Assembly (NCBI GenBank): GCA_038142325.1
Contig: JAYQJW010000002.1
Location: forward strand, 779,328 to 843,327
DNA from: Gammaproteobacteria bacterium
GTDB lineage: Bacteria; Pseudomonadota; Gammaproteobacteria; GCA-002705445; GCA-002716945
Direction: 5' to 3'
Length of the DNA: 64,000 bases
Under the pieces are notes generated by a model. That model worked only from the letters and a program-made list of their open reading frames with translations, did not search any database and was not told where the DNA came from. Below, in pieces: positions 1 through 64,000 of this stretch (positions are counted from its first letter, which is position 1; every line of letters starts with the position of its first letter). Both the position numbers and the translations under genes were made by a program.

Positions 1-255
1 CTCTATCTCATAATCACCACAATCACTAAAGACACCCAGTTTAGATTCAATGCTGTAAGTTTTTTTGTCATTTAATAGATAAGGAATATATTTTGTTGCT
101 TGTCCAAAAATTATTGGCAATACACCACTTGCCAACGGATCAAGAATGCCAAAAATACCCGCTTTCTTAATGCTAGTCTTATTCTTGAATAAAGAAAGTA
201 CTTTATTTGAAGTAATATATTTTTTCTTATTAATTAGAATTGCGCCGTCAAACAC
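1..255 (-). CDS. truB: tRNA pseudouridine(55) synthase, N-terminal part (runs off the window edge)
   Basis: Manual translation from GTG at 255: MFDGAILINKK...KAGIFGILDPLASGVLPIIFGQATKY, matching the TruB LDP..SGVL motif; follows rbfA. Confidence 0.9.
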   Translation of the reverse strand, partial: MFDGAILINKKKYITSNKVLSLFKNKTSIKKAGIFGILDPLASGVLPIIFGQATKYIPYLLNDKKTYSIESKLGVFSDCGDYEIE

Positions 256-261
256 AAGTTA

Positions 262-591
262 TTAGTTTAGTGAATCAATTAATTTGTTAATTTTCTGAGC
301 TTTAATATTAGTATCATCATGGATAAACTTTATATCTGGAATGCGCTTGAGGTGAACATTCCTCGATAAGTGATATTTGATAATAGGTTTAAGAGAATTT
401 ATTGTTTTCTCAATTTTTTTATAGTCATCATTTAATGTTGTAAAATAAACAATTCCACTTCTAATATCTTTTGATACTTTAATGTCCGTAATTGTGACAG
501 TATTTTTAATCTCTGGATTATCGATTCGTGTAAGGATGATGTTTGCAATTTCTTTGTGAAGAAGATCTTCAATTTTATTCATCCTGTTCAT
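262..591 (-). CDS. rbfA: ribosome-binding factor A
   Basis: VTITDIKVSKD and LKRIPDIKFIHD motifs; infB-rbfA-truB order. Confidence 0.93.
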   Translation of the reverse strand: MNRMNKIEDLLHKEIANIILTRIDNPEIKNTVTITDIKVSKDIRSGIVYFTTLNDDYKKIEKTINSLKPIIKYHLSRNVHLKRIPDIKFIHDDTNIKAQKINKLIDSLN

Positions 592-2740
592 CTATACAGA
601 GCGTTTAATTTCCGTTCTTTTATACACTTCTATTTGATCACCTGCTTTAATATCATTATAGTCTTTAACCCCTATTCCACATTCTGTGCCACTTTTTACT
701 TCTTTCACGTCCTCTTTAAATCTTCTCAAAGATTCAAGTTCACCCTCATATATAACAGTATTATCACGCAAAACTCTAATAGGTTGATCTTTCTGAATTG
801 TTCCCTCTGAAACAATTGATCCTGCAATAGCACCAAGCTTGGATGAACGAAATACATCTTTTACAGTTGCGAAACCTATAATTTCTTCCTTAATTTCAGG
901 CTCTAATTCACCTGATAAATCATATTTTACATTATCTATTAAATCGTAAATAATACTGAAATATTTGAGTGGTATTTCATGAGATTCAACAAGTTTTTTA
1001 GCTTTACTATCTGCCCTAACATTAAACCCTATAACATGAGCACCTGCACTTACAGCTAAGTTAATATCTGATTCAGTTATTCCTCCGACTCCACTATATA
1101 CAATATCAAGGCCAACATCAGGATTTTCGATAGACTGGAGACTGCTGATAATCGCTTCACAGCTTCCCTGCACATCAGTTTTAATAAGATAGTTAATAAT
1201 TTTTTTATTGTTGCTGGCATCACCAAAGGACTCTATTGAAAAGTTTTTTTGCTTCGATTGCATATCAATTTCTTTTTGTTTTTCTCTCTCTTGACGATGC
1301 AATGTCTTTGACTTTTTTCTCATCATCTGTAGATACAAGTTGATCCCCAACATTCGGTGTTGCCGAAGGACCTGTTATCACAGCAGGTGTACTCGGACCT
1401 GCGCTCTTTATTGGTTTACCAAATTCATTAAACAAAGCTCTTACTCTACCGAAAGTTTGGCCAACAAGTATGAAATCTTTTTGATTTAAAATACCATTTT
1501 GAATAAGTATCGTCGCTATTGGACCTTTTCCTTTATCAAGAGAAGATTCAATTACTATACCTGTTGCAGGTCCTTGATCATTTGCTTTTAATTCTAATAT
1601 CTCAGCTTGTAATACAACTGAATCAAGTAAATTATCTACGCCCTCACCTGTTAGAGCAGATATAGGTACAAAAATTGTATCGCCACCCCAGTCCTCTGGC
1701 ACAACGTCATTTGCAGCAAGATCATTTTTAACTTTTTCTTGATCTGCATTTTCTTTGTCAATTTTATTTATTGCAACAATCATAGGAACACTAGCAGCTT
1801 TTGAATGCTCTATTGCCTCTTTGGTTTGAGGCATTACGCCGTCATCAGCAGAAACAACTAAAATAACTATATCAGTAACTTGCGCGCCTCTTGCACGCAT
1901 ACTTGTGAAAGCTGCGTGTCCTGGAGTATCTAGAAATGCAATTTCACCATTATTAGTTTTAACTTTATATGCACCGATATGCTGTGTTATCCCTCCAGAT
2001 TCAGATTCAGTTATTTTAGATTTTCTGATGTAGTCAAGCAATGATGTTTTTCCGTGATCAACATGACCCATAATTGTGACAATAGGCGCTCTTGGTTTAC
2101 CCTCAGTAATTTTAATTTTTTGTGTAGTGATTATCTCATCTTCGGACTCTTTTATAATAATTGCTTTATGCCCAAGCTCTTCAGTTATAAGAACAGCAGT
2201 ATCTTGATCCAACGACTGATTAACAGTGGCCATTACTCCTAACCCCATCATTTTTGCAATTAAATCCGAGTTTTTTAATGCCATTTGACCTGCTAACTCG
2301 GCAACAGTCATAGATTGCTTAATTTTTACATCTCTAACAACAGGCTCAGTTGGTTTTTCAAATTTATGAGTTGATTGAATTTCTTGAACTTTAGGTGTAA
2401 TTTTTTTATTTTTATCTTTTTTATTTGGATGCTTTAGATGTAATTCTTTATTTTCCATTTTCTCAATTTTTTCATCCTTATCAACCTTATGTTTTTTTGG
2501 AGTTTTTGCTTCGATAGGTTGAGCTTGAGTAGATGGTTTTAATTTATTAGCTTTTGGTTTAATAGCTGCCTCATTGGCAGATGTTTCTTTCTTTTCAGTA
2601 TTAATGGACGGTTTATTTACTGAAGATGATGTTTTAGCAACTATTCTTCTTTTTCTTTTTACATGAACACCAGAAGACGATGTACTTTTTCTGGAGGATA
2701 AAGTATCTGATTTAAGCTTTATATTATCTTTCTCACTCAT
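592..2740 (-). CDS. infB: translation initiation factor IF-2 (split by a probable sequencing frameshift near 1280)
   Basis: [13 protein letters not shown] and NKID GTPase motifs in ORF 1265-2740; C-terminal [18 protein letters not shown] in ORF 592-1353; frames join at an A-run. Confidence 0.96.
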
Positions 2741-4244
2741 TTTCTTCCTTAAACCAACTTTCTCTCGCCTGCATAATTACTTTACCTGCAGTTTCATTAG
2801 ATATATCAATAAAGTCTAATAGTTCATCTACAGATAAATCAGCTACATCATTGATAGTAAATATATCATTATTTCTGAGTAAAGTTAGTTGATCATCAGT
2901 TAAATTATCTAAGTTTTCTAGAGAATTTTTATCATTGATTTCTTTTTGTTGTTGCTCATACGCTTCTGTTGCTCTTTTTCTAAGCTCCTGAACAAGCTCT
3001 TGATCAAAACCATCAATTTCTTCAAGTTCCTCTAGCTCACAGAGAGCAATTTCTTCTATGCTTGTAAAACCTTCCTCTGCGAGAATCTTCGCAACATCAT
3101 TGTCAACATTAAGGCTGTTCTGGAACTTAATTGCTGTTTCCTCTTCCTCTTTTGCATTCTTATCATCGGCTTCGCTCTTGCTCATCACATTCAAATTCCA
3201 GCCAGAAAGTTCACTTGCTAACCTAACATTCTGCCCGCCTCTTCCAATAGCTTGAGAAAGCTGTTCCTCTGATACAGCTATGTCCATAGATTTACTATTT
3301 TCATCGACAACAATAGACAAAACTTCAGCCGGAGACATTGCATTAATCACAAATTTTGCTGGATCTTCATCCCAAGGAATTATGTCAATCCTCTCTCCAG
3401 CTAGTTCATTAGATACAGACTGTACTCGAGAGCCTCTCATGCCAACACAAGCACCGATTGCGTCAAGTTTTGGGTCATTTGATTTCACAGCAATTTTAGC
3501 CCTCACTCCTGGATCTCTTGATGCGCCAAGGATTTCAATTATTCCTTGACCAACTTCAGGAACTTCTATGCTGAAAAGTTCTATCAAGAATTCTGGACAT
3601 TTTCTTGATATATAAAGCTGCGGACCTCTAGATTCTGATTGAACATCCATTAAATATCCTCGAATCCTATCACCTGGTTTAATAATTTCTCGTGGTATGA
3701 GATTATCTTTAAGTATCATAGCCTCATCAGAGACTCCGCCATTTTCTACAGAACTCAAATCAAGATAAACATTATTTTTATCTACTCTTTTAACAATACC
3801 AAACAAAAGCTCTCCTATACGAGGAGAATATAGATCAACAATTCTGTTTCTCTCTGCAGCCTTTAAACGAGATACAATATTTTGTTTTGCGGTTTGTGCC
3901 ACGATTCTTCCAAACTCAACAGATTCAATTTCTTCCGTTATAAAATCTCCAGACTGAATTTCAGATTTTTTTTCCTGAGCAATTTCAAGAAGCATTTTCA
4001 TTTGATATTCATCGTCAATTTCCATTTTATCGACAACTTCCCATCTTCTATATGTTTTATAAGTACCATCATCTTGATTTATAACTACCTGAACGTCTAT
4101 TTCATCTTGCGTCTTGTTATCAAGTTTATATTTTTTCTTTACAGCAGACGCTAGAGCATGCTCCATTGCGTCAATAATTATTTCTCTATCAACATTTTTT
4201 TCATTAGAAACACTGTCAATTATAAGAAGGATGTCTTTATTCAT
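2733..4244 (-). CDS. nusA: transcription termination/antitermination factor NusA
   Basis: [12 protein letters not shown]1 and KH motifs [11 protein letters not shown] and [12 protein letters not shown], acidic C-terminal repeats. Confidence 0.97.
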
Positions 4245-4696
4245 ATCTTGATCTCCTTTATCAGATTAGCTTTTTTTATATCGCTCATACTTATTTCTAT
4301 AGTCTGTTTCTTGTCAGAAAGTATTATTAATTCATTTTCAATATAATATTTGCCCGTGAATCGTTTTTGATTATTAAGGTTCCTTTTGAGTTCAACGAAC
4401 ACTTTTTCACCTTGATATTTGATAAAATCTTTTAAATTAAACAGCGGACGATTAATACCTGGAGATGATACTTGAATATTAAAATCGTCTTCGAGCATGT
4501 TTTCTAACTTGATAAAATTTTTCACTGTATTTGATGTCTCTGCACAATCATCTAATGAAATACCATTATCAGATTCAATAATAATCTCAATTGATTTTCC
4601 TGATTTTGTTCCAAAAATTTTAACATCAATTGCCTCAATACTTTGATTTAACAATTCGTTCAACCTTTCCATAATTCTTTCTTCAATCTGTCTCAT
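4241..4696 (-). CDS. rimP: ribosome maturation factor RimP
   Basis: GISLDDC and VSSPGINRPL motifs; directly upstream of nusA. Confidence 0.93.
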   Translation of the reverse strand: MRQIEERIMERLNELLNQSIEAIDVKIFGTKSGKSIEIIIESDNGISLDDCAETSNTVKNFIKLENMLEDDFNIQVSSPGINRPLFNLKDFIKYQGEKVFVELKRNLNNQKRFTGKYYIENELIILSDKKQTIEISMSDIKKANLIKEIKI

Positions 4697-4742
4697 AAAA
4701 AATGCATTAAAATGGCCCCAAATGGAGCCTGTGGCTATTGTA
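4697..4742 (-). promoter_or_regulatory. rimP promoter -10 and rimP-leader-like hairpin
   Basis: Minus strand has TACAAT (4742-4737), then hairpin GGCTCC-ATTT-GGGGCC (4729-4714), then a T-rich tract up to the rimP ATG. Confidence 0.55.
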
Positions 4743-4781
4743 TCTCAAAAAACGATATATATGAAATTTATTAGAGGTTTT

Positions 4782-4858
<77 letters not shown>

Positions 4859-4867
4859 TTGAATCGA

Positions 4868-4896
4868 AGTCTATAATTTATAATGTATTTTTTCAA
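4868..4896 (-). promoter_or_regulatory. sigma70 promoter of tRNA-fMet
   Basis: TTGAAA (4896-4891), 17 bp spacer, TAGACT (4873-4868). Confidence 0.6.
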
Positions 4897-4897
4897 G

Positions 4898-6328
4898 TTA
4901 AATGCTTATCGGTGATAAGATACTCGTTAAATACTGAGATAAATCAAATATCAAATAAGGGAAAATTCCTAAGCCCAAAAGTAGAAGCACATTGATTGAT
5001 AGGATAATGTTATTTTTTGAATATGTTGCAATCATGTTAACTCGTTCTTCAAAATAAATACTTTTAATCACTTTCAAATAGTAATATGCGGATATAACAG
5101 TCATTAACACTACAATTACGGATAGGAAAACAAGAGATTGATTAACAAGTGTCTGTATTACTATTAGCTTAGCATGAAATCCAATAAATGGAGGTATTCC
5201 AGCAGAAGAGAGCATTGTAAATAAAATTAATATTGCATAGTAAGGATGATTTTTTGATAATCCTGCAATATCCGAGATATTTTCTACACCAGCACTATTT
5301 GATGTAATATGTGTAATCACTCCAAAAGAAGCAAGAGCTGTAAAAGAATACACAATTGTATAGTACAGAGATGCCTGAATTCCTCCATCAGAAACAAGGC
5401 CCAATGATAATAATATAAAACCAATATTCGATATCGCAGAATATGCGAGTAATCTTTTAATGTTTTCTTGCGTTAAAGCAAAAATGCTACCAATAATTAT
5501 TGACAGCACGCCAACAAAAATTAAAATATCAGACCAAATATATTCTAGCTCTAAAAATGGAATATAATAGAGCTTTAAAAATACTATGAAAACTGCAATT
5601 TTAGGTACTGTACTCAAGAGAACAGTTGTGCTGATTAGTGAGCCTTGATATATGTCTGGGACCCACATGTGAAATGGTGCTGCACCAAATTTAAAACATA
5701 GACTTGCAGTAATGAACATAATGCCAAATGTTACTCCAAGATACTCAATGCTAGTGTTGTTCATACTGTTCAATTGGTTTGCAATTTCAAAATAATTTAT
5801 TGAACCTGTGAAACCATAGATTAGAGATATTCCAAAAAGAAGTATCCCGGACGACATAGCGCCAAGTACATAGTATTTGATGGCAGCCTCAGAAGATAAA
5901 CCTGATTTTTTATTAAATCCGATTAAAGCATATAAAGCTAATGATAATAATTCAATTCCTAGATACAGCATTAATAAACTGTAAGCTGAAATCATGACCA
6001 TAGTACCTATTATTCCTAAAATAGATATCGTGAAGTATTCAATTTTAAGAGTCTTTATATAAGCGAGATGCTTATATGAGTAATGAAATACAATTATAGA
6101 GAATACTAAAAGAATAAATTTCAATAAATTAATAAACCTACTTGATTCATAGGCATCATAGTTTATGTATGTAGAGAAATTAATTGAGCAATATGCTGCA
6201 AGAATAAGTAACAGTTGTATTAGAAAGTATGAAAAAAATTTGTTCTTTTGAAGATACAAATCAATGATGATAACAAACATCAGTCCTATAGAAAGGATAA
6301 TTTCGGGCATAAGTAATAAACTCATCAT
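4898..6328 (-). CDS. nuoN: NADH-quinone oxidoreductase subunit N
   Basis: EAAIKYYVLGA and FKFGAAPFHMWVPDIYQG motifs. Confidence 0.96.
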   Translation of the reverse strand: MMSLLLMPEIILSIGLMFVIIIDLYLQKNKFFSYFLIQLLLILAAYCSINFSTYINYDAYESSRFINLLKFILLVFSIIVFHYSYKHLAYIKTLKIEYFTISILGIIGTMVMISAYSLLMLYLGIELLSLALYALIGFNKKSGLSSEAAIKYYVLGAMSSGILLFGISLIYGFTGSINYFEIANQLNSMNNTSIEYLGVTFGIMFITASLCFKFGAAPFHMWVPDIYQGSLISTTVLLSTVPKIAVFIVFLKLYYIPFLELEYIWSDILIFVGVLSIIIGSIFALTQENIKRLLAYSAISNIGFILLSLGLVSDGGIQASLYYTIVYSFTALASFGVITHITSNSAGVENISDIAGLSKNHPYYAILILFTMLSSAGIPPFIGFHAKLIVIQTLVNQSLVFLSVIVVLMTVISAYYYLKVIKSIYFEERVNMIATYSKNNIILSINVLLLLGLGIFPYLIFDLSQYLTSILSPISI

Positions 6329-7830
6329 GGCCTTATTCCCATCTGTATTGAATAAATAATGTTATTTGTTGACGAATCAATAAGTTTAAACAGAGGATCA
6401 GGCGAAACACCCAGATATATTACAAAAATAATTAGAATACTTAAGACTATCTTTTCATTAAATCTAAATTCAGAGTAGCCTTGAGTGTTCTTTGGGTTGT
6501 CACCAAACAAAACATTCTTACCTAATTTAAGCGAGTATGATGCAGATAATATTAAAGAAAGTGCTGCTAGTAAACCAAACATGAAGCTTGAGGCCAAAGA
6601 GGAGCTAATTACTAGAAACTCACCCACAAAACCAGATGTGCCTGGTAGCCCTGAGTTAGCCATGAGAAAAAAAATCATCATGAAAGAAAATATTGGCATG
6701 AATTGCGCTGCACCAAAATTATCTTTTATGAGACGAGAATGTGAATGCTTATATAAAATTCCGATACAGAAAAAAAGAGCAGCAGAAATCAAGCCATGGG
6801 AGATCATTTGAATCATAGCTCCTTCAAGACCGATTATTGCAGCAGCTGTATTTGTGCTAAGAAGGTTAAATACTAGAAATATACCCATAGTCACAAAGCC
6901 CATATGAGCAACCGATGAATATGCTATGAGTTTTTTCATATCTTCTTGCGCGTATGCCACAAAACTAATATAGATTATTGCAACTAATGATAGATAGATC
7001 ATATATTCACTATATAAAATACCAGCCTCAGTTACGGTAGGTAACATAAATCTTATCATTCCATAACCACCAACTTTAAGTAAAACAGCAGCCAGAATAA
7101 CTGATCCACTTGTTGGGGCTTCCACATGTGCATCAGGTAGCCATGTGTGAACAGGCCACATAGGAATTTTAATTCCAAAACCAATCAAAAATGCTAGAAG
7201 AATTAAGGTTTGTTCTTGGAGAGATAAATTTAGACTATAAAAATCTTGTATTGCAAATGATTGAGCTAAATTTCCAAGATAAATCAAGGATACGAGCATT
7301 AAAACTGAGCCAAATAAAGTGTATAGAAACAATTTTAAAGTTGCATATTTTCTATTAGGACCACCCCATATGCCGATGATTAAAAAAAGAGGTATCAGTA
7401 GACTTTCAAAAAATATATAAAATAAAATACTATCAAATGCAGAGAATGTGCCCATCAACAAACCTTCCAAAATTAGAAAGTAACCTAAATATGATGATTT
7501 GTTATCGTATTGCTCTGATTGCGTAAAAATCACAATTAAAAAAATTATAAAAGTGGTTAGTATAATTAAAGAAACGGAAATGCCATCAACAGCTAAATAA
7601 TAAAAAATATTGAAGCCAGATATCCACTGAACTTTTTCTACAAATTGTAAATTAATAGAGTCGCTATCATAATATTGAAGAAGTTGTATAGAAATAATTA
7701 AAACTAATATGGTTGTAACTAAAGCAATGGTTGAGGAAGTTGATTTACTTAAGTTATTAAAAGCTACCAGCGCAACCCCTACTATAATTGGGAACCAAAT
7801 TAAAATACTAAGAATAGGATAATCAATCAT
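6325..7830 (-). CDS. nuoM: NADH-quinone oxidoreductase subunit M
   Basis: PVHTWLPDAHVEAPTSGS and KKLIAYSSVAHMG motifs. Confidence 0.97.
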   Translation of the reverse strand: MIDYPILSILIWFPIIVGVALVAFNNLSKSTSSTIALVTTILVLIISIQLLQYYDSDSINLQFVEKVQWISGFNIFYYLAVDGISVSLIILTTFIIFLIVIFTQSEQYDNKSSYLGYFLILEGLLMGTFSAFDSILFYIFFESLLIPLFLIIGIWGGPNRKYATLKLFLYTLFGSVLMLVSLIYLGNLAQSFAIQDFYSLNLSLQEQTLILLAFLIGFGIKIPMWPVHTWLPDAHVEAPTSGSVILAAVLLKVGGYGMIRFMLPTVTEAGILYSEYMIYLSLVAIIYISFVAYAQEDMKKLIAYSSVAHMGFVTMGIFLVFNLLSTNTAAAIIGLEGAMIQMISHGLISAALFFCIGILYKHSHSRLIKDNFGAAQFMPIFSFMMIFFLMANSGLPGTSGFVGEFLVISSSLASSFMFGLLAALSLILSASYSLKLGKNVLFGDNPKNTQGYSEFRFNEKIVLSILIIFVIYLGVSPDPLFKLIDSSTNNIIYSIQMGIRP

Positions 7831-7833
7831 TTA

Positions 7834-9752
7834 TTAACTAGCTCGAGAAAGTATTAGTAATAAAATCAAAGCTGAAATGATTACCAATGAATAATGATAT
7901 ATATACCCTGTTTGAATTTTTTTATTTTATTTGAAATCAAACTAAGTAGATTGGAAGTATTATTTACAAGGCCGTTATCAATTGTAGAGTTATCAATATT
8001 CTTCCATAAATATTCTGTAATTTTCTTTTGGTAGTTAGGTACAAGAACTGAAGAGAAATAATTGAAACCATATTCTTGGGTGAGAATTTTTTTTATAGTA
8101 TCAGGTACTCTAAATTCAAATGATTTTTTATAGAAAAAGAAATAACTGAATAGAATAGCAACAAATAATATTAAGAAATTAATTGTCAAAAATGAATGCA
8201 GAAAAAATTCCAATGAATTAATTACATAATCATTATAAAAAGACGACACAAGAGAACTTGAGGCTAATGACGATTGAAAAAGTGAACCATTCATTAGTGG
8301 GTCATAAATGAATAGACCAATAAATACTGAAGGAGCAGTAAGTATGAATAAGGGGTAAATGATTTCTTTATCATTTTCCTCATCACTTGATTTAAACTTA
8401 TCGCTAATTGTACTGTCGCCGAAGAATACTTTAAAAAATATTTTTGATGTATAAAGGGTAGTTGTGAAAATAGACAGTAAAAGTAAAACATATGGTACTG
8501 TATGACCATAATAACCAATAGCATCAATAATAGTCTCTTTTGAATAAAATCCAGAGGTCAGTGGAAAACCAATCAGCGATAAAGAGGCATATAGAAAAGC
8601 TAGATATGTAATGGGCATATATTTTCTCAAACCACCAATCTTTCTTATATCTTGCTCATGATGACATTTAATTATTATAGAACCTGCACATAGAAAGAGC
8701 AGAGCTTTAAAAAAGGCATGTGTTATCAAATGAAACATTGCAAGAGAATACAAAGATGCGCCAAGAGCTGCGGTCATATATCCTAATTGAGATATTGTCG
8801 AGTATGCAATGATTCTTTTTATATCATTTTGCACAAGTGCTACCAGTCCAAGTAAAAATGCAGTTAATGAACCAACGTATAATATAAATAATAAAACGTC
8901 ATCAGTTAATTCGTAGAGTGGAGATAGACGTGCAACCATATATATTCCAGCTGTTACCATAGTAGCAGCATGAATTAATGCGGAAATAGGCGTTGGACCT
9001 TCCATAGAATCTGGTAACCAAAAGTGTAGCGGTATTTGAGCAGATTTTGCCATTGCTCCGATAAACAAAAGAAAACAAACAGCGCTAAGAGTATTAAATG
9101 AATAGCCGAATATATTTAATTGATCAGAAAATATAGAATATTTTAAATTAAATATCTCATTATAATCTGTACTGCCATAAATTAGAAAAATTAAACATAA
9201 ACCTAACAATAGACCAACGTCACCGACTCTATTTACAATGAATGCTTTGTAGTTTGCATTGATAGCTGTATCTTTTTTTAGCCAGAAACCGATCAAAAGA
9301 TAAGACGAGAGCCCTACAAGCTCCCAACCAATAAATAGTTGAAAAAAATTATTTGATAGAACAATTAAAAGCATTGAAAAGGTAAAAAAGTTTGTGTAGA
9401 TGAAGAATCAGTTATAAGAAGAGTCATTTTTCATATAGGCAATAGAGTAAAAGTGAACCAGCAGTGACACTGATGTTACAACAGAACACATGATTATAGA
9501 CAAAGAGTCAATATATAATCCAAAGTGTAATGAGAATTGCTCAACGTCAGCAAAAGTGAATATATTATGTGATATTGCTCCAGAATTAGACGAATAAAAT
9601 GAATATAGAATGTAGATAGATAATAAGAATGCTGCCAATATTGAAGTGTTAGAAATTATTGAGGTCAATTTCTTAGATGAATTCTGAAAGAATAGCAATA
9701 ACAAGGTTCCAAATAATGGAAATAGCAGTAGTAAGCTAGTTAATGTGATCAA
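7834..9752 (-). CDS. nuoL: NADH-quinone oxidoreductase subunit L (in-frame TGA at 9408-9410 and a frameshift near 7920, probable errors)
   Basis: [31 protein letters not shown] motif; ORFs 9408-9752 and 7881-9374 are in the same frame; C-terminal QTGYIYHY is in the shifted frame and ends at 7834. Confidence 0.95.
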
Positions 9753-10054
9753 CCTTTAAGCTCCGATAAATCGTCTACATCTATAGATTTCTTACTTCTG
9801 AACAATACTATTAAAAGCGCAAGGCCAATTGCTGACTCAGCTGCAACAACTGTCAAGACAAAAAAAACAAACACTTGTCCAGTTAAATCGCCAAGATAAT
9901 TGCCAAGAGTAATTAAATTAAAATTTACAGATAAAAACATAAGCTCCAAAGACATAAGTAAAACAAGGATATTTTTTCTATTCAGGAATATTCCTGCTAT
10001 AGATAGCGTAAATATTATCGTACTTAGAATTAAATAATAGCTGATGGGGATCAT
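9749..10054 (-). CDS. nuoK: NADH-quinone oxidoreductase subunit K
   Basis: LMSLELM and [21 protein letters not shown] motifs. Confidence 0.96.
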
Positions 10055-10055
10055 A

Positions 10056-10651
10056 TTACTCTTTTAATCCTGTAATAACTTTTAATCTATCTTTTTTGAA
10101 ACCTCTATTTGTTTCGATGGATTTTGAAATTTATTATCTGGATTCTTCCGATATGTCAAAACAATAGCAGCAATGATGCCAAGTAAAAGAATCAGTCCCG
10201 CAATTTCGAATTCAAGTATGTACTCTGTAAAGAGTAAATAACCTAAGTTTTCAGTATTGCTCTCACTAATAATGTTTATATTGTTAACAGCATTGTAATT
10301 AATATTTTCGAAGGTATTTACAAAGAAATATATTATTAATAGATTAAAAATTATAAAAACGCCCAATCCTAATGGAAGGTATTTTATATATGCTGCTTTT
10401 TTTCTAGCTATATTTATATCTAACATCATCACAACAAATAAAAACAAGACCATAACTGCTCCAACATAAACTAATATTAATATTATGGATAGGAATTCAG
10501 CTCCTAGAAGTAACCAAAGGACGGCGGATAAAAAAAATGAAAAGACTAAATTAATAGCTGACAAGACTGGATTTGATGATGAAATAACCTTAATTGATGT
10601 GAATATAAGTAAGGCACTGAAAATAAAAAAAGTAATTAACTCTATGTTCAT
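10056..10651 (-). CDS. nuoJ: NADH-quinone oxidoreductase subunit J (C-terminal frameshift near 10093)
   Basis: [20 protein letters not shown] motif; shifted frame continues [11 protein letters not shown] to 10056. Confidence 0.95.
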
Positions 10652-11130
10652 TTGGAATTTATATCTCTATCTATAAGTTCTTGTTTTTCATACATATCAC
10701 CAATTTTTAAAAGGTCGATTTTATTCATTACACCATCTTTCCTTCGTTCAAAATGATATTCAAAAATTCCTGTCTCTACTATGGCATCTACAGGACACGC
10801 CTCCTCACAAAATCCACAATAAATACACTTAAATAAATCAATCTCATATTTAGTGGTCCTTCGTGTTTTATCACTTCTTTCTTCCGTGTCTATAGAGATT
10901 GCTAATGCAGGACAAACTGCTTCACAAAGTTTACAGCCTATACATCTTTCCTCGCCATTAGGATATTTTCTCAGCGCATGCAGTCCCCTAAACCTGGTTG
11001 ATAATGGAGTTTTTTCTTCTGGATATTGCACGGTGATAGGTTTTTTTGAAAGCTTCTTACCGGTAATTGTAAGACCCTTGAGAATCTCAAGGAAAAATAA
11101 ACTTTTGATAAATTTAATTAAATTATTCAT
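10648..11130 (-). CDS. nuoI: NADH-quinone oxidoreductase subunit I
   Basis: Two 4Fe-4S motifs, [12 protein letters not shown] and [12 protein letters not shown]. Confidence 0.97.
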
Positions 11131-11132
11131 AT

Positions 11133-12146
11133 TTATAACGGCAAATATTTAAAGTATATTAGTATACCTACAACAGTTAGCCAAAAGAATGTTATTGGTA
11201 AAAAAACTTTCCAGCCTAATCTCATAATTTGATCATATCTATATCTTGGAAGGGTAGCTCTCAACCAGAGGAATATAAAAATAAAAATAATTGTCTTTAT
11301 AGATAGCCAAACAAAACCAGGTATGAATGAGAAATATGAATCTAAAAATGTACCTTGAAAAGGAGATAACCAGCCGCCAAAAAACATAATACTTGCTAAA
11401 ATACTAATTAAAATTAAATTCATATATTCAGCAAGAAAGAACATAGCAAATGCCATTCCAGAATATTCAACATGAAAACCAGCAACTATCTCTGATTCAC
11501 CTTCAGAAACATCAAATGGCGCTCGGTTTGTTTCAGCAACACCGGAAATAAAATAAATTAAAAATAATGGAAATAAAGGTAACCAAAACCAATTTAAAAA
11601 TGAACCAGATTGTTCTTGAATTATTATTTGCAAGTTTAGACTACCAGATAACATTAAAACACCAACAAGAGCAAAGCCCATTGCAATTTCATATGCAATA
11701 ATTTGAGCAGCTGATCTCATTGAACCAAGAAAAGCATATTTAGAATTGGAGGCCCAGCCTGCGAGAATAACGCCGTAAACGCTAAGTGATGTAAGAGCTA
11801 AGATAAATAATAAACCAGCATTAATATCTGAAATAATAAAAAATTCAGATAAAGGAATTACAGACCAAACTAATAATGAGGGTACAAGCATAAGCATTGG
11901 AGCAGTGAGAAATATTCCCTTATTAGCCTGTGAGGGAATAATTATTTCTTTAGAAACTAATTTTAAAACATCAGCTATTGGTTGTAAGAGACCTGAAGGG
12001 CCAACTCTGGTAGGACCCATTCTTGATTGCATAAAACCAATTATTTTTCGTTCAGAATATGTAACATATGCCACTATTAAAAAAAGAGGTATTACAACAG
12101 ACAATATTGAAACCAAAGTATTAATAATGTAGAAAACTATATCCAT
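11133..12146 (-). CDS. nuoH: NADH-quinone oxidoreductase subunit H
   Basis: [12 protein letters not shown] and [19 protein letters not shown] motifs. Confidence 0.97.
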
Positions 12147-12147
12147 A

Positions 12148-14388
12148 TTATAGGTCGACTAATGAATTATAAGCTCCAACCTTGTGTGCATGGGTTCCCC
12201 CAATATCTATGAGTAGAGCATTATTTGGTTTATCATGAGTTTTTTGTTTAATTTTGATTTTTAATTTTTTGTCATTTTCCATCATGATAAATTCTTCAGA
12301 TTCATTTGAGATTTTGTTTGATGGTAAACTCATATAATTATCTTTGTCATGGGTTTTAAGGATAGATTCACATCTTCTTAGAGTTGGATTACTAGAATTA
12401 GGGTTTCTTATTATTATTTTCTCTAACATTTCGCTAACATTTGTTTTCTTTAAGTTTTTAGTAAAAACATAATTATTATCGATATTTATAGCTGACAGTA
12501 TTTCTTTTAATTCATTATTGATTAATTCTAGATTAGAACGAATATCAAATTTATTGGCTAATGTGAGCAGAATGCTTGTCCCATCTTTACTATCTCCCAG
12601 AGGTTCTAGTACTTTATTAAAACGTTGATGTGTTTTATTAATGTTTATGTAACTACCAGTAGACTCAATTTGAGTTGCTAATGGAAAAACAACATTAGCA
12701 TACTTTTCTATTGCAGGGGTCATATATGACGAGAAAAATATGTTAACTTTTGATTTTTTGAGTTGTTCAATAATCATGTTATCACTAGAAAAATCATACT
12801 CTGGCTCAAGGTTATAAAATATAAGCAATTCATTGTTATTAGTATAGCTATCACGGTCAATACCAGCAGGATTTGAAACTGGGTTACCTCCTGGTAAACG
12901 ATGTGGTACTACACCCATTGCCCAAGCTCCAGCTGTATTAGCTTGATCGCCTAGTAAAGCAATATTCGCATTAGTAGATTTTGCATAATGACTGATGTTA
13001 TTTAATATAATCGAATAATTTGAAAGATAAGATAATGACGGACCAACAATAATAAGATTATTTTGATTTTTATTAATATCAATAGAGGATAATTCTTCAT
13101 TTTCATCATTAAACAGTTGCTCCAGTTCAGCGCTATTAAGTATGTCAGATTTAACTATTGGAAAATTTTCCTTGAATTCATATGTCGCAAACGAATGTAT
13201 TCTTGTGCCTTTGTTATCAAATGCTTCTTTCAAGAAAACGGAAAGTATAGGAAATTCTCTAGTAATATTTGCTCCAAGAATAATGATATTATCCATATCT
13301 TTAATTTGAGAAAGCTTAATATCGAAAGAGGGAATAATGGGATAGTTATCTTGATATCTAAAATCACATTCTTTTGATCTATGGTCAATATTAAATATGT
13401 TGTTTTCTCTTAATATTTTCTGAAAGAGTAACATCTCTTCACAAGTTGACTGGGCAGAAATAAATCCACTAGATTTTATAGAATGTTTTTTAATACTATC
13501 TACAAAAAAATCACAAGCTGATTCAAATTTAGTTGGAACCAATTTGTCATCTTGCCTAAGAAGTGAACCAAGAACTCTATCTTCAGAAATAATACCTTCG
13601 TAACCATAGCGATCATTATCTGACAGCCAAGAAAGATTAACATCATTGTTTTCTTTAGGAATACATCGTTTAATTTTATTTTCATAGGTATGATAGTAAA
13701 TACTAGATCCTAGGCAATCATTAGATGAGACTGAATATGTTTGCTTAAGATCCCATGTACGAGCACTATACTTATATAAGCTATTATTCAATGCTCCAAC
13801 TGGACACAAATCAATTACGTTTCCAGATAACTGTGATGTCATACTTTTATTGATGAAAGTCTCAATTTTAGTATTTTCTCCTCTTCCAGTCATACCAAGT
13901 TCTTTTATACCGGCTACCTCCTCACCAAAACGAACACATCTACTACAATGAATGCATCTTGTCATCTCAGTGGAAATTAAAGCTCCCATATCTTTGTCTA
14001 TAACGGTTCTTTTTAATTCCTTATATGATGATTTATAATCACCATGCTCTAGTGATACATCTTGAAGCTCACATTCACCTGCCTGATCACATATAGGACA
14101 GTCAAGTGGGTGGTTGATGAGTAAGAATTCCATAGTATTTTTTTGTGCATTTATCGTTTCTGAACTTTTGGTGTTGATCTTCATGTCTTGTGCAACTAAA
14201 GTAGAGCATGCAGGCTGAGGATATTTTGCTCCTTCGACTTCAACCAAGCACATTCTGCAGCTTGCTACAACACTCAATCTTTTGTGATAGCAAAATCTAG
14301 GTATATGAATATTATTTCTATCAGCTACCTGAATAATAGTCTCTTTATCATTGGCATCATATTTTTTATTGTTAATGTATATATCCAC
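12148..14388 (-). CDS. nuoG: NADH-quinone oxidoreductase subunit G
   Basis: [32 protein letters not shown] and [11 protein letters not shown] motifs. Confidence 0.97.
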
Positions 14389-14389
14389 T

Positions 14390-15655
14390 TTACATCACCA
14401 TAGATTGTTTCTTATCAACATAATATTCAAACTCAACCCAAAAATTTTTCAAAAAGCTTATTACAGGCATAGCAGCAGCATCACCTAGTGCACATATGCA
14501 GTGTCCTTCAATTTGACTAGCTATTCGATTTAGTAAATCTAAATCAGATTGTGTACCCTCTCCAGCTCTTATTCTCACTAGAGTTTTATACAACCATCCT
14601 GTTCCTTCCCTACAAGGAGTGCATTGTCCGCATGATTCGGCATAATAAAATCTTGATATCCTCTCGAGGACGGACACCATACAAGTAGTCTCATCCATAA
14701 CAATTATACCGCCGGAACCCAGCATGGTTCCTATTTTCTGTAATGGCTCATAATCCATGGGTGTATCAAGAATATCTTCCCCTTTTACAACGGGTACAGA
14801 TGACCCTCCAGGAATTACAGCTTTTAGCTTATGATCATTTAATACGCCATCACATTCATGAAGTAATTTAGAAAATGGTGTTCCTAAGGGTGCTTCTATG
14901 ACTTTAGGTTTATTTAAATGACCGCTCATACAGAACATTTTCACACCAGAGGAACCGCCAGCTCCTAAATTTTTATACCATTCTGCACCATTTTTTATAA
15001 TGTAAGGAACTGTGGCCAGCGTTTCAGTATTATTTATAATTGTAGGTTTTCCATACAAGCCCTCTACGGCAGGAAATGGAGGTTTGATTCTAGGCATACC
15101 TCTTTTACCTTCTATTGATTCGAGCATAGCGGTTTCCTCACCTACAATATAGGCGCCTGCTCCAATAAGCGGGATTAAATCAATAGATACACCTGAGCTA
15201 AGAATATTTTTACCTACCAAACCAGCATTGTATGCATCTTTAATTGCCAAATTAATAACTTTCCACTGATCACCAATGAATTCACCACGCAAATAGTTAT
15301 ATCCAATAGAAGCTCCTATTGCATAACATGTAATTAGCATTCCTTCGATAATTGAGTGAGGATTGTACCTAAGAAGATCTCTATCTTTACATGTTCCTGG
15401 TTCGCTCTCATCTGAATTACAAACAAGATATTTTTGTGTGTTAGCTGGAACAATAAAAGACCATTTTAATCCAGTTAAAAATCCAGCGCCTCCTTTACCT
15501 TTTAATTCAGCATCTTTAATAGTTTTTATGATTTCAGATTTTGAAATCTTGTCATTAATTATTTTCTTCCATGCTGAATAGCCTCCAAGCTTTAGATAGG
15601 TATCTATGCTGGATGGTTGTGATTGATCAAATGTTTCGGTACAAACCTTAATCAT
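14390..15655 (-). CDS. nuoF: NADH-quinone oxidoreductase subunit F
   Basis: GKGGAGF, NSDESEPGTCKDR, GAGAYIVGEET and ESCGQCTPCREG motifs; start placed at ATG 15655. Confidence 0.96.
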   Translation of the reverse strand: MIKVCTETFDQSQPSSIDTYLKLGGYSAWKKIINDKISKSEIIKTIKDAELKGKGGAGFLTGLKWSFIVPANTQKYLVCNSDESEPGTCKDRDLLRYNPHSIIEGMLITCYAIGASIGYNYLRGEFIGDQWKVINLAIKDAYNAGLVGKNILSSGVSIDLIPLIGAGAYIVGEETAMLESIEGKRGMPRIKPPFPAVEGLYGKPTIINNTETLATVPYIIKNGAEWYKNLGAGGSSGVKMFCMSGHLNKPKVIEAPLGTPFSKLLHECDGVLNDHKLKAVIPGGSSVPVVKGEDILDTPMDYEPLQKIGTMLGSGGIIVMDETTCMVSVLERISRFYYAESCGQCTPCREGTGWLYKTLVRIRAGEGTQSDLDLLNRIASQIEGHCICALGDAAAMPVISFLKNFWVEFEYYVDKKQSMVM

Positions 15656-16145
15656 CTTTAATGCCATCTATAATTTTATCAATTTTTTCATAAGTAAGAT
15701 TCTCATAATTAATATGATTTACTTGCATCATCGGAGCTCCATTACATGCCGCAAGACACTCCATCTCATTTTTTAAATAAAATTTATTATCTTTAGTTGA
15801 TTCACCTAATTTAATTTTTAATTTTTTTTCTAAATAATCAACTATATCATCTGATTTTCTTAACATGCATGAAACATTGGTACATACAGAAATAACATTC
15901 TTTCCAACAGGTTTAAGGTTGAACATAGAATAGAAAGTTGCGACTTCATAAACATCAATTTTCTGAACATCTAAATACTTTGCTAACTCTTCAATCAATT
16001 CATCAGTTAGATATCCATTATTATGATGCTGAATAATTAATAAAGATTCTATAATTGGTGACTTTTTTTGAGTTACAGGAAATTTTGATATTACCTGGTT
16101 GATCTCTTCTTGAACCTGATTATCTAAAATATTTTTATTAATCAT
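15648..16145 (-). CDS. nuoE: NADH-quinone oxidoreductase subunit E
   Basis: [15 protein letters not shown] and ECLAAC 2Fe-2S motifs. Confidence 0.96.
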
Positions 16146-17395
16146 CTATCTATTTCTCCAAACACTATATCCTGTGTTCCAATGATAGTCACAACATCGG
16201 ATAACATGTGGCCTTTGGACATTTCATTTAAAGCAGCAAGATGAGGAAAACCTGGTGCTCTTATTTTTAACCTATAAGGTTTATTAGCACCATCAGAAAT
16301 CATATAGACACCAAATTCTCCCTTTGGTGCTTCAACACATGAATAAGTTTCACCAGCTGGTAAACAATATCCCTCACTAAATAATTTAAAGTGATGTATC
16401 AATGATTCCATGCTGTCTTTCATTTCATCTCTATCTGGTGGAGCAATTTTTGAATTAGAAGATATGAAATCTCCATCATCATTTTTTAACCAATCACAGC
16501 ATTGTTTTATAATTTTCGCAGACTCTCTCATTTCTTGTATTCTCACTAAGTATCTATCATATGTGTCACCTTCAGTACCTATGGGTATATCAAATTTAAG
16601 ATTCTTATAGATTTCATAAGGTTGTTTTTTTCTCAAATCCCATTCAACGCCTGAACCTCTTAGCATAGGTCCAGTGAAGCCAAGATCAATGGCTCTCTCA
16701 GGCGATACAACCCCAATGCCGACTGTTCTCTGCTTCCATATTCTATTTTCTGTTAATAAGTTCTCATATTCATCAACATTTTGTGGAAATCTATCCACGA
16801 AACTATCTATAAAATCAAGAAGAGTGCCTTCTCTGTTGTAATTAAGACTTTTGATTTGGTCAAGATTTTGATTTTTGTTAGTCATGAACTTCGGCATAGT
16901 TTTAGGCAGGTCCTTAGCGACACCTCCCGGTCTATAGTAAGTTGCATGCATTCTAGTACCAGAAACTGCTTCATAACAATCCATTAAATCCTCTCTTTCT
17001 CTGAAAGCATAGAGAAATACAGACATTGCTCCAATATCAAGAGCGTGAGCACCCAACCATAGAAGATGATTTAGAATTCGAGTAATTTCATCAAACATTA
17101 CTCTTATGTATTTAGCTCTTTCAGGTATATCAAGCTTCATGATATCTTCAATTGCAAGAACATAAGCATGTTCATTACACATCATTGAGACATAATCCAG
17201 TCTATCCATATAGCCGATGCTTTGGTTGTACGGTTTTGATTCAGCTAACTTCTCTGTTGCGCGATGCAATAAACCTATATGAGGATCTGCGCTACGAATG
17301 ACCTCGCCGTCCATTTCTAAAATTAATCTCAAAACACCATGAGCAGCTGGATGCTGAGGACCGAAATTCATAGTGAAATTTTTATAATCACTCAT
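16142..17395 (-). CDS. nuoD: NADH-quinone oxidoreductase subunit D (not fused to C)
   Basis: [15 protein letters not shown] motif; C-terminal DIVFGEIDR. Confidence 0.97.
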
Positions 17396-18035
17396 CGTTT
17401 TTCCTTATAACTTTTGGAACAAGTGTTCTTGCTTTAATATCAACTGGCTCATTTACTACTTGTTTCTTTTCCGGGTCATATTTAACTTGTGTATATCCCG
17501 TTAATGGGAATTTTTTTCTAAATGGATGGCCTACAAAACCATAATCCGTGAGAATTCTTCTTAAATCATCATGTCCGTCAAAAAGTACACCATAAAGATC
17601 ATAAGCCTCTCTCTCGTACCAATCAGCTGATGCAAATAAATCTGTTACAGACGGTATTATTAGAGAATCTTTCTCTAAAAAACATTTAACTCGTAGTCTT
17701 AGATTTTTATTAAGTGATAACAAATGATATACAACGCACAAATTGTACTCATCTTCATCTGTGTCATCGGCTATATCAATTCTGCTATGTGAAGTTGGAT
17801 TAATTCCTCTATTGTAACCAGTATTTGTAGCTTCTCGTGTTTGCCATTCTGATATACCGTACTCAATATAGTCAACGGCACATAGATCTACAAGCTGAGT
17901 AAATTGTGTATTTATATCTTCTTTAAGAATCTTTAAAACTTTTCTTAAATTTGCGACTGTTACTGTACATGTGATGATATCAAGTTGTTGATAGTCAATA
18001 ACATGCTCTTCTATGAGCTTTTTAATTTCTTGCAT
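17388..18035 (-). CDS. nuoC: NADH-quinone oxidoreductase subunit C
   Basis: [11 protein letters not shown] and [17 protein letters not shown] motifs. Confidence 0.96.
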
Positions 18036-18037
18036 AG

Positions 18038-18517
18038 TTATTTAACTGAAATTCTATTCTTGTTTCTTATTTTGTTTTGAAGTTGAAGTATTCCATACAA
18101 TAATGCTTCAGCCGTTGGCGGGCAACCGGGAACATATACATCTACTGGAACAATTCTATCGCAGCCCCTGACTACAGAATATGAATAATGATAATACCCT
18201 CCGCCATTAGCACATGATCCCATTGATATAACCCATTTAGGATCAGCCATCTGGTCGTAAACTTTTCTTAAAGCAGGAGCCATTTTATTTACTAATGTGC
18301 CTGCAACTATCATTACGTCAGATTGTCTTGGGCTTGGTCTAAAAAGCATTCCAAATCTATCTAAATCATATCGAGACGCGCCTGCATGCATCATCTCGAC
18401 AGCGCAACATGCTAGGCCAAATGTCATTGGCCAAAGTGAACCAGTTCTTGCCCAATCAAAAAGACTATCAGAGTCTGCAAGAACAAAACCATCTCTTTGT
18501 ATATTTTCTAATCCCAC
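18038..18517 (-). CDS. nuoB: NADH-quinone oxidoreductase subunit B
   Basis: [10 protein letters not shown] and VYVPGCPP motifs. Confidence 0.97.
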
Positions 18518-18864
18518 TCAAGAGCTCCTTTTTTCCATTCATAAATAAATCCAATTAAAAGTATGAAAATAAATATACCCATTGCAACATATCCTTCCAT
18601 ACCTATATGATCTAGTACAACTGCCCATGGAAATAGAAATGCTATTTCCAAGTCAAAAATAATAAAAAGAATAGCAACAAGATAAAACCTAACATCAAAT
18701 TTCATGCGAGAGTCATCGAATGGCTCAAATCCACATTCATAAGGGGAGTTCTTCTCGTCGTCAGGATTGCTACCACCGAAAAAAAATCCTGCAGACAACA
18801 TAACGGTTCCAAATAAAATTGCTAATGCCAAAAAAATTAGTATAGGCAGGTATTCATTAATCAT
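18508..18864 (-). CDS. nuoA: NADH-quinone oxidoreductase subunit A
   Basis: PYECGF and [22 protein letters not shown] motifs. Confidence 0.97.
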
Positions 18865-18916
18865 GTCTTATTATATCCTATATATAATGAATTACTAATA
18901 TGCATTATATTAATCA

Positions 18917-19489
18917 ATGGACTCAGAAAATACCTTAAATACACTAGAAAAAGTCAGAGATAATATAAATTACCTCCTTTCTGATGGGGTAAAAAATAGA
19001 AAATCAGATTTTAGGACTTTTACGTTATGTACTTCTGGAGATTACCCTTCCGGCAGAACAGTAGTGCTTAGAGGATATAATTCTGATAATGGTATTCTAA
19101 CCTTTCATTCAAATATTCACGCAGAAAAAATTGAGCAATTAAAAACTAATCCAAATGTTTGTTGTGTTTTTTACAGCAAATCAAAAAAAATCCAAATAAG
19201 AATTTTTGGTCATGCATGTATAAATCATGAAAATGGCAGATCATCTCATTCATGGAATAGAATGAGTGACATGTCAAAAGAATGTTACTTTCAAGAACCA
19301 AACCCAGGAACTGTGCTTAGTAATTACGATAAATATGTAACAGAAATTAAAGAGAAGGAGAGTATTGCGTTTAGTGTTATTGATATAGATATTAAAAAAA
19401 TAGATTGGTTATATCTTAAAAGAGAAGGGCACAGAAGAGCAAACTTATTCTTCAGTATTAAAGAAGATGATGTGTGGGTAAGCCCATAG
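18917..19489 (+). CDS. pyridoxamine 5'-phosphate oxidase-like FMN-binding split-barrel protein
   Basis: PSGRTVVLRG, FHSNIHAEK, KIQIRI.G and IDWLYL...GHRR motifs. Confidence 0.8.
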   Translation: MDSENTLNTLEKVRDNINYLLSDGVKNRKSDFRTFTLCTSGDYPSGRTVVLRGYNSDNGILTFHSNIHAEKIEQLKTNPNVCCVFYSKSKKIQIRIFGHACINHENGRSSHSWNRMSDMSKECYFQEPNPGTVLSNYDKYVTEIKEKESIAFSVIDIDIKKIDWLYLKREGHRRANLFFSIKEDDVWVSP

Positions 19490-19493
19490 ATTT

Positions 19494-19575
19494 TGCCGAT
19501 GGCCGGACTCGAACCGGCACGACTCTCGCCACTGCCCCCTCAAGACAGCGTGTCTACCAATTCCACCACATCGGC
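19494..19575 (-). tRNA. tRNA-Leu (GAG), CCA not encoded
   Basis: GCCGATGTGGTGGAATTGGTAGACACGCTGTCTTGAGGGGGCAGTGGCGAGAGTCGTGCCGGTTCGAGTCCGGCCATCGGCA; long variable arm; leuU-like position after secG. Confidence 0.95.
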
Positions 19576-19887
19576 TTATGGTTTATCGAATTTTTCTTGC
19601 TCATCAATTACTTTATCTTCAGTTGGTTCTGTAATTAGACTTTTAGAGCCTTGGCTTTTATTAGATGAGATATAGGCCAGGCTTAAACTAGTTACAAAAA
19701 AGCTAAGAGCAATTGCAGTAGTAAGTTTATTAAGGAAAGTCGCGTTCCCACGTGCCCCAAAAACAGTCGATGATGCGCCAGATCCAAATGCAGCACCTGC
19801 ATCAGCACCTTTACCTTGCTGTATGAGAACTAAAACGATTAGTATCACTGCAAGAATAATATGAATTGTTAGTAGCGCTGTTTGCAT
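19576..19887 (-). CDS. secG: preprotein translocase subunit SecG
   Basis: VLIQQGKGADAGAAFGSGASSTVFG motif. Confidence 0.97.
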   Translation of the reverse strand: MQTALLTIHIILAVILIVLVLIQQGKGADAGAAFGSGASSTVFGARGNATFLNKLTTAIALSFFVTSLSLAYISSNKSQGSKSLITEPTEDKVIDEQEKFDKP

Positions 19888-19899
19888 TGTGTATTTATC

Positions 19900-20658
19900 T
19901 CAGATTGTGGAACAAATATCAATAAATTTTTTAGGCATAAGTGATGCACCACCAATTAAAAGTCCATCCATGTATTGTGTAGTCATCAAAGTGGAAGCAT
20001 TATCAGGAGTTACGCTACCTCCATACAATATTTTGATAGACGAATACTTTTTATTAAATTGATTTATCGTTTCTCTTATGTAATTAAAAATTAATGTCAA
20101 TTCTTCTTGTGTAGGTACCAAGCCGCTGCCTATAGCCCAAACAGGTTCATAAGCAATAATTAAATTATTAGGAGAATTTTTAATTCTATTTCCGTTCTCC
20201 TTAAATAGATGCTTAATTTGATTCTTTAAAATAATTTTAGTTTTTTTATTTTTATATTGATTGAGGGTCTCTCCAATACAATATATTATTTTTATATTTT
20301 TTTCATACAGCCTAGACACCTTATTTGATAATGTAATTTCATCCTCATTCAGGACATGTCTTCTTTCAGAGTGACCGACTAGACAATATTTTATTTTTAA
20401 GTCTTTAAGCATTGAGGAAGATATTTCGCCAGTATATGCTCCATTATTAAATTCTGAAACATTCTGGGAACCAATTTGAACTTTCTTTTTACCAAGCAAT
20501 TCATTTACTTCTGATAAGTATACACTTGGAGGGAAAATTATAATGTCAGCGCTATATTGATTTTTTTGTACTGCGCTCGTTATGCTTTTCGTTAGACTAA
20601 TAGAACTCTTTAGAGTACCGTTTTGCTTCCAGTTACCTGCGATGATTTTCTTTGCCAT
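19900..20658 (-). CDS. tpiA: triosephosphate isomerase
   Basis: AGNWK, GHSERR, AYEPVWAIG, YGGSV and GGASL motifs. Confidence 0.97.
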   Translation of the reverse strand: MAKKIIAGNWKQNGTLKSSISLTKSITSAVQKNQYSADIIIFPPSVYLSEVNELLGKKKVQIGSQNVSEFNNGAYTGEISSSMLKDLKIKYCLVGHSERRHVLNEDEITLSNKVSRLYEKNIKIIYCIGETLNQYKNKKTKIILKNQIKHLFKENGNRIKNSPNNLIIAYEPVWAIGSGLVPTQEELTLIFNYIRETINQFNKKYSSIKILYGGSVTPDNASTLMTTQYMDGLLIGGASLMPKKFIDICSTI

Positions 20659-21987
20659 TATGATAATGTATCAATTACTTTTTTAGCTTCTTGAAGAAGA
20701 TCTTCAGATTCATGTTCTATTAAAATACGTATCATTGATTGTGTTCCAGATTTTCTAACAAGAATTCTACCATCTTTTTGTAAAATTTTTTCTACTTTAG
20801 TAAATTTTGATTTATTATTGTTAATTAATATATCTGGTGATGATGTCTCAACATTAATTAACATAGATGGTACTTTTAAGCTCTTTGGGTATACCTCATA
20901 AATATTTTTATCTATGTCATACAACAGATGTATGAATTTTATCAAGGTAACAAGTGCATCACCAATAGGAATTTGAATAATGTCGTTACGCACTATATGT
21001 CCTGATGATTCAGTACCAATTAAACAATTATTTTTCTTTACAGCCTCAAGAACATTTTTATCGCCAACATCAGTCTCAACAAACTTAATACCATTCAAAC
21101 TAAGATTTTTTCTTATACCGAAATTTGTCATAACTGTTCCAACAACTTTTTTTATATCATTTGAGTATATTGCGAATAAATATAGTAGATCGTCTCCATC
21201 AAGTATTTCCCCTACAGAATTAATAATAACAGCACGATCTCCATCTCCATCAAAGCAAATGCCAAAATCTATAAGAGTGTTCTCATTATTTTTATTATGA
21301 TTAGAGACTATTTCTGATAACTGTTCAGGACAGACAGCACCGCATTTATCATTAATATTTGAACCATTTGGTGAATTATTGAAAATATTGATATTAATAT
21401 TATTTGTAAAATTTATGGTCGATATCACTTCAGACATTGCTCCGTTTGCACAATCAACAGCAATATTTAATTTATGAGAAGATTTTTTTTTAGAATTAAA
21501 TATTTCTGTTATTTTATTTGAATAAATATCTCTGTATGAATCATCTTGAACCATTTGAATGCTTATGTCTGGATTAATGCTAATAGTTTCAGGTATTTTT
21601 TTCAACTTGAAGCTCTTCAGCTTGCGATAATTTTAAGCCATTACCATTAAATATTTTGATACCATTATCCGTATAAGGATTATGAGATGCTGTGATGATT
21701 ATTCCTACGGTATCTCTTTTATCATTCTCAGATAATATAATGGGTATTGAGGGTGTAGGGAAAATACCTAAGTATTTTATTTCATATTGTCTATCAGATA
21801 ATATACCCTCAAGTAGTTTGGTAATAATTTGAAGTGATGATTCTCTGCCGTCCTGACAAATTACTATTCTTTTGATATTTCCGTTGAAAAACTTAGATAA
21901 AGCAAAACCAATTTTTTGTATAAATGAATCATCTAACGGATAATTTCCATACTTACCTCTTATTCCATCTGTTCCGAATAGATTCAT
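20658..21987 (-). CDS. glmM: phosphoglucosamine mutase (frameshift in an A-run near 21600)
   Basis: FGTDGIRG, TASHNP and FDGDGDR motifs across two ORFs; folP-glmM-tpiA order. Confidence 0.93.
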
Positions 21988-22781
21988 AATTCAGATGGTA
22001 TAAGATCAATAAAATTCAATAGCATTTTTGTTTCTTTAACGTCATGTACTCTTAAAATTGAGGCTCCATTTTTAATTGCTATTATTGTTGCAGCAAGTGA
22101 ACCATATAGTCTTTCAGATGCGGGTTTATTTATAACATTTCCAATCATGCTTTTGCGAGAAATACCCGATAAAATTCTGCAGCCTATTTTTGAGAATTTT
22201 GCTAAATTATTTAAGAGTATATAATTATGATTAAGTGTTTTACCAAAACCGAAACCAGGATCGATAATTATTTTTTTTCTAGGAATCTCATAATCTAAAC
22301 ACCTCTTCACTTTTCCCTCTAAATAATGATATATGTCGTCTATAAGGTTGTCATACTTTGGATTATCCTGCATATTTTTTGGTGTACCTTGCATATGCAT
22401 TAGAGAAACATATAGCTGATTCTCTTTTATTACATCATATAAATCTTCATCCTCTAGAGAAGAGATATCATTAACTATATTGATATTATACTTAGTTAGC
22501 TTCTTAATTACCTCAGAGCTTCTAGTATCTATTGATATGGGTATATTAGATATTTCTCGAATAGCTTCGACAACTGGTTCAATTTTTTTTATTTGCAAAG
22601 AGGGGGAAACTGGTTCTGAGCCAGGTTTGGATGATTCAGCGCCAATGTCTATGATATCAGCTCCGTCACTAATCATATTTGATGCGTGTTTAATTGATTT
22701 TTTTAAGTCATTAAACTTTCCACCATCATAAAATGAATTTTCTGTAATATTTAAAACTCCCATTATTTCAATGTTATTCAT
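21984..22781 (-). CDS. folP: dihydropteroate synthase
   Basis: MGVLNITENSFYDGG, DPGFGFGK, SRKS and RVHDV motifs; ATG at 22781 follows AAAGGTG. Confidence 0.95.
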   Translation of the reverse strand: MNNIEIMGVLNITENSFYDGGKFNDLKKSIKHASNMISDGADIIDIGAESSKPGSEPVSPSLQIKKIEPVVEAIREISNIPISIDTRSSEVIKKLTKYNINIVNDISSLEDEDLYDVIKENQLYVSLMHMQGTPKNMQDNPKYDNLIDDIYHYLEGKVKRCLDYEIPRKKIIIDPGFGFGKTLNHNYILLNNLAKFSKIGCRILSGISRKSMIGNVINKPASERLYGSLAATIIAIKNGASILRVHDVKETKMLLNFIDLIPSEL

Positions 22782-23475
22782 TTTCACCTTTAAATTTTTC
22801 TTTATATTTATCTACTCTTTCTTTAAATTTCTTTTGATACCATAAGAATTCATTATCTTTAATTATAAACTCTTGAAACTCTAAATTAGGCGTACACATT
22901 AGTATAACCCCTTGTTGTATTTTTGTATTATGCTGCAAGTTATGAGCAAGCGCATATGCAGATGTTTGAAGAAAGTAATCACTAATCCATTCCCTTTTTT
23001 TCATTTTTTTTGATGACTTAAAATCAATGATAGATTCACAATTATCATACACCCCACATAGATCGGTTGTTCCAGCGTGTGAGTCTGGATAAAATAAGGG
23101 AATTTCACAACCCCAAATTTCGTTTAACTTCTTTTCAAGAGCATGACTAATGATTGTATCAGACATTTTTTTTTCAATATCATCTGAAAATTCAAAATTC
23201 AAAGACTGTTTTCCATGAAGGGCATCCTCTAAGTTCTTATGCATCTTATCGCCCCTTGATGTTGACTCATTTATAATTCGTGTTTCCTCAACTTGTCCCA
23301 CTCTATCCCTCCATGCGTTTAATGAATCAATATCTTTTTGTGCTTTTGTTTTTTCTAGAATAGTAGTTACAGATGGAACTTTGTTTCCATCAAGACTGTA
23401 ATGGCGCGCTCCTGATTTATCAGTAACTCTTTTTAGAGCGCTATAGATGAATCTTTTATTCCAAAGATGTAGCAA
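22774..23475 (-). CDS. PD-(D/E)XK RecB-like exonuclease, phage/MGME1-like
   Basis: VPSVTTIL, RGDKMH, CEIPL, AGTTDL, IIDFKSS and YFLQTSAYA motifs; TTG start. Confidence 0.8.
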   Translation of the reverse strand: MLHLWNKRFIYSALKRVTDKSGARHYSLDGNKVPSVTTILEKTKAQKDIDSLNAWRDRVGQVEETRIINESTSRGDKMHKNLEDALHGKQSLNFEFSDDIEKKMSDTIISHALEKKLNEIWGCEIPLFYPDSHAGTTDLCGVYDNCESIIDFKSSKKMKKREWISDYFLQTSAYALAHNLQHNTKIQQGVILMCTPNLEFQEFIIKDNEFLWYQKKFKERVDKYKEKFKGENE

Positions 23476-23482
23476 ATAATAT

Positions 23483-23520
23483 GTCCATGCTAGTAATAAT
23501 TTTTATATACTAGCACGAAC
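23483..23520 (-). promoter_or_regulatory. 13-bp RNA hairpin overlapping an extended -10 and the exonuclease RBS
   Basis: Minus strand GTTCGTGCTAGTA-(12 nt)-TACTAGCATGGAC with two G-U pairs; TGcTAGTAT at 23515-23507. Confidence 0.55.
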
Positions 23521-23533
23521 TCTTTTTATTGTC

Positions 23534-25444
23534 TTATGATGCTGGGGATGCTGAAGGGCTGTCTTTTGATGCCACGTCAGATGGCTTGCCAGAAGAGCTG
23601 TTATCATCATCTGACCAACTATCGGGTGCATCTGGAACTTTGCCTTCCATTATCTGATCAATTTGTTCGACATCGATAGTCTCATATTTCATGAGAGCAT
23701 CAGCCATTAGGTGCATCTTATCTAAATTGTCTTTGATAAGTTTAGTAGCTCTAGTGTACTGAGTATCAATAATTTTCCTGATTTCAGTATCAATCGAACT
23801 AACAGTTTCATTAGATATATTTTTGTTATTTTGAGATGCTGATTTTCCTAGAAAAACTTCTTGTTGTTCCTCTCCGTAAGCAAGCGGGCCCATTTTATCA
23901 GAAAGACCCCATTTCGTGACCATATTACGAGCTAAGTCAGTGGCTCTCTCAATGTCATTGGAGGCTCCTGTGGTCACAGCGTCATCACCAAATATAACTT
24001 CTTCTGCGACACGCCCTCCGAACAGAGCAGCAATCATGCTATTGATACGTTGCCTGCTATTACTGTATCTGTCCTCCTCTGGCAGAAACATCGTCACGCC
24101 AAGGGCTCTTCCTCTAGGAATAATACTTACTTTGTATACTGGGTCATGGTCAGGTACGAGCCTTCCAACAATTGCATGTCCTGCTTCATGATAAGCTGTA
24201 AGTTTTTTCTCATCATCATTCATAACCATTGATTTGCGTTCTCCGCCCATGAGAATTTTGTCTTTAGCTTTTTCGAAATCATCCATATCAACGATTTTTT
24301 TATTTGCTCTTGCAGCAAATAAAGCTGCTTCGTTAACCAAATTTGCTAAGTCAGCACCAGAGAATCCTGGTGTACCTCTTGCAAGTATTTTAGGGTTAAC
24401 ATCATTTGCAATTGGTGTTTTTCTCATGTGAACTTTAAGAATTTGCTCTCTGCCACGTATATCAGGAAGAGGTACTGTAACTTGTCTATCAAATCTTCCA
24501 GGTCTTAGAAGTGCAGGATCAAGTACATCAGGTCGGTTAGTTGCCGCAATAACAATAACTCCCTCATTTCCTTCAAACCCGTCCATTTCAACAAGAAGCT
24601 GATTCAAAGTTTGTTCACGTTCATCATGACCTCCACCTAAACCTGCGCCTCTGTGTCTTCCGACAGCATCTATTTCATCAATAAAGATTATGCATGGAGC
24701 ATGTTTTTTAGCTTGTTCAAACATATCTCTAACTCTGGATGCTCCAACACCAACAAACATCTCTACGAAATCTGATCCAGAAATAGTGAAAAAAGGAACT
24801 TTAGCTTCACCTGCGATTGCTCTAGCAAGAAGTGTTTTACCGGTACCAGGTGAACCTGACATTAAAACGCCTCTTGGTATATTACCGCCTAGATTTTGAA
24901 ACTTAGCAGGATCTCTTAGAAAATCTACCAACTCCTTAACTTCTTCTTTTGCTTCTTCAACTCCAGCTACGTCCTTAAAAGTTACTTTGACTTGATCTTC
25001 TGTTTGCATTTTTGCTTTACTTTTACCAAAGGACATTGCTCCTCTACCACCGGCACCACCTTGCATTTGACGCATGAAAAATATCCACACACCTATTAAT
25101 AGAAGGAATGGGAACCAGTGAATAAAAATCTGTGCTAAAAATGATTGTTTTTCTGGTGCTTTGCCGCTTATCCTTACTTTACCTTTTAAAAGCTCACCAA
25201 TAAGCGCTGAGTTATCAGTCTCAGGGCTGTATGTCATAAAAGTTTCACCTGACTTAAAAGAACCTGATATTTCTCTCCCGGAAATTGTTACTTCTTCAAC
25301 TTGTCCAGTTTGGACTTGCTGCATAAAATCAGTGTAGTTATATTCTTGTGAAGCTGTATTTCTTCCACCTACGCCTGTAAACAGTGACATGATCACTACA
25401 GCGATTATCGTCCATATAACTAAATTTTTTACTAGGTCTCCCAT
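23534..25444 (-). CDS. ftsH: ATP-dependent zinc metalloprotease FtsH
   Basis: Two TM segments, [23 protein letters not shown] and HEAGH motifs. Confidence 0.98.
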
Positions 25445-25505
25445 AATACTCCCTACTTTAGAATCATTCTAAGTTTGACATTGTTAATTAATAATTTCAA
25501 TCATA

Positions 25506-26117
25506 TCAGTCTTTAAATCCATTACAAATGAAGAATATTTCATTACTTTTGCTTCTTGATGATTCTGGCTTGAATGAATTTACCTTATTAAATGAGCCTC
25601 CTAGCTTATTTCTTACCATGTCATAAGATGATCCATTAAAAAACTTCATAACTAAAATCCCTTTTTTCTTAAGAAGAATCGAGCATATTTCAAGTATTGA
25701 CTCAAATATTTCAACAAAATTTGCCTGATCAATATCTTCTATACCTGTAATGTTAGGGGCTATATCTGATAAAACAAGGTCTGCCCTAGTGATTAATTTA
25801 TTGATTTGTTCTCTGCTACAGGGTTCATTTATATCGCCACGTATAAAATTTACGTTATTTATGGGCTTCATCTCTAGCATATCTATGGCAACAATATTTT
25901 TTTTATCATAATTCTTAGATATGTACTCTGACCAAGAACCTGGAGCAGAACCAAGATCAAGTATATTATGGCACGAATTTATAATTTTAAATTTATTGTC
26001 AATTTCAAAAAGTTTGTGGAAAGCTCTCGACCTATAACCTTCAGATTGAGATAGTTTTACATATTTATCTTTTGAATGTTTATTTATCCAAGTTTTTGTA
26101 CTTTTCTTTTTCACCAT
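25506..26117 (-). CDS. rlmE: 23S rRNA Um2552 methyltransferase
   Basis: YRSRAFHKL, DLGSAPGSW, VLSDIAP and KPESSRSKSNE motifs. Confidence 0.95.
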   Translation of the reverse strand: MVKKKSTKTWINKHSKDKYVKLSQSEGYRSRAFHKLFEIDNKFKIINSCHNILDLGSAPGSWSEYISKNYDKKNIVAIDMLEMKPINNVNFIRGDINEPCSREQINKLITRADLVLSDIAPNITGIEDIDQANFVEIFESILEICSILLKKKGILVMKFFNGSSYDMVRNKLGGSFNKVNSFKPESSRSKSNEIFFICNGFKD

Positions 26118-26136
26118 TACGTTATAACCTTACAAC

Positions 26137-26643
26137 ATGGCTAAAGTAACATTGAAAGGTAATGAAGTTAATACTAATTCCGATATTGTTAGCGTGGGTA
26201 CATCAGCGCCAGATTTTACATTAGTTGATTCTGATCTTAATGATATTAGTTTATCGAATTTTGAAGGTAAAAATAAAATTCTAAGTATTGTTCCAAGTTT
26301 AGATACCCCAGTATGCCAAAAATCTACACTAGTCTTTAATGAGAAGGTTAATCAACTGAATGACACTGTTATGTTGATAGTATCAAGTGATTTGCCATTT
26401 GCAATGAAGCGTTTTTGTACAGCTGAATCGTTGAATAATGTTGTTCCAGTGTCCATGATGCGAACACGTAGTTTTGCAAAAGACTATGGCGTTCTTCTTG
26501 TTGATGGGCCTCTCTCAGGCATTACAACAAGAGCTGTTGTAACGATATCAAAAGATAATAAAATTCTTCACTCAGAATTGGTATCAGAGATCGCTAACGA
26601 ACCAAACTACCAAGCTGCGCTAGATTCTATTTCAAATAATTAA
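26137..26643 (+). CDS. tpx: thiol peroxidase (atypical 2-Cys peroxiredoxin)
   Basis: PSLDTPVC and SSDLPFAMKRFC motifs. Confidence 0.95.
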   Translation: MAKVTLKGNEVNTNSDIVSVGTSAPDFTLVDSDLNDISLSNFEGKNKILSIVPSLDTPVCQKSTLVFNEKVNQLNDTVMLIVSSDLPFAMKRFCTAESLNNVVPVSMMRTRSFAKDYGVLLVDGPLSGITTRAVVTISKDNKILHSELVSEIANEPNYQAALDSISNN

Positions 26644-27863
26644 TGTCATTTACTAAAAAAATCATTGTATCAATGATTTTAGGTATTATTTTTGGTGTAC
26701 TTATAAATATGATAGATGTAAGTCAATCTAGTACTCATTCAATTATAATTAATGGTCTCGATCTAGTGTCTCATTTATTTCTCTCGGCACTAAAATTAAT
26801 CATAATACCTCTGATATTCTTCTCTATTGTTTGTGGAATAGTGTCGTTATCTGAAGATGTTTCAATTTCAAGATTAGGAATTAAAACAATATCTTTGTAC
26901 CTAGTTACTACAATCATTGCTATATCACTAGGCTTATTGTTTGCCTCACTAATATCATATGAGCCTGTTCTAGTAACGGATTTAAATAGTGAAATTAATG
27001 TAAAAGATATACAAAGTGAAAATAATTTTTTCCCTAGTAATATTTTTAAATCAATGGTTGATGGAAATATTATTCATTTATTAATTTTTTCAATCTTAAT
27101 TGGAATATCTGCATCAAGAATAAAAGAAAAAATAAAAACCTTCATAAAATATGTTCATGAATTTAATGAGGTTATCAATGAACTTGTTAAGATAATAATA
27201 TCGTTTACTCCATTAGCGGTTTTTTGTATCTTATCAAAAACATTTGCAACGCAAGGTCTAGATACTCTCATGCCTTTAATGGGATATTTTTTGACTGTTG
27301 TTGCCGCACTAATACTTCATTTTTTTATTACATTTTCACTTCTACTGAAAATTTTCACGAGTCTTGATCCATTAATATTTTATCGGAACATTAAAGATGT
27401 TCTGGTGTTTACATTCAGTACATCAAGTAGCAGTGCATCAATCCCATTTACATTGAAGACCGCTAACGAGAAATGTGGTGTAGATACATCAATAAGCACA
27501 TTTAGTATCCCATTAGGTGCAACTATTAATATGGACGGGACTGCTATAATGCAAGGCTGCGCGACTTTCTTTCTTGCAAGCTTGTATGGTATTGATCTTG
27601 GTATAAATGAAATACTTATTATCGTAATAACTGCAACAATTGCATCAATTGGAACGGCAGGAATTCCAAGCGCTGGAATAATAATGCTTACAGTGATTTT
27701 TACTCAAATTGGTATACCTCTAGAAGGTATTACGCTTCTGCTAGGGGTAGACAGGCTTTTGGATATGATGAGAACATCGGTTAACGTAAGCGGAGATCTA
27801 TGTATAAGCTGTATAGTAGCTTCATCAGAAGATAAATTAGATCATAATACTTTTAAGTCTTAA
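26643..27863 (+). CDS. dicarboxylate/amino acid:cation symporter (DAACS, GltP/GltT-like)
   Basis: STSSS, GATINMDGT and DRLLDMMRTSVNV motifs; the Arg in the last motif is typical of Asp/Glu/dicarboxylate carriers. Confidence 0.92.
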   Translation: MSFTKKIIVSMILGIIFGVLINMIDVSQSSTHSIIINGLDLVSHLFLSALKLIIIPLIFFSIVCGIVSLSEDVSISRLGIKTISLYLVTTIIAISLGLLFASLISYEPVLVTDLNSEINVKDIQSENNFFPSNIFKSMVDGNIIHLLIFSILIGISASRIKEKIKTFIKYVHEFNEVINELVKIIISFTPLAVFCILSKTFATQGLDTLMPLMGYFLTVVAALILHFFITFSLLLKIFTSLDPLIFYRNIKDVLVFTFSTSSSSASIPFTLKTANEKCGVDTSISTFSIPLGATINMDGTAIMQGCATFFLASLYGIDLGINEILIIVITATIASIGTAGIPSAGIIMLTVIFTQIGIPLEGITLLLGVDRLLDMMRTSVNVSGDLCISCIVASSEDKLDHNTFKS

Positions 27864-27866
27864 TAT

Positions 27867-30800
27867 TTATGACAACGACTTATGTCTCTCTTTGAGATCT
27901 TGAACTCCAAAGTCATCTATGAATTTAATCGCTTTACAAAAAGCTTTAGCACCTGACACGGTAGTCGTTAGAGATATCTTATGATTTTGTGCTTCTTTTC
28001 TAATTGAAAATGAGTCTTTAATAGATCTTGCCCCTTCTGTTGTATTAATAATCAAATGTACTTCATTGTTTTTTATCATATCAACAATGTGTGGGTGTCC
28101 GTCTTTAACTTTATTAATTCTAGTACAATCAACACCTGACTCAATGAGATGATTAAAGGTTCCAGAGGTTGCAAAAATCTTAAACCCCATACTAATTAAT
28201 TCAGATGCAACATCACAAATGGGTTTTTTATCATGATCTCTTACGCTTATAAAAACATTCCCAGTTTTGGGAAGTATCACACCAGCAGCCCTCTGAGCTT
28301 TAAAATATGCCTCGCCAAATGTCTTTCCAAATCCCATAACTTCACCTGTTGATTTCATTTCAGGCCCAAGTAATACATCTACCTCAGGAAACTTACTAAA
28401 TGGAAAAACAGCCTCTTTTACAGAAAAGTAAGTTTCGTTTTTAAGATTAGGTAAGTTTAAATCTTTTATCTTAATTCCAGACATTACTAGAGCTCCTAGT
28501 TTAGCGAGCTGCAGGCCGATTGCTTTTGAGACAAATGGTGCTGTTCTTGATGCTCTTGGATTAGCTTCAAGTAAAAATATTTCATCTCCTTTAATTGCAA
28601 ATTGCGCATTCATTAATCCAACTACATTTAATGCTAAAGCTAAACGAGAAGCCTCTCTCTTAACTGATCAACAGTGCTTTGATTTAAAGTATATGGAGGT
28701 AGTGAGCAACCTGAATCGCCTGAATGAATCCCTGCTTCTTCAATATGCTCCATTATTCCAGCAATATAAACATCTTCTCCATCACATATTAAATCAATAT
28801 CAACTTCGATAGCATCATTCAGAAATTTATCGAGAAGAATCGGAGAGTCATCAGATACATCAACTGCCTCTTTCATATACTTTTCCAGATCTGCAGTATT
28901 CGTAACTATTTCCATGGCCCTACCACCAAGAACATATGAAGGTCTAACAACAATTGGATAACCAATTTTTTCTGCTGAATTCTTTGCTTGCGAAATTGTT
29001 GTTACAGTATCATTAAGCGGCTGTTTAAGCTTTAGAGATTCAATTAGTTGCTTAAATCTCTCCCTATCTTCTGCTAAATCAATGGAGTCTGGAGAGGTAC
29101 CTATTATATTTACTCCACATTTCTCAAGTTCATCTGCAAGTTTAAGTGGTGTTTGTCCACCGTATTGAACAATTACGCCCCACGGTTTTTCTATATCTAT
29201 TACGGACATAACATCTTCTACGGTCAACGGCTCAAAATATAGCCTATCGGAGGTGTCATAATCAGTTGATACAGTTTCAGGATTACAATTGATCATAATT
29301 GTTTCATACCCAGCTTGTCTGAGAGCCATCGATGCATGAACACAACAATAATCAAATTCTATTCCTTGTCCTATTCTATTTGGTCCGCCTCCAAGTATCA
29401 TAACCTTCTTATTGTTCGTTGGATTAGCCTCACAAAAATCAGAATAGGTTGAATACATATATGCAGTAGAAGATTCAAATTCAGCAGCACAAGTGTCGAT
29501 ACGTTTAAAAACAGGATGTATTGATTCATTTTTCCTAAAATTACGTATTTCAATTTCTTTAACTTTAAGTAAATGAGCTAACATTTTGTCAGAAAAACCA
29601 TCTGATTTTAATTTTTTTAGTAGAGGTTTAATTGATACAAGTGACTTACCTTTGATTGTTGTCTCAGAATCAACTATTTCTTTTATTTGGGACAGAAACC
29701 AAATATCTATAAAACATAAATTAAAAATTGATTCCATTGACATTCCTTCTCTAAATGCTTGAGCGATATAAAGTATTCTGTTTGAAGATGGGGTAGAAAT
29801 TTCTTTTACGATTAAATCTTGTCTTTCTTTTGGAGATAGTGACTCATCAAACTTTATTTCTGAAAAACCATCTATACCTATTTCCAAGCCTCTTAATGCT
29901 TTTTGTAAAGATTCTTTGAAATTTCCTCCTATCGCCATTACTTCACCAACGGATTTCATTTGTGTTGTTAAATGAGCATCAGCTTCTTTAAATTTTTCAA
30001 ACGCAAATCGTGGTATTTTTGTAACAATATAGTCTATGGATGGTTCAAAAGATGATGGAATTATGTCTCCTGTAATTTCATTTCTAAGTTCATCAAGCGT
30101 ATAACCAATAGCTAACTTTGCAGCAACTTTTGCAATTGGAAACCCAGTAGCCTTAGATGCTAGAGCTGAAGACCTTGATACTCTTGGATTCATCTCTATT
30201 ACATAAATTTTACCATTGCTTGGATTTACAGCAAATTGGACATTAGAGCCTCCGGTATCTACTCCAATTTTTCTGAGGACTTGGATAGATTGATTTCTTA
30301 GATTTTGATATTCCTTGTCTGTTAAAGTTTGAGCTGGCGCAACAGTGATTGAATCACCCGTATGTACACCCATAGGATCAAAATTTTCAATTGAACAAAT
30401 TATGATGCAGTTATCATTTTTGTCTCTTACTACCTCCATCTCAAATTCTTTCCATCCTATGACAGATTCTTCAAGTAATACTTCACTTGTTGGAGAAAGG
30501 TCTAGCCCTCTTTTTACAATTTTCTCAAAATCTTGTTTATTGTAGGCAATACCTCCTCCAGTTCCACCTAATGTAAAAGACGGTCTTATAATTATTGGAT
30601 ATCCTATATCTTTCTGAATATCTAACGCTTGATTGAAATCTTTAGCAACCTTTGCTCTAGGTGTCTCAAGACCTATGTCATCCATGGCTTGTTTGAATAA
30701 CTCTCTATCTTCAGCCATGTCTATTGAATTTATACTCGCTCCAATAATTCGGACATCATATTTTTGGAGAATTTTATGTCTATTAAGATCAAGTGTAGTA

Positions 30801-31090
30801 TTTAATGCTGTTTGTCCTCCCATAGTTGGTAAAATTGCATCAGGTTTCTCAGCCGCTATAATCTTCTCAATATTTCTCCAGTGGATAGGTTCAATATATA
30901 TTCTGTCTGCCATTTCTGGGTCAGTCATGATAGTTGCCGGGTTTGAATTTACAAGAATTGTTTTGATACCTTCTTCTTTTAGAGCTTTACATGCTTGAAC
31001 TCCTGAATAATCAAATTCACATGCTTGCCCAATTATGATTGGGCCAGCTCCAATCACTAAAACACTTTTGATATCATTATTTTTAGGCAT
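27867..31090 (-). CDS. carB: carbamoyl-phosphate synthase large subunit (frameshift near 28655)
   Basis: [17 protein letters not shown], two ATP-grasp halves and a C-terminal MGS domain across two ORFs. Confidence 0.97.
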
Positions 31091-32210
31091 TTCTGTTCGT
31101 CATAGATGTAATAAATTTTTCGAATAAATAATAGATGTCTTGAGGTCCCGGGCTTGCTTCAGGATGTCCTTGAAAACCATAAGCCGGAGAATCCAATAAT
31201 TCGATTCCTTGCAATGAATCATCGAATAGAGACTTATGTGTAATTTTATGATTATCCGTTAATGATGATAGTTCAACAGCAAAACCATGATTTTGACTAG
31301 TAATTGAAACTTTCCTTGTTTCTGTATCAATTACAGGATGATTAGCTCCATGATGACCAAATTTCATTTTGTAGGTCTTAGCACCTGATGCTAAACATAA
31401 TAATTGAAAGCCTAAACATATTCCAAATACTGGTATTTTTGATGAAATAATTTTTTTAATATTTTCAATTGCATAACTACATGCCGAAGGATCTCCAGGG
31501 CCATTGGATAAAAAGATGCCATCGGGGTTTTTATTTTCTAGATCCGCAAAAGGATAATTAGCAGGTAAGACCGTAATGTCACAGCCCAAATCATACAAAA
31601 TTCTCAAAATATTTTTCTTTATTCCAAAATCATATGCGTAAACATGAAACCTCTTTTTAATATTATTTCTTTTTTTATTTAGAATAAGATCATGTGTACC
31701 CTCTTTCCATTCATATGTATTTTGAGTGCTCACAACTTTAGCTAAATCTAAGCCATCTAGACCAGAAAAGTCAGATAATAATTTTTTTGCCTCATCAAGT
31801 TTCTCGATGTTGGGAACAAGGCATCCGTTTAGGGATCCTTTTTTTCTCAAAAGTGATGTCAAATGTCTTGTGTCTACTGAACACAAGGCAGCAATATTTC
31901 TATCACGTAAAAAATCTATTAAACTTTTTTCTTTTCGCCAGCTACTGTCCAGAGTTGGGTAGTTGCGAAGAATGACTCCAGAACATCCATCCTTATCGGA
32001 TTCTTGGTCATGATAGTTGGTTCCTGTGTTTCCAATATGTGGATTAGTGAAAGTGATGATTTGACTGTTGTAAGAAGGATCGGTAATCATTTCTTGATAA
32101 CCAGTCATCGAAGTATTAAAAACAATTTCTCCGACAGTAATTTCATCGCTACCAATGGATTGAGCTGCTATTACAGTACCATCATCAGTTAATATAGCTG
32201 CTCGTTTCAA
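31083..32210 (-). CDS. carA: carbamoyl-phosphate synthase small subunit
   Basis: [26 protein letters not shown] and FQGHPE motifs; TTG start. Confidence 0.97.
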
Positions 32211-32231
32211 AGACTTATCCTTGTTTTAAAT

Positions 32232-32265
32232 AAAAAAAAAAAGATGCCTCTAATTGAGACATCTT
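32232..32265 (-). terminator. intrinsic terminator in the carA 5' region (attenuator candidate)
   Basis: AAGATGTCTC-AATTA-GAGGCATCTT stem running into an 11-T tract, about 20 nt before the carA start. Confidence 0.8.
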
Positions 32266-32297
32266 GGATTGTTTTTAGTAAGTTTCACTAAAACTAA

Positions 32298-32327
32298 ATG
32301 ATACGATAAAACACCTACTCTTGTCTA
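32298..32327 (-). promoter_or_regulatory. putative sigma70 promoter of carAB
   Basis: TAGACA (32327-32322), 18 bp spacer, TATCAT (32303-32298). Confidence 0.5.
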
Positions 32328-33136
32328 ATAGATAATACGTTTTTATAGATTTCCTTTTTAGAATCTGTCGAAAACAACTTTATAACCTCCACAATATCCT
32401 TATTAGATAACTTTTTAGAAATTAATTTTATAATTGCCTGGTGATAGTGACTAGTCGATTTAATGTTCTTACCTGGGCCAATTATAATTACAAACTCACC
32501 TTTAGGCGCATTATTCCCAAAAAAATCAATTATTTCGTCAATATTGCCGTGTATAATAGATTCATGGATTTTAGTTAACTCTCTAAAAATCCCGATAGTT
32601 ACATTGTCATAAATTTCTTTCACATCATTTAAAAGATCTATTACTCTATGTTTACTCTCAAATAAAACTAGAGGGAGTTTATTTGGATATAAACTTATTA
32701 GTTTACTTTTCCTGTCTGATGACTTTTTAGGCAAAAATCCAAGAAATATAAACGAGTTGATTGGTATTCTAGACACAGATAGTGCGCAACTTAATGACGA
32801 AGCTCCAGGGATTGGTATTACATTAGTAGACTTACTTATATTTGATTGAACGAAGAATCCAGGGTCTGAAATTGAAGGTGTGCCGGCATCTGTTACTAAT
32901 GCAACATTATGATTTTTTTTTAGATAATTAATGATAGATTGAGCCTTTATACTTTCGTTATCTTTATTGTAGGAAAATACTTTCTTATCGATATCATAGT
33001 GAGACAGTAATTTTTTAGTCCTTTCTATGCTCTCTGCAAAAATTACATCAACACCTTTTAATGTATTGATAGCTCTTAATGTGATGTCTTCTAGATTACC
33101 AATAGGAGTTGAGACTAAATATAAATTTCCTTGCAT
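32315..33136 (-). CDS. rsmI: 16S rRNA C1402 2'-O-methyltransferase
   Basis: LYLVSTPIGNLEDIT, DAGTPSISDPG and RELTKIHE motifs. Confidence 0.96.
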   Translation of the reverse strand: MQGNLYLVSTPIGNLEDITLRAINTLKGVDVIFAESIERTKKLLSHYDIDKKVFSYNKDNESIKAQSIINYLKKNHNVALVTDAGTPSISDPGFFVQSNISKSTNVIPIPGASSLSCALSVSRIPINSFIFLGFLPKKSSDRKSKLISLYPNKLPLVLFESKHRVIDLLNDVKEIYDNVTIGIFRELTKIHESIIHGNIDEIIDFFGNNAPKGEFVIIIGPGKNIKSTSHYHQAIIKLISKKLSNKDIVEVIKLFSTDSKKEIYKNVLSIRQE

Positions 33137-33198
33137 GAACTAACTTTATCACAGGCAATATATTATCTAATATAATTATCCCGGTTTCTGAGTTGAAA

Positions 33199-33825
33199 TT
33201 AAATATTAAAAAGTTCTTTTTCAGATTCAGTAAGACTTTCCTGAAATGATTCTCTTTCAAATATTCTCTCAGAGTATTCAGATATGATTTTGCTATTTTG
33301 AGCTAAATCAAAATCAAGTGATTTAAGCCTCCAGAGTAAAGGCGCTAAACTTGCGTCGACTAGCCCAAAATCATCGCTCATAAAAAATCCGTTTGTTTTA
33401 ATTAGTGGAGCTATCTCTAAAAAATAACTTTTAATCTTATCAATGAATTTAATGTCCAATTGCTCATCATTATAAGATTTAATATATTCGGGATACCATT
33501 GATTTTCTATTTCATATAATGCAAGCCTAAATTTAGCTCTAGAAATTGGATCGACTGGTAGTAATGGTGGATGCGGAAATCTTTCATCAAGATATTCAAT
33601 AATTACTCTCGAATTTTGAAGAACTAATTCTCTGTCAACCAAAGATGGGTATTGGTCATATGGGCTAAGAATTTTAATTTCGTCAGGTATGTTACTTAGG
33701 TCTACCTCATGTATTTCAGCAGATATCTCTTTTTCTTTTATTACTATTCGAGTTCTATGACTCTCAAGACAATTTGATAGAGAAAATAATAATATCGCAG
33801 ATCTGCGATTAGCCAACAATGTCAT
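33199..33825 (-). CDS. sspA: stringent starvation protein A
   Basis: SHRTRIV, LVDRELVL and EYLDERFPHPPLLPVDP motifs; follows petC. Confidence 0.95.
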   Translation of the reverse strand: MTLLANRRSAILLFSLSNCLESHRTRIVIKEKEISAEIHEVDLSNIPDEIKILSPYDQYPSLVDRELVLQNSRVIIEYLDERFPHPPLLPVDPISRAKFRLALYEIENQWYPEYIKSYNDEQLDIKFIDKIKSYFLEIAPLIKTNGFFMSDDFGLVDASLAPLLWRLKSLDFDLAQNSKIISEYSERIFERESFQESLTESEKELFNI

Positions 33826-34541
33826 TATTTAACATCTCTCCAATATTCTATCTTAAGAAGATAAGTAATAAAGACAAAAAAGACAAGGAATATCATTACC
33901 CACAAGCCTATTGAATATCTCTCAAGTTGCGCAGGTTCTGATACATAGGTTAAAAAGTTTACTAAATCTGTAATTTCTTGCTCATACTGCTTTTGCGTGA
34001 GTTCACCTTTTATTTTGACTGATAACATGCTGTTACTGTCTAGTGTCTTTAAACCTTCTTTATACCAAAGAACATGAGGCATGTTGACATTTGGATAAAG
34101 AATATTATTCACTCCCATCGGTCTTGTGTCATCCTCATAAAAAGATGTAAGAAAAGTATAAATCCACTCTGGTCCACGAGATCTTGCAGTTAGAGTTAGG
34201 TCAGGTGGTACAACACCAAAAACTTCTTTAATTGAGTCAGAATTTACAGAATTTAGGACAGTCGATCCAAGTTTTGTTTTCTCACCTTTATTAGTTGTTA
34301 GTATAAGATTAGACTTAACCATCTCTTCGCTGATACCTAAATCATCAACAAATTTACTGTATCTATGATATTGAAGAGTATGACATCCGGCACAATTATT
34401 AAAATAGATTTGTGCTCCCCTCTGTAATGATGCCTTATTTCCTAAATCTATAAATACAGGCTTAAGCTCACCTCCAGATGCTGTGTGAGCAAGTTGAGTA
34501 ATTAACATTAAAGGCAATAAATAAAGACAAAATCTAATCAT
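33825..34541 (-). CDS. petC: cytochrome c1
   Basis: SLQRGA, CAGCH heme motif, MPHVL and a C-terminal TM segment. Confidence 0.96.
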   Translation of the reverse strand: MIRFCLYLLPLMLITQLAHTASGGELKPVFIDLGNKASLQRGAQIYFNNCAGCHTLQYHRYSKFVDDLGISEEMVKSNLILTTNKGEKTKLGSTVLNSVNSDSIKEVFGVVPPDLTLTARSRGPEWIYTFLTSFYEDDTRPMGVNNILYPNVNMPHVLWYKEGLKTLDSNSMLSVKIKGELTQKQYEQEITDLVNFLTYVSEPAQLERYSIGLWVMIFLVFFVFITYLLKIEYWRDVK

Positions 34542-35751
34542 GCATTGTTACTCTGTCGGGAACTGGCTTAGTTTTCTCATTTTTACTTGTTATATAAAGC
34601 AGAACAAAAAATGCAAAATAAACTAAAGTAAATAGTCTACCAAGTAGAGTTAGTGTCGGAGTTGCTGCTTTCATACCTATATAGCCTAATCCTATAAAAC
34701 TCACTACAAATGATACAAGTAATACTTTATAGGTAGTTGATCTGTATCTTATTGATTTGACTTTGCATCTATCTAGCCAGGGCATTAAGAAGAGAACAAA
34801 AATTGCTAAGCCCATAGCAATGACACCTCCTAATTTATCTGGTATTGCTCTTAGTATTGCGTAAAATGGCGTAAAATACCAAACTGGAACAATGTGTTCA
34901 GGAGTTTTAAGTGGATCTGCTGGTACGAAATTATCTTTTTCCAGAAAAAATCCTCCAAATTCAGGAAGGAAGAATACAACAAACATAAATATAGTAAGAA
35001 ATACTGCAAGACCAAAGATGTCTTTAACAGTGTAATATGGATGAAATGGAATGCCATCAATTGGAACGCCGTCATTATTTTTATTTTCTTTAATTTCTAT
35101 GCCATCTGGATTATTCGAACCTACAGTATGCAAAGCTGCAATATGTAGATAAATTACTGCAAACAGCAATAGAGGTAGTGCTATTACATGGAATGCAAAA
35201 AATCTATTTAAGGTCGCATCAGAAATAACATAGTCGCCACGAATCCAAAGAGCAAGAGACTCACCAATAAATGGTATTGCTCCAAAAAGTGAGATTATAA
35301 CCTGAGCGCCCCAGTATGACATTTGTCCCCATGGAAGCAGATATCCCATAAATGCTTCTGCCATCAGAAGAACAAAAATAAACATACCAAACAGCCATAG
35401 AAGTTCTCTTGGCTTTTTGTACGATCCATACATCAACGCTCTCAACATATGTAGATAGATAACTATGAAAAAAAATGAGGCTCCAGTTGAATGCATATAT
35501 CTTATTAACCAGCCCCACTCTACATCTCTCATGATGTATTCTACTGACGCAAAAGCAGATGCTGCATCGGGCTTATAGTTAATTGTAAGAAAAATTCCTG
35601 TAATAATTTGTAAAATAAAAACGAAAAGGGCTAAGCTTCCAAAAAAATAAAAGAAATTAAAGTTTTTAGGAGCGTAATATTCTGATAAGTGATTTTTTAC
35701 AAACTTAGTTAGAGGAAGCCTCTCGTCTATCCAGGCGATTAATCTGCTCAT
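34534..35751 (-). CDS. petB: cytochrome b
   Basis: [17 protein letters not shown] and PVWY Qo motif. Confidence 0.97.
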
Positions 35752-36341
35752 GATGCGCTATCTTCCCCAACAATAAGTTTTGTTTCACTAGCAAAGTAAT
35801 AAGGTGGTACTTCTAAATTGTATGGTGCGGGCATACCTTTATGTACACGTCCTGACAAATCAAACTTTGAGCCATGACATGGACAGAAGAAACCTCCCTT
35901 CCATTCTAGACCTAGATCTTTATTTTCTCCTGGTTTGTAAAGTGGAGAGCATCCCAAGTGTGTGCATACACCGAGTAAAACTAAATACTCAGGTTTTATA
36001 GATCTAAATTTGTTTTGAGCATATTGAGGTTGATGTTCACCTGTTGATTCAGAGTCAGCTAAATAGTCAACTTGGTTTTCAATTTTAGCTAGCATCTCTG
36101 GTGTACGATGAACTACCCAAACAGGTTTCCCCCTCCACTCTATAATCTTGAAAGCGCCTGGTTTTATTCCCGTTAAATCTATCTCTACTGGTGCACCAGC
36201 CATTTTAGTTTTTTCACTAGGAGACATTGTTGATAAGAATGGAATAGCAGCAAACACTGCTCCGACTCCGCCCATCACCTTAGTGAGATTTGTGAGAAAT
36301 TTTCTTCTGTTTGGAGATTTATTACCTTTATTTTCGTCCAT
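35748..36341 (-). CDS. petA: ubiquinol-cytochrome c reductase Rieske subunit
   Basis: Tat motif RRKFL, CTHLGC and CPCHGS; start placed at ATG 36341. Confidence 0.96.
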
Positions 36342-36420
36342 GTTTTTGAAGTACAATTTTGGGAGTAATATATCATATAATCATTCTCTAATATATACTT
36401 TAACCATACTTATTTGGATT

Positions 36421-37416
36421 ATGCTTAAAGAACTTACTAAATATGTGGTGATAGGAATACTTGCTGGTTTTATAGCTTACTCATTCACATTAAAGAAACC
36501 TGTGTCAATTAAAGTGACTGAATCAGAAACAAGTATGGCCAGTATATCTAAAGATTCCTTCAATCACATATACTCATCTGTTAAAGATTCTGTAGTTACA
36601 ATCAAAACAAATATCGGACGTGGGTCAGGTGTTGTTGTTACAGATCAAGGTCATATTGTAACGAATGAGCATGTTATTAGAGGTGCTAGGCAGATTCAGA
36701 TCATAACATCTGATAATGTATCTTTCCCAGCTACCATTGTTGGTACAGATGCTATAACAGACATTGCATTACTAAAAAGCAATTACATTGGTGAACCAAT
36801 AATATTCTCAGACTCATCAAAAGCAAAAATAGGTGATATCGTTTTAGCAATAGGAAATCCCTTTGGTGTAGGTCAAACACTAACTCAAGGTATCATCTCT
36901 AGAACAAATAGTGGGCATATTACTGAAAATCCCCTTGATGAGTTTCTTCAATCTGATGCAGCAATTAATCCAGGTAATTCAGGAGGCGCCATGGTGAACA
37001 CATCAGGAAAATTAATAGGAATAAATACAATGAATCTATCTTTAGGTGGAGGAAGTGATGGGATTGGTCTAGCTGTCCCATCAAATTTAGTGAAAAACAT
37101 TATTGAACAGATAATTAAATATGGTCAAGTTGTCAGAGGATATGTTGGCTTATCTGCTTACGATACTCCAAATGGAGTCATGATTACAAAAGTTCTTAAA
37201 AATGGACCAGCAGACCTAGCTGGACTAAAGCCAAGAGACATAATACTTAGTATTAATGATATGAAAATTAAAAACATTAAACAGGTAGTTAAAATTGTTG
37301 CATCACTTGAAGTAAATCAGAAAATTACTGTTAAGCATTTAAGGAATGAAAGCGTCTTAGAAACGGTAATAAACGTTGCCCAAATGCCTGAATCTCATAA
37401 AACTATAAATAGATAG
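36421..37416 (+). CDS. degS: HtrA/DegS-like serine protease with one PDZ domain
   Basis: N-terminal TM, GSGV, TNEHV, DIA and DAAINPGNSGG motifs, single PDZ; realistic start at ATG 36421. Confidence 0.8.
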   Translation: MLKELTKYVVIGILAGFIAYSFTLKKPVSIKVTESETSMASISKDSFNHIYSSVKDSVVTIKTNIGRGSGVVVTDQGHIVTNEHVIRGARQIQIITSDNVSFPATIVGTDAITDIALLKSNYIGEPIIFSDSSKAKIGDIVLAIGNPFGVGQTLTQGIISRTNSGHITENPLDEFLQSDAAINPGNSGGAMVNTSGKLIGINTMNLSLGGGSDGIGLAVPSNLVKNIIEQIIKYGQVVRGYVGLSAYDTPNGVMITKVLKNGPADLAGLKPRDIILSINDMKIKNIKQVVKIVASLEVNQKITVKHLRNESVLETVINVAQMPESHKTINR

Positions 37417-38708
37417 TTACTTTCTTAATTTTGCTGAATTTGAATGTGAATACAATCCTTCACAGTCTGCCAATTGTGATGCTATTTCAGCTAATTCTTT
37501 TGAATGAGATTTTGATATCTTCATTAGACTTGTGCGTTTTAGAAAATCATAAACACCTAGAGGTGAGGCATACTTAGCTGAACCATTCGTTGGCAAAACA
37601 TGGTTTGGGCCTGCGCAATAATCTCCAAATACTTCAGGACTATTTTCTCCTATAAAGATTGCGCCTGCATTCCTTATTTTATCCTCTAATTTATATCTTT
37701 CATATCCAAATATTTCTAGATGCTCAGGAGCAATATTATCAGCTATCTCAACTATACTCTTGAATAGTATTTGCTTTTATAAAAAGGCCTCTAGAGGTAA
37801 GAGATTTTTTTATTATGTCTTTTCTCGTTTGATGAGTTAATAACTTATCAATCTGTTTGTTAACATCATTGATTAACTTATCACTAGTAGACAAAAGAAT
37901 TGCTTGAGCAAGTTCATCATGCTCAGCTTGCGCAAACATATCAGTAGCAATTAGCTCTGGATTAGTATTTTTATCTGCGATTATGAGCACCTCTGATGGA
38001 CCAGCAAAACTATCAATGCCAACTTTACCAAAAACTTTCTTTTTAGCAGTCGCAACATAGATGTTGCCAGGTCCAACGATTTTATCGACTGCTTTGAATA
38101 GTCTTTGTGCCAAAAGCAAGCGCGGCAATAGCATGTGCTCCACCAAATTTGAAAATCTTATCAACTCCACATAAATCAGCTGCAACTAAAACTAGTGGAT
38201 TTAATTTTCCATTAATAGGAGGGCATGTCATAACAATATTTTTTACGCCAGCAATCTTTGCTGGAATAGCATTCATTAGAACTGTAGAGGGATAACTTGC
38301 TTTGCCGCCAGGCACATAGATTCCCACGTTCTCAATAGGTACTACTTTTTCACCTATTTTGGAGCCCTTAACATTGATATGCCAGCTTCTTAATTTTTGA
38401 TTATTAGAGAATTTTTTAATATTACGCATAGCCTGTTTAAGACTTGACAGAGTTTTTTTTGATACAGATGAATATGCAGCATTTATTTCTTTTTTAGTTA
38501 CTACTGAATCAGAAATTTTTTTATAAGATGTTTTATCATATTGTTTAATAAACTTACGTAATCCAACATCGCCATACCTTTCAACATGATCTAAAATTTT
38601 TTGAACATTTTGCTCTATAAGGTATGAGTTCGCTTGTTTGAAAGATACAAATTGAGATAGTTTGCTATTAAAATTAGCTTGAGATGAATTTAAAACCTTA
38701 ATTTTCAT
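37417..38708 (-). CDS. hisD: histidinol dehydrogenase (two frameshifts, near 38097 and 37760)
   Basis: GIYVPGG, GPGNIYV, AGPSE, QAEHD, APEHLE and GPNHVLPT motifs across three frames. Confidence 0.95.
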
Positions 38709-39758
38709 TTATCGCTTGCAATGTTTCATCAATGCTTGTTATAAGGTCTTCGGTTTCACTCCAACCAATACAAGAATCGGTAATACTTTGTCCATATTTA
38801 AGCTTTTTTCTTTATCATCAATTTTTTGATTTCCCTCAACAAGATTGCTTTCTAACATTAATCCTATAATATTTTTTTCACCAGATAATAATTGCTGTCT
38901 CACGTCCTCAACAACATTGACTTGTAGCTTATAGTTTTTGTGACTGTTCGCATGACTCGCATCAATCATAATATTAGGCAACATGCCATTATCTACAAGT
39001 ATTTTTGAAGATTCCTTAACATCTTCTGATGTATAATTAACTTTATTATTACCGCCACGATGTATTATGTGACAATCCATGTTTCCTGAGGTATTAAAAA
39101 TAGCTGATTTACCTTCTTTAGTTACAGAAAGAAAGCTATGAGAGTGTCTAGCTGCGTTCATTGCGTCTATCGCGATTTGTAGACTTCCATCAGTTCCATT
39201 TTTAAAACCAACTGGGCAAGATAATCCAGATGCTAATTCGCGATGGCTTTGACTCTCAGTCGTCCTTGCGCCAATAGCGCCCCAACTTATTAGATCTGAG
39301 ACATACTGAGGACTGACTAAATCTAAAAATTCATGTCCACATGGTATTTTCATTTCTGCTAAATCTATTAGTAACTGTCTAGCTAACCTGATGCCTTTAT
39401 TTATCTTAAATGATCCATCAAGATCTGGATCGTTTATTAGGCCTTTCCAACCTACTACTGTTCTTGGTTTTTCAAAATAAACTCTCATGATTATCAAACA
39501 ATTATCTGAAAGACTTTGGTTTAATTTTTTTAGATTAGTCGCATATTCTTTAGCAGCATCAATATCGTGAATTGAACATGGACCTACAACAATTATAAAT
39601 TTTTTACTGGATTTATTTAAAATTGAGGATATTTCATCTCGGGCATTAATTATAGTTTCTATACCATCAGAGGACGGAGACATAGACTCAATAAGCTCTC
39701 TTGGACTAACAAGCTCTTGAGTATTTATAATTCTTAAGTCATCAGTCTTATTGGACAT
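38698..39758 (-). CDS. aroG: class I DAHP synthase (AroF/G/H family; C-terminal frameshift near 38805)
   Basis: VGPCSIHD, RVYFEKPRT..GWKG, IGARTTESQ and DASHANS motifs; YGQSITDSCIGW is in the shifted frame. The paralog label is approximate. Confidence 0.88.
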
Positions 39759-40365
39759 ATTTCTTTATTTCATCCAGAAAAAAATTAATTTCATCCCTTT
39801 TGATTTTGTAAGAAACCTTGTTAGCAATCAATAAAGATGAGATGTCTGAAATTTTATCATATTCTTTAAGTCCATTCTCTTTGAGAGTGTTTCCAGTTTC
39901 TACTATGTCTACAATAAAATCTGATAATTTCAATACTGGCGCCAACTCTACTGAACCATAGAGTTCTAAAATAGAACACTGTAATCCAATATGCTCAAAA
40001 TAACTTTTAGTAATATTTGGATATTTTGTAGCAACTTTCATGTTGTTAAAATATTTAGATTTAGCTTTGCCTGCAACCACTAGCCTACACTGTGATAACT
40101 TCATATCATGCAATCTATAATGGTTTTCTTTATCATCTTCCATAAGTGTATCAGCACCAACGATACCGAGGTCAACTTTGCCTGAATCAATGTATACCGG
40201 TACATCAGAGGCTTTAATTACTATAACTTCCAAATTCTTATAATTAGTAGGGATAATTAATTTTCTAGATGTTATTGGATTGTATTTACACTCAATACCA
40301 ATTTTTTGTAAAATAGCGTTACATTTTTCCAGGATTCTACCTTTGGCTATAGCTAATCTAATCAT
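39748..40365 (-). CDS. hisG: ATP phosphoribosyltransferase, short form (HisZ-dependent)
   Basis: AIAKGR, VATKYP, GSVELAP and DIVETGNTL motifs; 205 aa with no regulatory domain. Confidence 0.95.
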   Translation of the reverse strand: MIRLAIAKGRILEKCNAILQKIGIECKYNPITSRKLIIPTNYKNLEVIVIKASDVPVYIDSGKVDLGIVGADTLMEDDKENHYRLHDMKLSQCRLVVAGKAKSKYFNNMKVATKYPNITKSYFEHIGLQCSILELYGSVELAPVLKLSDFIVDIVETGNTLKENGLKEYDKISDISSLLIANKVSYKIKRDEINFFLDEIKKYVQ

Positions 40366-40376
40366 GGATATGCATT

Positions 40377-41636
40377 TTACATAGGTTTTCTTGAAATCCT
40401 AGCACCAATTAACTGTAGTTTCTCTTCAATACAGTCATAACCTCTATCAATATGATAAACTCTTCCAATCTCAGTAGTTCCTTTTGCAGCTAAACCAGCT
40501 AAAATTAAACTGGCAGAAGCTCTGAGATCTGTAGCCATTACTGGAGCGCCATTTAATTCCTGGATGCCTGTAATTTCTGCTGTATTTTCTCTTATTTTAA
40601 TTTTAGCCCCCATCCTCAAAAGCTCTTGTGCATGCATAAATCTATTTTCAAAAATATTTTCTTTAACAATACAGTCTCCCGAACCTAGACAATTTAGTGC
40701 TGTCATCTGTGCTTGCATATCAGTGGGAAATAATGGATAAGCATTAGTCTCAATATTCACTGCCTTCGGACGTTTTTTCATTTTTATTCTCACTGAATTT
40801 TTTAAGACTTTGATATCAACTCCTGACTCAGTAAGTTTATCTATCACAGCTTTAGAGTGAGATGGAATAATGTTGCGTATTTCAACATCACCTTTAGTTA
40901 TTGCTGCAGCAACCATAAAAGTTCCAGCTTCTATTCGATCAGGTAAAGGTTTGTGTGTTGTACCTTTAAGTTTATTTACGCCTTCTACTGTAATCTTATT
41001 TGTTCCATGACCTGAAATCTTTGCACCCATCTTAATTAAAAAATTGCACAAATCAGATATCTCAGGCTCACATGCGCAATTTTCTATCACAGTTTTTCCC
41101 TCAGCTAGCGTGGCAGCCATTATTATATTCTCAGTTCCGGTGACAGACTTACTAGGGAAAACTATTTTCGCGCCTTTTAGCCTATGAGCTTTTGCAGATA
41201 CATAGCCACCTTCAACAGATATTGTTGCTCCCATTTTCTCTAATGCAGATAAATGCATATCAACAGGCCTCATTCCAATTGCACACCCTCCTGGCAGGGA
41301 AACTTTAGCCTCACCAAATCTAGATAATAGAGGCCCTAAAACTAAAATTGATGACCTCATTGTCTTTACAAGTTCATATGGGGCATAGAGTGTATGAATT
41401 GTTGATGAGTCTAGAGAAATATGCATTAGTTCATCCATAGTGACGCTAACGCCCATCTGAGTTAAGAGCCTTGTGGTTGTTGTAACGTCTTGAAGGTGAG
41501 GGATGTTCTCAAGTTCAACTGAACCATTTGAAACCATAACAGATGCACACAACATTGGTAAAACAGAGTTCTTAGCTCCTGAAATTTTTACTGAGCCAGT
41601 TAATGATTGTTGACCTTCTATTAAAAGCTTGTCCAT
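40377..41636 (-). CDS. murA: UDP-N-acetylglucosamine 1-carboxyvinyltransferase
   Basis: GAKNS, LPGGCAIG, PDRIE, FPTDMQ and DRGY motifs. Confidence 0.98.
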   Translation of the reverse strand: MDKLLIEGQQSLTGSVKISGAKNSVLPMLCASVMVSNGSVELENIPHLQDVTTTTRLLTQMGVSVTMDELMHISLDSSTIHTLYAPYELVKTMRSSILVLGPLLSRFGEAKVSLPGGCAIGMRPVDMHLSALEKMGATISVEGGYVSAKAHRLKGAKIVFPSKSVTGTENIIMAATLAEGKTVIENCACEPEISDLCNFLIKMGAKISGHGTNKITVEGVNKLKGTTHKPLPDRIEAGTFMVAAAITKGDVEIRNIIPSHSKAVIDKLTESGVDIKVLKNSVRIKMKKRPKAVNIETNAYPLFPTDMQAQMTALNCLGSGDCIVKENIFENRFMHAQELLRMGAKIKIRENTAEITGIQELNGAPVMATDLRASASLILAGLAAKGTTEIGRVYHIDRGYDCIEEKLQLIGARISRKPM

Positions 41637-41687
41637 GACTATATTTTGTTTGTTTCGATATTCTAAAAGTTTATACTCAATAAAGCT

Positions 41688-44139
41688 ATGCTTAAAAGAA
41701 TTTCATTAATGTATGAGCGTTACATTCTCCATAACCCTATTAGAGTATTACTCTTTTTGGCATTAATTTTATCTTTCTCTATAGTTAATATTAAATACTT
41801 CGAGCTAGATGCCTCTGCAGACACTCTAATTCTTGACGATGATGAAGATTTAAAAAATTTTTCGTGATACCAACGAAAAATATAAATCAAGTGATTTTAT
41901 GATATTAACAATTACGGATAAGTATCAAGATACATTTTCACCAGAAACACTATCTTTTATAAAAACTCTAACACAAGAGATAACTAAAGCTGATTATGTT
42001 GAATCCGTTACCTCGATTACTAATATTCCATTAGTTACAAGTTCCCAAAAACCATTAACGGAACTGATCAATGAAGTTCCAAACATTTTAAGTGAAGATA
42101 TAAATAAAAAATTAGCTAGAGAAGAAATATTATCTAGCCCGATATATAAAGATTTGATAATTAGCTCTGATGCAAAAACTTCTGCGATGCAGATAGTAAT
42201 AAGAAAAAATCAAAATCTTGTAGACGCATTAAATAAAAGAGATATGCTCTATCAAAAATATTCAAGCAATCCCATATATGAAGATGCGTACGTTGAATCA
42301 AAAGCAGCCTATGATTCTATTGCAAAAGAAGAAAAGGAAAATATTGGCGCATTAATAAAAGAATTAAGAGTCATACAAGATAAATACTCTTCAGAAAGAT
42401 ATGAGATTAGGCTTGGCGGAATACCAATGATTACTGATGATATGATTACTTTTATAAGAAATGATTTAGTTAATTTTGGCATCGGTGTATTGGCTTTTAT
42501 TCTTGTGACTCTAATCATAATATTCAGAAAAGTAATTTGGGTTATAGCCCCAGTAATTAATTGTATTTATGCAGTTATATTTATGATTGGATTACTGGGA
42601 TATCTTGACTGGAAGGTTACAGTCATATCATCTAATTTTATATCTCTTATGCTTATTTTAACATTATCGATGAATATTCATATTATTGTACGGTATAGAC
42701 AAATATACAGTTCTAAGAAAAATAGTAAATTTAACTCAATATCAGAAACGATGAAAAAAATGATTTGGCCATGTCTTTATACCGCACTAACCACGATTGT
42801 TGCATTTGCATCATTAGTGTTTAGTGACATCAAACCCGTTATTGATTTTGGATATATGATGGTTATCGGGCTAACTACTCTTTTTATAACATCTTTTACT
42901 CTGCTTCCATGTGTAATTATAATTCTCTCAAATGATGAAAACTCAATAATCAATAACAGTCAAACTAGTTCATTCATAACGGATATACTAGCAAATGTTG
43001 CTCGTAATCATGGAAAATACATTTATGCAGCAACAGTTTTTATTTCAATAATTACGCTTTATGGACTTTTTCAGCTTAAAGTTGAAAACAGTTTTATAAA
43101 CTACTTCAGATCAGATACCGAAATCCACAAAGGAATGAAATTGATAGATAATGAGTTGGGTGGAACAACACCAATGGATATAATTTTGAAATTTGATAAT
43201 TCGCAGAATTCTATAGATGATGATTTTGATGACTTATTCGGTGGCGACGAGGACATCAAAAGTTCAAATTGGTTTACTACAGAAAAAATTAATAAAATAA
43301 AATATGTTCATGATTATCTAGACAACAACCAATACATAGGTAAAGTGTTATCTCTTGCTTCATCAATTCGGGTTGCTGAAATTGTGAATGATAATAAAGA
43401 GTTAAATAGCCTTGAAATGTCTTTGCTTTATAAAAAACTTCCTGATGAGGTTAAAGACATTGCGGTTAATCCGTATTTATCAATTGAACATAATGAGGCA
43501 AGAATTAGTGTTCGAATACTTGATTCTGATAAAGACCTCAGACGATCAGAGCTTATTAATACCATCAAATCTGATCTTACTACTGACCCTTACTTGAAAT
43601 CAGATAATATCACCGTAACTGGCATACTAATTCTATACAACAACATGCTTCAAAGTTTATTTGATTCGCAAATTAAATCTTTAGGTTTTGTAATGCTGAT
43701 TATTGCTCTAATGTTTCTGCTACTCTTTAGATCTTTTAGGCTAATGGTAATTGGAATAGTACCTAATCTGTTATCAGCGTTATTAGTTTTAGGAATAATG
43801 GGTATAATGAAACTTCCATTAGATATGATGACTATTACTATTGCAGCTATTACTGTTGGAATAGCAGTTGACAATAGCATTCATTATATTTATCGATATA
43901 GAGAAGAATACTATACTTATCAGGACTACCTCAAAACTGTAAGCGTGTGTCATTCCAGTATAGGTAAAGCAATATTTTTTACAGGTATAACAGTAATTTT
44001 TGGTTTCTCCATCTTAATCTTATCAAATTTTATTCCTACAATAATCTTTGGTACTTTGACAGGCCTTGCTATGTTTGTTGCGTTAATATCAGTTCTGACC
44101 TTACTACCTAGACTCCTTATCTCATTGAAACCACTTTGA
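41688..44139 (+). CDS. MMPL/RND-family lipid transporter (frameshift near 41855)
   Basis: Start at ATG 41688 (MLKRIS...FELDASADTLILDDD); two repeats of a periplasmic domain plus TM block, with GIAVDNSIHY in the second repeat. Confidence 0.88.
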
Positions 44140-44143
44140 TAAT

Positions 44144-44730
44144 CTATTTATTTAAAGTATTTATAAGTGAATCTATTCCTTTTTTTGAAACATGCTCTCT
44201 AAAATCCACTCTGTAGTTTTTCATTAAACTAATTCCATCAAAAATAATATCGTAGACCTTCCAACCAGAATTGTTTTTTATAAGTCTGTAATGAACATCA
44301 ATATCTCCACCGGGTATGAGATACTTTGACTTTACATAGGCGATGTTATCTCTTTCACCTGGGACATAAGGTAAAAACTGGACCTTCTCTCCGTCAAAAG
44401 CTGTAATAGATTTCATATATGTACTTGTCATTCTATAGCGAAATGCACTGATAAAATTTTCTTTTTGATTATCTGTTAAGTTAAGCCAAACTTTTTTTCC
44501 AAGAATTATTTTTGACATGAGTTCAATGTCTAATTTAGGCATCACTACAGTGTTCATCTTATCTCTTAAAATTTTTCATCATTTTCAAATCTATCCTTAT
44601 ATTTCGATATTAAATCAGAAATTTCCGTGACTGAATCTTTCAAAAAACCATCGGGGGTGTCTGATGTATGTGCCAAGCTAGAAATGCACAAAAACATTAC
44701 TAAGATTGATATTTTTTTAATCACACTCAT
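44144..44730 (-). CDS. mlaC: periplasmic phospholipid-binding protein MlaC/Ttg2D (frameshift near 44572)
   Basis: Signal peptide; MSKIILGK.W, YRL...GWKVYDIIFDGISLMKNYR and GIDSLI motifs. Confidence 0.88.
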
Positions 44731-44754
44731 AATTTTAGTATATAATCTGGTTAT

Positions 44755-45497
44755 ATGATGCACAAGGTTGTAAAAAAATTATCTTTATTGACATTATTAA
44801 TAATTGGATCCATGTCTATTTCAAATATTGGATACTCATCTGATAATGATCCTTTGGAGCCAATGAATAGAGCGATTTTCGGATTTAATGAAATTGTAGA
44901 TGATAATATTCTAGAGCCTGTTGCGAAGGGTTATCGTTATGTGACGCCTGATCCTGTAGAGAGAAGTGTTAGCAACTTCTTCAATAACCTTTGAGAGATA
45001 AACACTATTATAAATAGTGCTCTTCAAATGAAAATAGATAAAACCATTACGTCAAGCTCTAGACTGGCAATAAATTCAACCGTGTGTGTACTTGGGCTTT
45101 TTGATGTAGCTACATCACTTGGCATTCAACGTGAAAGAGAAGATTTTGGTCAAACTCTTGGTTTCTATGGTATATCTTCAGGCCCATATTTAGTACTTCC
45201 ATTTTTTGGACCAAGTTCATTTAGAGATGCGCCTGGCTTCTATGCAGATGTAATGATGGAAAAAGTATTTCACCAGTTTATACAGAGTTACACCACGAAG
45301 AAAGACAAGCAATACAGGCAACAAATGTCATAGATACAAGAGCTAATTTGCTCAAAGCTACAAAAATTCTTGATACAGCGGCGAAAGATAAATACATATT
45401 CTTGAGAGAGTCATACCTTCAAAGAAGAGCGAAATTAGTTACTGATGGCAAAGACGTACAAGACTTCGAAATAGACGTTCTTGAGATTAATTACTAA
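44755..45497 (+). CDS. mlaA: MlaA/VacJ family protein (in-frame TGA at 44992-44994 and a frameshift near 45262)
   Basis: DPLEPMNR, NFFNNL, EDFGQTLG, GPYLVLPFFGPS and D.YIFLRESYLQRR motifs. Confidence 0.9.
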
Positions 45498-45530
45498 ACC
45501 TTCTAAATTAATAATCTATTTGGTTTAACT

Positions 45531-46464
45531 ATGATAGATGCCATTTTATTTTTATCAATAGGACTTGTCTTCTTAATTTATGGAGCAAACCTTCTAATCA
45601 CATCTACAGATGAATTTTCAAAAAAACTTTCAATTTCAGGTTTTATAGCAAGTTTTTTCTTAATTGGTATTGCTACATCTGCACCAGAAATTTTTATTTC
45701 TATTGAGTCTGCTCTACAAAATGAAACTATACTCGCTGTTGGGAACTCAATAGGCTCAAATATTTCTAACTTAGCATTAGTATTCTGTTTTGGCAGTATT
45801 GTTTATGAAAAAAAATCAAAAAACAATGTTTATTCCAAGTCTACCCTTTTTTACTATGATAATTTTAACAATAGTATGTTTTAGCGTTATCTATCCTGAT
45901 AGCATCTTCGATAAAACGGATTCATATGTTTTGCTTGCATTATTCTTTTTCTCTTTATTATTATTTAATTCAAAAAATGAAATTCCATCAGAATCTAGTG
46001 AAAACTTGATAAAAGCTAATATTTCAAAAATACTTCTTTATGCAATCATTGGAATTACGTTACTAATATATGGATCAAAATTTTTTATAGATGGCGCTAC
46101 TAATATTGCCCTTATGTTTGGAGTAAGCGCATATGTAATAGGATTAACTTTGACAGCACTTGGAACCAGCTTACCTGAATTAGTAACTACAGTACAATCC
46201 GCAAGAAAAGGAAAGAGTCAGTTTATAATTGGGAACATATTGGGTTCAAATATTTTTAACATAGGCGTTGCAATGAGCATTGCAGGACTCATCAATCCCG
46301 CAATAATTGATTCGAATGCATTTTTACGCGACATTTTGTTGCTTTTTTTATCTACACTATTATTTTATGTAATAACTAAATCAACAAAACATACTATAAA
46401 GGTTGTATACTCTATTTTGTTAATAACGATATATTGTATTTATATATTGATGATACTTAAATAA
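45531..46464 (+). CDS. yrbG: calcium/sodium antiporter (CaCA family; frameshift near 45790)
   Basis: Alpha repeats ATSAPE..GNSIGSN and GTSLPE..GNILGSN; upstream of kdsD. Confidence 0.88.
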
Positions 46465-46466
46465 AA

Positions 46467-47425
46467 ATGAAAACTTCAAATAAGCAATTTGCTAGACAGA
46501 TTCTTAATAAAGAAATAAGTGCTTTACGAAGAACCGCAAAACTCATAAATAATGATTTCGATGAAGCATGTCAAATTCTATCTAACATAAACGGAAAAGT
46601 AATCACTTTAGGAATGGGTAAGTCAAGCTTCGTTGCAATGAAAATGGCAGCAACCCTTAGTAGTACAGGTACCTCTGCGTTGTTTCTTCATCCAGCTGAT
46701 GCTTTGCATGGTGATATTGGGGTCATCAAAAAATATGATACGGTAATTATTTACTCTAATTCGGGAGAAACAGAAGAGATTATAAAGTTACTCCCATTAT
46801 TGAAAATTCTAAAATGCTCCTTAATATCAATTACGGGTAATATAAAATCAACTCTTGCTAAGCATTCCAAGGTTTTACTTGATGCATCTGTAGAAAAAGA
46901 AGCATGTCCAAATAACTTAGCGCCGACTTCAAGTATAGTGTGTGCTCTTGCTATATCAGATGCGCTTGCATTGACTGTAGCTGAAAAAAATAATTTTTCA
47001 GTTCAGGATTTTGCAAAAACACACCCAGAAGGTGCTTTAGGAAAAAGATTATTAATTACAGTCTCAGATATCATGACTAAAAAAAACATCCCGCTGTTAA
47101 AAGTGACTGATAAATTTATCAACTTAATAAAAAAGACTACCAAATCAAATTTAGGTCTCGCTGTAGTAGTTGATAATAAAAATAATATTCAAGGCGTAAT
47201 ATCAGATGGTGATATTAAGAGGATAATGCAAAAGAACACGAAATTTATGATTTAATTTTAAAAGATATTATGACTACTGATCCGTTATTGATTACTCCGG
47301 ATAGTCTTGCTGCTGAAGCACTTAATATCATGGAAGAAAATAATATAGATGCAATACCAGTAATAGAAAAAAGAAAAATTCTTGGGATTGTAACCTTAAA
47401 AGATGTTATCAAATCAATAAATTGA
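46467..47425 (+). CDS. kdsD: arabinose-5-phosphate isomerase (frameshift near 47241)
   Basis: GMGKS, HGDIG, EACPNNLAPTSS and HPEGALG motifs plus a CBS pair; shifted frame ends at TGA 47425. Confidence 0.93.
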
Positions 47426-47426
47426 A

Positions 47427-47975
47427 ATGTTAGATAATAAAAAATATATTCCTTTTTACAAATCTTTGTATACAGAAGAATTAATACAAAAAGCTAGCCA
47501 GATAAATTTATTAGCATTTGACGTTGATGGGGTATTAACTGATGGCGGTTTATATTTTGATGCCAATGGTAATGAAGAGAAAAGATTTTTTGCTCAAGAT
47601 GGTCATGGAATAAAAATTATTCAATCCATAGGCATAAAAACAATGATTATTTCTGGAAGAGAAACAGGTTCAGTTCTCCATCGTGGTCAAGAATTAGGCA
47701 TAGAATATATAATACAAGGTAGCAGGGATAAGCTTAAAAGTTTTAATGAACAAAAATTATCAATACCTTATGAGGAAGTGTGTTTTGTTGGAGATGACAC
47801 AGTTGATATTGAACTTTTGGAGAAAGTAGGATTATCTGTTATCGTTCCAAATGCCAATACCCTGCTTAAGTCGCTTAATTTTGATTGGACCACTAACAGG
47901 AGTGGTGGAAACGGAGCTATAAGAGATGTTTGTGATCTTATTTATTTTTCTAAAATCATAAATGAAAAAGCCTAA
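47427..47975 (+). CDS. kdsC: KDO 8-phosphate phosphatase
   Basis: FDVDGVLTDG, DGHG, VGDD..D and GGNGAIRDVCD motifs. Confidence 0.95.
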   Translation: MLDNKKYIPFYKSLYTEELIQKASQINLLAFDVDGVLTDGGLYFDANGNEEKRFFAQDGHGIKIIQSIGIKTMIISGRETGSVLHRGQELGIEYIIQGSRDKLKSFNEQKLSIPYEEVCFVGDDTVDIELLEKVGLSVIVPNANTLLKSLNFDWTTNRSGGNGAIRDVCDLIYFSKIINEKA

Positions 47976-48630
47976 GCTACTACTTTTATTTTGTATAACA
48001 ATCATATTTATAATGAGCAGCTTGTTTGCAAGTACTGTTGATAAAGATACTAAAATTAAAAATAAAATATTTAACTTCTCTTCAGAAAAAATTGATGCAG
48101 TTATGTCTACTGAGTGGAAGCTAAGTGGACAATATCTCGAAAAATATGAAAATAATTCCACTCTTATTAAGAATCCTAATTTAAAGTTATATAAGTCTAA
48201 TTTTTCTACCGATATATTATCTGACACAGCTTTTGATCCAACAGGTGAAATGATTGAAATTTATCTCAAGAATAATGTTTACATAAATAGAACTGACTCA
48301 TCGAATGTAAGCATTATTAAATTATATACATCTTATGCAATTTTTTATTTATCAAAAGATTTAGTCGAAACTGACCGAGATGTTACTATAATTACATCTG
48401 ATTCAATTACTACAGGAAATGGATTATCAGCTAACCTTGAAAGTGGCTTAATTTCGGTGCTTAGTAATGCTGAGAGGAAAATTAAAGACGGTGAAAACAC
48501 AAGAATAATTAAAGGCAATCAGATGATTTATAACACTAAGACAAAAAAATGGATAGTGAAGAATCAGTCGGCATCAAAACTTAAAAATTCAATTATCAAG
48601 AAAGTAAAAACAACATTCAGCTTGGATTGA
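47962..48630 (+). CDS. lptC: LPS export protein LptC with an LptA-like C-terminal extension
   Basis: N-terminal hydrophobic segment and LptC-like jellyroll pattern (ETDRDVTI...TGNGLSANL...VLSN); sits between kdsC and lptB. Confidence 0.75.
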   Translation: MKKPKLLLLFCITIIFIMSSLFASTVDKDTKIKNKIFNFSSEKIDAVMSTEWKLSGQYLEKYENNSTLIKNPNLKLYKSNFSTDILSDTAFDPTGEMIEIYLKNNVYINRTDSSNVSIIKLYTSYAIFYLSKDLVETDRDVTIITSDSITTGNGLSANLESGLISVLSNAERKIKDGENTRIIKGNQMIYNTKTKKWIVKNQSASKLKNSIIKKVKTTFSLD

Positions 48631-48631
48631 T

Positions 48632-49357
48632 ATGTCAATATTGAAATCAGATAACTTAAAAAAAGAATATGATAGTAAAACTGTCATACACGATATCTCT
48701 CTAGAGGTAAACTCAGGAGAAATAGTAGGGCTTCTTGGTCCAAATGGTGCTGGTAAAACCACAACATTCTACATGATTGTTGGATTGATTAAGGCTGATA
48801 ATGGTAAAATTATCATAGATGATGAAGATATAACTCAAGAGCCAACCCACAATAGATTTAAACACGGTATAAGCTATCTCCCTCAAGAACCATCGATATT
48901 TCGTGATTTATCAGCCAAAGATAATATCCTCTCTATTCTAGAAATTAATAATAAAATGAACTCAAATCAAAACGAAAAAACTTTAGAGTATTTAATTGAA
49001 AAATTTGACTTAAAAAAATTTCTTAACACAAAAGGTGTTCTTTTATCTGGTGGAGAGAGAAGAAGGGTTGAAATAGCCCGCGCAATAGCCTTGAAACCAA
49101 AATTCTTGCTGCTTGATGAACCATTTGCTGGTATAGATCCGTTATCAGTTATAGATATACAAGAAATTATTTCAGAACTAGCGCATGAGGATATAGGTAT
49201 ACTTATTACAGATCATAACGTCAGAGAAACTCTAAAGATTTGTGATAGATCATATGTGATAAATTCTGGAAAAGTCCTTGCTTCTGGCAAAGCAAAGGAG
49301 CTTGTTAAAAATGAAATTGTCAAAAAAGTATATCTAGGTGAATCATTTAAATTATGA
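48632..49357 (+). CDS. lptB: LPS export ABC transporter ATPase
   Basis: GPNGAGKT, YLPQEPSIF, LSGGERRRVEIAR and TDHNVRETL motifs. Confidence 0.97.
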   Translation: MSILKSDNLKKEYDSKTVIHDISLEVNSGEIVGLLGPNGAGKTTTFYMIVGLIKADNGKIIIDDEDITQEPTHNRFKHGISYLPQEPSIFRDLSAKDNILSILEINNKMNSNQNEKTLEYLIEKFDLKKFLNTKGVLLSGGERRRVEIARAIALKPKFLLLDEPFAGIDPLSVIDIQEIISELAHEDIGILITDHNVRETLKICDRSYVINSGKVLASGKAKELVKNEIVKKVYLGESFKL

Positions 49358-50694
49358 GTAAACTTTTTCAAACGGTTAAGATTAGTCAGACGAAGGTTTT
49401 GTCTCAACAAACAAGACAAGCTATCAAATTACTGCAGTTGAGTACATATGAACTAGACAAAGAAATAGATGAACTAATTCTTGAAAATCCACTTTTAGAA
49501 AAGAATGATGATATACAAACTGATTATGACATCGGCAGTGCAAGTAACTCCGCTTTTTCTGATCCAGAGGATGTACTTAAATATTATAAAAAAAATGATA
49601 GTCTCAAAGAGTTTTTAAATCGACAAATTGAAATGTCGTCCTTATCAGATGATGAAAGACTAATTGCATCAATAATTATTGATTGTGTTAATGACAATGG
49701 TTACTTGACAGAAGATTTGAATGATATTTTTATTCAAGCAAATAGAATTACTGAAGTAACCTTCCAAGAGATATTTTATGTTCTACATACTTTACAAAGA
49801 TTTGAACCTGTTGGAACTTGTGCACTAGATTTGTATGATTCTCTGGCTATTCAACTTGATTATTTCTATAAAGACTCAAATTGTTATCATGAAGCAATGA
49901 GAATAATTAAGTCACTAAGTAAAATAGATTCATCTCATGATTTAAAATTTGATCAGGAAATTTCCTCTATTTGTAAAAATGAGGATTTCAACGAAAAAGC
50001 TTTTGAGTTAGTAAAGAAGCTCAATCCGAAACCAGGTTTAATAATTTCTAAAAAACTTGATTCTTATCAGATACTGCCTGAAGTTGTTATATATAAGAGA
50101 GATGATAAATGGATTACTGAATTGACAAGTAATAAACCTCCATTAAAGCTAAATTCAGAATATGTTTCAATAATGAAAGAAAGCAAAATTAAAACAGATA
50201 TTGATTATCTCAAAAAAAATTATAATGAAGCAAAATTCATAATCAAATCTATTAAAAATAGAAATATTACTATTCTAAATGTTTGTAAGGAGATTTTTAA
50301 AAAACAATTAGATTTTCTTAATAACGGTGACATAGGAATAAAACCAATGACTTTAAGAGATGTATCAGAAGCTCTAGGAATACATGAGTCCACGGTGTCA
50401 CGAGCAACAAGTAATAAATATGTCCAAACTCCAAGAGGAGTTTTTGAAATGAAATATTTCTTTACCTCTGAACTCAGCACTAATACAGGTCAAATGGTTT
50501 CTTCCAAAGCAATAATGAAAATGATAAAAACATTTGTAGATAGTGAAATTAAACAAAAGCCTCTCAGTGATAATCAAATTTCAGAACTATTCAAAAACAA
50601 GGGAATATCTGTAGCTAGAAGAACTATTACAAAATACAGAGAAAAATTAAAAATACCAAGTTCTAATGAAAGAAAGAGAGTTGTTAATGATTAA
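49354..50694 (+). CDS. rpoN: RNA polymerase sigma-54 factor
   Basis: QAIKLLQL, ENPLLE, HESTVSRA and RpoN box ARRTITKYRE. Confidence 0.96.
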   Translation: MSKLFQTVKISQTKVLSQQTRQAIKLLQLSTYELDKEIDELILENPLLEKNDDIQTDYDIGSASNSAFSDPEDVLKYYKKNDSLKEFLNRQIEMSSLSDDERLIASIIIDCVNDNGYLTEDLNDIFIQANRITEVTFQEIFYVLHTLQRFEPVGTCALDLYDSLAIQLDYFYKDSNCYHEAMRIIKSLSKIDSSHDLKFDQEISSICKNEDFNEKAFELVKKLNPKPGLIISKKLDSYQILPEVVIYKRDDKWITELTSNKPPLKLNSEYVSIMKESKIKTDIDYLKKNYNEAKFIIKSIKNRNITILNVCKEIFKKQLDFLNNGDIGIKPMTLRDVSEALGIHESTVSRATSNKYVQTPRGVFEMKYFFTSELSTNTGQMVSSKAIMKMIKTFVDSEIKQKPLSDNQISELFKNKGISVARRTITKYREKLKIPSSNERKRVVND

Positions 50695-51145
50695 GGTAAA
50701 ATTAGATGACTCTCATGTAATTATTAATGACAATTCTAAAAGTAAAAAAATCATACTAGAGAAAGCTGCAGAAATATTTTATCAGTCCTCAGGTATACCA
50801 AAAGACGTAATCTTCCAAAAACTATATGAGAGGGAAAAACTTGGCTCTACATCTGTTGGTAAAGGAGTTGCCATCCCTCATGCAAGAATTGAAAATATTG
50901 ATTATCCTTATCTATCGATAATACTCCTAAATGATGCAGTTGAATTTGATAATATCGATGATCTAAATGTTGATATAATTGTATCAATTATAGTGCCGAA
51001 TAAAGATTTTGAAGAGCATTTGAAATTATTATCCTGTATAAGTGAAAAACTTGATAATCAAGAAACAAGAAAAGACTTGAGACATGCAAGAAATAGTAGA
51101 GATATTTTAACAATATTAGAGTCGAATAATTTAGAATTTATATAA
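50687..51145 (+). CDS. ptsN: PTS EIIA-Ntr
   Basis: REKLGSTSVGKGVAIPHAR motif; start placed at ATG 50687. Confidence 0.92.
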   Translation: MIKVKLDDSHVIINDNSKSKKIILEKAAEIFYQSSGIPKDVIFQKLYEREKLGSTSVGKGVAIPHARIENIDYPYLSIILLNDAVEFDNIDDLNVDIIVSIIVPNKDFEEHLKLLSCISEKLDNQETRKDLRHARNSRDILTILESNNLEFI

Positions 51146-51146
51146 T

Positions 51147-51527
51147 ATGAAAGTTGGTATATTAATAATTACACACAGCGATATTGGTAAACAGTTGCTT
51201 TTGACTGCTATATCAGTATTTGGGAAAAATCCATTTCAAGTCGAATTATTATCTGTTGATAATTATGATCAGCCTAATGATATGAAACAATTAGCAGAAA
51301 AATATGTTAATTTTCTTGATAAAGGTCGTGGAGTTTTAGTTTTAACAGACGTTATAGGAACTACTCCATCAAATATTGCCTCATCTATAGAACATAAAAA
51401 TATAAAAATTGTTGCAGGATTAAATCTTTCAATGATATTGAATGTATTCAATTATCCAGGAGAAACACTGGATCAGTTGTCCAAAAAAGCAATTGAGGGA
51501 GGTGCAGAGGGAGTTTCTGTAGTGTAA
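51147..51527 (+). CDS. stand-alone PTS EIIA, mannose/fructose type
   Basis: ILIITH phospho-His, GVLVLTD..G.TPSN and VAGLNLSM motifs. Confidence 0.9.
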   Translation: MKVGILIITHSDIGKQLLLTAISVFGKNPFQVELLSVDNYDQPNDMKQLAEKYVNFLDKGRGVLVLTDVIGTTPSNIASSIEHKNIKIVAGLNLSMILNVFNYPGETLDQLSKKAIEGGAEGVSVV

Positions 51528-51797
51528 ATGATATCCAAAGATCTCAAAGTAACCAATAAATTAGGACTACATGCCAGAGCTGCTGCGAAGGTTGTAGACA
51601 TAGCTAATAGATACAAATGTGAAATTAATTTTTTGAAAGATGATAAAAAAGCAGACGCTAGAAGTATTATGAAAATACTAATGTTGTCAGCATCACAGGG
51701 AACTTATATAAAGGTTCAAATTAGTGGTGATAATCAAGATGATGCCATGTCATCTATTGAAAAATTGTTCAATGAAAAGTTTAATGAAGAAGAATGA
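51528..51797 (+). CDS. ptsH: phosphocarrier HPr/NPr
   Basis: NKLGLHARAA (His15) and DARSIM (Ser46) motifs. Confidence 0.92.
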   Translation: MISKDLKVTNKLGLHARAAAKVVDIANRYKCEINFLKDDKKADARSIMKILMLSASQGTYIKVQISGDNQDDAMSSIEKLFNEKFNEEE

Positions 51798-53502
51798 GTA
51801 TCATACTTACAGGTGTTGGAGTTTCTAGTGGTATATGCATAGGTGATGCCATCATTGTCAATAAAGATAATATCAATTACTCCCCGTCCTATATTAGGAA
51901 ATCACAAGTTAAAGACGAGATCAAAAAGTTTGAAAAAGCATTATCACGATTAAGACAAGAATACCAAAAATCTATAAATAAAATAAAAAATAATCAGGCC
52001 ATTATTAAGTTAATGGATATGCAGTTAACTTTTGTAAATGATAATAGTTTTAAAAATAATATTTTAAAAAAAATAAAAAATGAATGCTGTACTGTAAATT
52101 GGTCAATCTCATCAGAATACTTAGAAATAAAAAAATTATTTGAGAGTGTTGAAGATAAATATATAAAAGAAAGGTTGGCTGATATCAAACAAATGATAAT
52201 TAGTTTACTTGATTTATTACAATCAAAGAGGAATAACAATAATTTTAATAATGATAATATAAAGAATAAAATTATTATAACTGATGAGATTACTCCAAAA
52301 GATGTTATTGATATTCATCATAGTAGAGGTCTAGGAATAATCTGCTCTCATGGCAGCAAGTCATCACACAGTTCTATTTTAAGTAAAAGTTTAGCTCTTC
52401 CAATGATTATAAATGTATCATCATCAGTAGAGTTTATAAAAAATACAGACACACTAATTCTGGATGCTGGTAATGATAATGTGATAGTTAATCCAAGTAA
52501 CTTTGAACTCAAACATTACAGAAAGACTAAATCCATCAATCGTAGCATTGAAAAATCCTATAACAAACTTGCAGCAAAAAAGGCAGTTACAAGAGATAGA
52601 ATTAGAATTGATGTCATGAGTAATTTAGAGCTGTCTGAAGAAGTGAAACTAATAAACTCCAATACAGATGGAGTTGGTCTTTTCAGAACAGAATATTTAT
52701 ATATGAACAGAAATGACTTGCCAACAGAAGCTGAGCAAATCAAGGCTTATAAAAAAGTTTTTAATAAAGCTCTAGATAAACCAGTCACATTGAGAACGCT
52801 TGACATTGGTTCAGACAAAGAAGTCTCAGAAAATATAAGAATAGGACAAATAGCAAAAAATCCAGCGTTGGGTCTAAGAGGAATTAGGTATAGCCTAATT
52901 GAAAAAAATGTTTTTAAAACACAAATTAAGGCCATGTTGAGGGCGGGTTTGGATAAAAAGCTTAGAATATTAATACCGATGATCACTTCATTAGATGAGA
53001 TAAATCAAGTTAAAAAACTCATTAATGAAGCTAAGACAGAGTTAGACAAACAGAAAAAAATTATACAAATAAATATGAACTGGGAATCATGATTGAAGTG
53101 CCAGCTTGCGCAATACAAGCTAGTGTGTTGTCCAAGCATGTAGATTTCATGTCGATAGGCACTAATGATTTAGTTCAGTACATACTGGCTACAGATAGAA
53201 TAGATGATGAAGTTACAAATTTATATGATCCTTCAAATCCAGCAGTTCTTCACATCATAAAAGATGTAATCGATAAATGTGAAAAATCAGGTATTGATGT
53301 GGCTGTATGTGGAGAAATGGCAAGCGAAAAACAATATACGAGATTACTTTTAGGGCTTGGTCTAAGATCATTTAGTATGCATCCTCAGGCAATTCCTGAA
53401 ATAAAAAATATCATCATGAACGCTAACGTAAAGGAAATAAAGAAAAAAATAAACGCGATTCTTGGTTGTAATGATTACCAGGACAAGACGCCAGCTTGTT
53501 GA
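51794..53502 (+). CDS. ptsI: PEP-protein phosphotransferase EI, no GAF domain (frameshift near 53057; true end possibly 53512)
   Basis: SHSSIL phospho-His, GVGLFRTE, NPALGLRGIR, SIGTNDL and CGEMA motifs. Confidence 0.92.
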
Positions 53503-53508
53503 GGATCT

Positions 53509-54423
53509 CTAGCTATCTGCTGATAAAAGAAAATCTATTAGTGCCATAGAGCTATACAATCTATTATGGGCCTGTTGCCAGACCTTGCTATATTTTGAAT
53601 CTATAATATCATTATCAATTTCCACTCCCCTATGTGCTGGAAGACAGTGCAGAAAAATTGAATCATCTTTTGTTTTTGACATTAAATTCATATTAACTTG
53701 ATAGCTTTTGAATGCCCTTTTCCTCTCTTCAACTTCATTTTCATCACCCATGCTAGACCAAACATCAGTAGTGACAACATCTGCATTATCTGCTGCAGAT
53801 CCGGGAATATCACACAACTCAACATTTTCTCCAAATTTCTCGAGAGTGTAATTATCAGGCTCATAACCATTTGGGGTAGATATTTTTAACTTAAATCCCA
53901 ATAATTTAGATGCATTGATATAAGAATTACACATATTATTACCATCACCAATCCATGCAACTGTAAGTTTGTTAAAGTCATCGCCTTTGATTTCGCTAAT
54001 AGTCTGCATATCTGCTAGCAACTGACACGGATGAAATAAATTACATAAACCATTAATAACAGGTATTGAGGAGAATTTAGCAAGCTCTTTAATTTCTTCA
54101 TGTGAGTTAGTTCTCATCATAATTAGATCGACCATACCTGATAACACTCTGGCTGTATCAGATATATCCTCTCCTCTTTTCAGTTGAGTTGTTTCTTCGC
54201 TTAAAAAAATTGCATGACCGCCAAGCTTATACATCGCAGTTTCAAATGCTACCCTTGTACGCGTTGAGTTTTTTTTAAAAATCATAGCAAGTGTTTTGTT
54301 TGTATGAGTGTTCGGAATACAATTACTTTCATCCATCTTTTTATAATCAATCGCCTTGTTAATAATGCGCTTGAACTCTTGGGGATTAATATCTATTAGT
54401 GATCTAAAGTGTCTACTGTTCAT
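53509..54423 (-). CDS. argF: ornithine carbamoyltransferase
   Basis: STRTR, HPCQ, DVW.SMG and HCLP motifs; start placed at ATG 54423. Confidence 0.95.
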   Translation of the reverse strand: MNSRHFRSLIDINPQEFKRIINKAIDYKKMDESNCIPNTHTNKTLAMIFKKNSTRTRVAFETAMYKLGGHAIFLSEETTQLKRGEDISDTARVLSGMVDLIMMRTNSHEEIKELAKFSSIPVINGLCNLFHPCQLLADMQTISEIKGDDFNKLTVAWIGDGNNMCNSYINASKLLGFKLKISTPNGYEPDNYTLEKFGENVELCDIPGSAADNADVVTTDVWSSMGDENEVEERKRAFKSYQVNMNLMSKTKDDSIFLHCLPAHRGVEIDNDIIDSKYSKVWQQAHNRLYSSMALIDFLLSADS

Positions 54424-55588
54424 AATTCTCCTGTATGAGTTGTTCAAGTATATCAACTATTTTCAAAACATGTTCTTCTTCGCAAATTAAAGGCGGTAGT
54501 AATCTAATAGTTTTATCTTTAGTGACATTAATTACTAATCTTTTTTTCAAAGCTTTAATTACTAAATCTGCACAGTTCATTTTAAGCTCTATGCCTATCA
54601 TCATACCAAAGACCCTGATATCTTTAACTGAGGAGAGGGGTTTTATTCTAGCGGTTAATTCGTGTTGCATGATTTTACTGATTTTATTCACGTGCTCACA
54701 AAGCCTTGTTTCTCTCATTATGTCTAAAATAGTTAGTCCTACAGATGTCGAGAGAAAATTTCCCCCAAATGTTGATCCATGCATTCCTGCTTCAAGAACA
54801 CGAGATGCTTCCTCTCTTGCTAGACACGCTCCAATAGGAACTCCGTTACCGAGTGCTTTAGCAACCATGACAACATCAGGTTTAATGTTACTGTGTTGAT
54901 AGCTAAACCATTTACCTGTTCTACAAAATCCCGATTGAACCTCATCAATCATTAGAAGCATTTGTTTATCTGTGCATATTTCTCTTACTTCTTTAAGATA
55001 TGAGACATCACATGGAACTATCCCTCCTTCTCCTTGAACGGGCTCAAGGATCAAAGCGCTAATTTCAGTATGATTCTGCAAAGCAGCCTTTAAATCTTCA
55101 ATTGAATTAAAATTAACTCTTATCATGCCATCTAATATAGGACCAAAAGCATCATGAGATTTTGTATTAGCAGTAACACTCATAGCGCCCATAGTTCTGC
55201 CATGAAAGCTGTTGGACATGACTATAATTTTAGGGTTCTTATAATTTTTATCATGGCCATATTTTCTTGCAATCTTAATTGCAGCTTCTACAGATTCAGC
55301 GCCAGAGTTACAAAAAAATGCATTTTCCATTCCAGTTAACTGACATAATCGTTTAGCTAATCGTTCTTGACTTGTGATATTAAACGCATTTGAAGTATGA
55401 ATAAGTTTTTCAGATTGATCTTTAATTGTTTTAGATATTTTAGGATGAGAATGTCCTAAACTTGTAACAGCTAAACCACATAAAGCATCAAGATATTGAT
55501 TGCCTTCATTATCATATAGATACACACCTTCACCTTTAGTGAACCAAACTGGTTTCCTGTTGTAAGTAGGCATGATGTTAGTAGTCAT
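54413..55588 (-). CDS. argD: acetylornithine aminotransferase
   Basis: FCNSGAE, FHGRT, EPVQGEGG, DEVQSG, AKALGNG and HGSTFGGN motifs; upstream of argF. Confidence 0.93.
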   Translation of the reverse strand: MTTNIMPTYNRKPVWFTKGEGVYLYDNEGNQYLDALCGLAVTSLGHSHPKISKTIKDQSEKLIHTSNAFNITSQERLAKRLCQLTGMENAFFCNSGAESVEAAIKIARKYGHDKNYKNPKIIVMSNSFHGRTMGAMSVTANTKSHDAFGPILDGMIRVNFNSIEDLKAALQNHTEISALILEPVQGEGGIVPCDVSYLKEVREICTDKQMLLMIDEVQSGFCRTGKWFSYQHSNIKPDVVMVAKALGNGVPIGACLAREEASRVLEAGMHGSTFGGNFLSTSVGLTILDIMRETRLCEHVNKISKIMQHELTARIKPLSSVKDIRVFGMMIGIELKMNCADLVIKALKKRLVINVTKDKTIRLLPPLICEEEHVLKIVDILEQLIQENYEQ

Positions 55589-55740
55589 AATATGATTATC
55601 CTATAAAAAGGGACATTTTATATTAAATATTGAATATTACCAGTTGCACTCCCTTGTGACTTAATTAGTAATTTTATGTGTATTTTTGGTGCAAAATCGC
55701 ATAGTATTACACTGTTAACGTTAAACAAATAGGGGAAATA

Positions 55741-56835
55741 ATGAAAAAACTATTTAGTATGTTCTTCATACTAGCATTTTCATCGTCAATCTATGCTGGT
55801 GGAGCAAGCATGGGCACAAATCATGGCCATAATGCAATGTCTTCTGCCAAATCATCATCTGGTGTCCATTTCTATGGAAGAATGTATATTGGATATGATG
55901 ATAAACAAACTGGCTAGTGATCAGCTGATGTTGAAAATCTAGATGATGGAGGCAGTAAAAGCAGATTAGGTTTGAAGTTTACAGAAAGCCTAGGAAGTGG
56001 CTTACAACTCGTAGGTAATCTCGAATACAAATTTGATATTGGAGATGGAACAATCAACAAATGAAACTAACTGTACATCAACAAGTGAGGCAACATCATG
56101 TAGAACATTTGATTTGCATGTTGGAAACTTAGGTTTCAAAACACCTTATGGTTACATTGGTGCGGGTACGTTTGAATCGCCTTATAAAACTATGGGGCAA
56201 TTTGATAACAATATGGATACAGCAATTGCACTCAACGAACATGGGGGAACTAGCCAAGGTAATTCAGGTATTGCTGGCAATGTTGAAAGTATGATTGCAT
56301 ACAGTATTACAGCTGGACCTGCAACATTTGCATACATGGTTGGTGTCAGTGAGACTAGAGGCTCTAATGACAATACTAATACTGATCAAGGAGACTATGC
56401 ATTAGGATTACAATTTAAAGATATGTTAGTTCATGGTTTAACAATAGGTTACTCACGTAGTCATGATCAATCAGTATCTGGTGGTTCTGGAACAAGTAAT
56501 GATAGATTTTATGCATCTATGAAGGTTCTACCTAATATGGGAGTTTTTGTTTCTCATGAAGATCTTGTATTGCTGGTTCATACAATTCTAGTACTGTAGG
56601 GGACATTAGAACAATTGGTACACATTACAAAATGGGAATGACTGATTTGCAAGTAGTTTATGCAAAAGGTGATTCTGATGGTGCAGCAACTAATGATTAC
56701 AAAACATTAGGTCTTTCAGCTCAAATGAATCTGAGCAAATCTACAGATCTAACAATTGGTTATATCAAACAAGACTTTGACTCTACTGGAAGTGATATTA
56801 CTACCAGAGGTATTGGTCTAACACACAAGTTTTAA
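55741..56835 (+). CDS. Gram-negative porin (broken by TAG-TGA at 55915-55920 and about three frameshifts)
   Basis: Signal peptide MKKLFS...IYA, VHFYGR first strand, SRLGLKFTESLGSG and C-terminal GIGLTHKF; strong RBS AGGGGA; downstream terminator. Confidence 0.85.
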
Positions 56836-56849
56836 TTAATTTAAAACTT

Positions 56850-56891
56850 AAAAAGAACCTAACCTGAATAAATCAGGTTAGGTTTTTTTTT
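56850..56891. terminator. bidirectional intrinsic terminator
   Basis: AACCTAACCTGA-ATAAA-TCAGGTTAGGTT perfect 12-bp stem flanked by an A-run and a T-run, between convergent genes. Confidence 0.88.
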
Positions 56892-57519
56892 ATTTGTTTA
56901 AGCAGTAAAAGATACTTAAAATTGATGCAACTGAAACTAAGCCAGGATGGTGGGCTGCTCCCATAAATAGAAGCATTGGAACGCTTAGTACAGTATTCGT
57001 TCTTGAAGCAAGTAATGCAGTTTTTTTAGCTTGAGCAATTTCATCTGCTGATGCATCAACAAGACCAAGAACCTTCTGTTGGTTAGGCCAAATTAATACC
57101 CATACATTGAACAACATTATTGTTCCTAGCCATGCGCCTGCTCCGATAACAGAGCTATAGCCACCAGCAAAAGTAAATGCATCAATAAACTGTCCATGAT
57201 GACCTAAGTATGCCGCTCCTGTAAGCCAAGTAACAACTGCTCCCCATCTAAACCAGAGTAATGCAAGAGGTGCTACATATTTTCCAATTGCAGCTGGTCC
57301 TGGCTCTTTATCAGCTGTAGCTTTTGCCATTGCCGGCACCTGAACAAAATTAAAATAATATAAAAGACCAATCCATGTTACACCAGAAAGATAATGTAAC
57401 CATCTGATATAGCCTTCAGCCTCTAGTGGAATAGTTCCATCGGCTAGAACCATTACAAGTACAATTGCTAGTACAAAACCAGAAATTATAGTACCTTTGA
57501 TTGATAATAAAGGATTCAT
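56890..57519 (-). CDS. membrane protein with a urate hydroxylase PuuD N-terminal-like domain (COG3748-like), no cytochrome c domain
   Basis: RWLH..SG..WIG..YYFNF, ALLWFRWGA, GTIMLFNVW..IWPNQ and SRTN motifs. Confidence 0.75.
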   Translation of the reverse strand: MNPLLSIKGTIISGFVLAIVLVMVLADGTIPLEAEGYIRWLHYLSGVTWIGLLYYFNFVQVPAMAKATADKEPGPAAIGKYVAPLALLWFRWGAVVTWLTGAAYLGHHGQFIDAFTFAGGYSSVIGAGAWLGTIMLFNVWVLIWPNQQKVLGLVDASADEIAQAKKTALLASRTNTVLSVPMLLFMGAAHHPGLVSVASILSIFYCLNK

Positions 57520-57600
57520 GTAAACCTCATTTGTTGATTTGAATTATGCTTATGATAAATGAAGATGAACATTTAATCTATAGGAGACATATCTAAAGTC

Positions 57601-59367
57601 ATGTGTGGCATTTGTGGAGAATTTAAATTTATCAGCGAAGATTTTGATTTGAGCAAACATGATAATCTTATGAATTCCATAGCAAGTCGAGGAAATGATT
57701 CAAAAGGTACATTTAAAGATAAAGATGTTTTTCTTGGTCACCATAGACTTGCAATAATTGATACAAGTGATAAATCTAATCAACCTATGCATATTGGTGA
57801 GCATATCATCGTCTTTAATGGAGTAATTTTTAATTATAAATCTTTGAGAAAAGAATTAATAAATAAAGGACATATTTTTAAATCATCCGGTGATACAGAA
57901 GTTTTACTAAGATCATATATTGAATATGGCAATGAGTGCGTGAAGCATTTAGATGGAGTCTTTGCATTCTGTATTTATGACTCTAAAAAGAAAACATTCT
58001 TCTTAGCGAGAGATAGAATTGGTATTAAACCTTTATACTATTCAAAACAAAACAGCGAATTCTATTTCTCATCACATATGAAAGGTATTATTCAAAATTT
58101 GAAAGCAAAAGAAATAAATCCTGTTGCATTGAATTATCAATTTACACTTCATTCTGTTGTTCCTGCTCCTCATACTATTATCAAAGATATTTATAAATTA
58201 GAACCCGGTCATACACTTTCAATAGATAGATCAGGGAAAATTTATAAAAGAAAATATTATGATATAAACGAAATTGGTTTAGCAAATTATAAAGATGAAG
58301 ACATTATGGATAGAATTTCAATTCTTATAGACTCAGCTGTAAAAAAAAGATTAAACGTAGCTGATGTTCCAGTTGGAGTTTTATTATCTGGCGGATTAGA
58401 TTCAAGTTTAATTACAGCGATTTCAAAAAAATATATAAATAATCTCTCTACATATTCAATTGGATTTAACACGATAGATGAGGAAGAAGGAAATGAATTT
58501 TTCTACTCAGATATTGTGTCAAAAGATTTAAATACTATTCATCAAAAATATCAAATTACAAATGATGAACTACTAACAAACCTTGATAATGTTATTGCAA
58601 ATATGAGTGAGCCAATGTTTAGTCAAGATTCCTCTGCTTTCTACTTATTAGCAAAAAATGTCTCACGATCATCAAAAGTTGTTATGAGTGGTCAAGGAGC
58701 TGATGAAGTTTTTGGAGGGTATTTTTGGTATAGAAAAATAATGGATGAAAAGAAATTAAATGAAATAGAAACATTATCCAAATATTATTTTGATAGAACT
58801 TTTGATAATTATAAAATTGCAATGAATCCGGATTTAGTCTCAAATAATTATGCATACAACGATATAAAATCTAGATTAGAGGAAATGGATTCTTCGCTTA
58901 GCATACTTGATAAAATTTTCAGACTAGAATTATCATTATTTATTATTGATGATCCTGTGAAAAGAGTAGATAACATGACTATGTCTCATGCCTTGGAGGC
59001 AAGAGTGCCATTTCTAGACATTGATTTAATTAATTTTATGCTTTCAATAAGCGCAAGCTTGAAAATTTCAAAAGGAGAAAAATATCTCTTAAAAGAAATT
59101 TCAAAAGGTTTTCTTGATGATAATATAATACTATCGTAAGAAATTTTATTTCCCGGTACCTCCTCTTAAGATAATTGAAGATAAATTCTTACATTACTGT
59201 CAAAAACACTCAACTCTGAACAATCAAATGAAAGAAGATTGTTTAATAAAAAGTATATAAACAGGCTATTAAGTGAGCCTAATAGTCACTTCACGAACCT
59301 GAACGGAAATGAATTGTGGCACTTTACCCTACTAGAAAGATGGTTACAACTAAATATTGAACAGTAG
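57601..59367 (+). CDS. class II glutamine amidotransferase, AsnB family, NAGGN amidotransferase (AsnO)-like (frameshift near 59130)
   Basis: N-terminal MCGICG, LSGGLDSS, SGQGADEVFGGY and DDPVKRVDNMTM..ALEARVPFLD motifs; shifted frame ends at 59367. Confidence 0.85.
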
Positions 59368-59408
59368 CATGACAAGTTATATAATTTTCACATTACATAG
59401 GAGTTAAT

Positions 59409-59723
59409 ATGTCAGCATTAGAAAGAATTAAGAAACAAGTAGAAGAGAGTCCAGTAATACTTTACATGAAAGGTACTCCTCAAATGCCTATGTGCGGTTT
59501 TTCTGCAAGGACTGTAGAAGCATTAAAGAGTTGTGGCAAAGAATTTGCATACGTTAATGTAATTCTAGATTCTGAAATAATGCAGGAGTTACCAAACTTT
59601 GCTGATTGGCCAACATTTCCACAATTATATATTAAAGGCGAACTCATAGGCGGATGCGATATTACTCTTGATCTTCATCAGTCAGGCGAATTACAAAAAA
59701 TGATTGATGAGGCTGTTGTTTAA
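59409..59723 (+). CDS. grxD: monothiol glutaredoxin Grx4
   Basis: MKGTP..PMCGFS, WPTFPQL and GGCD motifs; RBS AGGAG. Confidence 0.96.
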   Translation: MSALERIKKQVEESPVILYMKGTPQMPMCGFSARTVEALKSCGKEFAYVNVILDSEIMQELPNFADWPTFPQLYIKGELIGGCDITLDLHQSGELQKMIDEAVV

Positions 59724-60349
59724 GTAGAGGGCGTATTTATCGCGTGAATGATTCCCCAGTAATCAAACAAATTCACTTTTGAAATAGATTGTACGTTCAA
59801 TTTAGCATATGCATTGAACTCTGAAAAAGGAAAATAAGGTCTCCATCCTAAATATTTACTTACCGGCATGAGTCCTTTCTCAATCAGCTTCATTATCTTG
59901 CTATCTGTATCAAAGCTAAAGTGATTGACTAAATATATGTCACCATTAGGTTTGCAAACTCTTTTCATTTCCTTAATTAGTAAATCTGGATTTTGTGTGA
60001 CAGAAACAACATACATACCGACAACTTTATCAAATGAATGATCCTCAAACTTTAATTGCTCACCATTCATCATGAGCACATTTTTTTTTGATAAGTTTAG
60101 ATTTTTAATATTTTTTTTTGCTTTTTCAAGCATATCAGGTGAAATGTCTATACCGGTAACAAATGTCTCAGAGGGATAATATTTAAAAGATGTCCCTGTA
60201 CCTATACCTATTTCCAAAACCTTGTCATTTTTAGAACAATTCATCATACTGACGAGTTTTTTTTGACCGGGTCGGAATACTTGACCAAATGTATAATCAT
60301 AAAAACTCGATACTCGCTTATATGATTTTATTATAGACTTGTCATCCAA
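59720..60349 (-). CDS. pmtA: class I SAM methyltransferase, phosphatidylethanolamine N-methyltransferase-like
   Basis: Y.R.S.FYD.TFG.VF.PG N-terminus, VLEIGIGTG, RVCKPNG and VNHF, the pattern of Rhodobacter-type PmtA. Confidence 0.7.
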   Translation of the reverse strand: MDDKSIIKSYKRVSSFYDYTFGQVFRPGQKKLVSMMNCSKNDKVLEIGIGTGTSFKYYPSETFVTGIDISPDMLEKAKKNIKNLNLSKKNVLMMNGEQLKFEDHSFDKVVGMYVVSVTQNPDLLIKEMKRVCKPNGDIYLVNHFSFDTDSKIMKLIEKGLMPVSKYLGWRPYFPFSEFNAYAKLNVQSISKVNLFDYWGIIHAINTPST

Positions 60350-60392
60350 TATGATATCCTAGATGTGAATTAAGACATAATTATATCATTTT

Positions 60393-60908
60393 ATGAGTGG
60401 AATTATCAAAACTTTAGCTGATATTATGCTTTTTAAAAAAGGGCCTCAAGATCTACCCTCTAGTAAAGGGCTGTTAAATGTCTTTATACTTGCTAATATT
60501 TTAATTAGCTTCATACCAAATGATGTTAACTATAACCTTAGTGTGGCCGTGATTACATCTATAATTTATGTAGGAGCCAGTCTGTTTTTCATACAAACAA
60601 TTCTAAGTGTTAAAGAAAACATGTCCTCTTCAAATGGTTACAGAGTAAGATATGTTCAATCTGCAACATCCATATTAGGAATACATGCTGTTATTGGATT
60701 AGTGACAAGTATAATTTTTTTCTTGAGCAATAACTCCGAATCAATCATCTTTGTAATACTTTTAGCTACAGTCTATTCGTGGCTAATTTATGGATATATC
60801 TTTAAACAGACTCTTGATTGTACTACTTTCATGGGTCTATCAATATCATTTCTCTACAGCATGATTATTGGATTCATGTTAATTATAGTATTGTCTCTCC
60901 TTATATGA
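60393..60908 (+). CDS. conserved hypothetical membrane protein
   Basis: LFKKGPQDLPSS N-terminus and about 5 TM segments; overlaps mpl (ATGA). Confidence 0.7.
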   Translation: MSGIIKTLADIMLFKKGPQDLPSSKGLLNVFILANILISFIPNDVNYNLSVAVITSIIYVGASLFFIQTILSVKENMSSSNGYRVRYVQSATSILGIHAVIGLVTSIIFFLSNNSESIIFVILLATVYSWLIYGYIFKQTLDCTTFMGLSISFLYSMIIGFMLIIVLSLLI

Positions 60909-62224
60909 AAATTCATATTTTAGGTATCGCAGGTACATTTATGTCTGCTATTGCAATTCTAGCCAAAAAAAAAGGTCATGAAGTAACCGGTTCTGATACA
61001 TCTTGTTATGATCCGATGAAATCTATATTAGAAAAGAAAAATATCAAAGTTATCAATGGACATAAAATAAAAGATGTAAAGAATAAAGACTTGATAATAA
61101 TTGGTAATATCATGTCTCGCGGTAATTCTGTAATAGAATATGTTATGAAGAATAATATTAACTACACATCAGGGCCACAATGGTTGTATGACAACATTTT
61201 AAAAAACAAAATAGTTATAGCTGTAAGTGGTACACATGGGAAAACAACAACAACATCAATGATAGTACACATACTAAGGGAAAATAAATTGAATCCCAGT
61301 TATCTAATTGGAGGGTCACCAAAAGGTAAGCTGAGGTCGGTGATGTTAAATAAGTCAGATTATTTTGTTATAGAGGCTGATGAATATGATACTGCATTTT
61401 TTGATAAACGATCTAAATTTATCCACTATAAACCTAACATACTTGTTATAAATAATATTGAATATGATCATGCTGATATTTTTAATAACATAGATGAGAT
61501 TATAAAGTCGTTTCATCACATGGTGAGATTGTTACCCTCAAATGCCACAGCTATTATAAACAATAATGACAAAAACATTGAGAAATTACTGGATATGGGT
61601 TTTTGGTCAAGACTAGTGACATTTAATAATAAAAATGAACCAGCGAATTTTAATTTACTGAAAAAAACTGACTATATGCTAAAACATATAGGTAAAAATT
61701 ATGAACTCCCCAATAATTTAATTGGTGAACATAATCAGCTAAATGCAACAGCAGCTATCGCTGCATGCAAGCAATTATCAATTCCAATTTCTTCACAAAT
61801 TAAATCACTCTCAACTTTTCAAGGAGTCGCAAAGCGAACAGATTTCATAGGTGAAATTAATGGTGTAAGAATATTTGATGATTTTGCACATCATCCAACT
61901 GCTATTGAATCATCAATTAAAGCCATCAAAGAAAGATTTAGAAATAAAAAAATACTTACTGTGTTTATTCCAGGCTCAAATTCAATGCTGCTAGGCGCTC
62001 ATAATCACCATCTAATTTCATCACTAAATAAATCAAATAAAGTATTGATAATAAGTAAAATGAGTCAATTTAAAAAGTTAAAAGTGAATAACATTAAAAT
62101 AAGTGTTATTGAATCTGAAGCACATATAAGACATTATCTCAGTAGGCAAAAAGGCATAGATATTATCTTAATATTGTCTAATAAAAATACTACTAACATT
62201 ATAAATATCATTAAAAATGGATAA
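60905..62224 (+). CDS. mpl: murein peptide ligase
   Basis: IHILGIAGTFM, GTHGKTTT, EADEYDTAFFDKRSKF and DDFAHHPTAI motifs; start at ATG 60905. Confidence 0.95.
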   Translation: MKIHILGIAGTFMSAIAILAKKKGHEVTGSDTSCYDPMKSILEKKNIKVINGHKIKDVKNKDLIIIGNIMSRGNSVIEYVMKNNINYTSGPQWLYDNILKNKIVIAVSGTHGKTTTTSMIVHILRENKLNPSYLIGGSPKGKLRSVMLNKSDYFVIEADEYDTAFFDKRSKFIHYKPNILVINNIEYDHADIFNNIDEIIKSFHHMVRLLPSNATAIINNNDKNIEKLLDMGFWSRLVTFNNKNEPANFNLLKKTDYMLKHIGKNYELPNNLIGEHNQLNATAAIAACKQLSIPISSQIKSLSTFQGVAKRTDFIGEINGVRIFDDFAHHPTAIESSIKAIKERFRNKKILTVFIPGSNSMLLGAHNHHLISSLNKSNKVLIISKMSQFKKLKVNNIKISVIESEAHIRHYLSRQKGIDIILILSNKNTTNIINIIKNG

Positions 62225-62600
62225 ATTTAATCTCAAAGATAAGCTTACGGATGCACAATTTGAAATAACACAGAATAAAGGTACAGAAGCGCCTTTTTCC
62301 GGAGAATATCTCAATAATAAGGAAAATGGAATATATGCATGCGTTTGCTGTGGTAATAATTTATTTTCCTCTGATCATAAATTTGATTCTCATTCTGGCT
62401 GGCCTAGCTTTTTTGATGTCATGATTGCTGAGAATGTGAATCTAGTTGAAGATAATTCTCATGGAATGATAAGAACTGAAGTTACATGTAGTAAATGTGG
62501 TGCGCACCTTGGACATGTATTTGATGATGGACCCAAACCAACTAATTTAAGGTATTGTATAAACTCGCTATCATTGAGCTTTAAAAATGAAATTGTTTAA
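62217..62600 (+). CDS. msrB: peptide-methionine (R)-S-oxide reductase
   Basis: GTEAPFSG, two CxxC, GWPSF, HLGHVF and RYCINS motifs. Confidence 0.96.
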   Translation: MDKFNLKDKLTDAQFEITQNKGTEAPFSGEYLNNKENGIYACVCCGNNLFSSDHKFDSHSGWPSFFDVMIAENVNLVEDNSHGMIRTEVTCSKCGAHLGHVFDDGPKPTNLRYCINSLSLSFKNEIV

Positions 62601-63189
62601 AGACATCCCTATATTTCCATTAAAAAGTATTATTCTACCGGGCGGTCAATTTCCTTTGAGGATTTTTGAAAGAAGGTATCTTGATATGACAAGGAATTGT
62701 CTTAAGCATAATACAGGTTTTATTATTGCTCTTACTAAAAAAGATTCAGATTACATCACATCGGTCTATGATTATGCTAGCTATGTTGAAATTGTAGATT
62801 GGTCTCAACTTGATGGTGGTCTACTAGGAATTACTGTAGAGGGAAAAAATATCATCAAACTAGACAATTACAAACTTGATGAGGGTAATTTGTTAATAGG
62901 TAATGGCAAAGAGATAGAAACAGGTTTAGATTATTTGATACCGCAAAAATATCAAATTCTTTCTAAGTTTTATAAAAAAATTTACCCAGAAATTAAATCT
63001 TACATCTTCCATAATAAACCAAAATATAATGACGCAAATTGGATTGGTTTTAGATTAATAGAATGTCTACCTATACAATTAAATGATAAAGCAGATCTCA
63101 TCTCCATGTCGGAACCATTGGATAGATTAGAAAGAATATTACATATAATAAAAAGGATATATCCTAATGAGCTTAATTTACTCAACTAA
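62587..63189 (+). CDS. stand-alone Lon substrate-binding (N-terminal) domain protein
   Basis: IPIFPL..IILPGG.FPLRIFERRY motif. Confidence 0.88.
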   Translation: MKLFKDIPIFPLKSIILPGGQFPLRIFERRYLDMTRNCLKHNTGFIIALTKKDSDYITSVYDYASYVEIVDWSQLDGGLLGITVEGKNIIKLDNYKLDEGNLLIGNGKEIETGLDYLIPQKYQILSKFYKKIYPEIKSYIFHNKPKYNDANWIGFRLIECLPIQLNDKADLISMSEPLDRLERILHIIKRIYPNELNLLN

Positions 63190-64000
63190 TGAGTAGTTGC
63201 ACCAGTATCAGCTTGACTTACAAGTTTTGCATATTTCTTTAGAGCGCCACTTTCTGCATTAATAACTACTTTCTTTGAGGATTTCATTCTAGCTGACATA
63301 TCCTTTTTAGAAATTAGGAGATTAATTTCTTTTTTCTTTGCACATATCTCAATCAAATCACCATTTTTTACGATATGTAATGGGCCTCCAATAGCCGCTT
63401 CAGGTGAAATATGGCCAACAACAAAACCATGACTGCCCCCAGAAAATCTACCATCAGTTATAAGTGCTACATCATTGCCCAATCCTTTACCCATGATTGC
63501 AGACGTTGGGGACAACATCTCTCTCATACCTGGACCACCTACGGGTCCTTCGTTTTTGATAACAATTACAGTTCCCTTATTAATTTTCCCAGCAAGTATT
63601 GCTTTTAGGCACTTCTCCTCAGAATCATAAACTTTAGCTTTACCTGTAAATTGAGTTCCTTCTTTACCAGATATTTTTGCAATTGCTCCATTTGGAGCTA
63701 TATTACCGCGTAATACAATTAAGTGACCATCTTTCTTAATTGGATCTTTGATAGGTTTGATAATTTTTTGGTCGTTGGGGTAAGGTTTAATTTTCTTGAG
63801 ATTATTTTTAAGAGTTTTACCGGTTACCGTCATACAGTCACCATGCATGAGTCCTACATTTTTTAGAGTTTTCATTAAAGGAGCAACGCCACCTATTCTT
63901 ACAAGTTCAGCCATTGAGAATGTTCCACTAGGTTTAAGATCTGCCAGAACAGGAGTTTTTTTACCGATTCGCTCAAAATCTCTCAAAGATAATTTAATGT
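63186..64000 (-). CDS. ilvD: dihydroxy-acid dehydratase, C-terminal part (5' end outside the window)
   Basis: EGPVGGPGMREM and TDGRFSGGSHGFVVGHISPEA motifs. Confidence 0.96.
   Translation of the reverse strand, partial: IKLSLRDFERIGKKTPVLADLKPSGTFSMAELVRIGGVAPLMKTLKNVGLMHGDCMTVTGKTLKNNLKKIKPYPNDQKIIKPIKDPIKKDGHLIVLRGNIAPNGAIAKISGKEGTQFTGKAKVYDSEEKCLKAILAGKINKGTVIVIKNEGPVGGPGMREMLSPTSAIMGKGLGNDVALITDGRFSGGSHGFVVGHISPEAAIGGPLHIVKNGDLIEICAKKKEINLLISKKDMSARMKSSKKVVINAESGALKKYAKLVSQADTGATTH

Follow-up and report, generated by a model that had tools for sequence, protein, structure and literature searches.

An Mla locus without an ABC transporter in a gammaproteobacterial order, with an RND-type transporter gene beside mlaC and mlaA

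Which inner-membrane machine serves MlaC and MlaA in a small marine bacterium where the genes of MlaFEDB are missing from their usual place? Descriptions of the Mla pathway usually give it six proteins and treat it as general in Gram-negative bacteria, and the direction in which it transports has long been disputed. The window analysed here (the whole stretch of 64,000 nucleotides from contig JAYQJW010000002.1) contains, between murA and yrbG-kdsD, a gene for an RND-type transporter, presumably proton-driven, at the position where MlaFEDB is usually encoded. On genomic grounds the locus is a real and conserved variant of Mla that lacks the ABC part.

Gene content of the locus and of the genome

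The order along the window is murA (minus strand), the MMPL/RND gene (plus), mlaC (minus), mlaA (plus) and then yrbG-kdsD. Beyond murA (40377..41636, unbroken, 419 aa; phmmer with E. coli MurA, E 3.8e-140) lie hisG (39748..40365, minus strand; PF01634 HisG, 174 bits) and hisD (37748..38708, minus strand), the latter read as two frames, 37748..38185 and 38082..38708, that match positions 186-299 and 8-188 of PF00815 Histidinol_dh. The HAE3/MMPL-type transporter gene (41688..44139, plus strand; PF03176 MMPL, 119 bits at 41899..44139) is present as pieces of 59 and 746 aa. It is followed by the gene of an MlaC-like periplasmic lipid carrier (44144..44730, minus strand, with an alternative GTG start at 44763; PF05494 MlaC, 129.5 bits on the 137-aa piece at 44144..44557) and by mlaA of the VacJ family (44755..45497, plus strand; PF04333 on all three pieces). 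On the plus strand there follow yrbG of the Na/Ca-exchanger family (45531..46464; PF01699 on both pieces), kdsD with SIS and CBS domains (46467..47425; PF01380 and PF00571) and, as the rest of the conserved flank, the genes at the kdsC, lptC and lptB positions (47427..49357). LptC (PF06835) was found at 47962..48630 and LptB at 48632..49357 (C2:827935-828681 in the assembly), and kdsC is named only from synteny and tblastn among relatives.

Four bp separate the RND stop (44139) from the mlaC stop (44144), and 24 bp the ATG of mlaC (44730) from that of mlaA (44755). No further ORF of at least 40 aa with a family match was found in the RND-mlaC-mlaA interval. Since mlaC is convergent with the RND gene and divergent from mlaA, the three genes do not form one operon. 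The initial annotation had described this gene set, its order and the two short gaps that leave no room for other genes, and Pfam and the coordinates agree with it; what it overlooked is that none of the RND gene, mlaC, mlaA, yrbG and kdsD is unbroken in this assembly. All five are whole in a relative, G003 (96.08% identity over 8,501 bases), with 816, 206, 247, 310 and 319 aa respectively.

The unbroken 816-aa transporter contains an MMPL domain pair (PF03176, 117-119 bits in two stretches), and from its hydropathy 12 TM segments are predicted, with two periplasmic loops of ~200 aa each (TM1 17-35, loop 36-255, TM2-6 260-413, TM7 445-463, loop 464-657, TM8-12 662-803). Its best NCBIfam match is HAE3 (TIGR00921) with 177 bits, under the cut-off of 352, and orthologues score similarly (184 and 175 bits); HpnN comes second and a sterol-sensing domain is matched weakly, at 24 bits. 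As no curated NCBIfam cut-off is reached, even the subfamily is without a name. The solved chains nearest in sequence are HpnN (PDB 5khn, 6wu0; E 1e-10) and MmpL3 (E about 8e-5), which align in the C-terminal TM bundle only. They have the 12-TM, two-loop build in common with this transporter, but their sequence similarity to it is very low, their partner proteins are others and its own subfamily is without a known structure.

MlaC and MlaA each occur once in the whole genome. The unbroken orthologues match PF05494 with 138 bits (MlaC) and PF04333 with 251.6 bits (MlaA). Unlike the E. coli proteins, both stay under the NCBI equivalog cut-offs, MlaC with 54 against 195 (the same library gives E. 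coli MlaC 447) and MlaA with 136 against 375. The best NCBIfam match of the carrier is HpnM; in a tree, the MlaC of this order groups (97/94) with MlaCs linked to the RND gene at the murA site, outside the HpnM-type clade.

The initial annotation also called for a genome-wide search for the components of MlaFEDB and for squalene-hopene cyclase. MlaD gave no matches in the genome (PF02470; phmmer with E. coli MlaD), and neither did MlaE, with PF02405 absent here and in G013, a genome of the same family, and phmmer with E. coli MlaE returning none. A specific MlaF was not found, the best match of E. coli MlaF in the genome being LptB (109 bits with MlaF, 299 with E. coli LptB). MlaB was not detected at E <= 0.01 with E. 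coli MlaB, a single-sequence search that is weak for a protein so short. The cyclase (PF13243) is missing from the genome and from all 28 genomes of the order sampled (at least 80% complete, 6 genera), and MlaD is likewise found in 0 of the 28. Single, adjacent mlaC and mlaA genes are the rule in that sample (MlaC in 25/28, MlaA in 25/28 and in 17/17 of the high-quality genomes), and RND, mlaC and mlaA are kept as unbroken frames across the 6 genera, whose genomes are of ~1 Mb. The RND-mlaC-mlaA neighbourhood is present in 15/15 contig-search loci and in 9 further loci fetched from the order, and the longer synteny of murA, RND, mlaC, mlaA and yrbG-kdsD-kdsC-lptC-lptB is common to three genera. 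The genome also contains a YhdP-like gene (C2:877523-880106), and searches in it for TamB, AsmA and YdbH found none.

The transporter at the mla site and across the class

Outside the order, an RND orthologue (45-50% identity) followed by mlaC on the same strand was found in 28 gammaproteobacterial loci among the best 80 of the contig search. MurA accompanies the pair in 23 of them, HisD in 17 and HisG in 16, and a BolA-like ORF was seen in the four loci inspected for it. The RND gene is there directly upstream of mlaC-bolA(ibaG)-murA-hisG-hisD, with kdsD on the opposite side in two. Judged by gene order, this is the mlaFEDCB-ibaG-murA layout of E. coli (whose order was checked) with mlaFED(B) exchanged, and the RND gene sits at the ancestral mla site. 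The E. coli system (MlaA-OmpC/F, MlaC and MlaFEDB) has the MlaA and MlaC families in common with the locus described here, as well as the site between murA and yrbG-kdsD-kdsC-lptC-lptB; it differs in that here MlaD/MCE, MlaE, MlaB and a specific MlaF are missing, the RND gene is at the mlaFED position and mlaA is inside the locus. Some MCE protein is retained in 18 of the 28 genomes with the RND-mlaC pair, one of which has a full mlaFED and another mlaC elsewhere, so that the transporter is not simply an alternative to MlaFEDB. Pelagibacterales-type genomes contain the RND gene and one MlaC without any MCE protein, the two genes being unlinked.

We also compared the presence of the transporter (called at E <= 1e-80) with that of MlaE in 201 genomes sampled across the class (about 195 families, completeness of 90% or more). 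RND was found in 29 genomes and MlaE in 185, and the two are linked phyletically: MlaE is missing from 12 of the 29 RND-positive genomes versus 4 of the 172 RND-negative ones (Fisher p = 1e-8), or from 10 of 27 when the window's family is left out (p = 3e-7), p-values that overstate the case because related genomes are not independent. Among the 14 other MlaE-less genomes, the ten with RND have MlaC in 10/10 and MlaA in 9/10, compared with 1/4 and 1/4 in the four without it, and eight of the ten are without any MCE domain. One of them (G177) carries a co-directional mlaA-RND-mlaC operon. MlaE does stand alongside RND in 17 of the 29 carriers, so RND is not always a replacement. Furthermore, in the class-sample loci fetched, the RND homologue is beside mlaC in only 2 of 21, the other 19 being unrelated contexts.

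These results modify what the initial annotation proposed. Its statement that the ABC machine was replaced in situ holds for the site, given the 28 other loci with RND at the canonical mla position, but not as a lineage-specific event, since the exchange is ancient and widespread. The expected linkage of the MMPL gene to mlaC and mlaA is kept in all loci fetched from the order and is absent for most RND homologues of the class sample; co-occurrence of RND with loss of mlaFEDB was found as anticipated, tempered by the carriers that keep MlaE.

A candidate lipid route and its alternatives

The reading that we put forward, with an even chance in our judgement of being right, is an Mla pathway without ABC and MCE components in which the HAE3/MMPL-type RND protein would be the inner-membrane partner of MlaC and MlaA in place of MlaFEDB. 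The transporter (12 TM segments, with a pair of periplasmic domains of ~200 aa each) would presumably be driven by the proton-motive force, and would touch MlaC and pass lipid with it. The cargo would be glycerophospholipid, as for Mla, rather than a hopanoid, and the role would be housekeeping of outer-membrane asymmetry. A soluble carrier handing lipid to an RND-type membrane protein is known from eukaryotes, where NPC2 delivers to NPC1, and this is a precedent for the delivery step, with partner proteins that differ from MlaC and RND. The direction would most likely be retrograde, from the outer membrane through MlaA, MlaC and RND to the inner membrane, because MlaA has been retained and bulk export could fall to the YhdP-like bridge protein.

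The same three parts could also work in the anterograde sense, which we consider unlikely: RND would draw on the proton gradient to pull phospholipid or its lyso form out of the inner membrane and pass it to MlaC, which would deliver it to MlaA at the outer membrane. The studied RND pumps of the same branch, HpnN (the closest solved chain) and MmpL3, export, and this argues against the retrograde direction; besides, export capacity may be thin with TamB, AsmA and YdbH not found in the genome. On the other side stand the YhdP-like protein, the position of RND in the place of the importer MlaFED and the build of MlaA, which in E. coli is made to remove lipid from the outer leaflet, none of these three points being decisive. 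An anterograde model is also the one proposed, in the part of the preprint available, for the Campylobacter jejuni operon mlaA(Cj1371)-mlaC(Cj1372)-RND(Cj1373), for which an RND-coupled lipid route was hypothesised (bioRxiv 10.64898/2026.08.28.747810). According to the same part of that source, the C. jejuni operon is co-directional and translationally coupled, and MlaFED is still present elsewhere in the genome. As far as this account goes, the likeness to the locus described here is one of gene adjacency, with mlaA, mlaC and an MmpL-like RND gene as neighbours in a non-hopanoid context; here, unlike in C. jejuni, the ABC/MCE part is absent from the whole order, the strands alternate and the genes are not one transcription unit.

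A second alternative is that the genes are neighbours and not partners. RND would then export amphiphiles in general and have nothing to do with Mla, and MlaC and MlaA would act by spontaneous transfer to the inner membrane or with another acceptor, or be leftovers. The alternating strands in the window, the unlinked genes of the Pelagibacterales-type genomes and the 19 class-sample loci with no mlaC or mlaA nearby would all fit. This seems improbable to us against the survival of MlaC and MlaA after loss of MlaE where RND is present, the 28 co-directional RND-mlaC loci at the mla site together with the operon of G177, and the persistence of all three genes unbroken in such small genomes across 6 genera.

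Returning to the proposed pathway with RND as the partner of MlaC, the broken frames of this assembly have to be explained. Each of the five genes has a 1-bp indel. In the RND gene (plus strand) an A run at about 41852-41857 has one extra base (A6 here, A5 in G003) that is absent from contigs of 4/4 metagenome runs. One A is missing from mlaC at about 44567-44571; in mlaA a TGA interrupts the frame at 44992-44994 (GGA elsewhere) and one A is lacking at about 45259-45264; yrbG has a 1-bp insertion at about 45788-45793, and kdsD is shortened by a missing base at 47246/47247. The density of the breaks, five indels plus a nonsense codon within 5.8 kb (0.86 indels per kb, versus ~0.29 frame-breaking indels per kb genome-wide), might suggest real decay in this strain, with consecutive pseudogenes in a locus for envelope lipids. 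However, similar indels split infB, hisD (at window positions 37762 and 38098 relative to G003) and the gene of a PEP-utilising enzyme in the window. An alignment of the two assemblies that covers 363,222 bases, drawn from 20 of the ~90 G003 contigs with at most the first 20 kb of each, shows 145 isolated 1-bp indels, which shorten the open frame on the side of this assembly in 104 cases and on the G003 side in 3. These 104 comprise 60 insertions and 44 deletions, with 37 outside homopolymers, a mixture that fits raw consensus error. Metagenome contigs of four runs from four studies show the unbroken state at 5/6 break sites in every run, with G at full depth at 44992 in all four; at the kdsD site it was seen in 3/4 runs and in none of the contigs of X9. 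In X5, X6 and X9, several of the indel sites show the change in only part of the contig depth, and the broken state of the window may also exist in those populations. Given that G003, at 96% identity, and contigs of four studies carry unbroken copies, the breaks are most likely consensus or assembly errors and decay is very unlikely; since they are most likely errors, the system is taken as presumably functional in the organism.

The last alternative, export of hopanoids or other polycyclic lipids, comes from the HpnN-HpnM-HpnS shuttle, which is proposed to act like Mla and combines an RND protein of the inner membrane with a carrier resembling MlaC and an outer-membrane protein resembling MlaA. 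In the part of the report available, its genes lie in clusters with those for hopanoids, in bacteria that have the cyclase and retain canonical Mla as well (Lawrence et al., bioRxiv 2025, PMC12324291). The three component types are the same, and the HpnM, HpnN and sterol-sensing matches given above point the same way, but here the hosts lack the cyclase and the RND is a separate clade, divided from HpnN by a tree branch of 3.1. It scores 122 bits with HpnN TIGR03480 (cut-off 752) and 88 with NF052374 (1100), and the carrier 73 with HpnM TIGR03481 (cut-off 160; true HpnM in the same scan, 170 and 187). In five hopanoid producers the RND-mlaC pair occurs in addition to a true HpnN (826-950 bits) and to an HpnM-MlaA pair at another site. 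With the cyclase absent and both proteins failing these cut-offs, the hopanoid reading is largely refuted and extremely improbable.

Implications for outer-membrane maintenance

Taken more widely, and as a tentative proposal that stands just short of an even chance, a distinct clade of HAE3-type RND proteins would supply an alternative Mla pathway with its proton-driven component at the inner membrane, displacing MlaFEDB, often at the same chromosomal site. This would apply throughout the order, in no fewer than 9 other gammaproteobacterial families of the 195-family sample and apparently in Pelagibacterales-type genomes. The layout with RND in place of MlaFEDB is common to many other bacteria, and the analysis separates this large clade without a name from HpnN, the label that automatic annotation tends to give it. 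Such a natural variant, with a presumably proton-driven RND protein instead of the ATP/MCE engine but with MlaC and MlaA kept, offers a clean comparative test of what MlaC needs at the inner membrane and of which way lipid flows once the energy source changes. In very small free-living marine genomes, the outer membrane would be served by a reduced transporter set made of the YhdP-like protein and the RND/MlaC/MlaA system. If the proposal is true, two unrelated machines would each accept MlaC as a docking partner, and some of the most abundant bacteria of the ocean would maintain their outer membrane without an MCE/ABC lipid transporter.

Gene content and integrity of the locus

ORF listing and Pfam scans place three genes between murA (40377..41636, minus strand, with hisG and hisD at lower coordinates on the same strand) and the yrbG-kdsD-kdsC-lptC-lptB group on the plus strand. 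These are an HAE3/MMPL-type transporter gene (RND, 41688..44139, plus), a MlaC-family gene (44144..44730, minus) and a MlaA-family gene (44755..45497, plus), separated by gaps of 4 and 24 bp, exactly as the initial annotation had them. None of RND, mlaC, mlaA, yrbG and kdsD has an intact frame in the window: the first two and yrbG are in two pieces, mlaA is in three (one in-frame TGA and one frameshift) and kdsD is truncated.

These breaks are very probably consensus errors of the assembly rather than biology. Aligned over 8,501 bases, the locus of a relative, G003, shows 96.08% identity and exactly five gaps, each of 1 bp, one per gene; there RND, mlaC, mlaA, yrbG and kdsD are all whole (816, 206, 247, 310 and 319 aa). 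A wider comparison set ~0.39 Mb of G003, drawn from 20 of its ~90 contigs (up to 20 kb from the start of each), against the complete assembly that holds the window; over 363,222 aligned bases it gave 145 isolated 1-bp indels, of which 104 shortened an open frame in the window's genome, 3 did so in G003 and 38 in neither. The frame-breaking ones in the window's genome were 60 insertions and 44 deletions, 37 of them outside homopolymers, a rate of ~0.29 per kb genome-wide against a comparison genome 94-97% identical, versus 0.86 per kb at the mla locus. Such indels also interrupt infB, hisD and a gene for a PEP-utilising enzyme within the window (~1280, 7917, 37762, 38098, 53054 and 53483). Furthermore, in contigs from four metagenome runs belonging to four studies, five of the six break sites were intact in every run, and the kdsD site in three of four (none in run X9); some indel sites were intact in only part of the contig depth, and in this contig-only comparison uncovered or mixed-depth parts were not counted as absence. 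Recoding of TGA at 44992 is out, since relatives and contigs have GGA (the position is G at all depth in all four runs) and the other breaks are frameshifts. We have therefore treated the five genes as functional in the population, and, given the indel rate, relatives should be consulted before any gene of this genome is called a "pseudogene". Outside the window, at least six consecutive short open frames on one strand, starting with a MoaC-domain fragment (contig C2:208700-211200), have ~2.4 breaks per kb, far denser than the genome average.

Two other features of the neighbourhood were observed. The lptC ORF (222 aa) ends one base ahead of lptB (window 47962-49357), with no lptA-sized gene between them, unlike E. 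coli, and the same adjacency is found in a relative (L014); a single-sequence phmmer search with E. coli LptA had no match in the genome, although the same approach missed LptC too. The lipobox cysteine was absent by pattern from MlaA (window 44755-44870) in 10 of 15 loci of the order (L040-L052, L059, L060), including 7/7 of the window's genus, while four order loci had a clear L/I/V-S-S/G-C box and that of L048, FSSSC, was missed by the pattern. Many MlaA proteins of the order may thus not be lipoproteins.

Exchange at the mla site and loss of MlaFEDB

The initial annotation had described the locus as lacking mlaFEDB, with no hopanoid genes in the window, and this extends to the whole genome (1.096 Mb, 9 contigs, completeness 98.46), where profile searches gave no match for MlaD/MCE, MlaE or squalene-hopene cyclase, E. 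coli MlaD, MlaE and MlaB found nothing as phmmer queries and the best match of E. coli MlaF was LptB. MlaC and MlaA are each present at one locus only, that of the window. The same picture emerged for the order, represented by one family with 28 genomes of at least 80% completeness in 6 genera: MlaD and the cyclase were found in 0/28, MlaC and MlaA in 25/28 each (17/17 among the high-quality genomes), always as single genes no more than ~1 kb apart. Completeness is 81-87% in the three genomes that lack MlaC or MlaA, one of which has its RND at the end of a contig. Nine loci of three genera show the arrangement murA, RND, mlaC, mlaA, followed in some by yrbG-kdsD-kdsC-lptC-lptB, as do 15/15 order loci of the named genome collection.

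An alignment scan with the RND, one genome per species, confirmed 547 relatives among 599 candidate stretches, and the best 80 of these were examined. Fifteen came from the order. Another 28 belonged to other gammaproteobacterial MAGs (1.4-6 Mb) in which the RND (45-50% identity) is followed by a MlaC-family gene on the same strand, with no mlaA in the locus; the remaining 37, mostly labelled Pelagibacteraceae or Alphaproteobacteria and some on short contigs, had neither neighbour. A BolA-like small ORF came next after RND-mlaC in all four loci inspected (Pfam on one), and further downstream in the 28 were murA (23/28), hisG (16/28) and hisD (17/28), with kdsD on the other side of the RND in two Acidiferrobacteraceae-labelled loci. 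The E. coli K-12 record reads yrbG-kdsD, mlaF-mlaE-mlaD-mlaC-mlaB-ibaG-murA, and by comparison these loci are the canonical mla locus in which a single RND gene has taken the place of mlaFED and mlaB. The replacement in situ proposed in the initial annotation is thus borne out in its position by the 28 loci, but judged from gene order the exchange of mlaFED(B) for the RND appears to be an old, widespread event. The pair has been rearranged in the window's order, the RND being inverted, ibaG gone and mlaA brought in. That mlaC is a leftover of mlaFEDCB still in its original orientation has become less likely, because RND and mlaC are co-directional in the other gammaproteobacteria, which points to a local rearrangement in the window's order. 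A gene upstream of the RND in two loci (c51), considered as a MlaF remnant, has only a weak DUF72 match.

The RND also goes with the loss of the complex across the class. In a sample of 201 gammaproteobacterial genomes from ~195 families, at least 90% complete, an RND homologue (E <= 1e-80, a threshold of our choice) was present in 29 and MlaE in 185. MlaE was missing from 12/29 genomes with the RND versus 4/172 without it (Fisher p = 1e-8, treating related genomes as independent); the 172 include two unpublished, MlaE-positive genomes, G118 and G196, without which the figure is 4/170. Leaving out the window's family, MlaE was missing from 10/27 RND-positive genomes (p = 3e-7, kin again counted as independent). 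These ten retained MlaC (10/10) and MlaA (9/10), versus 1/4 for each in the four MlaE-less genomes without the RND; eight of the ten had no MCE domain and the other two only a three-MCE protein of ~550 aa. Several are 3-4 Mb in size, so that the pattern is not genome reduction alone. None of ten small, RND-carrying Pelagibacterales-type genomes had an MCE domain, and nine had MlaC elsewhere (0/9 and 8/9 without the unpublished G090).

Other data run against a tight coupling. MlaE is kept in 17 of the 29 RND-positive class genomes. Of the 28 genomes in which RND and mlaC are paired, 18 keep some MCE protein (2/5 plus 16/23), and one has mlaFED plus another mlaC elsewhere. Of the 27 RND loci of the class sample outside the family, 21 were retrieved, and only two of these had Mla neighbours, RND-mlaC-murA in G215 and mlaA-RND-mlaC in G177; in G129 the RND is divergent from yrbG-kdsD. 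The RND is therefore a widespread and often free-standing gene, and we infer its coupling to Mla from its position in part of the RND family and from the phyletic pattern. The mlaA-RND-mlaC operon of G177 (L135), co-directional and in a 3.6-Mb genome with neither MlaE nor MCE domain, was the tightest linkage among the loci examined.

Relationship to hopanoid transport

Using the intact orthologues, the best NCBIfam match of the RND was HAE3 (TIGR00921, 177 bits, cut-off 352), and it scored far below the cut-offs of HpnN (TIGR03480, 122 bits, cut-off 752; NF052374, 88 bits, cut-off 1100) and BstA (30 bits, cut-off 1400). The MlaC-like protein reached 73 bits on HpnM (cut-off 160) and 54 on MlaC (cut-off 195), its mature form being taken as residues 33-206, and MlaA 136 bits on its own model (cut-off 375). 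Controls behaved as expected: two MlaA-linked carriers from hopanoid producers passed HpnM (170 and 187 bits) and E. coli MlaC scored 447 bits on the MlaC model. Hydropathy gives the RND the usual 12 TM segments together with two ~200-aa periplasmic loops; among solved chains, HpnN (E 1e-10) and MmpL3 come closest, over the C-terminal TM bundle only. An aspartate in TM10 (D728 of the 816-aa orthologue) is invariant. A FastTree phylogeny of 99 RNDs split all 96 family members from three HpnN by a branch of 3.1 (support 100), and in an IQ-TREE phylogeny of 54 MlaC-family proteins the carrier of the order fell with murA-site RND-linked carriers (97/94), apart from the HpnM-type clade (100/99). 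The placement of E. coli MlaC, a branch 4.1 long within the RND-linked side and joined to another long branch, was not used. The RND of the order grouped with Pelagibacterales-type and other marine alphaproteobacterial RNDs and not with the main gammaproteobacterial RND-mlaC clade (FastTree, support 90; L040-L119). Either streamlined planktonic lineages have exchanged the gene laterally or their shared low-GC composition has drawn the sequences together; the tree was flagged for composition bias and hence no transfer is claimed.

The RND-mlaC pair was also examined in five larger genomes (G044-G048), all of which contain the cyclase, a true HpnN elsewhere (826-950 bits, versus 72 for the murA-site RND on that model) and a second MlaC-family gene adjoining mlaA. 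In two of them this mlaA pair is preceded by a radical-SAM/DUF3463 gene and/or a family-2 glycosyltransferase gene, which we take to be HpnH- and HpnI-like. The second pair matches HpnM/HpnS as proposed by Lawrence et al. (PMC12324291). The RND studied here is a different system from HpnN/HpnM/HpnS and co-exists with it in these genomes. One of the five, the gammaproteobacterial G044 (2.7 Mb; L126 and L127 among its loci), has five MlaC-family genes, their partners being an AcrB-type RND (mlaC after), a second HAE3-type RND copy (mlaC before), mlaFED, mlaA and the murA-site RND (mlaC after). RND pumps of several kinds seem to have MlaC-like carriers as partners.

Published hypotheses and possible direction of transport

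Trios of RND, MlaC-like and MlaA-like proteins are already in print as a hypothesis, for hopanoid producers (PMC12324291) and for C. jejuni, which keeps MlaFED (bioRxiv 10.64898/2026.08.28.747810). Full-text search of main texts retrieved no Mla pathway that dispenses with the whole ABC/MCE complex and has an RND other than HpnN at its mla locus, and nothing on a link of the RND to MlaFEDB loss.

As for other lipid routes, the genome had no match for TamB, and E. coli TamB, AsmA and YdbH found nothing in it by phmmer; a weak AsmA match (18 bits) was spurious, its frame belonging to a 411-aa MoaC-domain protein. The only AsmA-like protein found is encoded outside the window by a YhdP-like gene of ~860 aa (C2:877523-880106), split by one frameshift and similar to residues 1037-1254 of E. 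coli YhdP (E 1.5e-17), so that a bridge-type exporter exists in this genome. The RND, MlaC and MlaA may work in the opposite direction to that of a retrograde pathway, as proposed for C. jejuni (bioRxiv 10.64898/2026.08.28.747810). Export is the usual direction for HpnN and MmpL3. Nevertheless, because a bridge-type exporter is present and MlaA is retained, we lean towards the retrograde reading, in which RND, MlaC and MlaA would work together in a housekeeping role.
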